A stretch of DNA of 64,000 bases from an uncultured Clostridia bacterium (GTDB lineage: Bacteria > Bacillota > Clostridia > TANB77 > CAG-508): positions 13,374 through 77,373 of the forward strand of contig CAKPQL010000003.1 of assembly GCA_934178555.1 (NCBI GenBank). The letters are read 5' to 3'. Positions 1-64,000 of the stretch are shown piece by piece. The first letter of the stretch is position 1. Each line of letters starts with the position of its first letter. The translations under genes and the position numbers were made by a program. Below the pieces are notes generated by a model. It saw nothing but the letters and a program-made list of their open reading frames with translations. It had not been told where the DNA came from and ran no database searches.

Positions 1-154
1 CCCCACCTAAAAAGCTACTTAATGTTTGTCCTATATTTCCTTGTGCTCCATATATTAATATTGCTGAAATTATACTAGAAATTATAAGAACTATCACTTC
101 TATATCTATACTTGCTACTTTACTCTTTTTCTTGCTTTTTTTCCTTTTAGCCAT
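1..154 (-). CDS. FtsK/SpoIIIE-like DNA translocase, N-terminal fragment (gene continues beyond window start)
   Basis: Not in ORF track because partial. Minus-strand ATG at 152-154 is preceded by an AGGAAGGA RBS. Translation MAKRKKSKKKSKVASIDIEVIVLIISSIISAILIYGAQGNIGQTLSSFLGG is a Lys-rich N-terminus plus a TM helix, as in SpoIIIE/FtsK N-termini. Confidence 0.35.
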   Translation of the reverse strand, partial: MAKRKKSKKKSKVASIDIEVIVLIISSIISAILIYGAQGNIGQTLSSFLGG

Positions 155-378
155 TTTCTAATATCCTTCCTTTCGTTTGAATTTACATTTTTTGTTATTA
201 TTAATAAGGAAAGTGGCTTTGCCACATAGCTCCAACGTTTCACCTTTAGGTAAACTCAAAGAAACTTAACCTATTATATAGGACAAATCTTGTATTTTTC
301 CTATATAATAAAAAAATCAGAAATTTGGAAATCATATTTGATTTTTTGTGACTTCCAAACTTCTGACTTCCGGAAAAG

Positions 379-870
379 TTATTTTAATTCGTTTCTGTCT
401 TTCTTTATCTTCTTTAATGTTTCTTCTAATATTATATTTGTTTCTGACACTGTATTTGACAATGTTGCTCCTATTTCTTTTATTCTTTCTTCAACCGTCT
501 CTAATATGTCATCTGCATAATCTTTGGTTCCTCTATTAATTTCTCTAGCCATTTCATTTGCAGTTTCTATTATTTGAGCTTTTTGTTCATATGCTTTTCT
601 TGTTATTTCATGTTCGTCTATCATTGCTATTATTCTGTTCTCTGCTTCTTTAACAATATCATCCGCTTCTTTTTGTGCTTCATCTAATATTCTTGCTCTT
701 TCTTCTTTTACCCATTTAGCTTGTTTTAACTCGTCTGGAAGTTTTAATCTTATTTCTTTTATTAATTCTAATATTTCCTCTTTGTCCACAATTCCCTTGC
801 TTGAAAATGGCACAGAACGACTTCTTTCTAATATATCCTCTAAAGTTTCTAATAATGTAAATATTTCCAT
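379..870 (-). CDS. coiled-coil protein, ATP-synthase-subunit-b-like conserved hypothetical
   Basis: 163 aa, highly charged E/K-rich coiled-coil. Located immediately downstream of rsmD. No catalytic motif was seen. Confidence 0.45.
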   Translation of the reverse strand: MEIFTLLETLEDILERSRSVPFSSKGIVDKEEILELIKEIRLKLPDELKQAKWVKEERARILDEAQKEADDIVKEAENRIIAMIDEHEITRKAYEQKAQIIETANEMAREINRGTKDYADDILETVEERIKEIGATLSNTVSETNIILEETLKKIKKDRNELK

Positions 871-874
871 TGTT

Positions 875-1435
875 TTACCCCTTTCGACTTAAAAACATAA
901 GCTTTACTCTTCCATATTTTCTTATATCATTTATATTTATATCTATTGGTCTTATTTTTTCTACTTCTTTTTCTTCATCATCAGTTTCTATAATAATAAT
1001 CCCATCTTTTGATATTAAATCTAATGTGAGTATTCTATCTAATGCATCAACCGCAAAGTTTGTTCTGTATGGAGGGTCTAAAAATATTAAATCAAATTTC
1101 ATATTTTTACTTTTTAATATTTCTAAGCATTTTATATAACTCTCTTTAAATACTATTGCCTTTTCTTGCATTTTTGTTTTATCTATATTTTGTCTAATTA
1201 TTTTTATTGCTTCTATATTGTTATCACAAAGTACGGCTGCTTTTGCTCCTCTACTTAATGCCTCTAATCCTAATGCACCACTACCTGAAAACAAATCTAA
1301 AACATTTGCATCTAGTATTTTATTTTGTATAATGCTAAATAATGGTTCTTTAACCCTATCTAATGTTGGTCTTGTGCTTTCTCCTGGTAAAGTTATTAAC
1401 TTTGTCCCCCTAGCACTTCCACTTATAATTCTCAT
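875..1435 (-). CDS. rsmD: 16S rRNA (guanine966-N2)-methyltransferase RsmD
   Basis: 186 aa with a SAM-methyltransferase fold, the DPPY motif, and an N-terminus MRIISGSARG typical of the RsmD family. Confidence 0.85.
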   Translation of the reverse strand: MRIISGSARGTKLITLPGESTRPTLDRVKEPLFSIIQNKILDANVLDLFSGSGALGLEALSRGAKAAVLCDNNIEAIKIIRQNIDKTKMQEKAIVFKESYIKCLEILKSKNMKFDLIFLDPPYRTNFAVDALDRILTLDLISKDGIIIIETDDEEKEVEKIRPIDININDIRKYGRVKLMFLSRKG

Positions 1436-1804
1436 ATATAACCTCTTTGCTATATATATTTTATTCTATTAATTAGATATGTCAATATTGTTAACACAAT
1501 TGTAACAAATATATAATATTGTTGTAACATAAATAATATTAAAATTATATAACATTATCTTCATTTTTTCAATACTTTACACCATTTTTATATCTATTAA
1601 GTAAATGAGGGCACAGTATTATGTGTCCTCTCTTTTCTAATTTATATATTTTTTAATATAATTATAATAAGTTTTTTTCTAAAATCAGCTTAGATATGTG
1701 CTTATTCTATTAATGTATTCTTCATCGATTCTTCACCTGTTAAGCTTATAAATTCACCAGTTGTAGAATTATATTAAATTTTCTTTTCGCTATTTTCGAA
1801 GTCT

Positions 1805-2746
1805 TTATTTTAATTCATATTCTATTAAATCGTAAAAATTATAAAATGTATATCCACTATCTTTAAAATAATCTATTACTTCTTGAAGTGTTTCATAAGT
1901 CAATATTTTGTCTCCAGCATCATGCATTAATACAACAACACTATTCTTGTTAACAGAAGTATCTTTTATATATTGAACTAATTGCTCTTTAGTTCGGTTT
2001 CCAGTTGCATCTTCGTTTAAGCAATTCCAATCCACATAAAAAATTCCTTGTTCTTCTAGCTTTTTCTTATATTGTTTCTTTACAGAATCATATTTTCCTC
2101 CAATAGAACCTCCTGGAAATCTAAATAGGTGTGATGTATATTCTGGAACTTCTATTGCATTTTTTATTGCTTCCTCTGTTTTGTTATATTCGTCTAATAA
2201 ATTATCTTCACTAGCATATATGCTAGAGTACACATGAGAATATCCATGGTTTGCTATATAATGACCTTCATTATAAGCTCGTTTTACAATTTGAGGATTT
2301 TGATTAACTCTACTTCCCAATGTAAAAAATGTTGCTTTAATATTATTTTGTTTCAAAACATCTAATATAAGCGGAGTTACATTACTAGAAGGTCCATCAT
2401 CAAATGTTAAAAATACCCTCTTTGCATCCGAAGTAGAAGAATATACTTTTTTCATATTATTTTTACCAGTTTCTGTAGCAATTGGTATTTTATTTTTGTT
2501 CAATTCTTCCTGTTTTTTTTGCTCTTCTTCACTAATATTAGTTAATATTTCAAAATCCTGATCAGTTTTTTCTTGTACATATTCTTCATATCTTTTTTCG
2601 CCTAATTTTCTACCTAATATAGCACTTAAAATTATTATGGCTATTGCACAAACTAAAAAAATTATATATTTCCATTTATTCTTTCTTTTATGTGTTTCGA
2701 TAAGATAATTCTCCATTTTATTTCCCTCTTCTACAATTATTGACAT
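1805..2746 (-). CDS. polysaccharide deacetylase (NodB homology domain), membrane-anchored
   Basis: N-terminal TM helix, then TFDDGP...HGYSHV NodB motifs. Confidence 0.8.
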   Translation of the reverse strand: MSIIVEEGNKMENYLIETHKRKNKWKYIIFLVCAIAIIILSAILGRKLGEKRYEEYVQEKTDQDFEILTNISEEEQKKQEELNKNKIPIATETGKNNMKKVYSSTSDAKRVFLTFDDGPSSNVTPLILDVLKQNNIKATFFTLGSRVNQNPQIVKRAYNEGHYIANHGYSHVYSSIYASEDNLLDEYNKTEEAIKNAIEVPEYTSHLFRFPGGSIGGKYDSVKKQYKKKLEEQGIFYVDWNCLNEDATGNRTKEQLVQYIKDTSVNKNSVVVLMHDAGDKILTYETLQEVIDYFKDSGYTFYNFYDLIEYELK

Positions 2747-2799
2747 TTATATTATACTACCTTTTTTATTTTTTTAAAACATTATTTTGAATATTTTAA

Positions 2800-2850
2800 C
2801 ACAAAAAAAGAGCCAAAATTGTTAAACTTTTTTGCCTAACAATTTTGGTT
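2800..2850 (-). terminator. rho-independent terminator of ileS
   Basis: 12-bp perfect inverted repeat ccaaaattgtta / taacaattttgg (2813-2848). On the minus strand it is followed by a T-run (plus-strand aaaaaaagag at 2801-2812). Confidence 0.6.
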
Positions 2851-2867
2851 CACTTCAAAAATTTGTC

Positions 2868-5630
2868 TTAAAAACATTGTTTTAAGTTTTCGCTACATCT
2901 ATGACATATTGTTGGATTTTCTTTATCTTCTCCTACTGTTTCAGAATACATCCAGCATCTCTCACATTTTTCTCCTTTTGCAACTTCTACTTTTATTTTT
3001 TCATCCTGATTGTTATTTACAATTTCTAACCCTGATACTATAAATACTGGCATCAATTCTTTTTCAACACTCTTTAAAAATTCATATTCATCCCCAGTAA
3101 CATTTAATATTACCTTTGCATTTAATGAATGACCTATTATTTTTTCTGCTCTCGCTTCCTCTAGTTTTTTTGCTACTTCTTCCTTTAATTCAACAATTTT
3201 ATTCCATTTTTTCTCTAATTCTTTATCTTCATATTTTGGATTTTCTTCAGGCCATTTTGCAAACATAACACTTTCGTAATTTTCACCATCTTTATGTGGC
3301 ATAAAGTTCCATATTTCTTCTGCAGTATAGCATACAAGTGGTGTAAGCATAACAACTAATGCTTGTAAAATTTCATACATAACAGTTTGTGCAGCTCTTC
3401 TTTGTATAGAATTTGGTTTTGAAGTATATAATCTATCTTTTATTATATCTAAATAGAAATTGCTCATATCTACAACGCAAAATTCATTTATATCATGATA
3501 TACCGTATGGAATTCATACTCGTTATATCCTTGTGTTACATTTTTTATTAATTGATTTAATTTTAATAATGCCCATTTATCAATTTCTTCTAGCTCTTCG
3601 TAAGTAACTGGGCTATTTACATCAAAATCATTTATATTTCCTAATATATATCTACATGTATTTCTAATCTTTCTATATACTTCTGTTATTTGTTTTAATA
3701 TATTTTTAGATAAACTTATTTCATTTTTGTAATCTGATGATAAAACCCATAATCTTAATATATCTGCACCATAGTCTTTTATAATGTCTTGTGGACTTAT
3801 AACATTTCCTAAAGACTTAGACATTTTCTTTCCATGTTCATCTATTACAAATCCATGTGTTAACACTTCTTTATATGGAGCAACACCTTTTGTTGCAACA
3901 GAAGTAAGTATTGATGATTGGAACCATCCTCTGTATTGGTCATTTCCCTCTAAATACATATTTGCAGGTGGTAATCCACGTTCTGCTAAAACAGCTTCAT
4001 GTGTAGAACCAGAGTCAAACCATACATCCATTATATCAGTTTCTCTTTTAAAATGTGTATGACCGCATTCGCATTTAGCATTTTCAGGCATTAATTCTTC
4101 TATGCTTAATTCATACCAAGCATTAGAACCTTTTTCTCTAAATATTTTTTGTATTTTTGCAATGCTCTCATCTGTTATATATTCTTTTCCACATTCTTCG
4201 CAATAGAATATTGGTATTGGTAACCCCCAAGTTCTTTGTCTTGATATACACCAATCAGCTCTATCTTTCACCATTGCAGTAATTCTATCTTCACCCCAAG
4301 CTGGTATCCATTTTACTTTTTTTATTTCTTCTAATGTTTTCTCTCTAAATCCTTCAACAGATGCAAACCATTGATCTGTTGCTCTAAATATTATTGGATT
4401 TTTACATCTCCAGCAATGTGGATATGAGTGAGTTATTACTTGTTTGTGTAATAAATAATTATTTTGTTCTAACCATTCTATTATCTTATCATTAGATGCA
4501 TCATATTTTAAACCTGCAAACATTCCTGCACCTTCTGTTTGATATCCTTTTCCATCTACTGTTACTACTATATCTAATCCATTTTTTAATCCGCAAAGGT
4601 AGTCTTCCTTACCATAGCCAGGAGCTGTATGTACTGCACCAGTACCAGTATCTAATTCTACTAATATTGTATCATCACTACCTAAAACAACTCTAGAATC
4701 TCTATCTATAAATGGGTGTTTACATATAATTCCTTCCAATTCACTTCCTTTAAAGCTTTTTGTTTTTGTATAATTTTCTATTCCAGCTTGTTTCATTACG
4801 CTATCTACTAACTCTGTTGCCATTATATAATTTTCTTTTCCTGCATTTACTATACTATATTCATACTCTCCACCTATTGTAATTCCAACATTTCCTGGCA
4901 AAGTCCATGGTGTTGTTGTCCATATTACAAAATATGTATTTTCTGTATTAAATAATCCCTTAGAATCTTTTACAGCAAATTTTACGAATATTGATGTAGT
5001 TTTATGATCAGCGTATTCAATTTCTGCTTCTGCTAGCGCTGTTTCACAATCTGTACACCAATATACTGGTTTCAATCCTTTATATATATATCCTTTTTTA
5101 TACATTTCTCCAAATACACCAATTTGTCTTGCTTCAAATTCTGGTTGCAAAGTAATATATGGGTGTTCCCAATCTCCTAACACCCCTAGTCTTTTAAATC
5201 CTTCTGTTTGTTTTTCAACAAAACCTAAAGCAAAATCACGACAAGTATTTCTAAACTTTGATATTCCTATTTCATCTTTGTTTAATCCTAATGCTTGTAT
5301 AGCTCTTTTTTCCGTAGGTAATCCATGTGTATCAAATCCTGGTATATAAGGTGTATAATATCCTCTTAAATTTTTATATCTTATAATTGTATCTTTTAAT
5401 ATTTTATTTAATGCATGTCCTATATGTATTTCTCCATTTGCATAAGGAGGTCCATCGTGTAATACATAAGGTTCATTTCCTTCATTTTTCTTTAATATTT
5501 TTTCGTACAAACCGTTTTCAAATATTTTTTCCTGAATTTTTGGTTCATTTTCTGGTAGACTTGCTCTCATAGGGAAGTCTGTTTTTGGTAAGTTCAATGT
5601 TTTGCCATAGTCCTTCTTTTCTTCTGACAT
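2868..5630 (-). CDS. ileS: isoleucyl-tRNA synthetase
   Basis: 920 aa. N-terminus TLNLPKTDFPMRASLPENEP, HIGH motif (HIGHALN), KMSKS motif, C-terminal Zn finger CERCW. Confidence 0.95.
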   Translation of the reverse strand: MSEEKKDYGKTLNLPKTDFPMRASLPENEPKIQEKIFENGLYEKILKKNEGNEPYVLHDGPPYANGEIHIGHALNKILKDTIIRYKNLRGYYTPYIPGFDTHGLPTEKRAIQALGLNKDEIGISKFRNTCRDFALGFVEKQTEGFKRLGVLGDWEHPYITLQPEFEARQIGVFGEMYKKGYIYKGLKPVYWCTDCETALAEAEIEYADHKTTSIFVKFAVKDSKGLFNTENTYFVIWTTTPWTLPGNVGITIGGEYEYSIVNAGKENYIMATELVDSVMKQAGIENYTKTKSFKGSELEGIICKHPFIDRDSRVVLGSDDTILVELDTGTGAVHTAPGYGKEDYLCGLKNGLDIVVTVDGKGYQTEGAGMFAGLKYDASNDKIIEWLEQNNYLLHKQVITHSYPHCWRCKNPIIFRATDQWFASVEGFREKTLEEIKKVKWIPAWGEDRITAMVKDRADWCISRQRTWGLPIPIFYCEECGKEYITDESIAKIQKIFREKGSNAWYELSIEELMPENAKCECGHTHFKRETDIMDVWFDSGSTHEAVLAERGLPPANMYLEGNDQYRGWFQSSILTSVATKGVAPYKEVLTHGFVIDEHGKKMSKSLGNVISPQDIIKDYGADILRLWVLSSDYKNEISLSKNILKQITEVYRKIRNTCRYILGNINDFDVNSPVTYEELEEIDKWALLKLNQLIKNVTQGYNEYEFHTVYHDINEFCVVDMSNFYLDIIKDRLYTSKPNSIQRRAAQTVMYEILQALVVMLTPLVCYTAEEIWNFMPHKDGENYESVMFAKWPEENPKYEDKELEKKWNKIVELKEEVAKKLEEARAEKIIGHSLNAKVILNVTGDEYEFLKSVEKELMPVFIVSGLEIVNNNQDEKIKVEVAKGEKCERCWMYSETVGEDKENPTICHRCSENLKQCF

Positions 5631-5935
5631 ATTTATTCCTCCTTATATTTTTGTGGCATACAATAGTTAAGGTTATAAATGCATAAAATCCTCCATCCGT
5701 ATAGGACGAAGGATTAAAAAATCTATTCCGTGGTACCACCTAAATTAACTAATATTAGTTCACTTTATATTCATTTAACGCATAGATTACGGCTTAATTT
5801 ACTTTTTATTTCCACTAAGCAACTAAAAGGTGATAATAAATAAACTATTATTCTACCAAAATTTCAGCATACATTTGGCTCTCTACAGATTTTACTTTAT
5901 TTACCGTGTCCTTTATTATAGTATTTAATTATGCA
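5631..5935 (-). promoter_or_regulatory. T-box riboswitch leader of ileS
   Basis: The minus strand contains AATTTAGGTGGTACCACGG, matching the T-box consensus AAnnAGGGTGGTACCGCGG. It is followed by an 11-bp terminator stem AUCCUUCGUCC...GGAUGGAGGAU plus U-run, just upstream of the ileS start. A TTGTCA-17-TAAAAT promoter sits near 5940-5968. Confidence 0.75.
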
Positions 5936-6003
5936 ATATATTTTAACACTTTTTAATTTACTTGACAAGAGGTTAACTTATAATTTTTATAAACTCTTAT
6001 ACT

Positions 6004-6535
6004 ATTTTATATATTTCTTCTTACTATTTTTGCAGGCACTCCTACTACAGTCACATTATCTTCTACATCTTTTAATACTACAGCACTAGCTCCTATTTTC
6101 ACATTATTTCCTATATTTATTGGGCCTAATACTCTAGCCCCAGAACCTACCATTACATTATTTCCAAGTGTAGGATGCCTTTTAAATCTATCCTTTCCCG
6201 TTCCACCTAATGTAGCTTGATGATATATTGTACAATCGTCACCGTATAACTGCAGTCTCTCCTATAACGATTCCCATTCCATGATCTATAAATAATCTAT
6301 CTCCTATCTGTGCACCTGGATGAATTTCTATTCCAGTAATAAATCGTGAAAATTGCGAAATTAACCTAGCTATAAAAAACAATTTTATCTTATATAAAGC
6401 ATGTGCAATTCTATGAAAAATTAATGCATGAAAACCTGGATATAATAATATTACTTCTATAACATTTTTTACAGCAGGATCCTTTTCTTTCATATTTTTT
6501 GCATCTGCATATAATTTTTTAATTCCAGATATCAT
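6004..6535 (-). pseudogene. cysE: serine O-acetyltransferase CysE, interrupted by +1 frameshift at in-frame CGG (extra C at about 6242-6244); apparent pseudogene or recoded CDS
   Basis: The ORF 6239..6535 ends ...GETAVIR*. The coding strand reads GTT ATA CGG TGA. Removing the C gives GTT ATA GGT GAC GAT TGT, that is ...[36 protein letters not shown]... (hexapeptide-repeat C-terminus) running to a stop at 6004. Confidence 0.8.
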
Positions 6536-6537
6536 GA

Positions 6538-6590
6538 TTTCACCTCTGTATATTATATTCTTAATATATACAGAGGTGATTTTTCTTAAT
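6538..6590 (-). promoter_or_regulatory. perfect 13-16 bp hairpin overlapping the cysE Shine-Dalgarno
   Basis: cacctctgtatat ... atatacagaggtg (6541-6588). On the mRNA strand the 3' arm contains AGAGGUG, 6 nt upstream of the cysE ATG. Confidence 0.35.
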
Positions 6591-6999
6591 ATTTGCTATT
6601 TATTTTTTCTTTTTGTAGTTCTGAAGGAAATCCAATTTTAGTAATTTTTCTTAGACAATGTACAATTTTTTTCCATAATGATATTTTCTCAATAATAGTT
6701 AAATCTGTTATTTGGTCTAGCTCATTTTCAAATTGCTTATTTATTCTATTAGCTTTTACTTTTTCATTATTTATATTGTTTATGGAAAATTTCAAATCAT
6801 TTCCTTTTGTTATATCTAATTCCACTATAAATCCATCTAATGTTTCCATGACTTTAACTTTACTTGTGTTCTTTGTTATTAAAGATGGATTTTCTTTAAA
6901 TATTTTTCCTTTATATTCAATTTGCAACTTGTTATTTTTTTGCGTTGTTTCTATTGAATAGTCTAAATTATCAATATTATTCATCATTTGTTTCTCCAT
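6586..6999 (-). CDS. hypothetical protein
   Basis: 137 aa ORF with AT-rich codon usage like its neighbours. No recognisable motif. Confidence 0.45.
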
Positions 7000-7086
7000 T
7001 TTTATACATATTTATCTATAATATAATACTAAATCCATTTTTTTACAAGTATTTTATTATTTATTGCTAACAATTATATTATGATT

Positions 7087-8286
7087 TTATATTTTTAAAC
7101 TTCTTTTTCCTTCAACTATGTTTTTAGCTTTTTTATCATATACTGTTTTATTTTTATTTAATAGTGCATATATTAGAGATGTTGTTGGTACAGTAAATAC
7201 TACTCCCATGCTTCCTGCTAGTGCAGATACAGCTTCTGTTGCTATTGTTTCCTTATTTATTATGTCACCTATAGACATATTTGATGCCATGAATAGTAAT
7301 ATTAAAGTTAATGCTCCACCTACATACGCAAGTATAAGAGTATTTGTCATTGTTCCTATAACGTCTCCACCTATATTCATACCACTCTTCAATAGTTCTT
7401 TCCATGTTATATCTGGATTTTTTTGCTTTATTTCATCTAGTGCAGATGAAATTGACATTCCTACATCCATACAAGCTCCTAGAGCTGATATTACAATGCC
7501 TGCAAAGAATAATTCTCTAAAATTAAAAACTATATTCTCTGAAGCAATTGCTAAAAATAGAGCTTCTTCTGTTACCCCTGACAATTTTGCAAAATATCCA
7601 AATATTACCGCAACAAGACCTGCTGATATAACTCCGCCAGAAGTTCCTAATGCTGCAGTTATAGATTTTTTATTTATCCCTGCTATTATTATGAATGTTA
7701 AGACTATAATTATTATAGATGTTGCAACTGATAACCATATTGCACTTTGACCATTATATATTCCTTTTATCATAATAAAATATATTGCAAGTATTGTTAC
7801 TATCAATCCCACTATTGCTTTTATACCTTGTTTTTTTCCGATGGCAATTATTATGGCAAAGAATAATAAAATCATGATAATAACATAGTTTTGCCTTACT
7901 ACTTCTTCAATTGTAATTTGTTGTATTTCATCTCCTGATGTTGATAATTGGACTATAACCGTATTTCCTTTGTCCAATTTATATCCTACTATTTTATTAT
8001 CTATATCATAAGTTAATATATATTCAGCATCTAATTTTTGTCCTTTATATTTTCCTTCTTTTATTTCTATTTTTACATTTTGTACTGTTCTTTTTAAATC
8101 TTCTGTTTCTTCCTTTATATATGGCTTTTCTACTTCAATTATCTTAGCTTTTACTTTTACTTTTTCTAATGTTGATACGGGCTGTATTGTTACATTGCTT
8201 TCTGCTTCTGTATCTGTCGCCAATACATTTGTAGAAATTGAAAATAATAATATTAGTAATATCATAATTGTTATTGTTTTTTTCAT
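7087..8286 (-). CDS. YibE/F family membrane protein
   Basis: 399 aa: signal/TM, then an extracellular region, then multiple TM helices rich in G/A/I, as in YibE/F-like proteins. Confidence 0.65.
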   Translation of the reverse strand: MKKTITIMILLILLFSISTNVLATDTEAESNVTIQPVSTLEKVKVKAKIIEVEKPYIKEETEDLKRTVQNVKIEIKEGKYKGQKLDAEYILTYDIDNKIVGYKLDKGNTVIVQLSTSGDEIQQITIEEVVRQNYVIIMILLFFAIIIAIGKKQGIKAIVGLIVTILAIYFIMIKGIYNGQSAIWLSVATSIIIIVLTFIIIAGINKKSITAALGTSGGVISAGLVAVIFGYFAKLSGVTEEALFLAIASENIVFNFRELFFAGIVISALGACMDVGMSISSALDEIKQKNPDITWKELLKSGMNIGGDVIGTMTNTLILAYVGGALTLILLFMASNMSIGDIINKETIATEAVSALAGSMGVVFTVPTTSLIYALLNKNKTVYDKKAKNIVEGKRSLKI

Positions 8287-8371
8287 ATATATTCAATCCT
8301 TTCAAAAATAAATACTTATGAATTATATCATTTTTTTCTACATAAATCAACATTTGATTCAAAAGAATAAA

Positions 8372-8390
8372 GGGCGCAAATTCGCGCCCC
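8372..8390 (-). terminator. rho-independent terminator of pyk
   Basis: GC-rich hairpin gggcgcaaattcgcgccc followed on the minus strand by tttattctttt. Confidence 0.6.
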
Positions 8391-8401
8391 ACATAAATAT
8401 A

Positions 8402-9844
8402 TTATACTCTTATTACTCTTCCTATCATTCTGTTTATTCCTTCGCTTACTTGCTCTATTTCTATGCCAGGTCCACCTGCAAGTATTATTAAATCTCCTTT
8501 TTGTAGTTTACCATCTTTTAACAACTTATTAATTCCTAATTTTAATACTGTTTCTACTTCTTTTTGCTTATCAAATAACATTGGTTCTACTCCCCAAATT
8601 GGAGCTAATTGTCTATATGTTTTTTCATTTTCTGTTACAGCATATACTGGGCAATGAGGCAACAAACTTGATATTATATTTGGTGTATCTCCAGTTTGAG
8701 TATATACAACTATTGCTTTTGCACCCATATTTATTGCAGTATCACATATAGAATAATTCAATTTCCAGTTATCTGTTAATTTTGGCAAATCATATTCTCT
8801 TCTTTTAAATCTTTTACAATATTTTATTGATCCTTCTATTGCTTCAGCTATTTTATTCATTGTTTGTACACATACTACTGGATATTTTCCCATTGCGCTT
8901 TCACCAGATAACATAATTGCACCAGTAGCATCAAATATTGCATTTGCTACGTCACTTACTTCAGCTCTTGTAGGTCTTGGACTATTACTCATTGATTCCA
9001 ACATTTGAGTTGCTGTTATTACTAATTTTCCTGCTCTATTACATTCTTTTATAAAATATTTTTGAACTATAGGAACTTGCTCTAATGGTATTTCTACACC
9101 CATATCGCCACGAGCGACCATAATTCCATCTACTACACTCAATATCTCTTTGAAGTTATCTATTCCTTCTTGATTTTCTATTTTAGCTATTATTTTTATA
9201 TTTTGACCACCATTATCATCTAGGACTTTTCTTACATCTAAAACATCTTGCGCATTTCTTACAAAAGAAGCTGCAACATAATCAAAATCTACTCTTACTC
9301 CATCTTTTAAATCTTGTATATCTTTTGCCGTTAAACTAGGCAACTTAGTAGAACATCCTGGTACATTAATGCTCTTTCTACTTCCTAATTTTCCGCCTTC
9401 TACTACTTTACAATAAATATTTTTATCTTTTATTTCTTCTACAACTATACCTATTAATCCATCATCTATAAGTATTTTTGTACCAACTTTAACATCTTGG
9501 TATAAATTTTTATAACTTACAGATATACCATTTTTGTCTCCTTCTACATCTTCATTGTATAAAACAAATTTATCTCCTTCTGCTAAATATACTGGTGATT
9601 CCTTTAATTTTCCTGTTCTTATTTCTGGTCCTTGCATATCCAATAATAATGCTACAGGCATATCTATTTCTTCTCTTGCTTGTTTTACTGCATTAATAAA
9701 TTTTTCTTGATCTGGGTATGAACCATGAGAAAAGTTTATTCTTGCCATATTCATTCCAGATTTTATCATTGTTTTTAATACTTCTACATCTCCACTTGCA
9801 GGTCCTATTGTACATACTATTTTTGTTTTTCTCATATCTAACAT
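8402..9844 (-). CDS. pyk: pyruvate kinase
   Basis: 480 aa. MRKTKIVCTIGPAS...ARINFSHG typical pyruvate kinase N-terminus, full length. Confidence 0.95.
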   Translation of the reverse strand: MLDMRKTKIVCTIGPASGDVEVLKTMIKSGMNMARINFSHGSYPDQEKFINAVKQAREEIDMPVALLLDMQGPEIRTGKLKESPVYLAEGDKFVLYNEDVEGDKNGISVSYKNLYQDVKVGTKILIDDGLIGIVVEEIKDKNIYCKVVEGGKLGSRKSINVPGCSTKLPSLTAKDIQDLKDGVRVDFDYVAASFVRNAQDVLDVRKVLDDNGGQNIKIIAKIENQEGIDNFKEILSVVDGIMVARGDMGVEIPLEQVPIVQKYFIKECNRAGKLVITATQMLESMSNSPRPTRAEVSDVANAIFDATGAIMLSGESAMGKYPVVCVQTMNKIAEAIEGSIKYCKRFKRREYDLPKLTDNWKLNYSICDTAINMGAKAIVVYTQTGDTPNIISSLLPHCPVYAVTENEKTYRQLAPIWGVEPMLFDKQKEVETVLKLGINKLLKDGKLQKGDLIILAGGPGIEIEQVSEGINRMIGRVIRV

Positions 9845-9932
9845 CCTCTTTTCTTTGTTTTATACATTCATTATGAAAGGCGGAGACATTCCCCCACCTT
9901 TATATAATGTGTTTGTCAAAATTCTACATATT

Positions 9933-12497
9933 TTATGCTGTAATCCATTTTACCAAATTTAGGTTAGCACTGTCAAGTAGCATTTCATGTTTCGGCATCA
10001 CTCTAAATGTATATCCATAATCTCCTCCTGTTAAAAGTTTTACTTTTGCCTCATATGTATATATCTTTTCGTCTTTATTTGACTCTACTAATTCCATAGG
10101 TACTATTCCTATATTTTCCAATATACCATTTTCCATAACTTTACCATAATATACTTGTGCTTCTACATTTGCTGGTAATATATTAGGTAATTTTACAGTA
10201 CATCTTACTTGTATTTCTTCTCTAGCATTTATTGTAATGTTATCCAAATTATCTATTTGTTTTATCTCTATATCATTCCAATTTGCATACAACTCTTCTT
10301 TAAATTTATTATATTCTGCCACTTTATCTAATGTGTTAAAATAATTATTTGTCAAATTGCATAATGGCATATATAGTTTTTCTACATAATCTATAACCAT
10401 TCTTGATGTGCTATATTTTGCCCCAGTAGAAATTATTGAATTTTTCATAATAGTTAACCATTCATCTGATATACCTTCTTGATTTCTATTATAATATATT
10501 GGTACTATTTTATTTTCCAAAGTATTGTATAAGCTATCGCTATCAGATAAATCTTGTGATTCATAAGAATCATAATCTGCATTTGTTCCAATTGCCCAAC
10601 CATTCTTTAAATTGTATCCTTCAGCCCACCATCCATCTAGAACACTAAAGTTTACAACTCCATTTATGGATGCTTTTTGTCCACTTGTACCAGAAGCCTC
10701 CATTGGTCTTCTTGGATTATTTAACCAAACATCAACGCCAGAAACTAAATATCTTGCAATATTCATATTATAATTTTCCAACACAAATATTTTTCCTTTA
10801 AATTGTGGCATCATAGATATTTCATTTATATATTTTATCAAATCTTGTCCTTCTTTATCTGCTGGATGTGCTTTTCCTGCAAATATTATTTGAACTGGTC
10901 TTTCCTCATCATTTAATATCTGTGTTATTCTTTCTAAGTCTTTAAATATTAATGTTGCTCTTTTATATGTTGCAAATCTTCTAGCAAATCCTATTGTTAA
11001 TGCATCTGGATTTAATTTTGATGTTATTTCTTTTATTTGCTCGTATCCCATTCCATTACGTTTTAATCTATTTGTAACATTTTCCTTGACAAGCTGTAAT
11101 AATCTTTCTTTTCTAAATTTATGTTCATTCCATAATTCTTTGTTTGGTATATTTTCTATCTTTTTCCAAGTATCTTGATTGTATATTTCATCTTGCCAAT
11201 ATGGATCCAAATATTTATTATATAGCTCTTTTAAATTAAATGCTAACCATGAGCAAGTATGTACACCATTTGTTATATAAGTAATTGGTGATTCATTTGG
11301 AGCTATATTAGGCCATACATCCCCAAATAATTCTCTTGAAACTGCTCCATGTAATTTACTTACTCCATTTTTCTTGCCTGCAACTTTTAAAGCAAGTATA
11401 CCCATATTAAATTTATTTTCCAATTCTTCTGTTGGTTTCATTCCAAGTTTTAAGAACTCTTCTCTAGATAATCCTAATCTTGGCCAGAAATTTCTAAAAT
11501 ATTTTTCTACTAAATCTATTGGGAACATATCATTTCCGGCAGGAACTGGTGTATGAGTTGTAAATACAGTTTTTGCTGTTACCATTTCTCTTGCTATGTT
11601 AAAAGATACTTGTTTTTCTTCCATTATATTTTTTATAAGTTCTAATACTAAAAATGATGAATGTCCTTCATTCATATGATATACTGTTGGATTTAAGCCC
11701 AAAATTTTTAACAATTTTGTTCCAGCCATACCAAGAACTATTTCTTGTCTTATTCTCATTTCTTGGTCTCCACCATATAAATGTAAAGTAACATTTCTAT
11801 AATCTTCTCTGTTTTGCTCTATATCTGAATCTAATAAGTATAAAGTTATTCTTCCAACATTAATTTTCCATACTTTTAAATATATCTTATCTTCTGGAAA
11901 TTGAACATCGATAATTAAATCTTCGCCGTTTTCTTTTTTTACTGGTAATATTGGTAAAACTGTCATATCTATGTTTTTATATTCTGTTTCTTGATTTCCA
12001 TATGCACCTATTTTTTGCCAAAAATAGCCATTCTTATATAACAAGCCAACCGCTACAAAAGGCAATCCCAAATCACTTGCTGATTTTAGATGATCTCCTG
12101 ATAATATTCCAAGCCCACCTGAATATATTGGTAATATTTCATCTAATCCATATTCTGCAGAAAAATATGCTATCAAATTATTTTTTGCATTTGGATATTT
12201 TTTATTGTACCAAGTATTTTTACTATTCATATAGTCATCAAAATTTGAAACTACTCTATCATATTCTTTTAAAAACTCTGCATATTTTGTTACATTTTCT
12301 AATTTAGTTTGGTCTACACACTTTAAAAACTTAACAGGATTTTTTTCACATCTTTCCCATAAATCAATATCAATTGTTTTAAATAATTTCAAAAAATCAG
12401 TATTCCAAGCCCACCATACATTGTTTGCAATCTTTGATAAATCCTTTATTCTCTCTGGTAATTGTGGGGTTACAGTTATTTTATTAAATATATACAT
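9933..12497 (-). CDS. glgP: alpha-glucan (glycogen/maltodextrin) phosphorylase, GT35 family
   Basis: 854 aa, with alpha-glucan-phosphorylase length and conserved blocks (e.g. ...GTSGQKASINGV...). An imperfect hairpin terminator at 9850-9900 lies downstream. Confidence 0.8.
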   Translation of the reverse strand: MYIFNKITVTPQLPERIKDLSKIANNVWWAWNTDFLKLFKTIDIDLWERCEKNPVKFLKCVDQTKLENVTKYAEFLKEYDRVVSNFDDYMNSKNTWYNKKYPNAKNNLIAYFSAEYGLDEILPIYSGGLGILSGDHLKSASDLGLPFVAVGLLYKNGYFWQKIGAYGNQETEYKNIDMTVLPILPVKKENGEDLIIDVQFPEDKIYLKVWKINVGRITLYLLDSDIEQNREDYRNVTLHLYGGDQEMRIRQEIVLGMAGTKLLKILGLNPTVYHMNEGHSSFLVLELIKNIMEEKQVSFNIAREMVTAKTVFTTHTPVPAGNDMFPIDLVEKYFRNFWPRLGLSREEFLKLGMKPTEELENKFNMGILALKVAGKKNGVSKLHGAVSRELFGDVWPNIAPNESPITYITNGVHTCSWLAFNLKELYNKYLDPYWQDEIYNQDTWKKIENIPNKELWNEHKFRKERLLQLVKENVTNRLKRNGMGYEQIKEITSKLNPDALTIGFARRFATYKRATLIFKDLERITQILNDEERPVQIIFAGKAHPADKEGQDLIKYINEISMMPQFKGKIFVLENYNMNIARYLVSGVDVWLNNPRRPMEASGTSGQKASINGVVNFSVLDGWWAEGYNLKNGWAIGTNADYDSYESQDLSDSDSLYNTLENKIVPIYYNRNQEGISDEWLTIMKNSIISTGAKYSTSRMVIDYVEKLYMPLCNLTNNYFNTLDKVAEYNKFKEELYANWNDIEIKQIDNLDNITINAREEIQVRCTVKLPNILPANVEAQVYYGKVMENGILENIGIVPMELVESNKDEKIYTYEAKVKLLTGGDYGYTFRVMPKHEMLLDSANLNLVKWITA

Positions 12498-12654
12498 TCT
12501 AATTCCTCCTTGGTAGTTTTATAACTTTTTTCCTTTGTAATTTTTTGTCAAACATAAATTAATTATCTATTAAATTAATATATTTGTCAAATGATTTTTC
12601 TATAATTTTTATTTTTTTTTATTTTGTGATATAATGTTTTTAGGAGGGATTATT

Positions 12655-13146
12655 ATGGATAATATTGTAGATACTCGTTACACATTTATTATGGCATATG
12701 CTAATAAAATTTTATCTTTAAAAAGTAAGTTACCAAAAGCTAAAACAAACTATGAAATAGAACATATAAATTCTGCAATTGACAATTATAAAGCTTATAT
12801 AGATAAATATACAGACAACTCTTCAGGTTATATTTTAACTTGTGTAAAAAAAATAAACCTTGTTAAACAAAACCTCAATGTTGAACAAAATGAAAATAAA
12901 AAAGAAATTTTAGAATGTGCATTAAAAAAATATATGAATAATATAAAATCACATATCTCTACAAAACAGTTTAATGCTACTCCAACCCAATTTAGGGATA
13001 ATCAAAAAGTAAACATTAGTCCTATGCTCCAAGTAGCTGAAATAAGTAAAATGTGTGAAGAACATCAGCAAGAATTAAAAGAAGCTAATCAAAATCAAAA
13101 ACAAATTTTTCGCAATTTTAGAAATTCTGCTGGTTCTGAGAGATAA
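12655..13146 (+). CDS. hypothetical protein
   Basis: The ATG at 12655 follows a GGAGGG RBS (12643-12648) and an extended -10 (tgtgatataat). 163 aa, no recognisable motif. Confidence 0.5.
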   Translation: MDNIVDTRYTFIMAYANKILSLKSKLPKAKTNYEIEHINSAIDNYKAYIDKYTDNSSGYILTCVKKINLVKQNLNVEQNENKKEILECALKKYMNNIKSHISTKQFNATPTQFRDNQKVNISPMLQVAEISKMCEEHQQELKEANQNQKQIFRNFRNSAGSER

Positions 13147-13248
13147 AACCAGATAATTTAATATTGTTTTAAACAAAAAATCAACCAGATTTCATTTCTC
13201 TGATTGATTTTTTATTTATCTGTTTTATTAGTTAGATTAAATATTTTA

Positions 13249-13606
13249 TGGTGGAGATGAGGAGGTTCGAACTCCTGTCCAAATATTCTTCCATATTAAC
13301 TTCTACGAGTGTAGTTTATTTTTTACATTCCCTTAAATTAGCGTTAATAAACAAACTCTAATTTTTAGTAGCCTTTAAAATACCTACTACTTCCAAGGCA
13401 AAAGTAGCTTTGTTTCCCACTCATTCGACGCCTTATTCATAACCGTGGGACTTTATGATAAGACGACACCGCAACTTAGGCAGCGTAAGCTAATTCTTCG
13501 TTATTAGCGTTTACTTTTTTTCTCACATTTTTTAGGTGGCCAAGCGAGAAATCCACCACTCGCTATTAATACTTCTAAATATCTGTCGAAACCAAATACA
13601 TCCCCA
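13249..13606 (-). ncRNA. ssrA: tmRNA (ssrA)
   Basis: The minus strand starts GGGGATGTATTTGGTTTCGACAG (13606 downward) and ends ...GGACAGGAGTTCGAACCTCCTCATCTCCACCA at 13249. The internal tag ORF GCT AAT AAC GAA GAA TTA GCT TAC GCT GCC TAA encodes a tag ending ANNEELAYAA. Confidence 0.85.
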
Positions 13607-13734
13607 TATATTGTATATGTTATTATACATCATACTAAATTATATTACAAGGATTTTTATGCTAAATCTATTTACAAAATTTTCATAAAGTGGTATATTG
13701 TTAACATAACATTATTTTATTGGAGGTATCACTC

Positions 13735-14871
13735 ATGAAAAAGATTTTACGGTTAGTTCTATCCTTTATTGCATCAATCTTATCTATATTGCTGTGTAGC
13801 TGTGCGAAAGTTCAAAGCATTTCCCCACAGTCAGCAATAAAAGAAACTCCTATTGAAACTACTACTTTAGTTTCAAATGATTCAGTTGTTTTTCAAACTG
13901 AATTCGGCACTTCTGTAATCGACTCGGTGGTTTCTGATATAAAATCTGCCAAGGCTTCTGCAGAAGTAAGCAACACTTTACAAGGCCAAACAAAAGAGAC
14001 AGAACTATCTACTACAGCAACACCAGAACCGGCTTTACCAATACGCACCCAAAATGGAATTGAAATTTGTATTGAGGATTCTGACTTTCAGATTTCAAAA
14101 AACTCAATCAAAAAGTTAAATTCCATATACACGACCTATTCTGGCACTAATATTGCGTGGGGTCTTTATTCTTTAAAAGATGATTCTTATATCTCTTTTA
14201 ACAAGGATACTGAATTTACCTCTTGTTCTACAATTAAAGTAGTATATTCTTTATACTGCTTAGAAAAAGTAAAAGAAGGTAAAGCCTCACTAGATGATGT
14301 GTTAGTATATGACAAGACAAAGCATCATTACAACTCAACCACAGCATCAAAGTCTACAATTGCAAAATTAGGTCGTTCAAAATTTACATTAAAGGAAGTT
14401 ATTTATTATACTTTATATGTAAGTGATAATGATGCCTACATGATGCTTCTTTATTATTTCGGTTTTGATGACTTTAATGACTATGTAGCTTCTTTGGGAA
14501 GTACTACAGAGTTAAGTTCTTCAATGCTTTATGGTCATGCAACTGTAGAAAACAGATCAAAAGAATGGAAACAGATTTATTCTTTCTATAACGAAGACGA
14601 TGAAGTTTCCGACTTCTTTAAGACGACTTTGTTAGACGCAAAATACGGATATATAGAAGAAGGTTTGGCATCTTTGGGTTATAATACTGCTCACAAAAGC
14701 GGTTGGTCAAACAAATATGGTGCTGCACATGACTGTGCAATAGTATATTCCGAAAACGGAGAATATTTGATGATTATCTTAACTCAAAAGTACAACTCCA
14801 AACCCCAGAGCGACTTAGTAAAAAAACTCGCTCCTGTTCTTGATGAAATTTGGTCAAATTCTAATTGTTAG
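13735..14871 (+). CDS. lipoprotein, class A beta-lactamase-like serine hydrolase
   Basis: The ATG at 13735 follows a GGAGG RBS. Lipobox LLCSC. Motifs S-T-I-K (SxxK), SDN (VSDNDAY) and KSG (HKSGWS) are in class A beta-lactamase order. Confidence 0.6.
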   Translation: MKKILRLVLSFIASILSILLCSCAKVQSISPQSAIKETPIETTTLVSNDSVVFQTEFGTSVIDSVVSDIKSAKASAEVSNTLQGQTKETELSTTATPEPALPIRTQNGIEICIEDSDFQISKNSIKKLNSIYTTYSGTNIAWGLYSLKDDSYISFNKDTEFTSCSTIKVVYSLYCLEKVKEGKASLDDVLVYDKTKHHYNSTTASKSTIAKLGRSKFTLKEVIYYTLYVSDNDAYMMLLYYFGFDDFNDYVASLGSTTELSSSMLYGHATVENRSKEWKQIYSFYNEDDEVSDFFKTTLLDAKYGYIEEGLASLGYNTAHKSGWSNKYGAAHDCAIVYSENGEYLMIILTQKYNSKPQSDLVKKLAPVLDEIWSNSNC

Positions 14872-14887
14872 ACAAAGGGAAGCACTT

Positions 14888-16213
<1,326 letters not shown>

Positions 16214-16289
16214 TCATTGAGACATAAAAGGTGTAAAAAATATAAATTGGTTATTGTGTTTTACATTTATCTATGATATGATATTTAGC

Positions 16290-16565
16290 AATAAGTAAAA
16301 AAACTGTGAAAAAGAGGAGTAAGTTTATTTCTGCTTTATAGAGAAAAGAAGTCGTGGGCTGTAAACTTCTTAAGATTAGAATAAACTGAAGGTAGCTTTG
16401 GAGTTGATATAGTGAATAAATAAGTAACTATATTCGTTTTAGCAACGTTAAAAGCTTTTTTAAGATATTATAAAATAATTTATAATAAATTAAGGTGGTA
16501 CCGTGGAGAAACCTCTGCCCTTATATATTGGGTAGAGGTTTTTAATTTCACATTATCCACCTAAA
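16290..16565 (+). promoter_or_regulatory. T-box riboswitch leader of valS
   Basis: AATTAAGGTGGTACCGTGGAG (16490-16510) matches the T-box consensus. It is followed by the terminator hairpin aaacctctgccc...gggtagaggttt plus a T-run (16510-16548), immediately upstream of valS. Confidence 0.75.
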
Positions 16566-16584
16566 AATATAGGAGGTAATCTAT

Positions 16585-19233
16585 ATGTGTAATGAATGCG
16601 AGCACAAGTTAAATGACAAATTTAATCCCAAAGACTTTGAAGACAAAATTTATAAAGATTGGTTGGATAAGAACTACTTTAAACCAAGTGGAAATAAAGA
16701 AAAGGGTTCATATTCTATTGTTATGCCACCACCAAATATAACAGGTAAACTTCATATGGGTCATGCATTAGATGAAACTTTACAAGATATTCTTATAAGA
16801 TATAAAAGAATGTGTGGATACAATACTTTGTGGGTACCAGGAACAGACCATGCAGCCATAGCAACAGAAGCTAAAATAGTTGAAAAATTAAAAAAAGAAG
16901 GATTATCTAAAGAAGATTTAGGCAGAGATGGATTTTTGGAAAAAGCTTGGGAATGGAAAAAAGAATTTGGTGGAACAATAACTAACCAATTAAAAAAATT
17001 AGGTGCATCATGTGACTGGAATCATGAGCGTTTTACTATGGATGAAGGTTTATCAGAAGCAGTAAAACATGTATTTATAAAATTATATGAAAAAGGATTA
17101 ATTTATAAAGGAAAAAGAATGATAAATTGGTGTCCATATTGTAATACTTCTATCTCTGATGCAGAAGTTGAATATGAAGAAGAACCAACTCATTTATGGC
17201 ATATTAGATATAAAATTACTGGCACAGATAAATATATAACAGTAGCTACAACAAGACCAGAAACAATGCTTGGTGATACAGCTGTTGCTGTTCATCCATC
17301 TGATGAAAGATATAAAGATATAATAGGAAAAACATGTATCTTACCTATTATGAATAAAGAAATCCCTATTATCGCAGATGAATTTGTAGAAAAAGAATTT
17401 GGTACAGGTTGTGTAAAAATCACACCAGCTCATGATCCAAATGACTATCAAGCAGGTTTAAGACACAATCTAGAAATTATAGAAGTTTTTGATGAAAACT
17501 GGAAAATGACTAATTTGGTTCCAGAATATAATGGGCTAGATATGTATGAAGCAAGAAAATTAATAGTAAAAAAACTAGAAGAATTGGGTGCTTTAGTAAA
17601 AATAGAAGACTATAATCACAATGTTGGAAAATGTTATAGATGTCATAATACTGTAGAACCTAAAATCTCAGAGCAATGGTTCGTTAAAATGAAACCTTTG
17701 GCTGAACCTGCAATTGAAGCCGTAAAAAATGGAAAAATAAAATTTGTACCAGAAAGATTTGATAAAATATATTTTAACTGGATGGAAAATATACAAGATT
17801 GGTGTATCTCTCGTCAGTTATGGTGGGGGCATAGGATACCAGCATATTATTGTAAAGACTGTGGAGAAATAATGGTATCAGAAGAATTTCCTAATAAATG
17901 TACAAAATGTGGAAGTTCAAATATTTACCAAGATGAAGATACTTTGGATACTTGGTTTAGCTCTGCATTATGGCCATTTTCAACATTGGGTTGGCCAGAA
18001 CAAACTGAAGATTTAAAAACATTTTACCCTACAAATGTATTAGTAACAGGATATGACATAATATTTTTCTGGGTAGCAAGAATGATTTTCTCAGGATTAG
18101 AGCATATGGGAGAAATTCCTTTTGATACAGTATTTATTCATGGTATAGTAAGAGATAGCCAAGGAAGAAAAATGTCAAAAAGTTTAGGAAACGGAATTGA
18201 CCCACTAGAAATTATAGATAAATATGGAACAGATGCATTAAGATTTTCTTTAGTATTAGGTACATCTCCTGGAAATGATATAAGATATATGCCAGAAAAA
18301 TTAGAATCAGCTGGTAACTTTGCCAATAAAATATGGAATGCTGCAAAATTTGTTCTAATGAATTTAGAAGATTACAAACCAGAACCTCTTGATAGAAATA
18401 ATCTATGCTATGAAGACAAATGGATATTATCTAAGTTAAACAATTTATGTAAAGAAGTAAATACAAACTTAGAAAACTTTGATTTAGGAATAGCTTTAGA
18501 AAAAATATATAATTTTATATGGGATGAATTCTGTGATTGGTATATAGAAATAGTTAAACCAAGATTATATGATAAAGAAAATAGTACGAGAAGAACAGCA
18601 CAATATATATTAAATAAAGTTTTATGTGATTCTCTAAAACTATTACATCCTTTTATGCCATTTGTTACAGAGAAAATATATAAAGAATTATATAATGATA
18701 CTGAAAGTATTATGATAGCAGAATATCCTATATATAAAGAGGATTTAAACTTTTTTAAAGAAGAAGAAGATATTGAACAAATAAAAGAAGTTATAACTGG
18801 AATAAGAAATATTCGTACAAAAATGAATGTTCATCCATCAAAAAAATCTACATTGATATTTATAACGAAAGAATTTAAAGATTTAATAGAAAAATCTGAT
18901 TCATTCATTAAAAAATTAGGATTTGCAGACAATATAAAAATTATTCCTGAAAAAACTGATATACCACAAAATGCAGTTAACATAGTAACATCAAAAATGG
19001 AAATATTTATACCATTCGAAGATTTAGTTGATATAAAAGAAGAAATAGAAAGATTAGAAAAAGAAAAATCAAAAATTTTAATTGAGAAAGAAAAAACAGA
19101 TAAAATGCTTTCTAACCCAGGATTTGTTGCCAAAGCTCCTGCAGCAAAAGTAGAAGAAGAAAAACAAAAACTTACAAAATTTAATGAAATGATAAAATCA
19201 ATAGATGAAAGATTAATGAATTTAGAAAAATAA
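16585..19233 (+). CDS. valS: valyl-tRNA synthetase
   Basis: 882 aa. PPPNITGKLHMGHAL (HIGH), KMSKSLGN, C-terminal coiled-coil. Confidence 0.95.
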   Translation: MCNECEHKLNDKFNPKDFEDKIYKDWLDKNYFKPSGNKEKGSYSIVMPPPNITGKLHMGHALDETLQDILIRYKRMCGYNTLWVPGTDHAAIATEAKIVEKLKKEGLSKEDLGRDGFLEKAWEWKKEFGGTITNQLKKLGASCDWNHERFTMDEGLSEAVKHVFIKLYEKGLIYKGKRMINWCPYCNTSISDAEVEYEEEPTHLWHIRYKITGTDKYITVATTRPETMLGDTAVAVHPSDERYKDIIGKTCILPIMNKEIPIIADEFVEKEFGTGCVKITPAHDPNDYQAGLRHNLEIIEVFDENWKMTNLVPEYNGLDMYEARKLIVKKLEELGALVKIEDYNHNVGKCYRCHNTVEPKISEQWFVKMKPLAEPAIEAVKNGKIKFVPERFDKIYFNWMENIQDWCISRQLWWGHRIPAYYCKDCGEIMVSEEFPNKCTKCGSSNIYQDEDTLDTWFSSALWPFSTLGWPEQTEDLKTFYPTNVLVTGYDIIFFWVARMIFSGLEHMGEIPFDTVFIHGIVRDSQGRKMSKSLGNGIDPLEIIDKYGTDALRFSLVLGTSPGNDIRYMPEKLESAGNFANKIWNAAKFVLMNLEDYKPEPLDRNNLCYEDKWILSKLNNLCKEVNTNLENFDLGIALEKIYNFIWDEFCDWYIEIVKPRLYDKENSTRRTAQYILNKVLCDSLKLLHPFMPFVTEKIYKELYNDTESIMIAEYPIYKEDLNFFKEEEDIEQIKEVITGIRNIRTKMNVHPSKKSTLIFITKEFKDLIEKSDSFIKKLGFADNIKIIPEKTDIPQNAVNIVTSKMEIFIPFEDLVDIKEEIERLEKEKSKILIEKEKTDKMLSNPGFVAKAPAAKVEEEKQKLTKFNEMIKSIDERLMNLEK

Positions 19234-19240
19234 TAAATTA

Positions 19241-19287
19241 GGACAGCCTTAAAAGTTCACATTTAAAAGAACTTTTAGGACTGTCCC
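19241..19287. terminator. bidirectional terminator between valS and glmU
   Basis: Inverted repeat ggacagccttaaaagttc ... gaacttttaggactgtcc flanked by A/T runs on both sides. Confidence 0.65.
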
Positions 19288-19302
19288 TTTATTTTAAAAA
19301 TT

Positions 19303-20562
19303 TTATTTTTTATTCCAATCTTCTTTGTTTGTTTGTCTTTGTCTTGCTATTGCTAATGCATAATCTGGAACATCATCTGTTATTGTAGAACCTGCTGCAA
19401 CAAAAGTATTATTTCCTAATGTTACTGGTGCTACTAAATTTGTATTTGAACCTATAAATGAGTTATCTCCTATTATTGTCTTACTCTTGTTAAATCCATC
19501 ATAATTACATGTAATTGTTCCGCAACCAATGTTTGTTTTTGCACCAATTTCGCAATCTCCCATATAAGATAAATGTGGTACTTTTGTTCCCTCTGCGATT
19601 TTTGCTTTCTTTATTTCTACAAAGCTTCCTATTTTTACTTTATTTGCTAATTCACACCCTTCTCTTATATACGCATTTGGTCCTATTTCACAATCTTCTC
19701 CAATCTTTACTCCTGATTTTATAGTTGTATTTGGGTGTATTACTGTATCTGGTCCTATCTCTACATCATCATAAATGTATGCAGTATTTATATCTTCTAT
19801 TGTTACACCATTTCTCATATGCTCTGTATTTATTCTTAATCTTAATACTCTTGTTAATAACTCTAATTGCACTTTGTCATTTACACCTAATATTTCTGTA
19901 TTGTCTTCAACTATTACAGCACCAGTTTTTAACCCTTTATCATTCATTATTTTTATTACATCTGTTAAATAATATTCTCCTTGAGAATTATTTGGTGTAA
20001 TCTCGTCTAATGCTTTTAACAATTCTACAATGTCAAAACAATAAATTCCTGAATTTATTTCTTTAATTTCTCTTTGTATTTCTGTTGCATCTTTCTCTTC
20101 TACTATTGCTTTTACATTTCCACCTTCATCACGAATAATTCTTCCATATCCATATGGGTTGTCATATATTGCTGTTAATAGTGTAGCATATTCTTTTCTT
20201 TCTATACTTTTTTCTATTAAACTTTTTATTGTTGTTGGTCTTAATATTGGAACATCTCCATTTAAAATTACAACCTTTCCCTGTTTTCCTTTTAAATATT
20301 CTTTAGCCTGCATTACTGCATGACCAGTTCCAAGCATTTCCTCTTGATATGCATATTTTACTGTATCTCCCAAAACTGCTTGAACTTGCTCTTTTTGATA
20401 TCCTACTACCGCTATTACTTCATCAATTCCTGCTTTTTTAGCATTTTCTACTGCTCTTTTTACAAGTTCTTTTCCATAAATTTGATGTACTAATTTTGAT
20501 TTTTTAGATTTCATTCTTGTTCCTTTTCCTGCTGCCATTACTATAGCAATTGTATTGTCCAT
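19303..20562 (-). CDS. glmU: bifunctional UDP-GlcNAc pyrophosphorylase / GlcN-1-P N-acetyltransferase GlmU
   Basis: N-terminus AIVMAAGKGTRMKS (nucleotidyltransferase) plus C-terminal left-handed beta-helix hexapeptide repeats. Confidence 0.85.
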   Translation of the reverse strand: MDNTIAIVMAAGKGTRMKSKKSKLVHQIYGKELVKRAVENAKKAGIDEVIAVVGYQKEQVQAVLGDTVKYAYQEEMLGTGHAVMQAKEYLKGKQGKVVILNGDVPILRPTTIKSLIEKSIERKEYATLLTAIYDNPYGYGRIIRDEGGNVKAIVEEKDATEIQREIKEINSGIYCFDIVELLKALDEITPNNSQGEYYLTDVIKIMNDKGLKTGAVIVEDNTEILGVNDKVQLELLTRVLRLRINTEHMRNGVTIEDINTAYIYDDVEIGPDTVIHPNTTIKSGVKIGEDCEIGPNAYIREGCELANKVKIGSFVEIKKAKIAEGTKVPHLSYMGDCEIGAKTNIGCGTITCNYDGFNKSKTIIGDNSFIGSNTNLVAPVTLGNNTFVAAGSTITDDVPDYALAIARQRQTNKEDWNKK

Positions 20563-20620
20563 TTTTATTTCCTCCTTATAACTGGGTTATTATATATTAC
20601 GCGAATATATTTGTTATTAT

Positions 20621-21256
20621 TTAATCTTTTGCCAATGTTAAAACATCTATTTTTTGTACTCCACACTGTTTTAATATTTTGGCACATTCATTTACTGTAC
20701 TTCCGGTTGTATAAATGTCATCTATTAACAATATACTCTTGTTTTCTATCTTTTGTGAATTTGTTATTTTATATATTCCTAATACATTCTTTATTCTTTG
20801 AGTTTTATTTAGAGTACTTTGCGGTAAATTATTAACCTCTTTTACTAATATGTTATTATAATATTCTATATTAAATTTTTTTGCTAATTCTTTTGCTATT
20901 AGTTCTGATTGGTTATATCCTCTCTTCAATTTCCTTTTCTTATGTATTGGAACTGGTAGTATTATATCATAGTTGTTTTTTAAATTACAATTATTTATTA
21001 TAATTTCCGAAAAAAATTTATATAAATAAGACTTTTCATTAAATTTATATTGTAATATTTTTTCCCTAATGCCCTCCTCATACTTAAATAAATATGTATG
21101 GGAATCAAAATATTTGTCTTTATATTTTATGGTATTTAATTTTAATAACTTATTTAATCTTAATTTACATTTATTGCAAATATATGAATTACATATTTTT
21201 TCACACATGCCACAAGTTGTAGGATATATTAGTTCTAATATATTAATTTTAATCAC
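20621..21256 (-). CDS. comFC: ComF family competence protein (phosphoribosyltransferase domain)
   Basis: N-terminal CxxC...CxxC zinc finger plus PRTase motif ILLIDDIYTTGSTV. Confidence 0.75.
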   Translation of the reverse strand: MIKINILELIYPTTCGMCEKICNSYICNKCKLRLNKLLKLNTIKYKDKYFDSHTYLFKYEEGIREKILQYKFNEKSYLYKFFSEIIINNCNLKNNYDIILPVPIHKKRKLKRGYNQSELIAKELAKKFNIEYYNNILVKEVNNLPQSTLNKTQRIKNVLGIYKITNSQKIENKSILLIDDIYTTGSTVNECAKILKQCGVQKIDVLTLAKD

Positions 21257-21258
21257 CT

Positions 21259-21540
21259 CTATTCTAAAAAATATTTGTCATTGCCCCAATTAAATGGATT
21301 ATTTTCTATATATTCTAATATTTTTAAATATTCCTTCTCATTCCTTATTACATGTTCATAATAATTTCTTTGCCATATGGCTTTATTACATTCTTTATTT
21401 ATTAATCTTTTAAAAGTGGATATCAAAAATGGTATTTGTGCATTTGTAGGGGTCGGCGTCCTCGACGACCTTTTGTTACTTTCTTGAATAATACAAATCA
21501 TATGTACATGATTTGGCATAATAACATAATTATCTATTTT
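21259..21540 (-). pseudogene. REP-associated tyrosine transposase (RAYT / IS200-like TnpA) remnant, N-terminally truncated
   Basis: ...KIDNYVIMPNHVHMI... (HuH motif) ...IWQRNYYEHVIRNEKEYLKILEYIENNPFNWG matches E. coli RayT LPEHMHCIW...IWQPRFWEHAIRNTKDYRHHVDYIYINPVKHGWV. There is an in-frame stop just upstream (21541-21543), and no N-terminal third in any frame. Confidence 0.6.
21446..21470. repeat. GC-rich palindromic repeat (REP-like), copy 1, embedded in the RAYT remnant
   Basis: GTAGGGGTCGGCGTCCTCGACGACC in a 25% GC background. Shares TGTAGrGGnCGGCGTC with copies at 58172 and 59128 (reverse). Confidence 0.5.
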
Positions 21541-21731
21541 TTATATTGGAATTTTTTAGAATTAACTTTTAGAAAAAAAAGAGGACGAAACAAAAAATTC
21601 GCCCCCATATTAAATTACATATTTATTATATTTCACTTATGCTAATTTGTCAAACTTTCATTTCTTTATACTTTTGATATTTGCCTATTTTTATGATATA
21701 ATATATTTATTAAATTTTAGGAGGAAAATAT

Positions 21732-21947
21732 ATGTTCAAACGCAAATTAAAATTTCGGTTTACATCAAAGGTCTCTTTTTGGAAAAAGCTCCATTTAATT
21801 GACGTTTGTCGTAACACAAATCTTAACGCTTCTGGTTATAGTGATATTATAGCTCTTATTACATATGCAAAAAATAAGTATCACCTTAACTGCTCCATCA
21901 TCTTTTGTGATGGAATAACTACGTTTAGATTTGAGCCTATTCCTTAA
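21732..21947 (+). CDS. small basic hypothetical protein (71 aa)
   Basis: Strong RBS (taggaggaaaatatATG) and a hairpin terminator just downstream. Contains an in-frame CGG (TTT CGG TTT), unlike the native genes. Confidence 0.3.
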   Translation: MFKRKLKFRFTSKVSFWKKLHLIDVCRNTNLNASGYSDIIALITYAKNKYHLNCSIIFCDGITTFRFEPIP

Positions 21948-21950
21948 TCA

Positions 21951-21990
21951 AAAAAGCCAAACAACGAGATTTTGTTGTTTGGCTTTTTTG
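21951..21990. terminator. bidirectional terminator
   Basis: aagccaaacaac gagatttt gttgtttggctt followed by ttttt. Lies between the small ORF (+) and the Ord-like gene (-). Confidence 0.6.
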
Positions 21991-21991
21991 A

Positions 21992-23065
21992 TTATTTTAT
22001 ATACTCATCTAATGATTTCGTTCTGTATTCTAAATCTCCAAATTTTTCTGTTGTAACATATCCAGGTGCAGATTTTATTACATCTGGTATTCTATTTACT
22101 ATTGTTGCACATGTTAATTCTACTGTATTTGGTCTTGCTATTACCAATGTTGTTGTTGGCTCTCCTTCTATTGTCCACTCATTTTTATCATAATCATCTT
22201 TTGAATATACTTTTCCAATACACTCTGATTCTATTTCTATTCCCTCTTTAGTTTTTGTTGTTACAACTGCACTCATTCCTGTTGCATCTCCTGCTTTAAC
22301 TGTCATATTCAATGTTGATGAGAATATATCTTCTGTGTGTGTTTGTGGTACGCATTTTTGTGTTTGACTAATTGGTGTTAGTCCTAATTTTGAGCATAAC
22401 CAACCATTTACATTCCACATATATGATGGTAAAAATTCTCCTGCATTTATTAATTTTTGTCTTTCTGCTTCGCTTATGTTATCTGCAGATGCGATTTTTT
22501 CTTCAAAATCTTTTAGAGTTAAACCTGCTCCATGTGCCTCTGCTAATGCTATTCCGTATTCTTCTACATTATAGCTTGAACTACCTTTTATTTTTGTTAT
22601 TTTATGTGTTGATGCAGCAACGCTTGTTATAAGTTGTCCCCAATATATATCTTGATATCCGCTTCCTGTAATTGTACAATTATTTTTCTTTGCTAATTCA
22701 TCTATTTTATTAGTTAATTCTGGATTTGAATTTATTGGATAAAATGCCTCTTCACAAGTTGTTATAGCATTTATTCCAAGTTCTGCACATAACATTAATG
22801 GCTCTTTTAAGTCATTAAATAAGCTCATTGTTGTAACTATACAAATATCTGGTCTTGTGCTTTCTAGCATAGCTCTTGCATCTTTTGTTGATACTACTGT
22901 TACATTTTTCTTTTCTGTTCCAAGTATGTCTCCTATGTCTTTTCCGATAACTGCTGGATTTATATCTATTGCTCCAACAATTTCTCCTCCTTTTTCATAT
23001 ACATAACGCATTGTGTATAATGACATTTTGCCTACACCATATTGTACTACTCTTAATTTACTCAT
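21992..23065 (-). CDS. DapB-like NAD(P)-binding oxidoreductase, possibly 2,4-diaminopentanoate dehydrogenase (Ord) family
   Basis: N-terminal Rossmann motif LRVVQYGVGKMS and DapB-like fold. Start chosen at the internal Met (MSKLRVV). Confidence 0.45.
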   Translation of the reverse strand: MSKLRVVQYGVGKMSLYTMRYVYEKGGEIVGAIDINPAVIGKDIGDILGTEKKNVTVVSTKDARAMLESTRPDICIVTTMSLFNDLKEPLMLCAELGINAITTCEEAFYPINSNPELTNKIDELAKKNNCTITGSGYQDIYWGQLITSVAASTHKITKIKGSSSYNVEEYGIALAEAHGAGLTLKDFEEKIASADNISEAERQKLINAGEFLPSYMWNVNGWLCSKLGLTPISQTQKCVPQTHTEDIFSSTLNMTVKAGDATGMSAVVTTKTKEGIEIESECIGKVYSKDDYDKNEWTIEGEPTTTLVIARPNTVELTCATIVNRIPDVIKSAPGYVTTEKFGDLEYRTKSLDEYIK

Positions 23066-23197
23066 AATACATATCTCTCCTTTCAAAATATCATAGATAG
23101 ATTATATACCAATTGTAAATTATTATACAATATATTTTTTAAATTTAATTACTACTAATGTTTCTAAATTATTAAAAAGTAGGAGAAAATACAGTAA

Positions 23198-24142
23198 CTA
23201 ATTTAATGCTTCTTTTATATTTTTCAAATTCTGTTTCATTATAGACAAATATGTTACACCATTTTCTAAATCCTCAGCTGTTACATTATGTGCTGTATGG
23301 AAAACCAATGCTTTTGCATTTGTTTCATTTGCTATCATATTTGCAACCTTTCCTTCTGACAATTCTTGATAAAATATAACTGGTATTTTTTCATTGTTTA
23401 TTGTATCTACTATTTCTTTTATTTTTGCTACACTTGGCTCTGCACCTTCGCCGCATCCGTCATATGCTGTTGCGTATTCTAAGCCATATCTTTTTATAAA
23501 ATAGATATATGCAAATTCTCCACCAAATACCAATTTATTTCTTTTCGAACTATCTACTGTTTTCTTTATTTGACTATCTAGCTCCTCTAATTCTTTTATA
23601 TATTCTTCTGCATTTTTTCTAAAATATTCTGCATTTTCTGGAGATACCTCACATAACTTATCTGTTATATTATTTATCATTTTTATTGAATTAATTGGGT
23701 CTAGCCACGCATGTGCATCATATTTATGAGCCTCATCGTGTTCGTCTTCATCCTCACTATGATTATGTTCTATTTCTATTAGTCCTATATTATCTGCCGC
23801 TTGCAATATTTTAGTATCTGAATCTATACTATTGGCTATTTTTGTAGCCCATGGCTCCATATCATCGCTAGTATATATAAACATATTTGCCTCATTTATA
23901 TTTATTATATCTTTTGGAGTTGGCTCATACGTATGACTTTCTGTTCCTGGTGGAAGTAATATTTTTACATTTACCTTTTCTTTTCCTATTTGTTTTACGA
24001 AATCATATTCTGGGAATAAACTTGTAACAACTGTTATTTTTTCAGTTGAATTATTAGTAGAGGTATTAGTTTTATTTGCTATAAAAAAAATAATTCCCAT
24101 TATTATTATAAATGTTAAAAATACAGCTATTATTTTTCTCAT
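23198..24142 (-). CDS. metal (zinc) ABC transporter substrate-binding lipoprotein, ZnuA/AdcA family
   Basis: Signal/TM, TroA-like fold, and a His/Asp/Glu-rich loop HNHSEDEDEHDEAHKYDAHAW typical of ZnuA. Confidence 0.75.
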   Translation of the reverse strand: MRKIIAVFLTFIIIMGIIFFIANKTNTSTNNSTEKITVVTSLFPEYDFVKQIGKEKVNVKILLPPGTESHTYEPTPKDIININEANMFIYTSDDMEPWATKIANSIDSDTKILQAADNIGLIEIEHNHSEDEDEHDEAHKYDAHAWLDPINSIKMINNITDKLCEVSPENAEYFRKNAEEYIKELEELDSQIKKTVDSSKRNKLVFGGEFAYIYFIKRYGLEYATAYDGCGEGAEPSVAKIKEIVDTINNEKIPVIFYQELSEGKVANMIANETNAKALVFHTAHNVTAEDLENGVTYLSIMKQNLKNIKEALN

Positions 24143-24176
24143 TTTTATTTCCTCCTTTTGGATTATTCATAAATTA

Positions 24177-24752
24177 TTACATCATTTTTTGTCTTAGCAT
24201 TTCTAAAGCCTTTCGTCTACTACTTATTGCATTTTTTTCTTCTGATGATAATTCTGCTTGTGTTCTTCCATCATCTAACTCAAATATTACATCAAATCCA
24301 AATCCATTCTGTCCTCTTGGACTCTTAGCAATATGCCCTACATTTTCAGCCTGTACTACTATCTCTTTTCCATTTGGTTCTACATATGCCATACTTACAC
24401 AATGTCTTGCAACTCTCTTTTCTTTTGGTAATTCTTTCATTCTTTCTAATATATATTTATTTTTTTCTTCCCAAGTTACATTTTCTCCTAAACACCTTGC
24501 TGTCATTATGCCTGGCCATCCATTGAATTCGTCTATACATAAGCCACTATCATCTGCTATACAATTCATTTGAGTAGCTTTTGATATTTCTTTTGCTTTT
24601 TTTAATGCATTTTCTTTAAATGTTGTTCTATCTTCTATTACATCTATTTTACAGTTTATATCATCTAAAGAAATTATTTCATAATCTTTTAATATTTCCT
24701 TTATTTCTCGTAATTTTCCTTTGTTTGTTGTTGCTACAAGTATCTTTTGCAT
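24177..24752 (-). CDS. rdgB: non-canonical purine NTP pyrophosphatase RdgB/HAM1
   Basis: MQKILVATTNKGKLREIKEIL... at the internal Met; conserved Ham1 motifs. Confidence 0.85.
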   Translation of the reverse strand: MQKILVATTNKGKLREIKEILKDYEIISLDDINCKIDVIEDRTTFKENALKKAKEISKATQMNCIADDSGLCIDEFNGWPGIMTARCLGENVTWEEKNKYILERMKELPKEKRVARHCVSMAYVEPNGKEIVVQAENVGHIAKSPRGQNGFGFDVIFELDDGRTQAELSSEEKNAISSRRKALEMLRQKMM

Positions 24753-24851
24753 TTTAATTCCTCCTTGAATTATATATTCAAATTGTAAAAAAACTAATAT
24801 CAAATACTATTAAAAGTATAAAAGCGAATTAAAAGTAATTTAAATCTATGT

Positions 24852-26821
24852 CTACAACAATTTTTCTAATTCTTTTATTTTATCTCTTAATTCTGCTGCC
24901 TTTTCGAATTCCATTTGACTTGCATGTTTTAGCATTTCATCTGTTAACTTATTTATTATACTTTCTATAGTTTCTCCTTCTTCTATATCATATTTTGATT
25001 GTACATCTTCAACCACAGTAGCTTTTATTGTATCTCTTATAGATTTTTTTATTGTTTGTGGTGTTATGTTGTGTTCTTTGTTGTATTGCTCTTGTATTTG
25101 TCTTCTTCTATTTGTTTCTGTTATTGCTTTTTCCATAGATTCTGTTAATTCATCTGCATACATTATAACTTTCCCATCTGCATTTCTTGCAGCACGTCCT
25201 ATTGTTTGTATTAGTGACCTTTCTGAACGAAGAAAGCCTTCCTTATCTGCATCTAATATTGCAACTAAAGATACCTCTGGAATATCTAACCCTTCTCTTA
25301 GCAAGTTTATTCCAACTAGAACATCAAACTCTCCGAAGTCTTAAGTTTCTTATTATTTCCATTCTTTCTAGTGCTTTTATATCAGAATGCATATAGTTTA
25401 CTTTTATATCTATGTTTTTTAAATATGCTGTTAAATCTTCTGCCATTTTTTTAGTTAATGTTGTTACTAAAACTCTTTCATTTTTTTCTACTCTTTTTCT
25501 TATTTCTATTATCAAATCATCTATTTGATTTTCTATTGGTTTTACCTCTATTTTTGGATCTAATAGCCCTGTTGGTCTTATTATTTGCTCTACTATTTCT
25601 CCTTTTGAATGTTCCCTTTCATATTCTGCAGGAGTTGCACTAACAAATATACATTGATTAATTCTTTCTTCGAATTCTTCAAATTTTAATGGCCTATTAT
25701 CATATGCTGATGGTAACCTAAAACCATAGTTTACAAGTGAATCTTTTCTTGCCCTATCTCCATTATACATTCCCTTAACTTGTGGAAGTGTAACATGTGA
25801 TTCGTCTACTACTAACAAGAAATCGTCTGGAAAATAATCAAATAATGTAAATGGTGGACTTCCTGCTGGTCTTCCACTAATATGCCTTGAATAATTTTCT
25901 ATTCCTTGGCAAAATCCGGTTTCTTTTAGCATCTCTATATCAAAATTAGTTCTTTCCTCTATTCTTTGTGCTTCTATAAATTTATTTTGAGATTTAAAAT
26001 ATTCAACTCTTTCTTCCATTTCTTTTTCTATTGTTTCTATTGCTTTATCTCTTTTTTCATCTGTTGTAACATAATGTGAATTTGGGAAAATCATTACATG
26101 GTTTCTTGTTCCTATGGTTTTTCCTGTTAATGGGTTTATTTCAGATATTTTATCTATTTCATCTCCAAAAAATTCTACTCTTATTGCTTTTTCATTTTCC
26201 CCAGATGGGTATATTTCAACTATATCTCCCTTTGCCCTAAAAGTACCTCTTTTAAAGTCCATCTCATTTCTTGTATATTGCATTTTTACTAATTTTTTTA
26301 GTACCTCATCTCTACTTTTTTCCATTCCAGGACGCAAAGATATTATTAAATTTTCATAGTCTATAGGATCTCCTAAACCATATATGCAAGAAACAGATGC
26401 TACTACTATTACATTCTTTGTTTCAAACAAAGCAGCAGTTGCCGAATGGCGCAACTTATCTATTTCATCATTAATGGATGCATCTTTTTCTATATAAGTA
26501 TCAGATTTTGCAATATATGCTTCTGGCTGATAATAGTCATAATAAGAGACAAAATATTCAACTTGGTTTTCTGGAAAGAATTCCTTAAATTCTGAATAAA
26601 GTTGCCCTGCAAGTGTTTTATTGTGTGCTAAAATAAGTGTTGGTTTTTGCACTTTTTGTATTACATTTGCTATTGTAAAGGTCTTTCCGGGAACCTGTAA
26701 CACCTAATAATGTTTGAAATTTTTTGCCTTGTTTTATTCCATTACTCAAATATTCAATTGCTTGTGGTTGATCTCCTGTTGGAGTATATTCTGAATGTAA
26801 TTTAAACATATTTTCCTCCAA
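24852..26821 (-). pseudogene. uvrB: excinuclease ABC subunit B, interrupted by two +1 frameshifts at in-frame CGG codons (26687-26690 in Walker A; 25333-25335); apparent pseudogene or recoded CDS
   Basis: Three ORF pieces (26618..26821, 25324..26703, 24852..25304). Site 1: GGT TCC CGG AAA GAC C should read GGT TCC GGA AAG ACC = GSGKT. Site 2: CTT CGG AGA GTT TGA should read CTT GGA GAG TTT GAT = [22 protein letters not shown]. Total 1970 nt = 656 codons + 2 extra nt. Confidence 0.85.
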
Positions 26822-26836
26822 TATACTTTTCTATGT

Positions 26837-27604
26837 TTATTTAGCAATTTTATCATTTATGATATCTTTAATAACTTCTCCTGCAATAATTAATCCAGCA
26901 ACTGATGGTACAAATGATATACTACCTGGAATTTGATTTTTTATTGTGCATTTTCTTTTCGTTCCTGGTGGGCATATGCAGTGTGTTTTACAAGTATTTT
27001 CTGTTTGCTCATATGGTTTTATTGGTTCTTCTTTTGAATATACTACTTTTAATTTTTCTATTCCTCTTGCTCTTAGTTCTTTTCTCATTACTTTTGCAAG
27101 TGGACACACGCTTGTTTTATATATATCTGTAACTTCAAATCTCGTTGGGTCTAGCTTATTTCCAGTTCCCATTGCAGATATTATCGGTATGTTCAATGCA
27201 TTTGCCTGCATTACTAATTCTATTTTAGCAGTTACTGTATCTACTGCATCTATTATATAATTTACATCATTATCTAATATGTTTTTCTCTGAATTTGGCA
27301 TATAAAACTCTTTATATGTTTCGACTTTAGCATCCGGATTAATTTCTAATATTCTTTCTGCCATTATATCTACTTTGTACTTTCCTATTGTTTTTCTTGT
27401 AGCATGAATTTGTCTGTTTAAATTAGTTAAACAAACTTTATCATCATCTATTAATATAAATTTTTTTACGCCAGCTCTTACTAATCCTTCTGCAACAAAT
27501 GAACCTACTCCACCTATTCCAAATATTGCTACTTTTACTTTACTTAATTTATCTAATCCATCTTTACCAATTAATAGTTCTGTTCTTGAAAATTGATTTA
27601 ACAT
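26837..27604 (-). CDS. tcdA: tRNA threonylcarbamoyladenosine dehydratase (ThiF/MoeB family)
   Basis: FGIGGVGSFVAEGLVRAGVKKFILIDDDKVCLTNLNRQIHA, a ThiF-type E1-like fold. Confidence 0.75.
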   Translation of the reverse strand: MLNQFSRTELLIGKDGLDKLSKVKVAIFGIGGVGSFVAEGLVRAGVKKFILIDDDKVCLTNLNRQIHATRKTIGKYKVDIMAERILEINPDAKVETYKEFYMPNSEKNILDNDVNYIIDAVDTVTAKIELVMQANALNIPIISAMGTGNKLDPTRFEVTDIYKTSVCPLAKVMRKELRARGIEKLKVVYSKEEPIKPYEQTENTCKTHCICPPGTKRKCTIKNQIPGSISFVPSVAGLIIAGEVIKDIINDKIAK

Positions 27605-27681
27605 TATATTACTCCTATTTTTTTATTTATTTTTATTGAATTACTTCACATATATAAATTTTTACCATTATTCTATTAATA

Positions 27682-28827
27682 TTATAGTTTAATTACTTTT
27701 TCCCATGTTAAATTTTCTTTCCCAAAGTGACCATAATTCGTAGTTTTTTTATAAATAGGTTTCTGTAAATCTAAATAATTTATAATTCCTCTTGGAGTTA
27801 AATCAAATTTACTATACAATTTTTCTACTATTTCACTTTCTGGTATTATAGCTGTTCCAAATGTTTCTACAAAAATTGATATTGGCTTTGCAACTCCTAT
27901 TGCATAAGATAATTGTATTTCACATTTTTTTGCCCATCCATTTGCTACAATGTTTTTGGCTAAATGTCTTGCCATATATGATGCTGATCTATCTACTTTT
28001 GTTGCATCTTTTCCAGAGAAAGCTCCTCCTCCATGTCTTGCATATCCACCATATGTATCTACTATTATTTTTCTTCCTGTTAAACCACTATCACCTAGTG
28101 GACCACCTATAACAAATCTACCTGTTGGATTTATATAATATTTTGTGTTTTCATCTAATAAGTTACTTGGTATCACTTCATTTATAACTTTTTCTTTTAT
28201 ATCTTTTTTTAGCACTTCTAAATCAACATCTTCATTATGTTCTGCAGATACAACTATAGTATGTATTCTTACTGGTTTATCATCTTCGTATTCTACTGTT
28301 ACTTGAGTTTTTCCATCTGGTCTCAAATAATCAATTATTTTTTGTTTTCTAACTTCTGTTAATTTTTTTGCTAAAGCATGTGCTAAATAAATTGGCATTG
28401 GCATTAAGTTTTCAGTTTCATCACAAGCAAAACCAAACATTATTCCTTGGTCTCCAGCACCTTCTGAAATTACATTTTCTCCATCCTTTTCTTCTAATGA
28501 TTTGTTTACTCCTAAAGCAATATCTGGAGATTGTTTTGATATATTAATATGCACTTTACAAGTTCTATAATCTATATCTTGATTAGCATTATCATATCCA
28601 ATATCTTTTATAGCTTGTCTTACTATGTTTTCAATATCTATTTCTTCTGCAGTAGAACTTATTTCTCCTGTTACTATTATTTCTCCTTTTCCTGCAACTG
28701 TTTCGCAAGCCACTCTTGCATTTTTATCTTTTTCTAAGTATGCATCTAAAACACTATCTGATATGTAATCACATAATTTATCTGGATGTCCTTCTGTTAC
28801 ACTTTCTGATGTAAATAATTTTCTCAT
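27682..28827 (-). CDS. metK: S-adenosylmethionine synthetase
   Basis: [21 protein letters not shown]-terminus; full length. Confidence 0.95.
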
Positions 28828-28843
28828 TTTTGTTCCTTCTTTC

Positions 28844-29902
28844 TTAATATATTATTTTTCCTCCACCCAATACTATATCTTCTACATAAAATACTGCAGA
28901 CTGACCTGGTGTAATTCTTGCCACTGGATTATCAAATACTACCTTTATTAAATCTTTTTCAATTAATTCTATTGTTGCTTTTTCTTCTACACTTGAATAT
29001 CTTGTTTTTACAGTAACATTCATTTTTTCCTTTAACTCATCTATTAGCAATAAATTTATCTCATTTACAAACATTTCTGTCTTATAGATGTCTTGTTTTT
29101 CTCCAACTATTACTTCATTTTTTTCTTTATTAAAACCTATTACAAATAACGGTTCTTTATATGAAATACCTAATCCTTTTCTTTGTCCAATTGTATAGTT
29201 ATATAATCCATTATGCTTTCCTAAAACTTTTCCATCTTTGTTTACAATATTTCCTTTAGTTGGTTTTAAGTCCGAATTATTTTCTAAAAATTTTTTATAA
29301 TTACCATCTGGCACAAAGCAAATATCTTCACTATCTGGTTTATTTGCGACTTTTAAATTATTATTTCTTGCAATTTCTCTTATTTGTTCTTTGTTTTCAA
29401 ACTCTGCTAGTGGAAATAATATATGTTCTATTAAGTCTTTTGGTATATTCCACAAAACATAACTTTGATCCTTTTTGCCTGCATTTGATTTTTTTAATAC
29501 CCATCTTTTATAATCAGTACTATATTCTGTTTTAGCATAATGACCTGTTGCTATATAATTGCAACCTAATTCTTTTGCCTTTTCGCGCATTAAACCAAAT
29601 TTCATATATTTATTACATTCAATACATGGATTAGGAGTTTTACAATTTGCATAACAATTTATAAAATCATTTATAACATACTTTTTAAATTCATTTTTAT
29701 AATCATATGTAAAGTGTGGTATTCCAATAGAATTGCACACATTTTTTGCATCAATATAAGTATTTATATTACAGCAACTGCTTCCAGCAAATAATTCTAG
29801 TGTTGCTCCTATTACATCATACCCCTGTTCCTTTAATAGTAAAGCTGATACAGAGCTATCAACTCCCCCACTCATTCCTAACAATACTTTTTTATTTTCC
29901 AT
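28844..29902 (-). CDS. mnmA: tRNA 2-thiouridine(34) synthase MnmA
   Basis: PP-loop [12 protein letters not shown]; MnmA length and blocks. Confidence 0.9.
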
Positions 29903-30329
29903 TTTTATTTAATAAATCCTCCATTGTGTGCCAAGCAAGTAATGCACATTTTACTCTTGCCGGCATGTTTGATACATTTTTAAATGCAATAGCTTCTTCT
30001 AATTTTTTTAATTCTTCTTCATCTGTTGTTTCTCTCTTTATCATTTCTATAAATGTTTTTATAATTTCTTTTGCTTGTTCAAGTGTTTTTCCTTTTAAAA
30101 CGTCTATCATAACAGAAGTAGAGCTTTGAGAAATTGCACACCCATGTCCTGTAAATCCCATATCTTCTATTATATTTCCATTTAACTTTACTTCTATTTC
30201 AATTTCATCACCACAATTTGGATTATGTCCCTTTTCACAATAATCACAGCCATCTATATTTTTCTTATTATATGAATTCATACTATGTTCCATTATTATG
30301 TCATTATATAATTCATCTAAATTATCCAT
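29892..30329 (-). CDS. sufU: Fe-S cluster assembly scaffold SufU/NifU-like
   Basis: The conserved N-terminus MDNLDELYNDIIMEHS...NPNCGDEIEI...GHGCAIS begins at the internal Met. The longer ORF-track start would overlap sufS. Confidence 0.75.
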   Translation of the reverse strand: MDNLDELYNDIIMEHSMNSYNKKNIDGCDYCEKGHNPNCGDEIEIEVKLNGNIIEDMGFTGHGCAISQSSTSVMIDVLKGKTLEQAKEIIKTFIEMIKRETTDEEELKKLEEAIAFKNVSNMPARVKCALLAWHTMEDLLNKNGK

Positions 30330-30378
30330 TTTTATTTCCTTTCTAATACATATAGCAACATGTAATGCAGTTTTATTG

Positions 30379-31593
30379 TTATTTTGAAATATATTTTTCA
30401 AACATTTTATAAGCTTTTTTTAGCGCAAAAACAAGTTTATCTATATCTTCTTTTGTATTATAAATATAAAAACTTGCCCTACACGTAGAATCAATATTTA
30501 AAAATCTCATAAGTGGTTGTGCACAATGATTTCCTGACCTTATGCATACTCCTTCCGCATCTAAAATGCTTGCAACATCATGAGGATGAACTCCTTCTAT
30601 ATTAAAAGAAATAACTGCAGAATGATTTTCTTTATTTGGTGTCATATATAGTTTTAAGAAATCTAATTTCTTTAAATTTTCTCTTGCATAATTCATTAAT
30701 TCTTCTTCTATTTTACCTATTTCATCATATCCGATATTTTCTATATAATCTATAGCTGCACCTAATCCTATAACACCCTCCACATTTTGTGTTCCCGCTT
30801 CAAATTTATTTGGTAATGGGGCAAATGTAGTATTTTGCTCATATACATATTCAATCATATCTCCACCCATTAAAAATGGATTCATTTTATTTAGTAATTC
30901 TCTTTTTCCATAAAGCACACCAATTCCTAATGGTGCAAGCATTTTGTGTCCAGAAAAAACTAAAAAATCCGCATCTAAATCTTGTACATCAATTCTCATA
31001 TGAGGTATGCTTTGTGAAGCATCTACAATTACTACTGCCCCTTTCTTATGTGCATATTTTATTATTTCTTTTACATTGTTAATTGTACCAAGTGCATTTG
31101 AAACATGAGTTATGCCAACAACTTTCGTTTTGTCTGTTATCTTTTTTTCAATTTCTTCTCTGGTTAATTCATATTCATCATTTATATACATATATTTTAA
31201 TATGCTATCTGTTTTTTTCGTTACATATTGCCATGGCACTAAATTGGAATGATGTTCCATTATTGAAATAACCACTTCATCATCTTTTTTTAAATTATCC
31301 AACCCATAAGAATATGCAATTAAATTTAAGCTTTCACTAGCATTTTTTGAAAAAATAATTTCTTCTGCATGTCTTGCATTTATAAATTTTGCAATTTTTA
31401 TTCTTGTATTTTCATATGCTTCTGTTGCATCTATACTTAGTGAATAAGCCCCTCTATGAGGATTTGCATTGTATTTATCATAAAACTCATTTATCTTTTC
31501 TATAACTTGTCTTGGTTTTTGTGTTGTTGCTCCATTATCTAAGTAACTAATTTGCCTATTTTCAAAAATTGGAAAGTCCTTTTTATAATCCAT
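30379..31593 (-). CDS. sufS: cysteine desulfurase SufS
   Basis: PLP-dependent class V aminotransferase; SGHK PLP-lysine and C-terminal RSGNHCA active-site Cys. Confidence 0.9.
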   Translation of the reverse strand: MDYKKDFPIFENRQISYLDNGATTQKPRQVIEKINEFYDKYNANPHRGAYSLSIDATEAYENTRIKIAKFINARHAEEIIFSKNASESLNLIAYSYGLDNLKKDDEVVISIMEHHSNLVPWQYVTKKTDSILKYMYINDEYELTREEIEKKITDKTKVVGITHVSNALGTINNVKEIIKYAHKKGAVVIVDASQSIPHMRIDVQDLDADFLVFSGHKMLAPLGIGVLYGKRELLNKMNPFLMGGDMIEYVYEQNTTFAPLPNKFEAGTQNVEGVIGLGAAIDYIENIGYDEIGKIEEELMNYARENLKKLDFLKLYMTPNKENHSAVISFNIEGVHPHDVASILDAEGVCIRSGNHCAQPLMRFLNIDSTCRASFYIYNTKEDIDKLVFALKKAYKMFEKYISK

Positions 31594-32642
31594 TAATCCA
31601 ATCTCCTATCTATTTCTTCTATAATATCATTTCTTATTTTTTCATCAGATATTCTTTGTAATATTTTATTAAATCTTGCTTTTACAATTAATTTTATCGC
31701 ATCACTATAATTTATACCTCTACTCATAATATAAAACAAATCTTTACTATCTACTTTTCCAGATGCTGTACTATGGTTTCCTTCAACATCTTCTTCTGTA
31801 CATAAAAGCATTGGCAAGGCAACAGATTTTGCTTTGTCTGATAGTAACATACAATATTCATTTTCATTTCCTTTTGCTTTTTTGCATCCCTTCTTAAAAT
31901 CAATTGTACCCTTAAAATGCTTTACACTACTACCTTTTAGTGCACCTTGTGCATCTATGTCTATGCTTGTTCTTTTTCCCTTTAATTCTGCTATATAGTT
32001 TATATCCTTTAATTGGTTTTCTATGCCTAAGTAAATTGTTTTTAAATCATCTCTTGCATTATCTCCTATAATATCAGAAAAATAGTTAGAAACGCTATTT
32101 TTAGCACCTATATCTATTATTGTATAACTAATACTAGCATTTTCATATATTTTATTTTGTATTGCTTCAAAATTATCTGATAAATTATTTAGTAAATTAA
32201 AAATTATTATATTTATCTTAGTATTTGGATTTGCAATAACATTAATAATTCCATTATGAAAACATTTTTTATTTGTATTAGATTTATATTCTATAAAAAT
32301 ATTAGCATCCTCAAAAGCTTGTATTTCTAGTTGATTAATTAATTCAAGATTCTCATCATCAAAGTTATATGCAATCCTAATGTTTTCATCTTTATTATTT
32401 ATAGATAGTTTTATTTTACTATTAGCATTTTCTACAACATTTTTATCTAATAAAGTTCCATTTCCATATATTAGTTTTACATTTTCATTACTCTTTTCTA
32501 TATGGTTATTTTCTGTTTGTATGCTTACTGTTTCAAATTTCTTCGGATTTGTTGGAAGTTCTACATCAGTTAATTTTATATTGTTTATTCCAAAATTTCT
32601 TGATGTTCTTAGTGGTGTTTCATTTACTTTTAATTCATTCAT
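31593..32642 (-). CDS. sufD: Fe-S cluster assembly protein SufD
   Basis: 349 aa SufB/SufD-family beta-helix protein. Position between sufB and sufS, with overlapping stop/start. Confidence 0.7.
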   Translation of the reverse strand: MNELKVNETPLRTSRNFGINNIKLTDVELPTNPKKFETVSIQTENNHIEKSNENVKLIYGNGTLLDKNVVENANSKIKLSINNKDENIRIAYNFDDENLELINQLEIQAFEDANIFIEYKSNTNKKCFHNGIINVIANPNTKINIIIFNLLNNLSDNFEAIQNKIYENASISYTIIDIGAKNSVSNYFSDIIGDNARDDLKTIYLGIENQLKDINYIAELKGKRTSIDIDAQGALKGSSVKHFKGTIDFKKGCKKAKGNENEYCMLLSDKAKSVALPMLLCTEEDVEGNHSTASGKVDSKDLFYIMSRGINYSDAIKLIVKARFNKILQRISDEKIRNDIIEEIDRRLD

Positions 32643-34099
32643 TATCCAATACTTCCCTCCAATTCCAAATTTATTAAATTATTCATTTCCACAGCATATT
32701 CTACTGGTAGTTCTTTAGATATTGGTGATGCAAATCCTCTTACAATCATAGCTTTTGCATCTTCTTCTGATAGACCTCTAGACATTAAATAAAATATCTC
32801 CTTATCACTAATCTTTCCTATTTTTGCTTCATGAGAAAATTCAACTTCATCTGTCTTTATATCATTTACTGGAATTGTATCAGATCTTGATATATCATCC
32901 AACATTAAAGACTCACAGCTTACACTGCACTTTGAATTTTTTGCATTTTCTTGTATTCTAACCAAAGCTCTATAAGTACATGCTCCTCCATCTTTTGAAA
33001 TTGATTTTGAATTAACAACAGATGATGTATTAGGTGCATTGTGTACTACTTTAAATCCTGTATCTAGATTCTGTCCGCCTCCAGCAAAGGTAATACCTGT
33101 ATATTCTGTCTTTGCTCCTTCTCCATTTAAAATGCTCATTGGATATAGCATTGATATTTTAGAACCAAATGATCCTGTTACCCAATCAATTTGTGCATTT
33201 TTTCCTACTATAGCTTTTTTTGTATTTAAGTTCATCATATTTTTTGACCAGTTTTCAATTGTAGAATATCGTAAATAAGCATTATCTTTTACATATAATT
33301 CTACACAGCCTGCATGTAAGTTAACTTTATTATATTTTGGTGCAGAACATCCCTCTATAAAGTGCAAACTTGCTCCTTCATCTACAATAATCAATGTATG
33401 TTCAAATTGACCTGACTCTGGTGAATTTAATCTAAAATATGACTGAAGTGGAATATCCACTTTGACATTTTTAGGTACATATACAAAAGAACCTCCAGAC
33501 CATACAGCTGCATGTAATGCTACGAATTTATGGTCATTTATAGGTACACATTTCATGAAATGCTGTTTTACTATCTCTGGATATTCTCTAACTGCTGTTT
33601 CCATATCTGTATATACTACACCTTGTTTAATTAATTCTTCTTTTATACTATGATATACAACCTCAGAATCATATTGAGCCCCCACACCAGCAAGTGATTT
33701 TTTTTCTGCTTCCGGAATTCCTAAATTATCAAATGTTTTCTTTATGTCTTCCGGAACATCATCCCAACTAGAATTAAGTTTAGATTTTGGCTTTACATAT
33801 GTTGCTATATCTTCCATTTTTAGTTCTGATAAATCTGGTCCCCATGTTGGCAATTCTAGTTCATTATATACATCTAAGGCCTTTAGTCTTATTTCTTTCA
33901 TCCAATTAGGCTCATTTTTTTTAGTTGATATCTCTTCTACTATTTCTCTATTTAAACCTTTTTGCATTTTAAACTCATAATCGTCTTTGTTTTTTATATC
34001 ATATATATTTTGATTTACATCTTCTACTATTGTTTTATTCGCCACTTTTTTCCCAGCCTTTCTTATATTACTTGTATTGCTCATAGCCTTCTTCTTCAA
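32642..34099 (-). CDS. sufB: Fe-S cluster assembly protein SufB
   Basis: 485 aa, conserved SufB blocks. Confidence 0.9.
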   Translation of the reverse strand: MKKKAMSNTSNIRKAGKKVANKTIVEDVNQNIYDIKNKDDYEFKMQKGLNREIVEEISTKKNEPNWMKEIRLKALDVYNELELPTWGPDLSELKMEDIATYVKPKSKLNSSWDDVPEDIKKTFDNLGIPEAEKKSLAGVGAQYDSEVVYHSIKEELIKQGVVYTDMETAVREYPEIVKQHFMKCVPINDHKFVALHAAVWSGGSFVYVPKNVKVDIPLQSYFRLNSPESGQFEHTLIIVDEGASLHFIEGCSAPKYNKVNLHAGCVELYVKDNAYLRYSTIENWSKNMMNLNTKKAIVGKNAQIDWVTGSFGSKISMLYPMSILNGEGAKTEYTGITFAGGGQNLDTGFKVVHNAPNTSSVVNSKSISKDGGACTYRALVRIQENAKNSKCSVSCESLMLDDISRSDTIPVNDIKTDEVEFSHEAKIGKISDKEIFYLMSRGLSEEDAKAMIVRGFASPISKELPVEYAVEMNNLINLELEGSIG

Positions 34100-34802
34100 T
34101 ACATTTTGCTAAATCACTGTTTCCTGTTTTTACTATTTTTCCATTTACTAAAACATGTACATAGTCAACATTTAAGTGTTTTAATATACGAGTGTTGTGA
34201 GTTATAATTAATACTGCATTTTCATTTGTTTTGTACATTTCAATACCTTTTGATACTGTCCTTATTGCGTCTACATCTAAGCCTGAATCAGTCTCGTCCA
34301 ATATTGCCAATTTAGGATTTAGCACAAGCATTTGCAATATTTCATTCTTCTTCTTTTCTCCTCCAGAGAATCCAACATTCAAATCTCTTTCTACTAATTT
34401 TGGATTCATGTTTAACTCTTCTATATATTTATTTACTTGCTCTTTAAATTCAAATATTTTTACTGGTTGATTTGTAACTTTGTTTTTTGTATATTTTAAA
34501 AAGTTCATTCCTGTAATACCTGGTATTTCTTCTGGTAATTGGAATGACATAAAAATACCTTTTTTAGCTATTTTATCTGTTGTCAAATCATTTATATTTT
34601 CTCCTTCAAACTCTACTTTTCCACTTTGTTTGCTATATTCTGGATTATTTAATATTACATTTGCAAGTGTTGATTTTCCAGCTCCATTTGGTCCCATAAT
34701 AACATGAACTTCACCTTTATTTATTCTTAAATTTAATCCTTTTAATATCTCTTTTTCTCCTGCATTAACATATAAATCTTTTATTTCTAATAATGTATCC
34801 AT
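34068..34802 (-). CDS. sufC: Fe-S cluster assembly ATPase SufC
   Basis: Walker A GPNGAGKST, ABC signature LNVGFSGGEKKK, Walker B ILDETDSGLD. Confidence 0.9.
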   Translation of the reverse strand: MDTLLEIKDLYVNAGEKEILKGLNLRINKGEVHVIMGPNGAGKSTLANVILNNPEYSKQSGKVEFEGENINDLTTDKIAKKGIFMSFQLPEEIPGITGMNFLKYTKNKVTNQPVKIFEFKEQVNKYIEELNMNPKLVERDLNVGFSGGEKKKNEILQMLVLNPKLAILDETDSGLDVDAIRTVSKGIEMYKTNENAVLIITHNTRILKHLNVDYVHVLVNGKIVKTGNSDLAKCIEEEGYEQYK

Positions 34803-34903
34803 CTAATTATTCTCCTATCATATATTATTGTTTTCATACCAATTAAGTAGGAATTATATCATATATTTCCTATATAGTCAACTTAAACCACCTTATGCTA
34901 TTA

Positions 34904-35302
34904 CTATTTTAAGAAGTCTGCCAAAGTTTTGCTATCCACATAATCATTTATTGTTTTATCTAAACCTTCCCAAAACGAATATGTAACGCAATCTGTTTTC
35001 TTATTGCATGTACCATCTTCTGATAAACATATTATTGGTGCTAAATCACCTTCTGTAGCCCTTAAAATATCTCCAATTTTGTATTCTTCTGGTTTCTTTA
35101 TTAATTTATATCCACCATTGTTTCCTCTAGCTGTTTGTAGATACCCCGCTTTATTAAGTAAAGCAACTATTTGCTCTAAATATTTCATTGATACATCTTG
35201 TCTTTTAGCAATATCTTTTAAAGAAATAAATGTTCCTTTATTGTTCAATGCTAAATCTATCATTATTCTTAATGCATATCTTCCCTTTGATGATACTATC
35301 AT
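34904..35302 (-). CDS. Rrf2 family transcriptional regulator (IscR/SufR-like), head of the suf operon
   Basis: 132 aa. SKGRYALRIMIDLA wHTH N-terminus and Cys-containing C-terminal region. Confidence 0.8.
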   Translation of the reverse strand: MIVSSKGRYALRIMIDLALNNKGTFISLKDIAKRQDVSMKYLEQIVALLNKAGYLQTARGNNGGYKLIKKPEEYKIGDILRATEGDLAPIICLSEDGTCNKKTDCVTYSFWEGLDKTINDYVDSKTLADFLK

Positions 35303-35443
35303 ATTATCTCCTCCAATATTTTTATTATACTACTAAATTGGTAGGAATTACAAGTCATTATCGATTATTTGGCAAATTTTATTGTTTATGCTATAATAAA
35401 TTATGTTAGTATTAACTAAAATTTATTTTTGGAGGAAACTTCT

Positions 35444-36238
35444 ATGACTAATATTTATCCCGCTCTTTCTTATTACCATGAGGCTAATCGGTACGATGTA
35501 GTTTTCGCCGAAGAACCTCTCCTTGGCAAAAAGCGGCACATTGAAAATGTAATGCGTCTTGGTGTATCAATTGCTAATGCTCAAAATTTGTCGCTTGATA
35601 ACTTTCTTCTTTTAGCATGTTTGGAGCACCATGACGACGGTCGTGCAGACCAGTATCGACTCTTAGGAAAATTCTGGGATACGGAAGTATCTCACAATGT
35701 TCTTGGCATTGACAGACTCGATAAATTTCTTCAGCATAATAATCTGAAAGTTGACAAGGGCATCGAAATCTTGCGTCAGGTTATGTTGTATCACGGTCGA
35801 GTTCATCTTCTTGCTAATGTTTCAGGCGAGACTAAAGCATATGTAGAGTTGGTTACTGCTGCAGACGACTTTGAAAACGCCTGCTCATGCGTTAGCTACC
35901 TTGTAAAAGAGGTGGAAAATGATGAAAAAGGTTATTTAAAAAACAACCCAAATGCAGACCAGCTTACAGTTTCAGACTATGTTTTCTTTCACTTTAAGAG
36001 TGGAGAAAAGTTCGACAAGATGGTATGGTGTCACACCTATGCCGAGTATGTACTCTTTGCTGCAACACTTGCTACAAACTGTATCAAAAAATACGGTAAC
36101 ATCGCAAAAGTTGCACTCTCGCAACCGGGATATGGCTATTCCTCGATACTCGATGGATACCATGATGTTTTTGAAAAAACATTGAGTCCTAAAATGGTGG
36201 AAGATGCATATAACATCATTTCATCTATGGTTGAATAG
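35444..36238 (+). CDS. hypothetical protein with HD-domain-like motifs; compositionally foreign (about 40% GC)
   Basis: ATG at 35444 after a GGAGG RBS (35431-35435). Motifs ...RH...LEHHDDGR...H...H...D are consistent with HD phosphohydrolase His/Asp spacing. Uses CGG, CGT, GCC, CTC codons that are rare or absent in neighbouring genes. Confidence 0.5.
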   Translation: MTNIYPALSYYHEANRYDVVFAEEPLLGKKRHIENVMRLGVSIANAQNLSLDNFLLLACLEHHDDGRADQYRLLGKFWDTEVSHNVLGIDRLDKFLQHNNLKVDKGIEILRQVMLYHGRVHLLANVSGETKAYVELVTAADDFENACSCVSYLVKEVENDEKGYLKNNPNADQLTVSDYVFFHFKSGEKFDKMVWCHTYAEYVLFAATLATNCIKKYGNIAKVALSQPGYGYSSILDGYHDVFEKTLSPKMVEDAYNIISSMVE

Positions 36239-36256
36239 TTCTAACCATACTCCATC

Positions 36257-36291
36257 AGCATACAGCATTTAATTGCTGTATGTTTTTTTAT
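36257..36291 (+). terminator. rho-independent terminator after the foreign gene
   Basis: gcatacagc atttaatt gctgtatg followed by ttttttta. Confidence 0.6.
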
Positions 36292-36337
36292 ATAAAAAAA
36301 GCAGATTATTTATGAGGCTGCTGAAAAAGTAGCCTCA

Positions 36338-36787
36338 TTATTTATCTGCCTTTTTAAATACGAATAATTTACTTAAAATATAATTTCCTACAATCACTAC
36401 TACTTGTGAAATTAATGTAAATATTACAACATATAAATTAGAATTTAGCCCAAGCAATGTAACGAAAAACCACATTATAATCATTTCCATAATTAGAGTA
36501 GTAATTCTAGCTACAACAAAACTACTAAATTCTTTTAATTTATTTTGATTTTTACTTTCAAACACAAAATTTCTATTAGTAAAATATGCAAATAAAACTG
36601 CTGCAACCCATGATATAATTACTGCTATTTGTAATTGTACGGCATTACTTGCTTCTAATACTGTAAACAGCAAAGCATATTTTACTCCTAAACTTACAAC
36701 TGTAGCTAATACACCAAATATCAAATATAATATTATTTCTTTGTATTTTTTATATAACTCTAATAATTTATTCATTTTATTCCCCAT
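36338..36787 (-). CDS. GtrA family polysaccharide-biosynthesis membrane protein
   Basis: 149 aa with 4 TM helices, GtrA-like. Confidence 0.7.
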   Translation of the reverse strand: MGNKMNKLLELYKKYKEIILYLIFGVLATVVSLGVKYALLFTVLEASNAVQLQIAVIISWVAAVLFAYFTNRNFVFESKNQNKLKEFSSFVVARITTLIMEMIIMWFFVTLLGLNSNLYVVIFTLISQVVVIVGNYILSKLFVFKKADK

Positions 36788-37724
36788 CTTCTTTTAATTC
36801 CTTTAATTTATCTAAATACTCTGTATACTTCATTTCAAAATCCTGCTTAGACTTTCTACTAACTGTATCTAATATTAGGCCACCAAAGAATGATTGTATT
36901 GCACATATATAAAAGAATATTGATGCAATAAATGACGGAATCTTTGGTACTAGTCCTGATTTAACATAATCTATTATAACTGGAGTCAAGAATCCAGAAC
37001 CTATTATAAATAGCACTAATGCTAACCACATAAAAAATGATAAAGGTCTATAGTTTTTGTATAACGAAACAATAGTTTTTAACACTTTAAATCCATCCGA
37101 ATACGTATTTAGTTTTGAAGAACTTCCCTCTGGTCTATCTTGATATTCAATTATTACATTTTTTGCAAATAAATTTTTGTCTAATGTATGGATTGTCATT
37201 TCAGTTTCAATTTCAAATCCTTTTGATAATACAGGGAAAGTCTTTACAAAGCAATAACTGAATGCTCTATACCCAGTCATAACATCTCTAATATTACTCT
37301 TGTATATAAAATTAATTAATCCTCTAACTAAAACGTTTCCAAAATTATGAAATGGTCTTTTATTTTCTGTAAAATAAGTAGACGAAAGTCTATCTCCAAT
37401 TACCATATCTACTTTATCATTTAATACTAAATTTACCATTTCTCTTGCGCTTGATGAAGGATACGTATCATCTCCATCTGTCATTATATAACATTCTGCA
37501 TCGATTTCCCTAAACATTCTTTTTATAACATTACCTTTTCCTTGCTTCTTTTCATATCTAACTATAGCTCCTGCATTCCTTGCAATTTCATCAGTTCCGT
37601 CTGTTGAATTATTATCATATACATAAATAACAGCTTCTGGTAAATCTCTTTTAAAATCTTCAATTACTTTTCTTATTGTTTTTGATTCATTATAACAAGG
37701 TATTAATACCGCTATCTTATCCAT
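36777..37724 (-). CDS. family 2 glycosyltransferase (GtrB / dolichyl-phosphate sugar transferase-like)
   Basis: LIPCYNE...YDNNSTDGT...DGDD GT2 motifs plus a C-terminal TM segment. Confidence 0.85.
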   Translation of the reverse strand: MDKIAVLIPCYNESKTIRKVIEDFKRDLPEAVIYVYDNNSTDGTDEIARNAGAIVRYEKKQGKGNVIKRMFREIDAECYIMTDGDDTYPSSSAREMVNLVLNDKVDMVIGDRLSSTYFTENKRPFHNFGNVLVRGLINFIYKSNIRDVMTGYRAFSYCFVKTFPVLSKGFEIETEMTIHTLDKNLFAKNVIIEYQDRPEGSSSKLNTYSDGFKVLKTIVSLYKNYRPLSFFMWLALVLFIIGSGFLTPVIIDYVKSGLVPKIPSFIASIFFYICAIQSFFGGLILDTVSRKSKQDFEMKYTEYLDKLKELKEDGE

Positions 37725-37726
37725 AA

Positions 37727-39109
37727 TTAGCTCTCCGTTTCTACTTTTTCTTCTTTATGTTTGTAATCACTATATATTTTATAAATACACCATGGTACAA
37801 CTACCCAAAAAGTTAACATTGTTATATATACATATCTAGTTGATGGCACTGGCATAGCAGGTGCTAAACTTAACATATTAAGCAAAGATGGTAAAATAAG
37901 TAATAGAATTTTTTTATCTTTGTATTTCTTTATTAATACAATAATAGCAATTATTGATAAATACATATATATTGCAGGTCTCATTGTTATTATACCTAAC
38001 GTTCCAGTTTGCCATTTATTTTCTATGTTTTTTAGTTCTTTTACCAATGTAGGTAATTTAGAATTTTCCTTTAGCTCAGGATATACATTTTCATAAATAT
38101 ATAATTCCGTCTCTGTAAACATTCCTGCAACATAAGATTCTAGAAAAGGTATTGGGCTATAAAAAAATGAAGTTGTTTTTATATAGTATTTTACTACTTC
38201 TAGTGGATATTGTATAGCTTTATGCAACCCTATTTTTAAATATTCAGTTCCATTTTCTTTCAAAGCTTCTACTTTTTGGGCTCTTATACTATAATCCATA
38301 TTATAAAGTTTATATGTGTTTTTTAATTCTTCAACGTCTACAAACTCACTCATATTTTCTATATCTTCTTCAGTAAATTCCACTTTATCATTATTTAACA
38401 TTTTTGCCAAAATATGTGATACAGGTCCATACTTGTTTGAATAATTAGCTTCTTTGATATTTAATATTTTAAATCCTACACTAGTCATAAGTAAATATGC
38501 TGCAATCCAACCTATGCAAACGAAATAAATACTTTTTTCTTTTCTATATATCAAAATTAAAACTAATGCCATTATTCCAATTACAATTATACCGTTATGT
38601 CTAAATAAACTAACTAGTAAACCTGCCATAAAAAGTAATAAGCAATGATACCATTTTTTTAACCATTCTTTGTCATTAATTATATCTATTAGAAAAGCTA
38701 TTAATAAAAGTATCCAAAAAGAATACAATACATCCTTAAGCATATTTACTGCAAAATTAAAATTAAGAGGTGTTAAAGCAAATAGGCAAGATACAAAAAA
38801 TAACACTAATTTATTTACTTTATAATATTTTTCTATTCTAGTTAATGTATAAGCAAAAATGAATGCTATTAATATATATTGTATTATTATTACAAAAGCT
38901 GGAGAATTACAAATTCGTGTTAAAAGGAAAATATATATAGTGCTATATGCTGGATGCCAATTGTCAATTTCTCCTGTTTGTACTTGATTCCATTGAACCA
39001 TGGCATCAGGAGAAAGTATTCCTGGCCAATAAGCTAACATTACAATTGAAAATACGATTATCATAGGTAAAGCATATACAAGTATTGATGGCATTTTAAA
39101 CTTTTTCAT
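37727..39109 (-). CDS. polytopic membrane protein, putative GT-C-type glycosyltransferase / GtrC-like
   Basis: 460 aa with at least 10 predicted TM helices. Position after GtrA-GtrB suggests a glycosyl-transfer membrane component. Confidence 0.45.
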   Translation of the reverse strand: MKKFKMPSILVYALPMIIVFSIVMLAYWPGILSPDAMVQWNQVQTGEIDNWHPAYSTIYIFLLTRICNSPAFVIIIQYILIAFIFAYTLTRIEKYYKVNKLVLFFVSCLFALTPLNFNFAVNMLKDVLYSFWILLLIAFLIDIINDKEWLKKWYHCLLLFMAGLLVSLFRHNGIIVIGIMALVLILIYRKEKSIYFVCIGWIAAYLLMTSVGFKILNIKEANYSNKYGPVSHILAKMLNNDKVEFTEEDIENMSEFVDVEELKNTYKLYNMDYSIRAQKVEALKENGTEYLKIGLHKAIQYPLEVVKYYIKTTSFFYSPIPFLESYVAGMFTETELYIYENVYPELKENSKLPTLVKELKNIENKWQTGTLGIITMRPAIYMYLSIIAIIVLIKKYKDKKILLLILPSLLNMLSLAPAMPVPSTRYVYITMLTFWVVVPWCIYKIYSDYKHKEEKVETES

Positions 39110-40226
39110 TTAGTTTCTCCTTTCCATATTTTTGGATTATTGCATCTGCAATTCTTTTGCTTGCATACCCATCTCCATATGGATTAGATGCTTTACTCAT
39201 ACTATCATATATTTCTTTATTTGTTAATAACTCTTTAGTCAAAGAATAAATTGTTTCTTCATTTGTTCCAGCTAGTTTTAAAGTTCCTGCATCTATTCCT
39301 TCAGGTCTTTCTGTTGTATCTCTTAATACTAATACAGGTTTACCTAAAGATGGTGCTTCTTCTTGAATTCCGCCACTATCTGTCAAGATTAAATAAGATT
39401 TATTTAAAAAATTATGAAAATCTATTACTTCTAGTGGAGATATTAATTTTATTTTTTCGTCATCGCCTAGTATTTCATTTGCAATTTGCTTTACTTTAGG
39501 ATTTAAGTGTACTGGGTATATAACCTTTACATCTGGGAACTCATCAACAATTCTTTTGATTGCTCTGAACATATGTCTCATTGGTTCACCAAGATTTTCT
39601 CTTCTGTGTGCTGTAACAAGTATTAATTTATCGTTTCCAACCCAATCAAATATTTCATTTGAATAACTTGAATCAACTGTAGTTGCTAAAGCATCTATAG
39701 CTGTATTTCCTGTAACATATATATTTTTTTCATTCTTTCCTTCTGCAATTAAGCTTTGTTTACTCTTCTCTGTAGGAGCAAAATGCATATCTGCTAGAAC
39801 ACCTACCATTTGTCTATTCATTTCTTCTGGATATGGAGAATACTTATTCCAAGTTCTAAGTCCTGCTTCCACATGTCCAATATCTGTTTGTGTATAGTAT
39901 GCTGCTAGTGCACCAGCAAATGTAGTAGTTGTATCTCCATGCACTAAAACAATGTTAGGTTTTTCTTTATTTATAACTTCTTCTATTCCCTTTAATGCTC
40001 TACTTGTAATATCACTTAATGTTTGCCCTTGTTGCATTATATTTAAATCGTAGTCTGGAGTAATTTTAAATACTTCCAACACTTGATCTAACATTTGTCT
40101 GTGTTGAGCAGTAACACACACAATACACTGAATTTCTTCCCTTGATTTTAATTCTTTTACTAAAGGAGCCATTTTTATTGCTTCTGGTCTTGTTCCAAAT
40201 ACTGTCATTACTTTTATTTTATCCAT
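39096..40226 (-). CDS. wecB: UDP-N-acetylglucosamine 2-epimerase (non-hydrolysing)
   Basis: MTVFGTRPEAIKMAPL N-terminus; full-length MnaA/WecB. Confidence 0.9.
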   Translation of the reverse strand: MDKIKVMTVFGTRPEAIKMAPLVKELKSREEIQCIVCVTAQHRQMLDQVLEVFKITPDYDLNIMQQGQTLSDITSRALKGIEEVINKEKPNIVLVHGDTTTTFAGALAAYYTQTDIGHVEAGLRTWNKYSPYPEEMNRQMVGVLADMHFAPTEKSKQSLIAEGKNEKNIYVTGNTAIDALATTVDSSYSNEIFDWVGNDKLILVTAHRRENLGEPMRHMFRAIKRIVDEFPDVKVIYPVHLNPKVKQIANEILGDDEKIKLISPLEVIDFHNFLNKSYLILTDSGGIQEEAPSLGKPVLVLRDTTERPEGIDAGTLKLAGTNEETIYSLTKELLTNKEIYDSMSKASNPYGDGYASKRIADAIIQKYGKEKLNEKV

Positions 40227-40956
40227 TATTTTTCCCTCCGTCTTTTTTATGTATTAACACTAAAAATATAAATTTTATTAATTTTAGTTGCCTAAAAACA
40301 CGTCTTGGTTGCTTTATTAATCTATATAACCATTCCAAATTACATCTTATAATCCAATCTGGAGCTCTTTTTATAGAATTACTTATAACATCAAAGCTTC
40401 CTCCTACTGGCATAAATATTTTTACAGATTTAAGTTCACTTCTATGATTAATAATAAATTGCTCTTGCTTTGGACTGCCTAATCCAACAAATAATATATT
40501 GGCACCTGATTTATTTATACTTTCCAAAACCATCTCTTCTTTTTCATAGCCATTACATGTTCCAACTATATTTATACCATGAATTTTCTTTTCTAGTTCT
40601 TCTTTTGCTTTATCTGCTACTCCAATTTTTGAACCATATAAAAATATTTTAGAATTATATTTTATAGACTCTACACATATTTCATTCATTAAATCTATAC
40701 CTGTAATTCTTTGATTTATGCTACCTTTTGACATTTTTGACGCATAAACTATACCTATCCCATCTGGAATTTGATATTTTTCAGAATTAAAAATTTGAAT
40801 TAAATCTTTATTTTTATAATTTTTAATTATTATTTCTGGATTTATATTTACAATAAAATTAGAAATATTATTACTAAAATCTTTAAATATTTCTCTAACT
40901 ATTTCACTATAATTAGTATTACAAACTTCAAATCCTAATATGCTTTCTTTATCCAT
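40219..40956 (-). CDS. tagA: WecG/TagA/CpsF family glycosyltransferase (N-acetylmannosaminyltransferase)
   Basis: 245 aa GT26-family protein; conserved ...LEWLYRL... C-terminal block. Confidence 0.75.
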   Translation of the reverse strand: MDKESILGFEVCNTNYSEIVREIFKDFSNNISNFIVNINPEIIIKNYKNKDLIQIFNSEKYQIPDGIGIVYASKMSKGSINQRITGIDLMNEICVESIKYNSKIFLYGSKIGVADKAKEELEKKIHGINIVGTCNGYEKEEMVLESINKSGANILFVGLGSPKQEQFIINHRSELKSVKIFMPVGGSFDVISNSIKRAPDWIIRCNLEWLYRLIKQPRRVFRQLKLIKFIFLVLIHKKDGGKNNG

Positions 40957-40965
40957 ATTATTTCC

Positions 40966-42264
40966 TTATTTTTCATTTTCTTTTAACAAATTTATAATCA
41001 CTTTTGCTTTAGCTTCCCATGTGTTTTCTAATGCTTCTTTATTTAAGAGTTCAAAATATTCTTTGTTTTCTTTACTAGATAATGTGATTGCTTTATCTAC
41101 TAGTTCTACAAATTCATCATTGTTTTTCGCAATCATTACTGATTCATATTTTTTGCATTCGTTCATCGCCGTTGTTACTATTGGCTTTCCCATTGCCATA
41201 TATTCAAATAATTTTAATGGTGAAGTAGATTGAGTAATCTCATTTATTAAAAAAGGTATAGTACATACATTAAAATAATTTGCATAATTTGGTAGCTCTT
41301 CATATTTTTTAGAACCTAAAAAGTATACATTAGTACATCCTCCTAGATTTGATTTTTCAAAAGAATCATCATATTTTACTCCCAAAAGAACAATATTATA
41401 TTCAGGTCTTTTTTTTGCCAAATATTTTACCATTTCATAATCAAACCAACTAGCAAGTGCACCATAATACCCAATTATAGGTTTCTTCTCATTTACAATA
41501 TCTAAAAATTTTTTATCATAACTAAAATCTTTATTTAAAATATTAAAATGATTGTAATCAACCCCATTGCATGCAAATGCTAATTTTTCTGTTCCTCTTT
41601 TTGAAATAACATCTTTTTGTATTTCATCAGCTGTTACTATAACAAATACATTTTCTTTGTCATTTAACATATATTCATATTTTTCTTTTATATTTATAGG
41701 CAATTCTTTAGTTCCAATTATTAGTGGACTTAAATCATCTATATATTCATATATAATTTTATAGCCATCGTTAAGATATTGTTTTAATTCACTTATAGTC
41801 ATATTATAATCTGTAGAATATATTTGAATGTATCGTGGTAAATTTATATTTCTAACCTTTTCCAATATCATTTTCTTAATTGCACGATTGTTAAAATTAA
41901 CTAAAAACAAATTATCTTCTACTTTTTTTATTTGTTTTACATTATCAGTCATTGTTGTTACTTCATATAATACTAAGCATCTCTTTCGTGCAAGGTTTAT
42001 AGATATATGTTGTGGTCTTTGAAATAATGGAACATTCCATCCAAAGTCACTTTTCCAAATAATAATTCTATCAAAATTATTATTTAAAAATATATTATCT
42101 AATAAATTTTTATATTTCCTTTTATTTAATTTTACATTTATATAACTAAATATATTTATTTTTGATAAATATTTTGCTTTTATATATTTGAATGTTTTTT
42201 TTATTGTAACTAGTATTCCATCTTTCTTTATCACAAATATAATCTTTTCAAATTTTTTTTTCAT
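40966..42264 (-). CDS. glycosyltransferase, GT4-like C-terminal domain
   Basis: C-terminal E-x7-E-like region ...SPLKLFEYMAMGKPIV... Confidence 0.6.
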   Translation of the reverse strand: MKKKFEKIIFVIKKDGILVTIKKTFKYIKAKYLSKINIFSYINVKLNKRKYKNLLDNIFLNNNFDRIIIWKSDFGWNVPLFQRPQHISINLARKRCLVLYEVTTMTDNVKQIKKVEDNLFLVNFNNRAIKKMILEKVRNINLPRYIQIYSTDYNMTISELKQYLNDGYKIIYEYIDDLSPLIIGTKELPINIKEKYEYMLNDKENVFVIVTADEIQKDVISKRGTEKLAFACNGVDYNHFNILNKDFSYDKKFLDIVNEKKPIIGYYGALASWFDYEMVKYLAKKRPEYNIVLLGVKYDDSFEKSNLGGCTNVYFLGSKKYEELPNYANYFNVCTIPFLINEITQSTSPLKLFEYMAMGKPIVTTAMNECKKYESVMIAKNNDEFVELVDKAITLSSKENKEYFELLNKEALENTWEAKAKVIINLLKENEK

Positions 42265-42321
42265 TATTACTCCCTAGTATTCATATACCTTTGTATCGCT
42301 TGGCTTTATAAATTATCTGTA

Positions 42322-44319
42322 CTATTTTACATACTTAAATATAAGATTTGGATCAATTTTTTTCCATTTACTTAAGAAATATTCTCCCTTTTCTCTTATC
42401 AATTTATAGTGAGCAGCTGTACCACTTTTAGTTGTTTGATGTGGTAAATGTCCAACACCTAAGTGTGGTGAATAATATATTTCTAGACCAGCATTTCTTA
42501 CTTTTAATGATAAATCTGTATCTTCATAACATGTTGGGTCATAATTCAAATCAAATCCTTCGATTTTATCAAATAAATCTTTCTTTATAATATATCCACA
42601 TGTAGCTAAATATCCAATATCACTCCTACAAATTGCATTTGGTGGCATATATTTATGTTCAAAAGAATCAACAACCATATATGCAAATCCCTTTCTATTG
42701 AACCAACCAGCTCCCCAGCCGATACTACCAATTTTATCATTCTCTTGCATTAATTCTATATAATTATCTAACCAATATTTGTTTGTAATCCATTCGTCAC
42801 TGTCTAAAAACACAATATACTTACCTTTAGAATTTTCTACTCCTAAATTTCTTCCTGAAGAGCATCCATTTTTGCTATTTCTTACTAATGTTATTTTATC
42901 TGAATAATTTTCTTTTAAAATTTCATAAGAACCATCTGTACTGTTATTGTCAACAATTACTATTTGATAATTATATCTTTCATTATTTAGTAGCAATGTA
43001 TCAACACACTTGAATATAACTTTTTTATTATTGTAGTTAAGTACTACTATAGATATGTTACCATATACATCACTATCTTTTTCCCATTTGTTTACTGGAA
43101 ATAGAACATCTAGCATTTCACTGCATCTACTATACCAGTTATTTTTGTTTATAAATTCATCTCTGGCTGATATATTTACATCGTTTTTTGAATTCATAAT
43201 ATGATTTATCCAATCCTCTGATTCTAAACTTGTATAAGTATTTGGATATCCATTAATATCTGGTAATTCTGTTGCAATTACCTCTTTATTCATTGATATA
43301 TATTCAAATATTTTTAATGGAGAAACATAATCCCCAATACTTCCTTGTTTAAATGGTAATATTGCAAAATCAGAATATTGTAGATATGCAGGCAACTCTT
43401 CTTGTTTTTTTAATCCTAAGAAATGAACATTGTTTGGCATTTCTTCTACTTTTTGTCTTATACCACTATAATCACCAATTAAGTTGATACTTATATATGC
43501 ACTACTATCTGCAACCTTTTTTATTATATCCCAATCAAACCAATTTCCCCAAAGAGATCCATAATATATTAAAGTTTTTTCATTAGTATATAAATCTTCA
43601 GGTTTTTTATACTCTTTTCTTGGTTCGAATAAATCATCATCAACAGCATTAGCTAGATAATATACTTTCTTATTTACTATTCCATATTTTTTTAAATACA
43701 TTTCTGTTTGCTGAACTAATTTTTTGGCTGTTGCAGTAATCATATCAGCATTCTGTAACATACTTTCTAATGTAGCTTCATCAAAGAACATTTCCCCCAA
43801 AGAAGTTTCCCAATTATCGATATTCTCATATATAATTTTAGCTGACTTGTTCTTAGCAATATTTAAAAACTCTTTAAATTTTAATATTGGAGCTTCAAAT
43901 ATAAATATATCATCTTTATTTACTCTTTCTTCTATTATTTTTTTATCAACATTATCTATATATTGGTGCATTACTAATGGCATTGACATCAATGGTATAT
44001 TTCCCTCTGTACATTCGTAAGCATAAATATAGTATACCGCAAATCCAAGTTTATTAAAGATCTTTGCTAATTGTGATGAACGTTGTCCTCCTCCAACATC
44101 AAAGTATGGTACTGTTCCAAATATATATATACTTTTTTTACTTTTTAATATAATATTAGAATTATCTTTATTTTCATCAGTTAAATCAAAGTTTTTAAAC
44201 TTTTCTAATTGCTTATTTTTTAAAATGTCTTTCTTAAAAATCTTTTTTATTATTATTCTTATCGTTTCTCTAAATCCATGACACTTATAATACATTATTA
44301 CTTTTTTAAACATCTTCAT
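42322..44319 (-). CDS. two-domain glycosyltransferase (N-terminal GT4-like + C-terminal GT2)
   Basis: N-terminal ...SPLKIFEYISMNKEVIATEL (GT4) and C-terminal ISIVVLNYNN...VDNNSTDGS...DSDEW (GT2 DxD). Confidence 0.6.
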   Translation of the reverse strand: MKMFKKVIMYYKCHGFRETIRIIIKKIFKKDILKNKQLEKFKNFDLTDENKDNSNIILKSKKSIYIFGTVPYFDVGGGQRSSQLAKIFNKLGFAVYYIYAYECTEGNIPLMSMPLVMHQYIDNVDKKIIEERVNKDDIFIFEAPILKFKEFLNIAKNKSAKIIYENIDNWETSLGEMFFDEATLESMLQNADMITATAKKLVQQTEMYLKKYGIVNKKVYYLANAVDDDLFEPRKEYKKPEDLYTNEKTLIYYGSLWGNWFDWDIIKKVADSSAYISINLIGDYSGIRQKVEEMPNNVHFLGLKKQEELPAYLQYSDFAILPFKQGSIGDYVSPLKIFEYISMNKEVIATELPDINGYPNTYTSLESEDWINHIMNSKNDVNISARDEFINKNNWYSRCSEMLDVLFPVNKWEKDSDVYGNISIVVLNYNNKKVIFKCVDTLLLNNERYNYQIVIVDNNSTDGSYEILKENYSDKITLVRNSKNGCSSGRNLGVENSKGKYIVFLDSDEWITNKYWLDNYIELMQENDKIGSIGWGAGWFNRKGFAYMVVDSFEHKYMPPNAICRSDIGYLATCGYIIKKDLFDKIEGFDLNYDPTCYEDTDLSLKVRNAGLEIYYSPHLGVGHLPHQTTKSGTAAHYKLIREKGEYFLSKWKKIDPNLIFKYVK

Positions 44320-44340
44320 TCTCCTTACTTTATTAACAAC

Positions 44341-45084
44341 TTACGTATTATATTTTTTCGCATATTCATTGCAAACTTCTTCAGCATTTCCAATCATTTT
44401 TATTTTTCCATGTTCTAGCCAAATTACTCTATCGCACAATGATTTTATTGATTCTAATGAATGTGATACATATAAAACTGTAGTACCTCCCTTAATCATT
44501 CCTCTCATTTTTTCTTCACTTTTCTGTTGAAATGCAATGTCTCCAACTGATAATATTTCATCTACTATAAGAATTTCTGGATCTACTATAGTAGAAATAG
44601 AAAATGCAAGTCTAGCTACCATTCCTGACGAGAAATTTCTAACCGGTACATCTAAGAAATCTATTAATTCAGAAAAATCTACAATTTCATTAAATTTTTT
44701 ATCAATAAATTCTTTCGAATACCCTAATACTGCTCCATTTAAATAAATATTTTCTCTTGCAGTAAGGTCAGGATCAAATCCAGCGCCTAATTCTATCATA
44801 GGGCATACATTACCATATATTTCTATATTTCCTTTAGTAGGTTTCATAACTCCTGCTACTATTTTTAACAACGTTGATTTTCCAGCCCCATTGCTTCCAA
44901 CAAATCCAATTACCTCACCTTTTTTTACTTCAAAATTAACATCGGTTAAAGCCCAAAAATCATTATTTTTTTTATTCTCTTTATTCTTTTCCTTCTTAAA
45001 CATATTAATAAAAAATAATTTTAGAGAAAAATTCTTCTCTATTCCAAGATTAAATCTCATGGATACATTATTAACTTTTATCAT
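44341..45084 (-). CDS. tagH: polysaccharide/teichoic-acid ABC exporter ATP-binding protein (TagH/Wzt-like)
   Basis: Walker A GSNGAGKST, signature FSSGMVARLAF, Walker B ILIVDEILSVGD. Confidence 0.8.
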   Translation of the reverse strand: MIKVNNVSMRFNLGIEKNFSLKLFFINMFKKEKNKENKKNNDFWALTDVNFEVKKGEVIGFVGSNGAGKSTLLKIVAGVMKPTKGNIEIYGNVCPMIELGAGFDPDLTARENIYLNGAVLGYSKEFIDKKFNEIVDFSELIDFLDVPVRNFSSGMVARLAFSISTIVDPEILIVDEILSVGDIAFQQKSEEKMRGMIKGGTTVLYVSHSLESIKSLCDRVIWLEHGKIKMIGNAEEVCNEYAKKYNT

Positions 45085-45092
45085 ACTGCCTC

Positions 45093-45935
45093 CTATACAT
45101 AATAAATAAATTTATCCTGATTCTTTTTAAATACTACAATTCCTATAATTAGTGTTACTATTGATGTTATAGCACATATAGCAAATGTAAAAGCACTAGG
45201 CATTTCATTATATAAAATAATTCTTCTAGCGAAATTAATATAATGATAAATCGGATTGCATTTTAAAAGCAGTTGTATTTCTGGTGATATTATTGTAATG
45301 TCATACATTATTGGAGTTAAATACGTCCATATTGTAATAACAATTCCATATATATAAAACATATCTCTTAAAAAAACTGAAATTGTAGATAATATAAATC
45401 CCATTCCTAATGTAAACATAAATAAACAAATAAAGGCATATGGTAATAATAAGTGATAAATATTAATTCCCGTTCCTGTAACTAATATTACAATATATAA
45501 AGGAATTAATGTAAGTAAGAAATTTATACCTATGAATAAACATTTAGATAGCGGAAATATATACTTTGGAATATATACTTTATTAATCAATCCAAAATTA
45601 GCTACAACTGAACTCATTGCTAAATTAGATGCCTCACTAAAATAATTAAACATTACTAAACCAGTTAATAGATACACTAAATAATTTACACCTGGTGTAC
45701 TAAATTTAAAGAAATTAGAAAATATAATAGCCATTACAATCATCATTAATACAGGATACAATAAACTCCATACAATTCCAAGAACAGACCTTTTATATTT
45801 TACTTTAAAATCCCTACTTACTAACTGCTGCAATAAAAAACTATATTTTTTAAAATTTGTCCATATATTTTTTAAAAACATAATTACCTCCACTATAAAC
45901 AAAGTTATTATATATAAAATGTATTTATTAATCAA
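45093..45935 (-). CDS. tagG: ABC-2 type exporter permease (TagG/Wzm-like)
   Basis: 6 TM helices, ABC-2 family; adjacent to the ATPase. Confidence 0.75.
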   Translation of the reverse strand: MINKYILYIITLFIVEVIMFLKNIWTNFKKYSFLLQQLVSRDFKVKYKRSVLGIVWSLLYPVLMMIVMAIIFSNFFKFSTPGVNYLVYLLTGLVMFNYFSEASNLAMSSVVANFGLINKVYIPKYIFPLSKCLFIGINFLLTLIPLYIVILVTGTGINIYHLLLPYAFICLFMFTLGMGFILSTISVFLRDMFYIYGIVITIWTYLTPIMYDITIISPEIQLLLKCNPIYHYINFARRIILYNEMPSAFTFAICAITSIVTLIIGIVVFKKNQDKFIYYV

Positions 45936-45998
45936 GTAAATTTTTAAAAAAATATACGGAAACTTGATTTTATTAAATTTTATTTTCTGTCTTTCATA

Positions 45999-46024
45999 TT
46001 ATATAAATATAGAGGCGTTAAAAA
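45999..46024 (-). terminator. terminator of clpB (bidirectional hairpin)
   Basis: atagaggcgtt aaaaa acgcctctat flanked by A/T runs. Confidence 0.6.
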
Positions 46025-46133
46025 ACGCCTCTATATTTATATAAGTTAATTCTAATAAACTGTAAAACTGCTAATTCCGTAGCAATTATAATTATGACTT
46101 CATATTCTTTGTTGCTTTATCTTGATTCATTAT

Positions 46134-48728
46134 TTATTTTGATATATCTAGTTCATTATCTTTGCAGTCTACTGTAACTGTAGTATTAGGTAATATTTCT
46201 TGTGTTAATATTTTTTTAGCTATTAATGTTTCTAATTTCTTTTGGACAAATCTTTTCAAAGGTCTTGCTCCATATACTTCGTCATATCCATTATTTATTA
46301 AATAATCTTTTGCACCTTTAGTTAATTCTAATTTTATATGTTTATCATCTAGTCTTCTTTCCAAATCTTTTATTAATAAATCTAATATTTTTGAAATTTC
46401 ATCTTTTCTTAATGGTTTATAAAATACTATTTCATCCAAACGGTTTAAAAATTCGGGTCTAAAACTTTGTTTTAACAAATTACTTACTTTATTTTTTGCT
46501 TCATCTGAAATTTCTCCACTCTGTTCTATTCCTTCTAATATATAATCTGAACCTAAGTTTGAAGTTAATATTATTATTGTATTTTTAAAATCTACAGTCC
46601 TTCCTTGCGAATCCGTAATACGTCCATCATCTAATACTTGTAATAATATATTGAACACATCAGGGTGTGCCTTTTCAATTTCATCAAACAAAACTACAGA
46701 ATATGGTTTTCTTCTAACCGCCTCAGTTAATTGTCCTCCCTCTTCGTAACCTACATATCCTGGAGGTGCACCTATTAATCTTGATACAGAATACTTTTCC
46801 ATATACTCAGACATATCTATTCTTACTATATTATGTTCATCATCAAATAAACTCTCTGCTAATGCCTTTGCTAATTCAGTTTTACCAACACCAGTTGGAC
46901 CTAAAAACATAAATGAGCCTATTGGTTTACGCGGATCTCCTATTCCTGCTCTTGAACGCATTATTGCTTCAGATACTTTTTCAACGGCTTCATCCTGTCC
47001 AATTACTCTTTTATGAAGTATTTCATCTAGATGTAATATTTTTTCTCTTTCTCCCTCCATAAGTTTTGCTACTGGTATTCCTGTCCATCTTGATATAATT
47101 TTTGCAATTTCATCTTCTGTTACTTTATTTCTAAGTAAGCCATCCTCTTTACTTTTTTCTGATAACTCTTCTTCTTTTTCTAATTCTTTTTGCAATTCTG
47201 GTAATTTTCCATATTTCAATTCGGCTGCTTTATTCAATTCATAATTTCTTTCTGCTTGTTCTATTTGAGAATTTACACGGTCTATTTCTTCTCGTAATTT
47301 CTGTACTTTACCAATTGCCTGTTTTTCATTCTCCCATTTTGCTTTCATTCCATCAAATTTTGATTTTAATTCTGCCTTTTCCTTTTGAATATCAGCTAAA
47401 CGTTGTTTAGACATTTCGTCGTTTTCCTTACTTAAAGCAGTTTCTTCTATTTCTAACTGCATAATTTTTCTAGATACTTCATCTAATTCAGTTGGCATTG
47501 ATTCCATTTCTGTTTTTATCATAGCGCATGCCTCATCTACCAAATCTATTGCTTTATCTGGTAAAAATCTGTCTGATATATATCTATGTGATAATGTTGC
47601 AGCTGCAATTAAGCTATTATCTGATATTTTTACTCCATGATACAATTCATATTTTTCCTTCAATCCCCTTAATATTGAAATTGTATCTTCTACAGTTGGT
47701 TCATCTACCATAACTGGTTGAAAACGTCTTTCTAGAGCGGGATCCTTTTCTATATATTGTCTATATTCATTTAAGGTAGTAGCACCTATACAATGTAGTT
47801 CACCACGTGCTAGCATTGGTTTTAGTAAATTACCTGCATCCATTGCTCCATCTGTTTTTCCTGCGCCCACTATTGTATGAATTTCGTCTATAAACAATAT
47901 TATTTTTCCTTCACTTTTCTTTATTTCTTGTAATACTGCTTTTAATCTTTCCTCAAATTCTCCTCTATATTTTGCACCTGCAACTAAAGAGCCCATATCT
48001 AGTGAAAATATGGTGCAATCCTTTAATCCCTCTGGAACATCTCCTCTTAATATTCTTAGTGCTAGCCCTTCTGCAATAGCAGTTTTACCAACACCTGGTT
48101 CACCTATTAAGCAAGGATTATTTTTGGTTTTTCTTGATAATATTCTTATTACATTTCTTATTTCTGAATCTCTTCCTATTACTGGATCCAATTTTTGTTT
48201 ACGTGCTAGTTCTACCAAATCTTGTCCATATTTTTTCAAAGCATCATAAGTTTCTTCTGGATTATCTGTTGTTACTCTGGTATTTCCTCTAACGCTTAAT
48301 AGAGCTTTTAAAAAATCATTTTTATTTATATTAAATTTTCCAAATAATTCTTTTACTTCTCTATTTGCATTATCAAACATAGAAAGCATAATATGTTCTA
48401 CAGAAACATATTCATCTTTCATTTCCTTTGCAATATTTTCAGCTTTAGCAAACATAATATCAACATCTTGAGATACATAAATTCCATCATTTGGTCTTGC
48501 TCCACCTGTAACTTTTGGTTTATTAGCTATTTTATTTCTTACCTTCTCCTCGAAACTTTCAGGTATTTCCATTTTTTTAAATAATTCTTTTATTAAGCTA
48601 TTATCTTGTTCAAGTAATGCCAATAAAACATGTTCTTGCTCTACTTGTGCATTCTGATTTTCAACTGCTATATTCTGTGCATTTTGTATAGCCTCCAATG
48701 ATTTTTGAGTAAACTTTTGAATATTCAT
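46134..48728 (-). CDS. clpB: ATP-dependent chaperone ClpB
   Basis: 864 aa; two AAA+ modules ([16 protein letters not shown]) with a long middle coiled-coil. Confidence 0.95.
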
Positions 48729-48871
48729 ATTACCACTCCTTTCCCACTGAATCGTTTTTGTTAGCTAAATAATATTTCTTAACTAACCTGCATTATGAAT
48801 ATTTTAAAAGCACAATCTTAAATATAGAATGTGCCTTTTTCTGATTACATATAATATTATAATACATTATT

Positions 48872-48898
48872 TTAGCAAAGTAAATAGGAGAGTGCTAA
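48872..48898 (-). promoter_or_regulatory. CIRCE-like inverted repeat (HrcA operator candidate) upstream of clpB
   Basis: The minus strand reads TTAGCACTC-tcctattta-CTTTGCTAA against the CIRCE consensus TTAGCACTC-N9-GAGTGCTAA: perfect left half, 9-nt spacer, right half 6/9. A -10-like TATAAT follows. About 145 nt upstream of the clpB ATG. Confidence 0.45.
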
Positions 48899-48903
48899 TT
48901 TTT

Positions 48904-49827
48904 TTAATAATTTCTTTTTATTTTTGCAACAAAGAATCCTTCATATAAATTATTTGGACATACGCAAAGAGTTCCTTCTATTTTTGTTGGAAGCATTGGT
49001 ATACTTTCTTTCGACTCAAATTCTATAGGTATAATCTCATATTTTTTACCATCTATAACTTTATTTATGATTTCTTCATTTTCACATGAAAGTATTGAAC
49101 AAGTAGAATATACCATTTCTCCTCCAGGTTTTAAAATTGTAATTGCTTTTTTTAATAAAGCTAATTGTGAGTTTTGAGATTTATTTATTAATTTCATTGT
49201 AAATGTATCATTTAATTTTTTGTTATTTATATCCAAAGTACCGCTTCCACTACATGGTGCATCTAATAAAATCTGATTAAAAGAAAAAAAACTATCTATA
49301 TTTCTTGCATCTTTTACCATACAATATACACATGTAGCCCCTTGCTTTTCTATATTGTATTTTAGTCGTTCTGCACGAATCGAATTCATTTCACACGCCG
49401 TAATATGAGATTTGTTTTCTGATAAAGCTGCCATTTGAGTAGTCTTTCCACCAGGAGCTGCAGCCATATCTAAAATATCTGCATTATATTTAGGTTCAAG
49501 TATAATTGGAGGTAACATAGATGATAAATTTTGAAGATATATCTTACCTTCTTTATATATATCCAACTCTTGTATTTCTTTTTCTTTAACATTTTTTATA
49601 ATTACAGCTGAATTACTCCAAGGAACTAGTTCATATTCTATTTTTTCTATATTTAATAAATTTAAAACATCCTCTACATTAGTTTTTAAAGTATTTATTC
49701 TAAAACTAACAACTCTATTACTAGTGTATCCAGTTATTATTTTTTTTGTATTCTCTTTACCATACTGTTCTTCTAGCATACTGATTAAAAAAGTAGGTAA
49801 CTTAGCGATTGTTTCATTATATTCCAT
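48904..49827 (-). CDS. RsmB/RsmF (NOL1/NOP2/Sun) family rRNA cytosine-C5 methyltransferase
   Basis: SAM motif ILDMAAAPGGKT, catalytic DAPCSGSG and TCS motifs. Confidence 0.8.
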   Translation of the reverse strand: MEYNETIAKLPTFLISMLEEQYGKENTKKIITGYTSNRVVSFRINTLKTNVEDVLNLLNIEKIEYELVPWSNSAVIIKNVKEKEIQELDIYKEGKIYLQNLSSMLPPIILEPKYNADILDMAAAPGGKTTQMAALSENKSHITACEMNSIRAERLKYNIEKQGATCVYCMVKDARNIDSFFSFNQILLDAPCSGSGTLDINNKKLNDTFTMKLINKSQNSQLALLKKAITILKPGGEMVYSTCSILSCENEEIINKVIDGKKYEIIPIEFESKESIPMLPTKIEGTLCVCPNNLYEGFFVAKIKRNY

Positions 49828-49855
49828 ATATTCCTCCTAATTTTTGTACATTATA

Positions 49856-50527
49856 TTATTCTAACATATATTTATATAAAATTTCTTTTTTTCCTCCATA
49901 CATACTATGATATGTAAGTTCTATTTCTGAAACATCAACTTCCCCAAAATCATAATTATTATGTTCTTCTATAAATTTTATAAACTTTTCTCTATTTTTC
50001 AAACTTTCCTTAAATCTTGAAATTGTTATATGTGATGAGTTTGTTATGTATTTTTCATTTAATTCTAATCCGTGCTCTAAAATTTCTTTTTTTAATTTTC
50101 TTCTAAAATATTCCAATTCTTCTTTATAATACCCTTTCACAATAACCGCCCCATCACTAGCAATTATTCCTTTAAAATTAATTTTGAATTTTTTTATTTC
50201 TTTTAATATTTTATTTATTATTTCGTTATACATTTCAATTTGATTTTGTGTATATTTAAAATTTTCTTTAGAAACTATTATAGAAAAAAGAGTAGTGTGT
50301 AAATTATCTTTAGGATAATAGTACTGATTTTCTTCAATTTTTTTAAGTTCATTTTCAATACCTTGTATTTTGTATTTTATATTATCGTTAGGTCTTGCTA
50401 ATACTGCAATTCCCATTCTTGTATCTTTATCTATATTATTTAACCAATAATCAATACTCTCCTCCTTGTGGAATATCTTATTAATCCCATCACTTGATAT
50501 ATTACTATATAAATTTTCTAATTCCAT
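49856..50527 (-). CDS. 2H phosphoesterase superfamily protein (LigT-like 2'-5' RNA ligase family)
   Basis: Two H-x-T/S-x motifs (LHTTLF and HITISRF) with LigT-like spacing. Confidence 0.5.
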   Translation of the reverse strand: MELENLYSNISSDGINKIFHKEESIDYWLNNIDKDTRMGIAVLARPNDNIKYKIQGIENELKKIEENQYYYPKDNLHTTLFSIIVSKENFKYTQNQIEMYNEIINKILKEIKKFKINFKGIIASDGAVIVKGYYKEELEYFRRKLKKEILEHGLELNEKYITNSSHITISRFKESLKNREKFIKFIEEHNNYDFGEVDVSEIELTYHSMYGGKKEILYKYMLE

Positions 50528-50640
50528 TTTTTCTCCTTTGTGTTTCCATAAATTGTAATTAATACTATATCACAAAAAAAATAAAAAGAATAGATTTTAA
50601 TGTAAAAATCTACTCTTTTCGTTCGTCACCAAATGACATT

Positions 50641-51928
50641 TTATTTAGGCAACTTGATTATAAACACTGTTCCTTTTGGTTTATTATGAACTGCTTTAAT
50701 AGTTCCTTTATGTAATTTTACTATCAAATTTGCTATTGATAGTCCGAAGTCCGGTTCCTCCAGTTTGTCTTGATCTTGCTTTATCTTCTCTATAAAATCT
50801 ATCAAATATATGATTTATTGCTTTATCACTTATTCCAATACCTGTATCTCTTACCTCTAATGTAAATTTATTTTCCTTTGCATAAGTATTTATTTGTATA
50901 CTATCTCCATCCTCTGTATATTTAATAGCATTATCTAATAAAATTACCAAAAGCTGATGAATTCTATTTCTATCGATTTTTATCTCTTTTTGATAATTTA
51001 AATTCAAATTAATTGTCTTGTTTTCCAAGCTAGCAAACTCTACATATGGTGTTGCAACTTCTCGTATTAAACTATCTATATCTGTATTTTCTTTATTTAT
51101 TACACTTTCCTTAGAATCAGCATTCGCTAAAGTCATTAAATCCCTTGTTAACTTTGTTAATCTCTTTACTTCATTTAAAGTAAGTGTTATATCTTCAGAT
51201 TTATCAATTATTTTGCTATTTGGTTCTTGTAATAACAGCTCTTGCTTTGCCTGTATTATTGTAAGAGGGGTCCTTAATTCATGTGATGCATTTTGTACAA
51301 ATTCAGTTTGTTTTTTCCATGAATCTATTATGGGTTTAAGAGTCTTCTTTGACAACAAATAACTTGCTAATAATGCTACTATGATTGTTACAACTATCGC
51401 AAACGAAAGTATGTGAAAATAATTATTAATTATACTTGTTTCTGCATCAACGTTTATCAATAGTTGTACATACTCTTTCTGTCCATCTTCATTCTCTATT
51501 TTATAATTTATTCCCCTATAATAATATCCATTAACTTGGATTTCATATATATTATTTAAGTCATTTTTTTGAAATTTTATGTATGGTATGTATTCCTCAT
51601 AGAATCTACCAATACTATCTTCATTTTTTATATTTCCATTTTCATATCTTAATATATATATAATTCTTGGATTTACCCTGAAATCTTCCTTTTTTAATTT
51701 TTCGTCCATTAGATTATCTGGTATTTTACTATCTATAAAATTTACTACATTATACTTTTCTATATAATTTAGCGCATTCTTCAATTCAAAATCTGAAGAT
51801 TTGTATATATAACTTTTTAATATATTAAATATTACAGCACCAAATATGGTAAATATAAGTGTAAATATTATAAAATACAATATCATATTTTTTATTAATT
51901 GTTTTTTTATTAATTTTTCCTCATTCAT
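50641..51928 (-). pseudogene. two-component sensor histidine kinase, interrupted by +1 frameshift at in-frame CGG (50744-50746); apparent pseudogene or recoded CDS
   Basis: Two N-terminal TM helices, H-box SHELRTPL, N-box. The ORF ends ...GGTGLRTINSKFDSKIT*. The coding strand GGA CTT CGG ACT ATC should read GGA CTT GGA CTA TCA = GGTGLGLSIANLIVKLHKGTIKAVHNKPKGTVFIIKLPK* (canonical G2 box and C-terminus), with a stop at 50641. Confidence 0.8.
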
Positions 51929-51955
51929 ATTAAATCATCCTTACTTTAAATTTAA

Positions 51956-52639
51956 TTAATTTGAAAAAGAATTATCTGACCAAATATACCCTACACCTCT
52001 AATGGTTTTTAGATATTCTTCATATCCCACTTTTTTCAATTCTTTTCTTAATCCACTAGTATATACTTCAACAACATTAGTAGTTGTATCGCTATTAAAT
52101 CCCCAAATTTTATCAAAAATTTGGTCTTTAGTTATTATAGTATTTTTGTAATTAATTAAATACTCTAATACATCAAATTGTTTCCCTTGTAAATTTAAAG
52201 CAATATCATTTACTGTAGCTTGTCTTGTTTGTAAATTTAATTTTAATTCTTTAAATTCTATTGTATCATTTACATATGTTCCATTTGTTCTTCTTACCAT
52301 AGATTCTAATCTTGCAATTAATTCTTCTCTATCAAATGGCTTAACTAAATAATCATCTGCCCCTAAATTAAATCCTCTTACTTTATTTTGAACTCCATCC
52401 TTAGCTGTCAATATAAGTACCGGTGTATATATTTTCTCTTTTCTTAAACTATCCAATACTTCATATCCATCTAATATTGGCAGCATTAAATCCAATATTA
52501 TAACATCATATATATTTTGCCTAGCATACAATATACCTTCTTCTCCATCAAAGGCTTGCTCTACACTGAATTTTTTCTCTATACATTGTTTTACTGTATT
52601 TGATAATATTTTATCATCTTCTATTATTAAAACTTTCAT
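51956..52639 (-). CDS. OmpR-family response regulator
   Basis: Start at the internal Met MKVLIIEDD after a GGAGG RBS; receiver Asp (ILDLMLP), winged-helix C-terminus. Confidence 0.85.
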   Translation of the reverse strand: MKVLIIEDDKILSNTVKQCIEKKFSVEQAFDGEEGILYARQNIYDVIILDLMLPILDGYEVLDSLRKEKIYTPVLILTAKDGVQNKVRGFNLGADDYLVKPFDREELIARLESMVRRTNGTYVNDTIEFKELKLNLQTRQATVNDIALNLQGKQFDVLEYLINYKNTIITKDQIFDKIWGFNSDTTTNVVEVYTSGLRKELKKVGYEEYLKTIRGVGYIWSDNSFSN

Positions 52640-52849
52640 AAATCCTCCTTTTGGAATATTTTCTTGTGACATGATTTATATAGGCACCACATCTTAGATT
52701 TTTTGTAATATATTATATCATAATATATTCTCCTTAAAAATTTATTAAATTAATTAATTTTTTTATGTTTGTACTTGCTACTTTTTGGAAAATGATGTAA
52801 TATAATGTATTAGAATTTAAAAGTAAAAAAATTTTTAGAAAGGAGTTTT

Positions 52850-53010
52850 ATTTTAGCGCCAGGACAATTTTAAATTGTTGACGAGGATAGGGTTTATCGA
52901 AATATTCGGCGGATGCCCTATGGGATTTAGCTATTCTCATTATGCATTATAAAAAAATAATAGTAATATTATAACAAAAATGATGCAATTTAGCTATACT
53001 TTTAAATTCC
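52850..53010 (+). ncRNA. glmS ribozyme (GlcN6P-responsive self-cleaving riboswitch)
   Basis: AGCGCCAGGAC...GACGAGG...GGGTTTATCGAAATATTCGGCGGATGCCCTATGGG matches the conserved glmS ribozyme core (A^GCGCC cleavage site at 52855/52856) in the glmS 5' UTR. A TTGCTA-17-TAATAT promoter lies at about 52775-52805. Confidence 0.8.
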
Positions 53011-53041
53011 TTACAATTATATTTTAATGGAGGAATTATTT

Positions 53042-54883
53042 ATGTGCGGAATAGTAGGATACGTAGGACAAAAAAAGGCAAGTCCTATATTAATTGATGG
53101 CCTTTTAAAACTAGAATACAGAGGATATGATTCAGCTGGTTTGTCAACTATAGAAGGGAATCATATTTCTAATATTAAAAATAAAGGAAGAGTAAAAGCT
53201 TTAGAATCATTACCAGAAATAGATACTTTAAGTGGAACTGTTGGAATTGCTCATACTAGATGGGCTACTCATGGTAAACCTTCTATTGTAAATTCTCATC
53301 CACATATGGACAATAGTAAAACTTTTAGTGTTGTTCACAATGGTATTATAGAAAATTTTAATGATTTAAAAACATTTTTAACAGAAAATGGTTATAACTT
53401 TTTATCTCAAACTGATACAGAAGTTATACCAAACTTAATACATTATTACTTTACTAAAGATATATTAAATGATGATAAGAAATTTTTAAGAGCAGTCCAA
53501 ACTGCTTGTAATCATTTGAGAGGAAGCTATGCAATAGGAGTTATATCATATTTATATCCAGATAAAATGATAGTAACAAGAAAAGATAGTCCTTTAGTAG
53601 TAGGTAACGGTATTAATGAAAATTATATTAGTTCAGATATTCCTGCAATTTTATCATTTACAAAAAATTTCTATCTTCTAAATGATAAAGAATATGTAGA
53701 ATTAACTAGCAATAGTGTTGAATTTTATGATAGCAATTTAAAACCTATAAATAAAGAAATTAAAAATATAGAATGGGATGCTACTGCTGCAGAAAAAGAT
53801 GGATATGAAGACTATATGCTAAAAGAAATTTACGAGCAACCTAAATCAATTAGAGAAACAATTGGTTCACGTATTAGAATAAATGAAAAATGCTACTTTG
53901 ACGATTTGCATTTTTCTAAAGAATATTTATCTAGCTTAAATAAAATATATATTGTAGCATGTGGTACAGCAATGCATGCAGGACTTGTAGCAAAAACATT
54001 AATAGAGCATCTATGTCAAATTCCTGTTGAAGTTGATATTGCATCTGAATTTAGATATAGAAATCCTATAATAAATGAAAAAACTTTAGCTATATATATT
54101 AGTCAATCCGGTGAAACTGCTGATACAATAGCTGCCTTAAAACTTGCAAAATCAAAAGGTGCAAAAACATTAGCAGTATCTAATGTTATAGGAAGTTCTA
54201 TAACGAGGGAAGCAGACTATACTATATACACTCATGCTGGTCCAGAAATAGCAGTTGCCTCAACTAAAGCATACACTTGTCAAGTTGTATTGCTTGCAAT
54301 ATTAGGAATATATATGGCAGAAACTTTGGAAAGTGCTGATTTAACTGTTTTAGAAAATCTAAAGCAAGAAATATTTGATCTTCCAAACAAAATGCAATTA
54401 GTACTTAAAAATGTGGAACCAATAAAAGAAATTGCAAAAAAAGTTGCTTTTGAAAAGGATATGTTCTTTATTGGAAGGGGTACAGATTATGCAGTATCTT
54501 TAGAAGGTTCTTTAAAATTAAAAGAAATTTCTTACATTCATTCAGAAGGATATGCCTCAGGAGAATTAAAGCACGGACCTATCGCATTAATAGAAGATGG
54601 TGTTACTGTTGTATCTGTAATCACAAATGAAGATTTAGTTGAAAAAAGTATTAGTAATATACAAGAAGTAGCCACTAGAGGTGCAAAAACATTTGTAATA
54701 ACAAACCAAGAATTAGATAAAGATAGATTTGATTTTGTAATAGAAATTCCAGAAGTAAACTCTTTAATATCTCCTGCAGTTTCTGTAATACCTCTACAAT
54801 TATTTTCTTACTATATTTCAAAAGAAAAAGGATTAGATGTAGATAAACCAAGAAACCTTGCAAAATCAGTAACAGTTGAATAG
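53042..54883 (+). CDS. glmS: glutamine--fructose-6-phosphate aminotransferase
   Basis: MCGIVGYVG N-terminal nucleophile Cys; two SIS domains; C-terminal ...AKSVTVE. Confidence 0.95.
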   Translation: MCGIVGYVGQKKASPILIDGLLKLEYRGYDSAGLSTIEGNHISNIKNKGRVKALESLPEIDTLSGTVGIAHTRWATHGKPSIVNSHPHMDNSKTFSVVHNGIIENFNDLKTFLTENGYNFLSQTDTEVIPNLIHYYFTKDILNDDKKFLRAVQTACNHLRGSYAIGVISYLYPDKMIVTRKDSPLVVGNGINENYISSDIPAILSFTKNFYLLNDKEYVELTSNSVEFYDSNLKPINKEIKNIEWDATAAEKDGYEDYMLKEIYEQPKSIRETIGSRIRINEKCYFDDLHFSKEYLSSLNKIYIVACGTAMHAGLVAKTLIEHLCQIPVEVDIASEFRYRNPIINEKTLAIYISQSGETADTIAALKLAKSKGAKTLAVSNVIGSSITREADYTIYTHAGPEIAVASTKAYTCQVVLLAILGIYMAETLESADLTVLENLKQEIFDLPNKMQLVLKNVEPIKEIAKKVAFEKDMFFIGRGTDYAVSLEGSLKLKEISYIHSEGYASGELKHGPIALIEDGVTVVSVITNEDLVEKSISNIQEVATRGAKTFVITNQELDKDRFDFVIEIPEVNSLISPAVSVIPLQLFSYYISKEKGLDVDKPRNLAKSVTVE

Positions 54884-54974
54884 AAATTTATAAGGGTACA
54901 CTTAAATGTACCCTTATATTTATTATTTTATAATATTTTGTAGCTTCTAATTCAATTACAGCTATATTAATATT

Positions 54975-55619
54975 TTACATTTCTCTTTCATCATCAAAAT
55001 CTCTGTTAGTTTCTGTTTGTGTTCTTTCATAATTATTATATACTTCATCTAATTTTACTGCATTTTTTTCATCCAAATGTAATTTCTGTAATCTATATAA
55101 CACATTTATATTATTGGCAAATTTAAGATTATCATGTAGCTGTGGATGTCTTTGCTTTAATTTTCTTGTATCCTCTATTAAATTAACTAACTCCCCTATG
55201 TTATTATAATCTATATCTTCTTCTCTTCTTTGTTGCATTATATACAAGCCTACTCCTGCCATCTTACTTAACGCATTATGAGAACCTTCATCATTAACCA
55301 ACGCTCTTCCTGAAATAGTAGCATCATATGTTTGTTTACATATCTGATAAACAAATTGATTTTCTTCTATACCACATCTTTCAAAATCTCCCTTACGCAA
55401 TTCCCATATGCTTTTTAATACATTTAAGTTAGCATTTTTTCCTTCAGAAATATATTCTCCAGCAATTAAAAATACATCTGTCATTTCATATGCATTAGGA
55501 TCTTTAGCCCATTCATAAAGTTCTCCATTTTCCTCTATCCATTTTTCTATTTTTTCTGCTCTTTGATCAAATTCTTTAACATTCATTTTATTATATTTCA
55601 TATGTTTTCTCACTTTCAT
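54975..55619 (-). CDS. hypothetical protein
   Basis: 214 aa, acidic, no recognisable motif. Confidence 0.45.
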   Translation of the reverse strand: MKVRKHMKYNKMNVKEFDQRAEKIEKWIEENGELYEWAKDPNAYEMTDVFLIAGEYISEGKNANLNVLKSIWELRKGDFERCGIEENQFVYQICKQTYDATISGRALVNDEGSHNALSKMAGVGLYIMQQRREEDIDYNNIGELVNLIEDTRKLKQRHPQLHDNLKFANNINVLYRLQKLHLDEKNAVKLDEVYNNYERTQTETNRDFDDEREM

Positions 55620-55683
55620 AACTATATTTTATATTTATTATATGTCTTATAAGCAAAAAAACACTGGATAAAATTTCTTGAAT

Positions 55684-55948
55684 TTATCCAAAAAAAATTT
55701 TTAAAATTATTAATAATAATGCTCCAGGAATTCCAAGTATACCAACAAATATAGCAGTAAATATATTTAATCCTATATGAAAGCCGTATCCGTGCCCCTA
55801 TTAAATTAATTACATAAATTAATACTCCTCCCAATAACGAATTAAATACTATTTTTAATATGGTTTTTAATGGTATTATTAAAATTCTTCCAAACAGGAA
55901 CAATGTTAAAATGCATGCTAAAAAAGTTATTGTTACATTTATGTCCAT
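55684..55948 (-). pseudogene. bofA: sigma-K processing regulator BofA, interrupted by +1 frameshift at in-frame CGG (55790-55792); apparent pseudogene or recoded CDS
   Basis: Start at 55948 after a GGAGG RBS. MDINVTITFL...IIPLKTILKIVFNSLLGGVLIYVINLIGA, then the coding strand reads GCA CGG ATA CGG CTT. Removing the C gives GGA TAC GGC TTT CAT ATA GGA... = GYGFHIGLNIFTAIFVGILGIPGALLLIILKIFFG* (BofA C-terminus). AGGGGG lies 2 nt upstream of the CGG. Confidence 0.7.
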
Positions 55949-56145
55949 TATTCGTCCTCCCATTATAATTATTATCTTTGTGCAAATTTCATACACTCTA
56001 CAATAATCATTATGCTGTACTATGGACAAATATTCCCTTATAAAAAAATCCCTTACAAAATTAACTGTAATGGAAAAAGGAAAATAAGATTATCCTTCTG
56101 AAGTAGCCCAATCTCCATGGAAAACCATAACATCTTTAAACTGTT

Positions 56146-56427
56146 TTATACAGCATCTTCTATAGAAATTGCATTTATCATATCTAAAACTAATCCCTTT
56201 TTCTTAACTTTTTTTATTAGATAATCTAGTTTTGCTTGCAATGATTTAATTTGATATGAATAACAATCAATTAACTCTGCTTCTGCATATTCGAAATTTT
56301 TATTTGCATTAGCCAATTCAATTTTCGTTTTAATTATACTTCTTATTAAATCCTTGTCCGTCTCTTCCTTACTCTTTTCTAAAATTTTCGTTTCTTTTAT
56401 ATATTTATCTATATATTTATCACTCAT
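56146..56427 (-). CDS. YaaL-like DUF2508 protein
   Basis: 93 aa. Similar to the B. subtilis yaaL-bofA arrangement, with bofA immediately downstream. Confidence 0.45.
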   Translation of the reverse strand: MSDKYIDKYIKETKILEKSKEETDKDLIRSIIKTKIELANANKNFEYAEAELIDCYSYQIKSLQAKLDYLIKKVKKKGLVLDMINAISIEDAV

Positions 56428-56552
56428 TCACATCTCTCCCATTTTTTCTATTATTATTATATTCATTGATAATTGTGTTTATTCAATTTTTCCTTGCAAA
56501 ATATACAATTTTATAGTAAACTGTTATCATATTTGTTTAAGGAGGTACTTTA

Positions 56553-56806
56553 TGGAAAATGTATTAATTGGTAAAGTTTATAGACATTTTAAAGGCAACT
56601 ATTATTTTGTAAAAGATGTAGCATTAGATAGCGAAACAAAGGAAAGAATGGTAGTATACTCGCCTTTATATGATAGAGAAGATTCAATGACTTGGGTACG
56701 TCCTGAAAAAATGTTCTTGGAAATAATCCCAGAAAGATCAGACAATGTTACTGGACAAAAGCATAGATTTGAATTAGTTACAGACATATGTAAATCTTAT
56801 TTTTAA
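56553..56806 (+). CDS. DUF1653 family protein
   Basis: ATG at 56553 after an AAGGAGG RBS. GKVYRHFKGNYYFV...ETKERMVVYSPLY...WVRPEKMF matches the DUF1653 signature. Confidence 0.55.
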
Positions 56807-56854
56807 AAGTAATAGTACTTTGTAATATATTTAATGTTTGAAAGGAAGATTTTT

Positions 56855-58138
56855 ATGATAGATATAAAATTAATTAGAGAAAATCCTGAAATGGTAAAAG
56901 AAAACATAAAGAAAAAATTTCAAAACCACAAACTTGCCTTAGTTGATGAAGTTCTAGAATTAGATAAATTAAATAGAACTACAAAATTAAAAGGTGACGA
57001 ACTTAGAATGAGCAGAAACAATCTAAGTAACCAAATTGGTATGCTTATGAGGGAAGGAAAAAAAGACGAAGCTGAAAATGTAAAAAAGCAAGTAAACGAT
57101 ATAAATAAGCAATTAGAAGAAAATGAACAACTAGAAGAAAAGTATGCAAATGATATCAAAAATATAATGATGAAAATCCCAAATATTATAGATGATTCTG
57201 TACCTATAGGAAAAGATGATACTGAAAATGTAGAAGTTCAAAAATATGGAGAACCTGTTGTTCCAAATTACGAAATACCATATCACACAGAAATTATGGA
57301 AAATTTATGCGGAATAGATTTAGATTCTGCTCGTAGAGTAGCAGGTCAAGGGTTTTACTATCTAATGGGAGATATAGCAAGACTTCATTCTGCAGTAATT
57401 ACTTATGCTAGAGATTTTATGATTAACAAAGGATTTACATATTGTATTCCTCCATTTATGATTAGAAGCGACGTTGTTACAGGTGTTATGAGCTTCGAGG
57501 AAATGGATGCAATGATGTACAAAATAGAAGGAGAAGACTTATATTTAATTGGTACAAGCGAACACTCTATGATAGGCAAATTCAAAGACCAAATTCTTCA
57601 AAAAGCAGATTTACCATATACAATGACTTCTTATTCTCCTTGTTTTAGAAAAGAAAAAGGTGCTCATGGTTTAGAAGAACGTGGTGTTTACCGTATACAT
57701 CAATTTGAAAAACAAGAAATGATAGTTGTTTGTGAACCAGAAGATAGTTATGATTGGTATAATAAAATGTGGTCTTATACCGTTGAATTATTTAGAAGTT
57801 TAGACATACCAGTTCGTACTTTAGAATGTTGTTCTGGAGATTTAGCTGATTTAAAAGCAAAAAGTGTTGATGTTGAGGCTTGGAGTCCTAGACAAAAGAA
57901 ATATTTTGAAGTTGGTAGTTGTTCTAATTTAACTGATGCTCAAAGCAGACGTCTTGGAATTCGTGTAAAGGGAGAAAAAGGAAATTACTATGCACATACA
58001 TTAAATAATACTGTAATTGCGCCACCAAGAATGTTAATTGCCTTCCTTGAAAACAACTATAATGAAGATGGAAGTATTAATATTCCAGAAGTTTTAAGAC
58101 CATACATGGGTGGAATTGATAAAATTGTAAGAAAATAA
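56855..58138 (+). CDS. serS: seryl-tRNA synthetase
   Basis: MIDIKLIRENPE N-terminal coiled-coil arm and class II catalytic core; start at the internal Met with an AAGGAAG RBS. Confidence 0.95.
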   Translation: MIDIKLIRENPEMVKENIKKKFQNHKLALVDEVLELDKLNRTTKLKGDELRMSRNNLSNQIGMLMREGKKDEAENVKKQVNDINKQLEENEQLEEKYANDIKNIMMKIPNIIDDSVPIGKDDTENVEVQKYGEPVVPNYEIPYHTEIMENLCGIDLDSARRVAGQGFYYLMGDIARLHSAVITYARDFMINKGFTYCIPPFMIRSDVVTGVMSFEEMDAMMYKIEGEDLYLIGTSEHSMIGKFKDQILQKADLPYTMTSYSPCFRKEKGAHGLEERGVYRIHQFEKQEMIVVCEPEDSYDWYNKMWSYTVELFRSLDIPVRTLECCSGDLADLKAKSVDVEAWSPRQKKYFEVGSCSNLTDAQSRRLGIRVKGEKGNYYAHTLNNTVIAPPRMLIAFLENNYNEDGSINIPEVLRPYMGGIDKIVRK

Positions 58139-58171
58139 GAATTATATTAGATATTTTTTAACAATTTACCT

Positions 58172-58205
58172 GTAGAGGTCGGCGTCCTTAGCCGACTCAT
58201 TTTTA
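58172..58205 (+). repeat. GC-rich palindromic repeat copy 2, doubling as the serS terminator
   Basis: GTAGAGGTCGGCGTCCTTAGCCGACTC (stem gaggtcggc/gccgactc) followed by ATTTTTAAT. Shares TGTAGrGGnCGGCGTCC with copies at 21446 and 59128. Confidence 0.5.
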
Positions 58206-58228
58206 ATAATTTATAAGGAGAAAAATTA

Positions 58229-58808
58229 ATGCAAGTTAAAAATCCAAAATTTGAAATATCTGCAGTAAGCCCAAAACAATATCCAAAATCAAATTTACCT
58301 GAAATAGTTTTAGTTGGAAAATCTAATGTCGGAAAGTCTTCTTTTATAAATACTATGATAAATAGAAAAGCATTGGCTAGAACTAGTAGTGAACCTGGAA
58401 AAACAAGACAAATTAACTTTTATAATATAGATAATTCATTTTATTTTGTAGATTTACCACGGATATGGATTTAGCAAAATGTCTAAAGCAGAACAAGAGC
58501 GTGTTGGAACTTTTATAGAACAATATTTATCTACTAGAAATAATATTTCTCTTATTATTTTCCTAGTAGATATTAGACACGCCCCTACTGAAAATGATTT
58601 ATTAATGTATGACTATGTTTTAAAAACAAATTTACCTTTCGTTGTATTATGCAATAAAGCAGATAAACTTGCCCCTACAAAAATTCAATCTTATGTGGAT
58701 AATATAAAACAACACTTTGGAATTTCTTATAGTCCTATTTATCCATTTTCTTCTGAAAAGAAAGTATATACAGAAGATGTTTGGAAAAAAATTGAGGAAT
58801 ATATATAG
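58229..58808 (+). pseudogene. engB: ribosome-biogenesis GTPase EngB/YsxC, interrupted by +1 frameshift at in-frame CGG (58460-58462); apparent pseudogene or recoded CDS
   Basis: Walker [10 protein letters not shown]. The ORF ends ...[26 protein letters not shown] should read TTA CCA GGA TAT GGA TTT AGC AAA ATG = ...[27 protein letters not shown]... 580 nt = 193 codons + 1. Confidence 0.8.
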
Positions 58809-58908
58809 TATATAAAAATACGGAACTTTTGGTTTAGGCTTTTTGAGAACCAATCTCAAATTACCTTAATACAAAACTTCCGTCTATTTTTATACTGCAA
58901 TAAATTTA

Positions 58909-59094
58909 TCAATTATCTTTTTCTTGCTTCCCTATTATCATTTTTAATGCTTTTGGTCGTTCTACAATGATTATATGTCCACACCCACAGCATTTTAGTT
59001 TGAAATCTACCCCTACACGAGTAAGTTCCCATAATTTGCTTCCACATGGGTGTTGTTTTTTTAGTTTTACAATATCTCCTATATTGTATTCCAT
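58909..59094 (-). CDS. DUF951 family protein
   Basis: MEYNIGDIVKLKKQHPCGSKLWELTRVGVDFKLKCCGCGH..., a DUF951-like Zn-ribbon small protein. Confidence 0.55.
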   Translation of the reverse strand: MEYNIGDIVKLKKQHPCGSKLWELTRVGVDFKLKCCGCGHIIIVERPKALKMIIGKQEKDN

Positions 59095-59127
59095 ATTTTC
59101 CTCCTGGAAATGACATTTTATTATGGG

Positions 59128-59155
59128 TAGTTGAGACGCCGTCCCCTACAACATT
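59128..59155 (-). repeat. GC-rich repeat copy 3 (reverse orientation)
   Basis: The minus strand reads TGTAGGGGACGGCGTCTCAACTACCC. Lies in the intergenic region between gltX and the DUF951 gene. Confidence 0.45.
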
Positions 59156-59170
59156 TGCAATATGTTTTAT

Positions 59171-60808
59171 CTATCTCATGGCTACATTTATTCTTTTTTC
59201 TACTCTATCTTTTCCTAATACTTGCATTATTTCATATAAATCTGGTGTATTTTGTCTTCCTGTAACAGCAACTCTTATTACTGTGCTTATATCTCCTACA
59301 TGTCCTTTATATGCTTCTGGATTTTGTTTATATTCTTTTACTTCTCTTGCATATCCAACAGCTTCAGCCAAATCTTTCATTTTATCAAACCACATTTGTT
59401 TATCATCTGATATGTCAAAATACTTTTCTACATATAATTTTAAAATTTTATTAATATCTTCTTTGTCTATTGTATCTGGATAAGTATATTCTATTTGTTC
59501 TCCATCATACATATAACAAATATTATTTTTTATCTCTGACCATTTTGATATGTCTTTTCTAGGTTTTTTATTTCCTCTTTCTATTGAAAATACTTTTATT
59601 GCATAGTCTTTATCATTCAATAATTGTTCTAAATCTTTATCATATTTTTTTGCCCATATATATGCATTTTCATACACTTCTTCTGCTGTCATTTTTGATA
59701 TAACAATTTTTGATACATCCAATAATTTTACCATATCGAATAAAGCACCGCTAACACCCATTTTATTCAATTGAAGGTCAAATTCTTCTATTTTCTTGTC
59801 TGGATTTGCTCTTCTCCAGTTTTCAAAATTTGAATTTGCTATATTTAATAAGTATTCTTTTACCGCTAATTCTGGTATTCCTTCTTCTTCATAATAACTT
59901 ACTGCTGCTTCTGGATCTTTTCTTTTGCTTAATTTTCTCTTGTTTCCTTCGTCATTTTTCATAATAGGTGCAATGTGTGCATACTTTGGTGGCTTAAAGC
60001 CTAACTCTTGAAATAATTGTAAATGCAATGGAACTGAAGATAACCATTCGTCCCCTCTTATTACATGAGTTGTTCTCATTAAGTGATCGTCAATTGCATG
60101 TGCAAAATGATATGTAGGAAGTCCATCTGCTTTTATTATTACTATATCTTGGTCATTTTCTGGGAATTCTACATTTCCTTTTATTACATCCTTATGTTTT
60201 ATTTTTCTGTCTTCCCTACCTTGTGATTTAAATCTTATAATGTAGTTTTCACCATTTTTTATTTTTTCTATCGCTTCACCAATTGGTAAATTTCTATATT
60301 TAGCCCATACACCATAATATCCAGGTCTTACTTTTGCAGCTTCTTGCTTTGCTCTTATTTCATCGACTTCTTCTGATGTACAGAAACATGGATATGCTTT
60401 TCCTTGTTCTATTAAATATTTAGCATATGCCTGGTAAATTTCTGCTCTTTGGCTTTGCTTATAAGGTCCATAATTTCCATTACTTTCTTCATTTGATATC
60501 ATTCCTTCATCAGCTTCAAGTCCAAACTTTTTTAAAGCATTTATAATTTCTGTTACTCCATTTTCTATTTCCCTTTTTTGGTCTGTGTCTTCAACTCTTA
60601 AAAAGAATACTCCATTTGTTTGTTTAGCTACTTTCATTGCTATTAAGGCTTGATACAATCCTCCTATATGCATAAACCCTGTTGGGCTTGGTGCATATCT
60701 AGTAACTATTGCTCCTTCTGGTAAATTTCTTTCTGGATATTTCTCTTCATAATATGATATTTCCCTTGCATTTGGAAATATTAAATCTGCTAATTCTTTA
60801 TTGTTCAT
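59171..60808 (-). CDS. gltX: glutamyl-tRNA synthetase
   Basis: TRYAPSPTGFMHIGG (HIGH-class motif) and KLSKRK (KMSKS-class). Confidence 0.9.
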   Translation of the reverse strand: MNNKELADLIFPNAREISYYEEKYPERNLPEGAIVTRYAPSPTGFMHIGGLYQALIAMKVAKQTNGVFFLRVEDTDQKREIENGVTEIINALKKFGLEADEGMISNEESNGNYGPYKQSQRAEIYQAYAKYLIEQGKAYPCFCTSEEVDEIRAKQEAAKVRPGYYGVWAKYRNLPIGEAIEKIKNGENYIIRFKSQGREDRKIKHKDVIKGNVEFPENDQDIVIIKADGLPTYHFAHAIDDHLMRTTHVIRGDEWLSSVPLHLQLFQELGFKPPKYAHIAPIMKNDEGNKRKLSKRKDPEAAVSYYEEEGIPELAVKEYLLNIANSNFENWRRANPDKKIEEFDLQLNKMGVSGALFDMVKLLDVSKIVISKMTAEEVYENAYIWAKKYDKDLEQLLNDKDYAIKVFSIERGNKKPRKDISKWSEIKNNICYMYDGEQIEYTYPDTIDKEDINKILKLYVEKYFDISDDKQMWFDKMKDLAEAVGYAREVKEYKQNPEAYKGHVGDISTVIRVAVTGRQNTPDLYEIMQVLGKDRVEKRINVAMR

Positions 60809-61472
60809 GTTCTCCTCCTTCTATATTCTCTATAATACCTTTTTCTATTAAAAATAATCTTATTGCACGGTTTACATAGGCACTTTGAGTTCCTTCTTTT
60901 ATGTAATTACTAATATCATCATCAAAAAAATACTTTATTTTATATGATTCTAAAATTTTATTCTTATCACAGCTTCTTCGATATCTTGCTTGTAACCTAT
61001 TCAATAACTCGGAATATCTAAATAAAAGTTCTTCTGTATCATCCAACTTTAATCCCAACTGAGTTGAAACATCTTCTATTCTTTCTCCATTTGATATTTT
61101 TTTAAAAATTTGTTGTGCACATTTGTAAAACTCCTCATAATATTCTTTTGAATAATGTTTTTTTCTATCTGTATCAATAGACATACTATTTTTTATAAAA
61201 CCTACTAATCTATTTCCCATATTTAATTTAGCACCTGCAGAAGTAATGTTTTTACTGGTTTTTATTACTTCTATCGTATTCTGCAGATTTTCTACTTCCA
61301 ATTGTTTTACATCTAAATCTAGCAAATCACTTATTGCATATATACTTATTCCATATTCTTCTTTGATTTCAATATATGTCAATTCTCTATTTTTAGCTAT
61401 ATTATATATTTCTTTTAAAGTATCAGATAATTTGTCAATTGTCATCTTTTTTTCTTCATTTTCAATTTCCAT
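60798..61472 (-). CDS. hypothetical protein
   Basis: 224 aa, charged/helical; no confident family. Confidence 0.45.
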   Translation of the reverse strand: MEIENEEKKMTIDKLSDTLKEIYNIAKNRELTYIEIKEEYGISIYAISDLLDLDVKQLEVENLQNTIEVIKTSKNITSAGAKLNMGNRLVGFIKNSMSIDTDRKKHYSKEYYEEFYKCAQQIFKKISNGERIEDVSTQLGLKLDDTEELLFRYSELLNRLQARYRRSCDKNKILESYKIKYFFDDDISNYIKEGTQSAYVNRAIRLFLIEKGIIENIEGGEHEQ

Positions 61473-61501
61473 AACTATCTCCTTAATAAATATATATTTT
61501 A

Positions 61502-63280
61502 TTATACCTCCATTATAATTGGTAGAATCATTGGATTACGTTTGGTTTTTTGGTACACGTAATCTCTTAAATTATCTTTTAATGCAGATTTTATTGTTGC
61601 CCAATCGCGTATTTTTTTCTCTCCACATTTTCTTATTTCTTCTCTAACCACTTTTTTTACATCATCCATTAAATTTTCAGATTCTCTTACATATACAAAT
61701 CCTCTTGAAATAACATCAGGTCCTGCAATAACTTCTCCTGTTGAATCCATTGTTAAAACTATTATTATTAATCCATCTTGTGATAGATGTTGTCTATCTC
61801 TTAATACTATATTTCCAACATCACCAACACCTAGTCCATCTACCATTATTTTTCCAAATGGAACTGTTCCTGCAAGTTTTGCTGTATTTTCTCCTAATTC
61901 TAGTATTCTACCATTTGTTAGCATAAATATGTTTTCCGCTTCTACTCCAACCATTTTTGCTGTATCAGCATGTGCTATCAATTGTCTATATTCACCATGA
62001 ACTGGTATAAAATATTTTGGTTTAACTAAAGATATAAGCAATTTTTGCTCTTCTTGACATGCATGTCCAGAAACATGTACATCTGCTAAAGAACTATATA
62101 CAACTTCTGCTCCTATTTTCATTAAATCATCTATTACTTTTGAAACAAACTTTTCATTTCCTGGAATTGGTGTTGCAGAAATTATAACTAAATCGTTTGG
62201 AGTTATTTCAACCTTTTTATGATCACCTGTTGCCATTCTAGTTAAGGCAGACATAGGTTCACCTTGACTTCCAGTAGTTATAATAACCAATCTCTCATCA
62301 GGATAAGATTTTATCATATCTATATCTATAAATATATCATCTGGCGCTTGTATATATCCTAATTTTTTAGCAGTTTCTATCATGTTTATCATACTTCTTC
62401 CACACACTGCTATTTTTCTATTGTTTTCCATAGCCGAATTAACTATTTGCTGAACTCTATGAACGTTTGATGCAAACGTTGCTACAACAATTCTCTTTGT
62501 ACAATTTACAAAAAGCTTATCAAAAACCTGTCCTACAGATCTTTCGGACATTGTATATCCTTTTCTTTCTGAGTTTGTACTATCTGCAAGTAATGCTAAA
62601 ACTCCTTTATTTCCTAATTCTGCAAGTCTTCCTAAATCCATTCTCTCGCCATCTATAGGAGTATAATCTATTTTAAAATCTCCTGAGTGTACAACAGTTC
62701 CAACTGGTGTGTGAATTGCAAACATAACTGAATCTGGTATACTATGGCAACTTCTTATAAATTCTACTTTCATTGCCCCAACATTTATAATCTGTCCTTG
62801 TTTTACTGTTTTTAATTTTGTTTTCCTTAATAATTTATGCTCTTCCAATTTATTTTCTATTAATCCTACTGTAAGAGCTGTAGCATATATAGGCACATCT
62901 ATCTGCTTTAAGAAATACGGAATAGCTCCTATGTGGTCTTCATGCCCATGAGTAATGAACATTCCTCTTATTTTATCTTTGTTTTTCTCTAAATAAGTTA
63001 TATCTGGTATAACTAAATCTATTCCTAACATATCATCTTCTGGAAAAGCAAGCCCACAATCAACTATTATTATATCGTTTTCATATTCAAACACTGTCAT
63101 GTTTTTTCCTATTTCCAATAATCCGCCTAATGGTATTATTTTTAAATTGCTCTTCTTAAATTTCACTTGTGATTGCTTTTCTAACTTGTTCTTTTTTTCT
63201 CTTGTTCTAGTATTAGTCCTCCTATAATTGTTTTTATATTCTTTTTTTGGTTGCTCTTTTGTATCTAACTTTTCTTCCAT
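61502..63280 (-). CDS. rnj: ribonuclease J (metallo-beta-lactamase/beta-CASP) with Lys/Arg-rich N-terminal extension
   Basis: HGHEDHIGAIPYFL motif, beta-CASP and C-terminal domain. About 45 aa basic N-terminal extension (KKEYKNNYRRTNTRTREKKNK). Confidence 0.9.
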   Translation of the reverse strand: MEEKLDTKEQPKKEYKNNYRRTNTRTREKKNKLEKQSQVKFKKSNLKIIPLGGLLEIGKNMTVFEYENDIIIVDCGLAFPEDDMLGIDLVIPDITYLEKNKDKIRGMFITHGHEDHIGAIPYFLKQIDVPIYATALTVGLIENKLEEHKLLRKTKLKTVKQGQIINVGAMKVEFIRSCHSIPDSVMFAIHTPVGTVVHSGDFKIDYTPIDGERMDLGRLAELGNKGVLALLADSTNSERKGYTMSERSVGQVFDKLFVNCTKRIVVATFASNVHRVQQIVNSAMENNRKIAVCGRSMINMIETAKKLGYIQAPDDIFIDIDMIKSYPDERLVIITTGSQGEPMSALTRMATGDHKKVEITPNDLVIISATPIPGNEKFVSKVIDDLMKIGAEVVYSSLADVHVSGHACQEEQKLLISLVKPKYFIPVHGEYRQLIAHADTAKMVGVEAENIFMLTNGRILELGENTAKLAGTVPFGKIMVDGLGVGDVGNIVLRDRQHLSQDGLIIIVLTMDSTGEVIAGPDVISRGFVYVRESENLMDDVKKVVREEIRKCGEKKIRDWATIKSALKDNLRDYVYQKTKRNPMILPIIMEV

Positions 63281-63721
63281 TTTATTATCATTTCCTTTCT
63301 TGTTCTCTCCTTATTTATGTTACACTAAAAAATTAGTTTAAAAATTTAAACTAATGATTCTTCTATTAATTTATAACTCTCTTGCAGATTACAGCGGAAT
63401 AATAAATTTAGCTTAACTAACAATTAAACTTTTAAACTTTAATAATCTCTTCTCTTCTTTATATATTTTTTTCCGACACACAAAAATAACACTTATTTCA
63501 TCTTTATATGTAAAATCCGCACACTACTAAAAATAACACACCAAAATATTTCTAGTATATAAGATAATTTTTCCGAATCACATTTTTTTATACATAAATC
63601 TCTTCTTTACCATTTTAGGTAATTGGTAATGATATTATATTATCTAATTGTTGATTTGTCAATAGTTCCAAATTTAGCAAAAATGACTATATATTATTAC
63701 CTAATATATAGTCATTTTTTA

Positions 63722-64000
63722 TTAGTGTTCTTGTCCTGTTTTCTCATTTTGTTTCATTGATTTATACAATCCCTTTTCTTCTAGGAATTTTATTTTAGAA
63801 TACATTACCATATCATTTAATAGATTAATCTTTCCAGCATATTCTTTATCAGAACCATGAATCAATTGATATGCTAATATAAATTCTTCCATTCTTAGTG
63901 GTAACTCTTGCATCGCTTCTTTTACTACGTCTTTTATAGCCATTTCCTCTACATCTTTTTTATCAATTATTCCCATCATCTTTTGTTGAACAATACCGCT
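63722..64000 (-). CDS. hypothetical protein (ORF open to window end; may be the C-terminal part of a larger gene)
   Basis: The ORF-track Met is at 63979, but the frame remains open upstream to 64000 (...SGIVQQKMMGII...). Confidence 0.3.
   Translation of the reverse strand, partial: SGIVQQKMMGIIDKKDVEEMAIKDVVKEAMQELPLRMEEFILAYQLIHGSDKEYAGKINLLNDMVMYSKIKFLEEKGLYKSMKQNEKTGQEH

What the first reader, a model, noticed from the sequence alone, without database searches (positions are those of the whole stretch)
35336..36300. Single-gene GC-rich island (about 40% vs about 25% GC) encoding an HD-motif protein, inserted between the suf operon regulator and the polysaccharide cluster
The 264-aa ORF uses CGG (twice in-frame), CGT, GCC, CTC and similar codons that are essentially absent from neighbouring genes. 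It has its own strong RBS and a strong terminator. Motifs RH...LEHHDDGR...H...H...D fit the His/Asp metal-site spacing of HD phosphohydrolases, but the rest has no obvious family. Stand-alone HD hydrolases acquired horizontally are frequently nucleotide-signalling or anti-phage effectors. If CGG is non-decodable in this host (see the first finding), this gene could not be translated as written, which would date the acquisition as recent or make it silent.
Basis: partly seen in the sequence, partly recalled or inferred. Interest (0 to 1): 0.55.

Follow-up and report, generated by a model that had tools for sequence, protein, structure and literature searches.

The report
GC-rich stand-alone HD hydrolase gene
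A single, actively maintained gene for a metal-dependent HD-type phosphoesterase of unknown substrate sits as a GC-rich foreign-looking island in a very AT-rich gut Clostridia genome; it is an old, not a recent, acquisition, and oddly its relatives are GC-rich in almost every host genome that carries them.

Summary
Window 35444-36238 (+) encodes a 264-aa protein with 39.9% GC and GC3 0.36. The other 47 ORFs average 27.7% GC and GC3 0.15 (codon-usage z = -7.9). The gene has a near-consensus promoter, a GGAGG RBS and a terminator of its own.

The protein belongs to the HD superfamily. It has the full H/HD/H/H/D two-metal ligand set. Its small family (about 113 clusters, uncultured gut Clostridia) aligns over its full length with a widespread, uncharacterised ~265-aa HD/HDIG family (hhalign 99.6%). 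The AlphaFold model is confident (pLDDT 96.7) but matches no solved structure significantly.

The 'recent or silent' idea fails. The gene is fixed in conspecific strains and shared at the same locus with a sister species (dS 0.92, like its neighbours). It is under purifying selection (dN/dS 0.14). One CGG encodes a near-invariant Arg.

Horizontal origin is supported. Lineages with Rrf2 79-88% identical lack the gene, and the family sits in at least 12 different housekeeping contexts. Two findings are unexpected. The gene is GC-enriched in 21 of 27 loci. At shared loci it is more diverged than its flanks in three of four groups, which suggests allele swapping. A defence role is unproven: there are only weak Cas3-HD-like matches and no cas genes or defence neighbours.

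The parts
35444..36238 (+). CDS of the 264-aa HD-superfamily protein (stop codon included); the GC-rich segment
   Evidence: ORF and translation. GC 0.399 and GC3 0.364 against host 0.277 and 0.147. Pfam HD E 0.0094 spanning profile positions 4-115 of 116. Family alignment A1. AF2 model pLDDT 96.7.
35627..35644 (+). Codons for H62-H63-D64-D65-G66-R67. This is HD motif II, the HDIG-like signature 'HHDDGR', and carries metal ligands for both metal sites.
   Evidence: Invariant or nearly invariant in 45 family sequences. Aligned to 'HDIGR' of family A2. Two-site scheme of HD motifs I-V from PMC3727216.
35369..35397 (+). The gene's own sigma-70-type promoter, TTGGCA-17-TATAAT, with TG extended -10
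   Evidence: Consensus scan, 11 of 12 matches. An equivalent TTAACA-17-TGnTATAAT is present in the sister species L003 (read from the sequences printed).
35431..35435 (+). Ribosome-binding site GGAGG, 8 nt upstream of the ATG
   Evidence: Sequence.
36257..36292 (+). Intrinsic terminator of the HD gene (11-bp stem, then T-run)
   Evidence: Terminator scan; inverted repeat I13.
36295..36355 (.). Second long hairpin (28-nt arms) between the HD gene and the convergent GtrA gene; a likely bidirectional terminator
   Evidence: Inverted repeat I1; terminator scan. Only sub-threshold Rfam matches here.
35324..35353 (-). Promoter of the divergent Rrf2 gene with an operator-like palindrome (35330-35347). 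This is host sequence marking the left edge of the lineage-specific segment. It lies 16 nt from the HD -35 box.
   Evidence: Promoter scan. The motif CTTGYAATTCCTAC..TTAGTAGTATAAT is conserved in lineages that lack the HD gene. A second copy lies at 34833-34850 in front of sufC (I3).
34904..35302 (-). Neighbour: Rrf2-family regulator heading the suf operon (host-like composition)
   Evidence: Pfam PF02082 on the identical contig L001; GC3 0.174.
36338..36787 (-). Neighbour: GtrA-like membrane protein, last gene of the polysaccharide cluster (host-like composition)
   Evidence: Pfam PF04138 on L001; GC3 0.141.

Best explanation
The gene encodes a functional, stand-alone HD-superfamily metallo-phosphoesterase. 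It belongs to a divergent clade, restricted to gut Clostridia, of a widespread and uncharacterised ~265-aa HD/HDIG family.

Inferred mechanism:
- H32, H63-D64 and D141 form metal site 1. D64, H84 and H117 form metal site 2.
- The two-metal centre activates water to cleave a phosphoester bond of a nucleotide or nucleic-acid substrate.
- That substrate is held by conserved basic and aromatic residues (K29, R67, Q70, K192, Y133, Y152, Y199, Y202), many of them in a family-specific helical C-terminal half.

Expression: it is transcribed as a monocistronic mRNA from its own strong promoter, back to back with the Rrf2/suf promoter.

Evolution: it is an accessory gene of horizontal origin that entered a synteny breakpoint beside the suf operon. 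This happened in the common ancestor of this species and its sister species, so it is old rather than recent. It has been kept under purifying selection. Across the family, divergent alleles appear to be exchanged among related low-GC Clostridia by recombination in conserved core flanks. That exchange, with incomplete amelioration, keeps most copies GC-richer than their hosts.

Shown: the ORF, its composition, expression signals, conservation, HD homology, presence/absence pattern, and dN/dS.
Inferred: metal chemistry, substrate class, allele exchange, and the cause of the GC excess.
For: HD membership:
- Pfam HD spans the whole profile (E 0.0094), and 19 of 45 family members hit HD (best 4.5e-7).
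- H32, H62, D64, D65, G66, R67, H84, H117 and D141 are invariant.
- hhalign of A1 against the bona fide Pfam-HD/HDIG family A2 gives 99.6%, E 4e-24, over 236 columns.
- A2 hits the di-iron HD protein 2pq7 at E 1.9e-5. The two-site metal scheme is described in PMC3727216.
- The AF2 model is all-helical with pLDDT 96.7. The top Foldseek hits are HD enzymes (2qgs probability 0.96; phage phosphohydrolase probability 0.98), though not significant.

Functional and expressed:
- Promoter, RBS and terminator are present.
- dN/dS is 0.14 against the sister species.
- The gene is intact in 12 conspecific contigs.
- CGG encodes the conserved R16.

Horizontal origin:
- Codon z = -7.9.
- The gene is absent beside Rrf2 in lineages with 79-88% identical Rrf2.
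- There are at least 12 distinct housekeeping contexts.
- The orientation is inverted at the same WecG-DnaJ locus in L006 versus L013.

Allele exchange: in three of the four shared-locus groups the HD gene is clearly more diverged than its flanks.
- dS 0.60-0.64 against 0.13-0.36.
- Saturated against 0.55-1.0.
- 39-51% aa identity against 85-91% at the TrpRS-L27 locus.
- In the fourth group (window versus L003) HD dS 0.92 is similar to Rrf2 0.90 and above SufC 0.50 and SufB 0.64.

Amelioration exists: L016, L021 and L031 carry intact copies with host-like GC.

Translational selection is excluded: DnaK and L27 have GC3 of 0.08-0.15.
Against: - No enzymatic or expression data exist.
- The window protein itself scores below Pfam's HD cutoff (16.7 against 22 bits).
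- No solved or viral structure matches significantly (best E 0.54 and 0.066, TM below 0.5).
- No GC-richer donor or reservoir genome was found. All 18 GTDB hosts and all metagenomic flanks are low-GC.
- There are no hits in the phage, plasmid or IMG/VR collections.
- No integrase, transposase, tRNA or flanking repeats mark the insertion.
- Synonymous sites are saturated between most family members, yet GC3 stays high in 21 of 27 loci.
- On short branches GC loss per site is lower than the flank regime predicts (5 of 18 changes S>W against about 56% expected). Both observations fit a GC-maintaining force at least as well as transfer followed by decay.
- A locally raised mutation rate, for example from head-on orientation, could also inflate dS.
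Confidence: 0.65

Rival explanations
1. The GC excess is not a relic of transfer. It is actively maintained in this gene family inside AT-rich hosts, either by GC-biased gene conversion linked to frequent recombination at this gene or by selection on its nucleotide composition. Horizontal exchange may still occur but is not the cause.
For: - The gene is GC3-enriched by more than 0.10 in 21 of 27 distinct loci, although synonymous sites are saturated (pS 0.7-0.9) among most members.
- At the TrpRS-HD-L27 locus the position is conserved across lineages with flank dS of about 0.8, and HD GC3 stays at 0.31-0.45.
- No GC-rich donor was found.
- On short branches only 5 of 18 polarised third-position changes are S>W, against about 56% expected from the per-site rates of flanking genes.
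- dS is elevated together with GC, as expected for a recombination hotspot.
- GC3 enrichment is uniform along the gene.
Against: - Three lineages (L016, L021, L031/L032) keep intact family members with fully host-like GC, so high GC is not required.
- The polarisation test has only 18 events, and the same raw W>S excess appears in the flanks, so parsimony bias is large.
- Highly expressed genes have lower, not higher, GC3, so no translational benefit is evident.
- An A2-family homologue in C. butyricum is host-like in composition.
Confidence: 0.2
2. The protein is a single-gene conflict or anti-phage system: a stand-alone Cas3/Cas10-type HD nuclease, or a nucleotide-depleting HD enzyme. Its divergent alleles are kept and swapped by frequency-dependent selection.
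For: - 39 of 45 family members weakly match the PADLOC Cas3b model (best E 1.5e-7). 46 of 50 members of the sister family A2 match Cas3-HD (best 8.5e-9) and 19 of 50 match Cas10. NCBIfam cas3_HD gives sub-threshold hits.
- The gene is stand-alone and self-expressed, with a patchy distribution.
- dN is 3-10 times that of its neighbours, and alleles at shared loci are older than their flanks.
- Two genomes carry disrupted copies (L024, L030).
Against: - The window protein has no PADLOC hit even at E = 1 or 10. The other matches are weak and limited to what is presumably the shared HD core.
- No cas genes, CRISPR array, helicase or other defence genes occur in any of at least 12 contexts.
- Neighbours are housekeeping genes, not defence islands.
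- The gene is fixed, not variable, within the species and clades sampled.
- dN/dS is 0.14-0.16, which indicates ordinary purifying selection and not diversifying selection.
- There are no phage homologues or counter-defence context.
Confidence: 0.12
3. The gene is a recent acquisition that is silent or untranslatable in this host because it uses CGG and other codons the host cannot decode.
For: CGG is extremely rare in host genes (3 of 17,689 codons), and one of the three is in another compositional outlier. No tRNA genes are in the window to check.
Against: - dS to the sister-species copy at the same locus is 0.92, equal to neighbouring Rrf2 (0.90). dN/dS is 0.14.
- The ORF is intact in all 12 conspecific contigs.
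- CGG encodes near-invariant R16 and is retained as CGG in both species.
- CGG also occurs in two ordinary host genes.
- The promoter and RBS are conserved in the sister species.
Confidence: 0.02
4. The protein is an HD-domain mixed-valent di-iron oxygenase (like PhnZ, TmpB or MIOX) rather than a hydrolase, perhaps tied to iron and Fe-S homeostasis through its position beside the Rrf2/suf promoter.
For: - The six-ligand set H/HD/H/H/D is the one used by di-iron HD oxygenases.
- A2 gives a weak TmpB hit (6npa, E 0.068) and a sub-threshold TmpB NCBIfam hit.
- The promoter is divergent from the Rrf2 operator in the window and in L003.
Against: - The same ligand set is used by many hydrolytic HD enzymes, including YqeK, PgpH, HD-GYP and Cas3 (my knowledge).
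- No partner dioxygenase or phosphonate genes occur in any context.
- The suf adjacency is confined to two species.
- The hosts look like strict anaerobes, with [FeFe]-hydrogenase, anaerobic NrdD and radical-SAM neighbours, which makes O2-dependent chemistry unlikely.
Confidence: 0.04

Closest known systems
Uncharacterised ~265-aa HD/HDIG family (alignment A2). Public annotations are generic: 'HD domain-containing protein', 'metal-dependent phosphohydrolase', 'putative nucleotidyltransferase with HDIG domain'. Examples: Methanosarcina siciliae, Methanococcoides burtonii, C. butyricum megaplasmid WP_002581562.1.
   Same: Same length and single-domain architecture. Homologous over the full length, including the C-terminal half (hhalign 99.6%, E 4e-24, 236 columns). 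Same conserved K, H, HD-x-G-R-x-x-Q, D, H, H and D positions. Also stand-alone genes.
   Different: Only about 17% identity. The window's clade has HHDDGR instead of HDIGR, YHGR instead of HN..LP, and AADDFEN instead of RDADKLD. It mostly fails the Pfam and TIGR thresholds that A2 passes. It is confined to low-GC uncultured gut Clostridia and is GC-enriched there, whereas the C. butyricum A2 gene is host-like.
PDB 2PQ7, 'predicted HD superfamily hydrolase' (structural genomics, di-iron site); also 2QGS (SE1688) and YpgQ (5DQV/5IHY)
   Same: HD core with both metal sites. 2PQ7 is the best solved match of the A2 profile (E 1.9e-5). 2QGS is the best Foldseek hit of the model (probability 0.96).
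   Different: No significant direct match (Foldseek E 0.54, TM 0.45; the A1 profile finds no HD chain in the PDB). Those proteins are 200-225 aa and lack this family's C-terminal helical half. Their own functions are mostly unknown.
Cas3'' / Cas3 HD and Cas10 HD nuclease domains of CRISPR-Cas types I and III
   Same: They give the best named sequence similarity of the HD core. 39 of 45 A1 members hit PADLOC Cas3b, and 46 of 50 A2 members hit Cas3-HD. The motif pattern is HD-x-G-[KR]...Q, H, (H)HG, D. The size is close to stand-alone Cas3'' proteins (my knowledge).
   Different: All matches are weak and below curated cutoffs (TIGR01596 reaches at most 32 bits against a cutoff of 43). The window protein itself does not match. 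No Cas3' helicase, Cascade genes or CRISPR array is nearby in any context.
HD-GYP and other HD cyclic-nucleotide phosphodiesterases (PmGH 4MCW, PA4781 4R8Z, V-cGAP3 5Z7C)
   Same: Multi-His HD metal centre. Weak profile and fold hits.
   Different: There is no GYP motif at the expected place after the HD core, no receiver or sensor domain, and the hits cover only motifs I-II.
Classical genomic islands (integrase-borne, tRNA- or tmRNA-associated)
   Same: Compositional deviation from the host, lineage-specific presence, and a position at a synteny breakpoint.
   Different: It is a single gene with no integrase, transposase, direct repeats or tRNA. It is GC-richer than the host, whereas by my knowledge most acquired genes are AT-richer. 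It is old and fixed, not strain-variable.

Membership tests
HD superfamily (Pfam PF01966) | Conserved H...HD...D metal-binding motif in an all-alpha core | tested here: met
   H32, H63-D64 and D141 are invariant or nearly invariant in 45 sequences, plus H84 and H117 for a second site. The model is all-helical.
HD superfamily (Pfam PF01966) | Score above Pfam's gathering threshold (22 bits) | tested here: not met
   The window protein scores 16.7 bits, E 0.0094, although the match spans profile positions 4-115 of 116. 19 of 45 family members match at E <= 1, with a best of 4.5e-7. Five homologues carry a precomputed PF01966 label. Membership therefore rests on profile-profile evidence.
HD superfamily (Pfam PF01966) | Significant structural similarity to solved HD-domain proteins | tested here: inconclusive
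HDIG subfamily (TIGR00277) | HD-[IV]-G-[KR] signature and a score above the 27.6-bit cutoff | tested here: not met
   The motif here is HDDGR (D replaces I/V), and the window protein has no NCBIfam hit at E <= 10. Sister family A2 members do pass (33-42 bits).
Cas3'' / Cas3 HD nuclease (TIGR01596, PADLOC Cas3 models) | Score above the family cutoff | tested here: not met
   The window protein has no hit. Family members hit Cas3b only weakly (best 1.5e-7). A2 members reach at most 32 bits against a 43.45-bit cutoff.
Cas3'' / Cas3 HD nuclease (TIGR01596, PADLOC Cas3 models) | Encoded in a cas operon, with a Cas3' helicase or Cascade genes, next to a CRISPR array | tested here: not met
   No cas genes occur in any of at least 12 contexts, and the window has no CRISPR-like array.
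HD-GYP phosphodiesterases | GYP motif downstream of the HD core | tested here: not met
   The alignment shows no conserved GYP at that position. The only G-Y strings are KGY (162-164) and PGYGY (about 229-233), both in the C-terminal half.
Known anti-phage defence systems (PADLOC-DB v2) | Match to a defence-protein model and a defence-island neighbourhood | tested here: not met
   The window protein has no match. The neighbours are suf, polysaccharide and other housekeeping genes.
Horizontally acquired gene (genomic islet) | Composition and codon usage deviate from the host | tested here: met
   GC is 4.4 sd and GC3 is 8 sd above the other ORFs. The codon log-likelihood z is -7.9.
Horizontally acquired gene (genomic islet) | Absent from the homologous site in related lineages | tested here: met
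   Present in conspecifics and in the sister species L003. Absent upstream of Rrf2 in L034 (88% Rrf2 identity), L035 (80%) and L036/L037 (79%).
Horizontally acquired gene (genomic islet) | Mobility signatures (integrase or transposase, flanking repeats, tRNA target) or an identifiable donor | tested here: not met
   None were found. There are no relatives in the phage, plasmid or IMG/VR collections. No GC-rich host genome was found.
Two-metal HD phosphoesterase (catalytic mechanism) | Metal binding and phosphoester hydrolysis | not testable with these tools
   Inferred only from the conserved ligands and from the literature on HD motifs I-V (PMC3727216).

The most novel reading that the evidence does not exclude
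The family is a previously unrecognised kind of roaming single-gene cassette in gut Clostridia. It would be a Cas3-like stand-alone HD nuclease or nucleotidase that sits between conserved core genes. Deeply divergent alleles would be swapped across species by recombination in the flanks, as in defence hotspots. Its synonymous GC content would be held well above the host's by that recombination (GC-biased conversion) or by selection. It would then be both a new conflict or defence gene and a natural example of a gene that resists amelioration.
Probability: 0.12. Interest if true: 0.65.

Novelty: new member of a known kind. Interest (0 to 1): 0.38.

Why it matters
For annotation, the result turns a 'hypothetical protein' of uncultured human and animal gut Clostridia into a confidently assigned two-metal HD phosphoesterase. 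It also links a small orphan clade to a very large (more than 4,000 clusters), still uncharacterised ~265-aa HD family found in bacteria and archaea. One biochemical study could therefore name thousands of proteins.

For evolution, the case corrects a common shortcut: a sharp compositional island is not necessarily recent. This one predates a speciation event, is fixed and is under constraint. It also raises a specific, testable puzzle. Why does one gene family stay 10-15 GC points above nearly every AT-rich genome that carries it, while being more diverged than its flanks at most of the loci it shares? The candidate answers are hidden donors, allele swapping, and GC-biased conversion.

Tried and rejected
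- Sequence searches with the window protein against NCBIfam, PADLOC and PHROGs gave nothing useful. Searches of the PDB with the single sequence and with the family profile found no HD chain.
- Looking for a mobile vector: tblastn against 50,697 phage and 72,556 plasmid records and a pattern scan of IMG/VR found no relatives. No flanking direct or inverted repeats, integrase or tRNA were found.
- Rfam scan of 34800-36900 gave only two sub-threshold chance hits on the terminator hairpins, so no riboswitch or sRNA is involved.
- Possible paralogue: a second ~264-aa ORF without Pfam hits in L009, L011 and L012 is an unrelated lysine-rich, AT-rich protein.
- Polarised substitution test. The raw W>S excess in the HD gene (13:5, or 18:7 with a saturated outgroup) looked like GC gain. 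The same procedure on host-like flanks gave 40:14, so the raw excess is mostly a parsimony artefact. Only the per-site comparison remains suggestive, with n = 18.
- Conspecific strains are about 99.9% identical, with only 2 differences in the gene. That is too few for any population test.
- Translational-selection explanation was rejected because DnaK, L27 and ribosomal protein genes have the lowest GC3.
- Conserved-partner hypothesis was rejected. The small GC-rich ORFs beside the gene in L013, L018, L025 and L039 have no Pfam hits where scanned, and they occur in only a few loci. I did not test them for homology to one another.
- Context of the broader A2 family in C. butyricum (ThiT, Cof-type HAD hydrolase, MurR) gave no functional clue.
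- Literature searches found only structural mentions of 2PQ7 and nothing on this family.
Full report
**1. The observation**

Window 35444-36238 (+) is an intact 264-codon ORF. The mechanical ORF list starts at a TTG at 35429. The GGAGG at 35431-35435 lies 8 nt before the ATG at 35444, and all homologues begin at the corresponding Met, so the ATG is the start.

Its GC is 0.399 and its GC3 is 0.364. The 47 other ORFs of at least 120 aa in the window have GC 0.277 +/- 0.028 (max 0.339) and GC3 0.147 +/- 0.027 (max 0.270). Under host codon usage the gene's mean log-likelihood is 7.9 sd below the host mean. The GC step coincides with the CDS, because both intergenic regions are AT-rich.

The codon claims are largely right. 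In 17,689 host codons CGG occurs 3 times and CTC 5 times, against 2 and 6 times in this one gene. CGT (36) and GCC (40) are only rare in the host.

The gene has a near-consensus extended -10 promoter (TTGGCA-17-TG-TATAAT, 35369-35397). It also has a terminator at 36257-36284 with a T-run, and a second large hairpin at 36295-36355. It is the only + strand gene across more than 30 kb. It lies between the Rrf2 regulator that heads the suf operon and a GtrA/GT2/epimerase/WecG polysaccharide cluster.

**2. What the protein is**

Single-sequence searches are nearly blind.
- Pfam HD gives E 0.0094 and 16.7 bits, below the 22-bit cutoff, although the match spans profile positions 4-115 of 116.
- NCBIfam, PADLOC, PHROGs and the PDB give nothing.

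The protein has a small family: 113 clusters at 90% identity among 5.8 billion proteins, all about 263 aa and unnamed. A no-index profile search finds only 37 clusters at 50% identity with E < 1e-30 among 1.8 billion proteins.

A 45-sequence alignment (A1) shows these invariant positions: H32, H62, D64, D65, G66, R67, Q70, D79, H84, H117, Y133, D141 and N145. H63 is conserved in at least 90% of sequences. This is the five-motif H / HD / H / H / D pattern of two-metal HD domains. Site 1 comes from motifs I, II and V, and site 2 from motifs II, III and IV (PMC3727216).

More distant hits of the profile are ~260-aa proteins that pass Pfam HD and TIGR00277 HDIG. Aligned as A2, their consensus is K..H, HDIGRFEQ, D, NHA.LG, HN, RDADKLD. 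This corresponds motif by motif to A1. hhalign links the two families over 236 columns, C-terminal half included (99.6%, E 4e-24).

A2 is very large, with more than 4,180 clusters in bacteria and archaea, and is only generically annotated. Its best solved relative is the structural-genomics di-iron protein 2PQ7 (E 1.9e-5).

I therefore file the protein as a divergent member of the HD superfamily on profile and motif evidence. Its fold is remote from anything solved, and its C-terminal half is specific to the family.

**3. A lead on the type of HD domain**

Scanning every member against PADLOC gave a result the single sequence did not.
- 39 of 45 A1 members weakly match a Cas3b model (best E 1.5e-7). 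That is more than match generic Pfam HD (19 of 45).
- In A2, 46 of 50 members match Cas3-HD (best 8.5e-9) and 19 of 50 match Cas10.
- NCBIfam cas3_HD hits are sub-threshold.

The nearest named relatives of the HD core are therefore the CRISPR-type HD nuclease domains. No cas gene, helicase or CRISPR array is present in the window or in any related locus. This is a resemblance, not membership. It tilts the substrate guess towards nucleic acids or nucleotides but proves nothing.

**4. Is it recent or silent? No.**

- The identical protein occurs on contigs from several samples. A 1-aa variant occurs in eight more, including Hadza gut metagenomes. All have the same gene order and about 99.9% nucleotide identity over 20 kb.
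- A 78%-identical homologue sits in the same divergent position next to Rrf2-sufC-sufB in a sister species (L003).
- Between the two species the HD gene has dS 0.92 and dN 0.125 (dN/dS 0.14). The neighbours have dS 0.90 (Rrf2), 0.50 (SufC) and 0.64 (SufB).
- The gene was therefore already there in their common ancestor and has been under purifying selection since. The promoter is conserved too.
- One of the two CGG codons encodes R16, an Arg present in 22 of 25 family sequences, and it is CGG in both species. CGG also occurs in two ordinary host genes.

Nothing supports a non-decodable CGG. No tRNA gene lies in the window, so I could not check that directly.

**5. Is it of horizontal origin? 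Probably, but the story is family-wide.**

Lineages whose Rrf2 is 88%, 80% and 79% identical keep the Rrf2 promoter/operator (CTTGYAATTCCTAC..TTAGTAGTATAAT). Beyond it they have other genes: an RsmB-like gene, rpe, or a PBP. None has an HD gene. The site is a synteny breakpoint that the gene occupies in only two species.

Across 18 GTDB species (all uncultured gut Clostridia MAGs) and further metagenomic loci, the family sits in at least 12 unrelated housekeeping neighbourhoods. These are:
- suf/Rrf2
- WecG-DnaJ
- PPDK/MBL-fold hydrolase
- [FeFe]-hydrogenase
- TrpRS/L27
- FtsZ/PHP
- M18 peptidase
- NFACT
- radical SAM
- CorA
- alanine racemase
- BcrAD/BadFG-type activase

In every case it is a lone gene. 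In roughly half of the loci it is opposite in orientation to both neighbours. At the WecG-DnaJ locus it is inverted between two species.

No integrase, transposase, repeats, tRNA, phage or plasmid relatives were found.

**6. Two unexpected regularities**

(a) The gene is GC-rich almost everywhere.
- Among 27 distinct loci with usable flanks, its GC3 exceeds the median flank GC3 by more than 0.10 in 21. The excess is 0.08-0.10 in 3 more, and 3 loci are host-like (L016, L021, L031).
- Synonymous sites are nevertheless saturated (pS 0.7-0.9) between most members.
- The enrichment is uniform along the gene.
- It is not translational selection, because DnaK and L27 have GC3 of 0.08-0.15.
- An A2 homologue in C. 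butyricum has host-like composition.

(b) Where two genomes share the locus, the HD gene is clearly more diverged than its flanks in three of the four groups, and similar to or modestly above them in the fourth.

| Comparison | HD gene | Flanks |
|---|---|---|
| Window vs L003 | dS 0.92 | dS 0.50-0.90 |
| L009 vs L012/L023 | dS 0.60-0.64 | dS 0.13-0.36 |
| L006 vs L013 | saturated | dS 0.55-1.0 |
| L028 vs L029 | dS 0.68 | dS 0.07-0.34 |
| L026/L027 vs L028/L029 | 39-51% aa identity | TrpRS 85-91% aa identity |

The simplest reading is that divergent alleles are repeatedly swapped in through recombination in conserved core flanks. Hosts at the extreme low-GC end would then necessarily receive GC-richer DNA. 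These genomes do carry other scattered GC-rich single ORFs, some of them polymorphic between close relatives.

Two facts keep an alternative open. No GC-richer host of the family was found. On short branches the gene also loses GC less often than the per-site rates of its flanks predict (5 of 18 polarised third-position changes are S>W, against about 56% expected). That test is weak, because the raw W>S excess also appears in the flanks (40:14), which shows strong parsimony bias. A GC-maintaining force such as biased gene conversion or selection therefore remains a live rival, and the cause of the GC excess is unresolved.

**7. Mechanism, as far as it can be stated**

Shown:
- an expressed-looking, constrained, monocistronic gene
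- a complete two-metal HD ligand set
- homology to a large HD/HDIG family

Inferred:
- a binuclear metal centre (Fe, Mn, Ni or Co) activates water to cleave a phosphoester
- conserved K29, R67, Q70 and K192 and several tyrosines, partly in the C-terminal helical half, bind a phosphate-bearing substrate that is most likely a nucleotide or nucleic acid
- the Rrf2 operator lies about 22 nt upstream of the HD -35 box and could couple expression to Fe-S status in this species, but that adjacency is confined to two species

An oxygenase role is unlikely in what look like strict anaerobes. A defence role is possible but unsupported.

**8. Verdict**

'Horizontally acquired' is supported. 'Recent, silent, CGG-untranslatable' is refuted. 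'Anti-phage effector' is unproven.

The protein is a new, divergent member of a known superfamily, so I score the novelty as modest. The family-wide GC excess and the excess divergence at shared loci are real, quantified oddities that deserve a proper phylogenomic test.

Noticed in passing
window 13249-13605 (-) and 13735-14871 (+): A tmRNA gene (tag ANNEELAYAA) lies directly beside the window's second compositional outlier. This is a 378-aa class-A beta-lactamase-family protein (Pfam Beta-lactamase2, E 9e-29) with GC 0.339, GC3 0.27 and one CGG codon. It may be another acquired gene at the classic ssrA integration site. No integrase was seen.
   Followed up: partly
window 35330-35347 and 34833-34850: An 18-nt operator-like sequence (TTCCTACCAATTTAGTAG) occurs twice in inverted orientation. 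One copy overlaps the Rrf2 promoter and the other lies in front of sufC. The motif is conserved upstream of Rrf2 in four other lineages. It is probably the Rrf2 binding site of the suf regulon.
   Followed up: partly
L019 308-946, 7736-8599; L018 6926-7231; L025 658-1320, 2274-3485, 6913-7356; L013 5451-5771; L016 5054-5860; L039 2908-3297; L044 2898-3173: The related low-GC Clostridia genomes contain many other scattered single ORFs with GC3 of 0.3-0.5, mostly without Pfam hits (one is AAA_33). Some lie right beside the HD gene. The AAA_33 gene and a 212-aa ORF are present in L009-L011 and L019 but absent at the same sites in L012 and L023. Single-gene GC-rich insertions therefore seem to be a general habit of these genomes.
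   Followed up: partly
L009-L012 (PPDK-context genomes): Several housekeeping genes are called in two pieces: PPDK as 251 + 573 aa, peptidase M3 as 353 + 235 aa, and Rsm22 as two fragments. The same splits appear in independent assemblies, which suggests real frameshifts, pseudogenes or programmed events rather than assembly error.
   Followed up: no
L009 8887-9519 vs L012 8896-9528: The MBL-fold (Lactamase_B) gene immediately downstream of the HD gene is only 80% identical in protein between two genomes, although its dS is just 0.14 (dN/dS about 0.66). It evolves far faster at the protein level than its neighbours.
   Followed up: no
L024 5992-6792; L030 5992-6646: The HD gene is broken into two ORFs in two genomes (59 + 154 aa and 92 + 117 aa). 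L030 comes from a long-read assembly, so indel errors are possible. L024 may be a true pseudogene.
   Followed up: no
L006 8001-8801 vs L013 5986-6786: The HD gene lies between the same two landmarks (the WecG polysaccharide cluster and dnaJ) in two species, but in opposite orientation and with different extra genes (two Band_7 genes versus a 106-aa GC-rich ORF). This points to independent insertions or a cassette inversion at a hotspot.
   Followed up: partly
MT836374.1 10064-10747 (hit H10): A 10.7-kb unannotated 'Bacteriophage sp.' contig from human faeces encodes a relative of the broader A2 HD family (30% identity, E 3e-29) at its very end. It is the only phage-collection hit for either family.
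   Followed up: no
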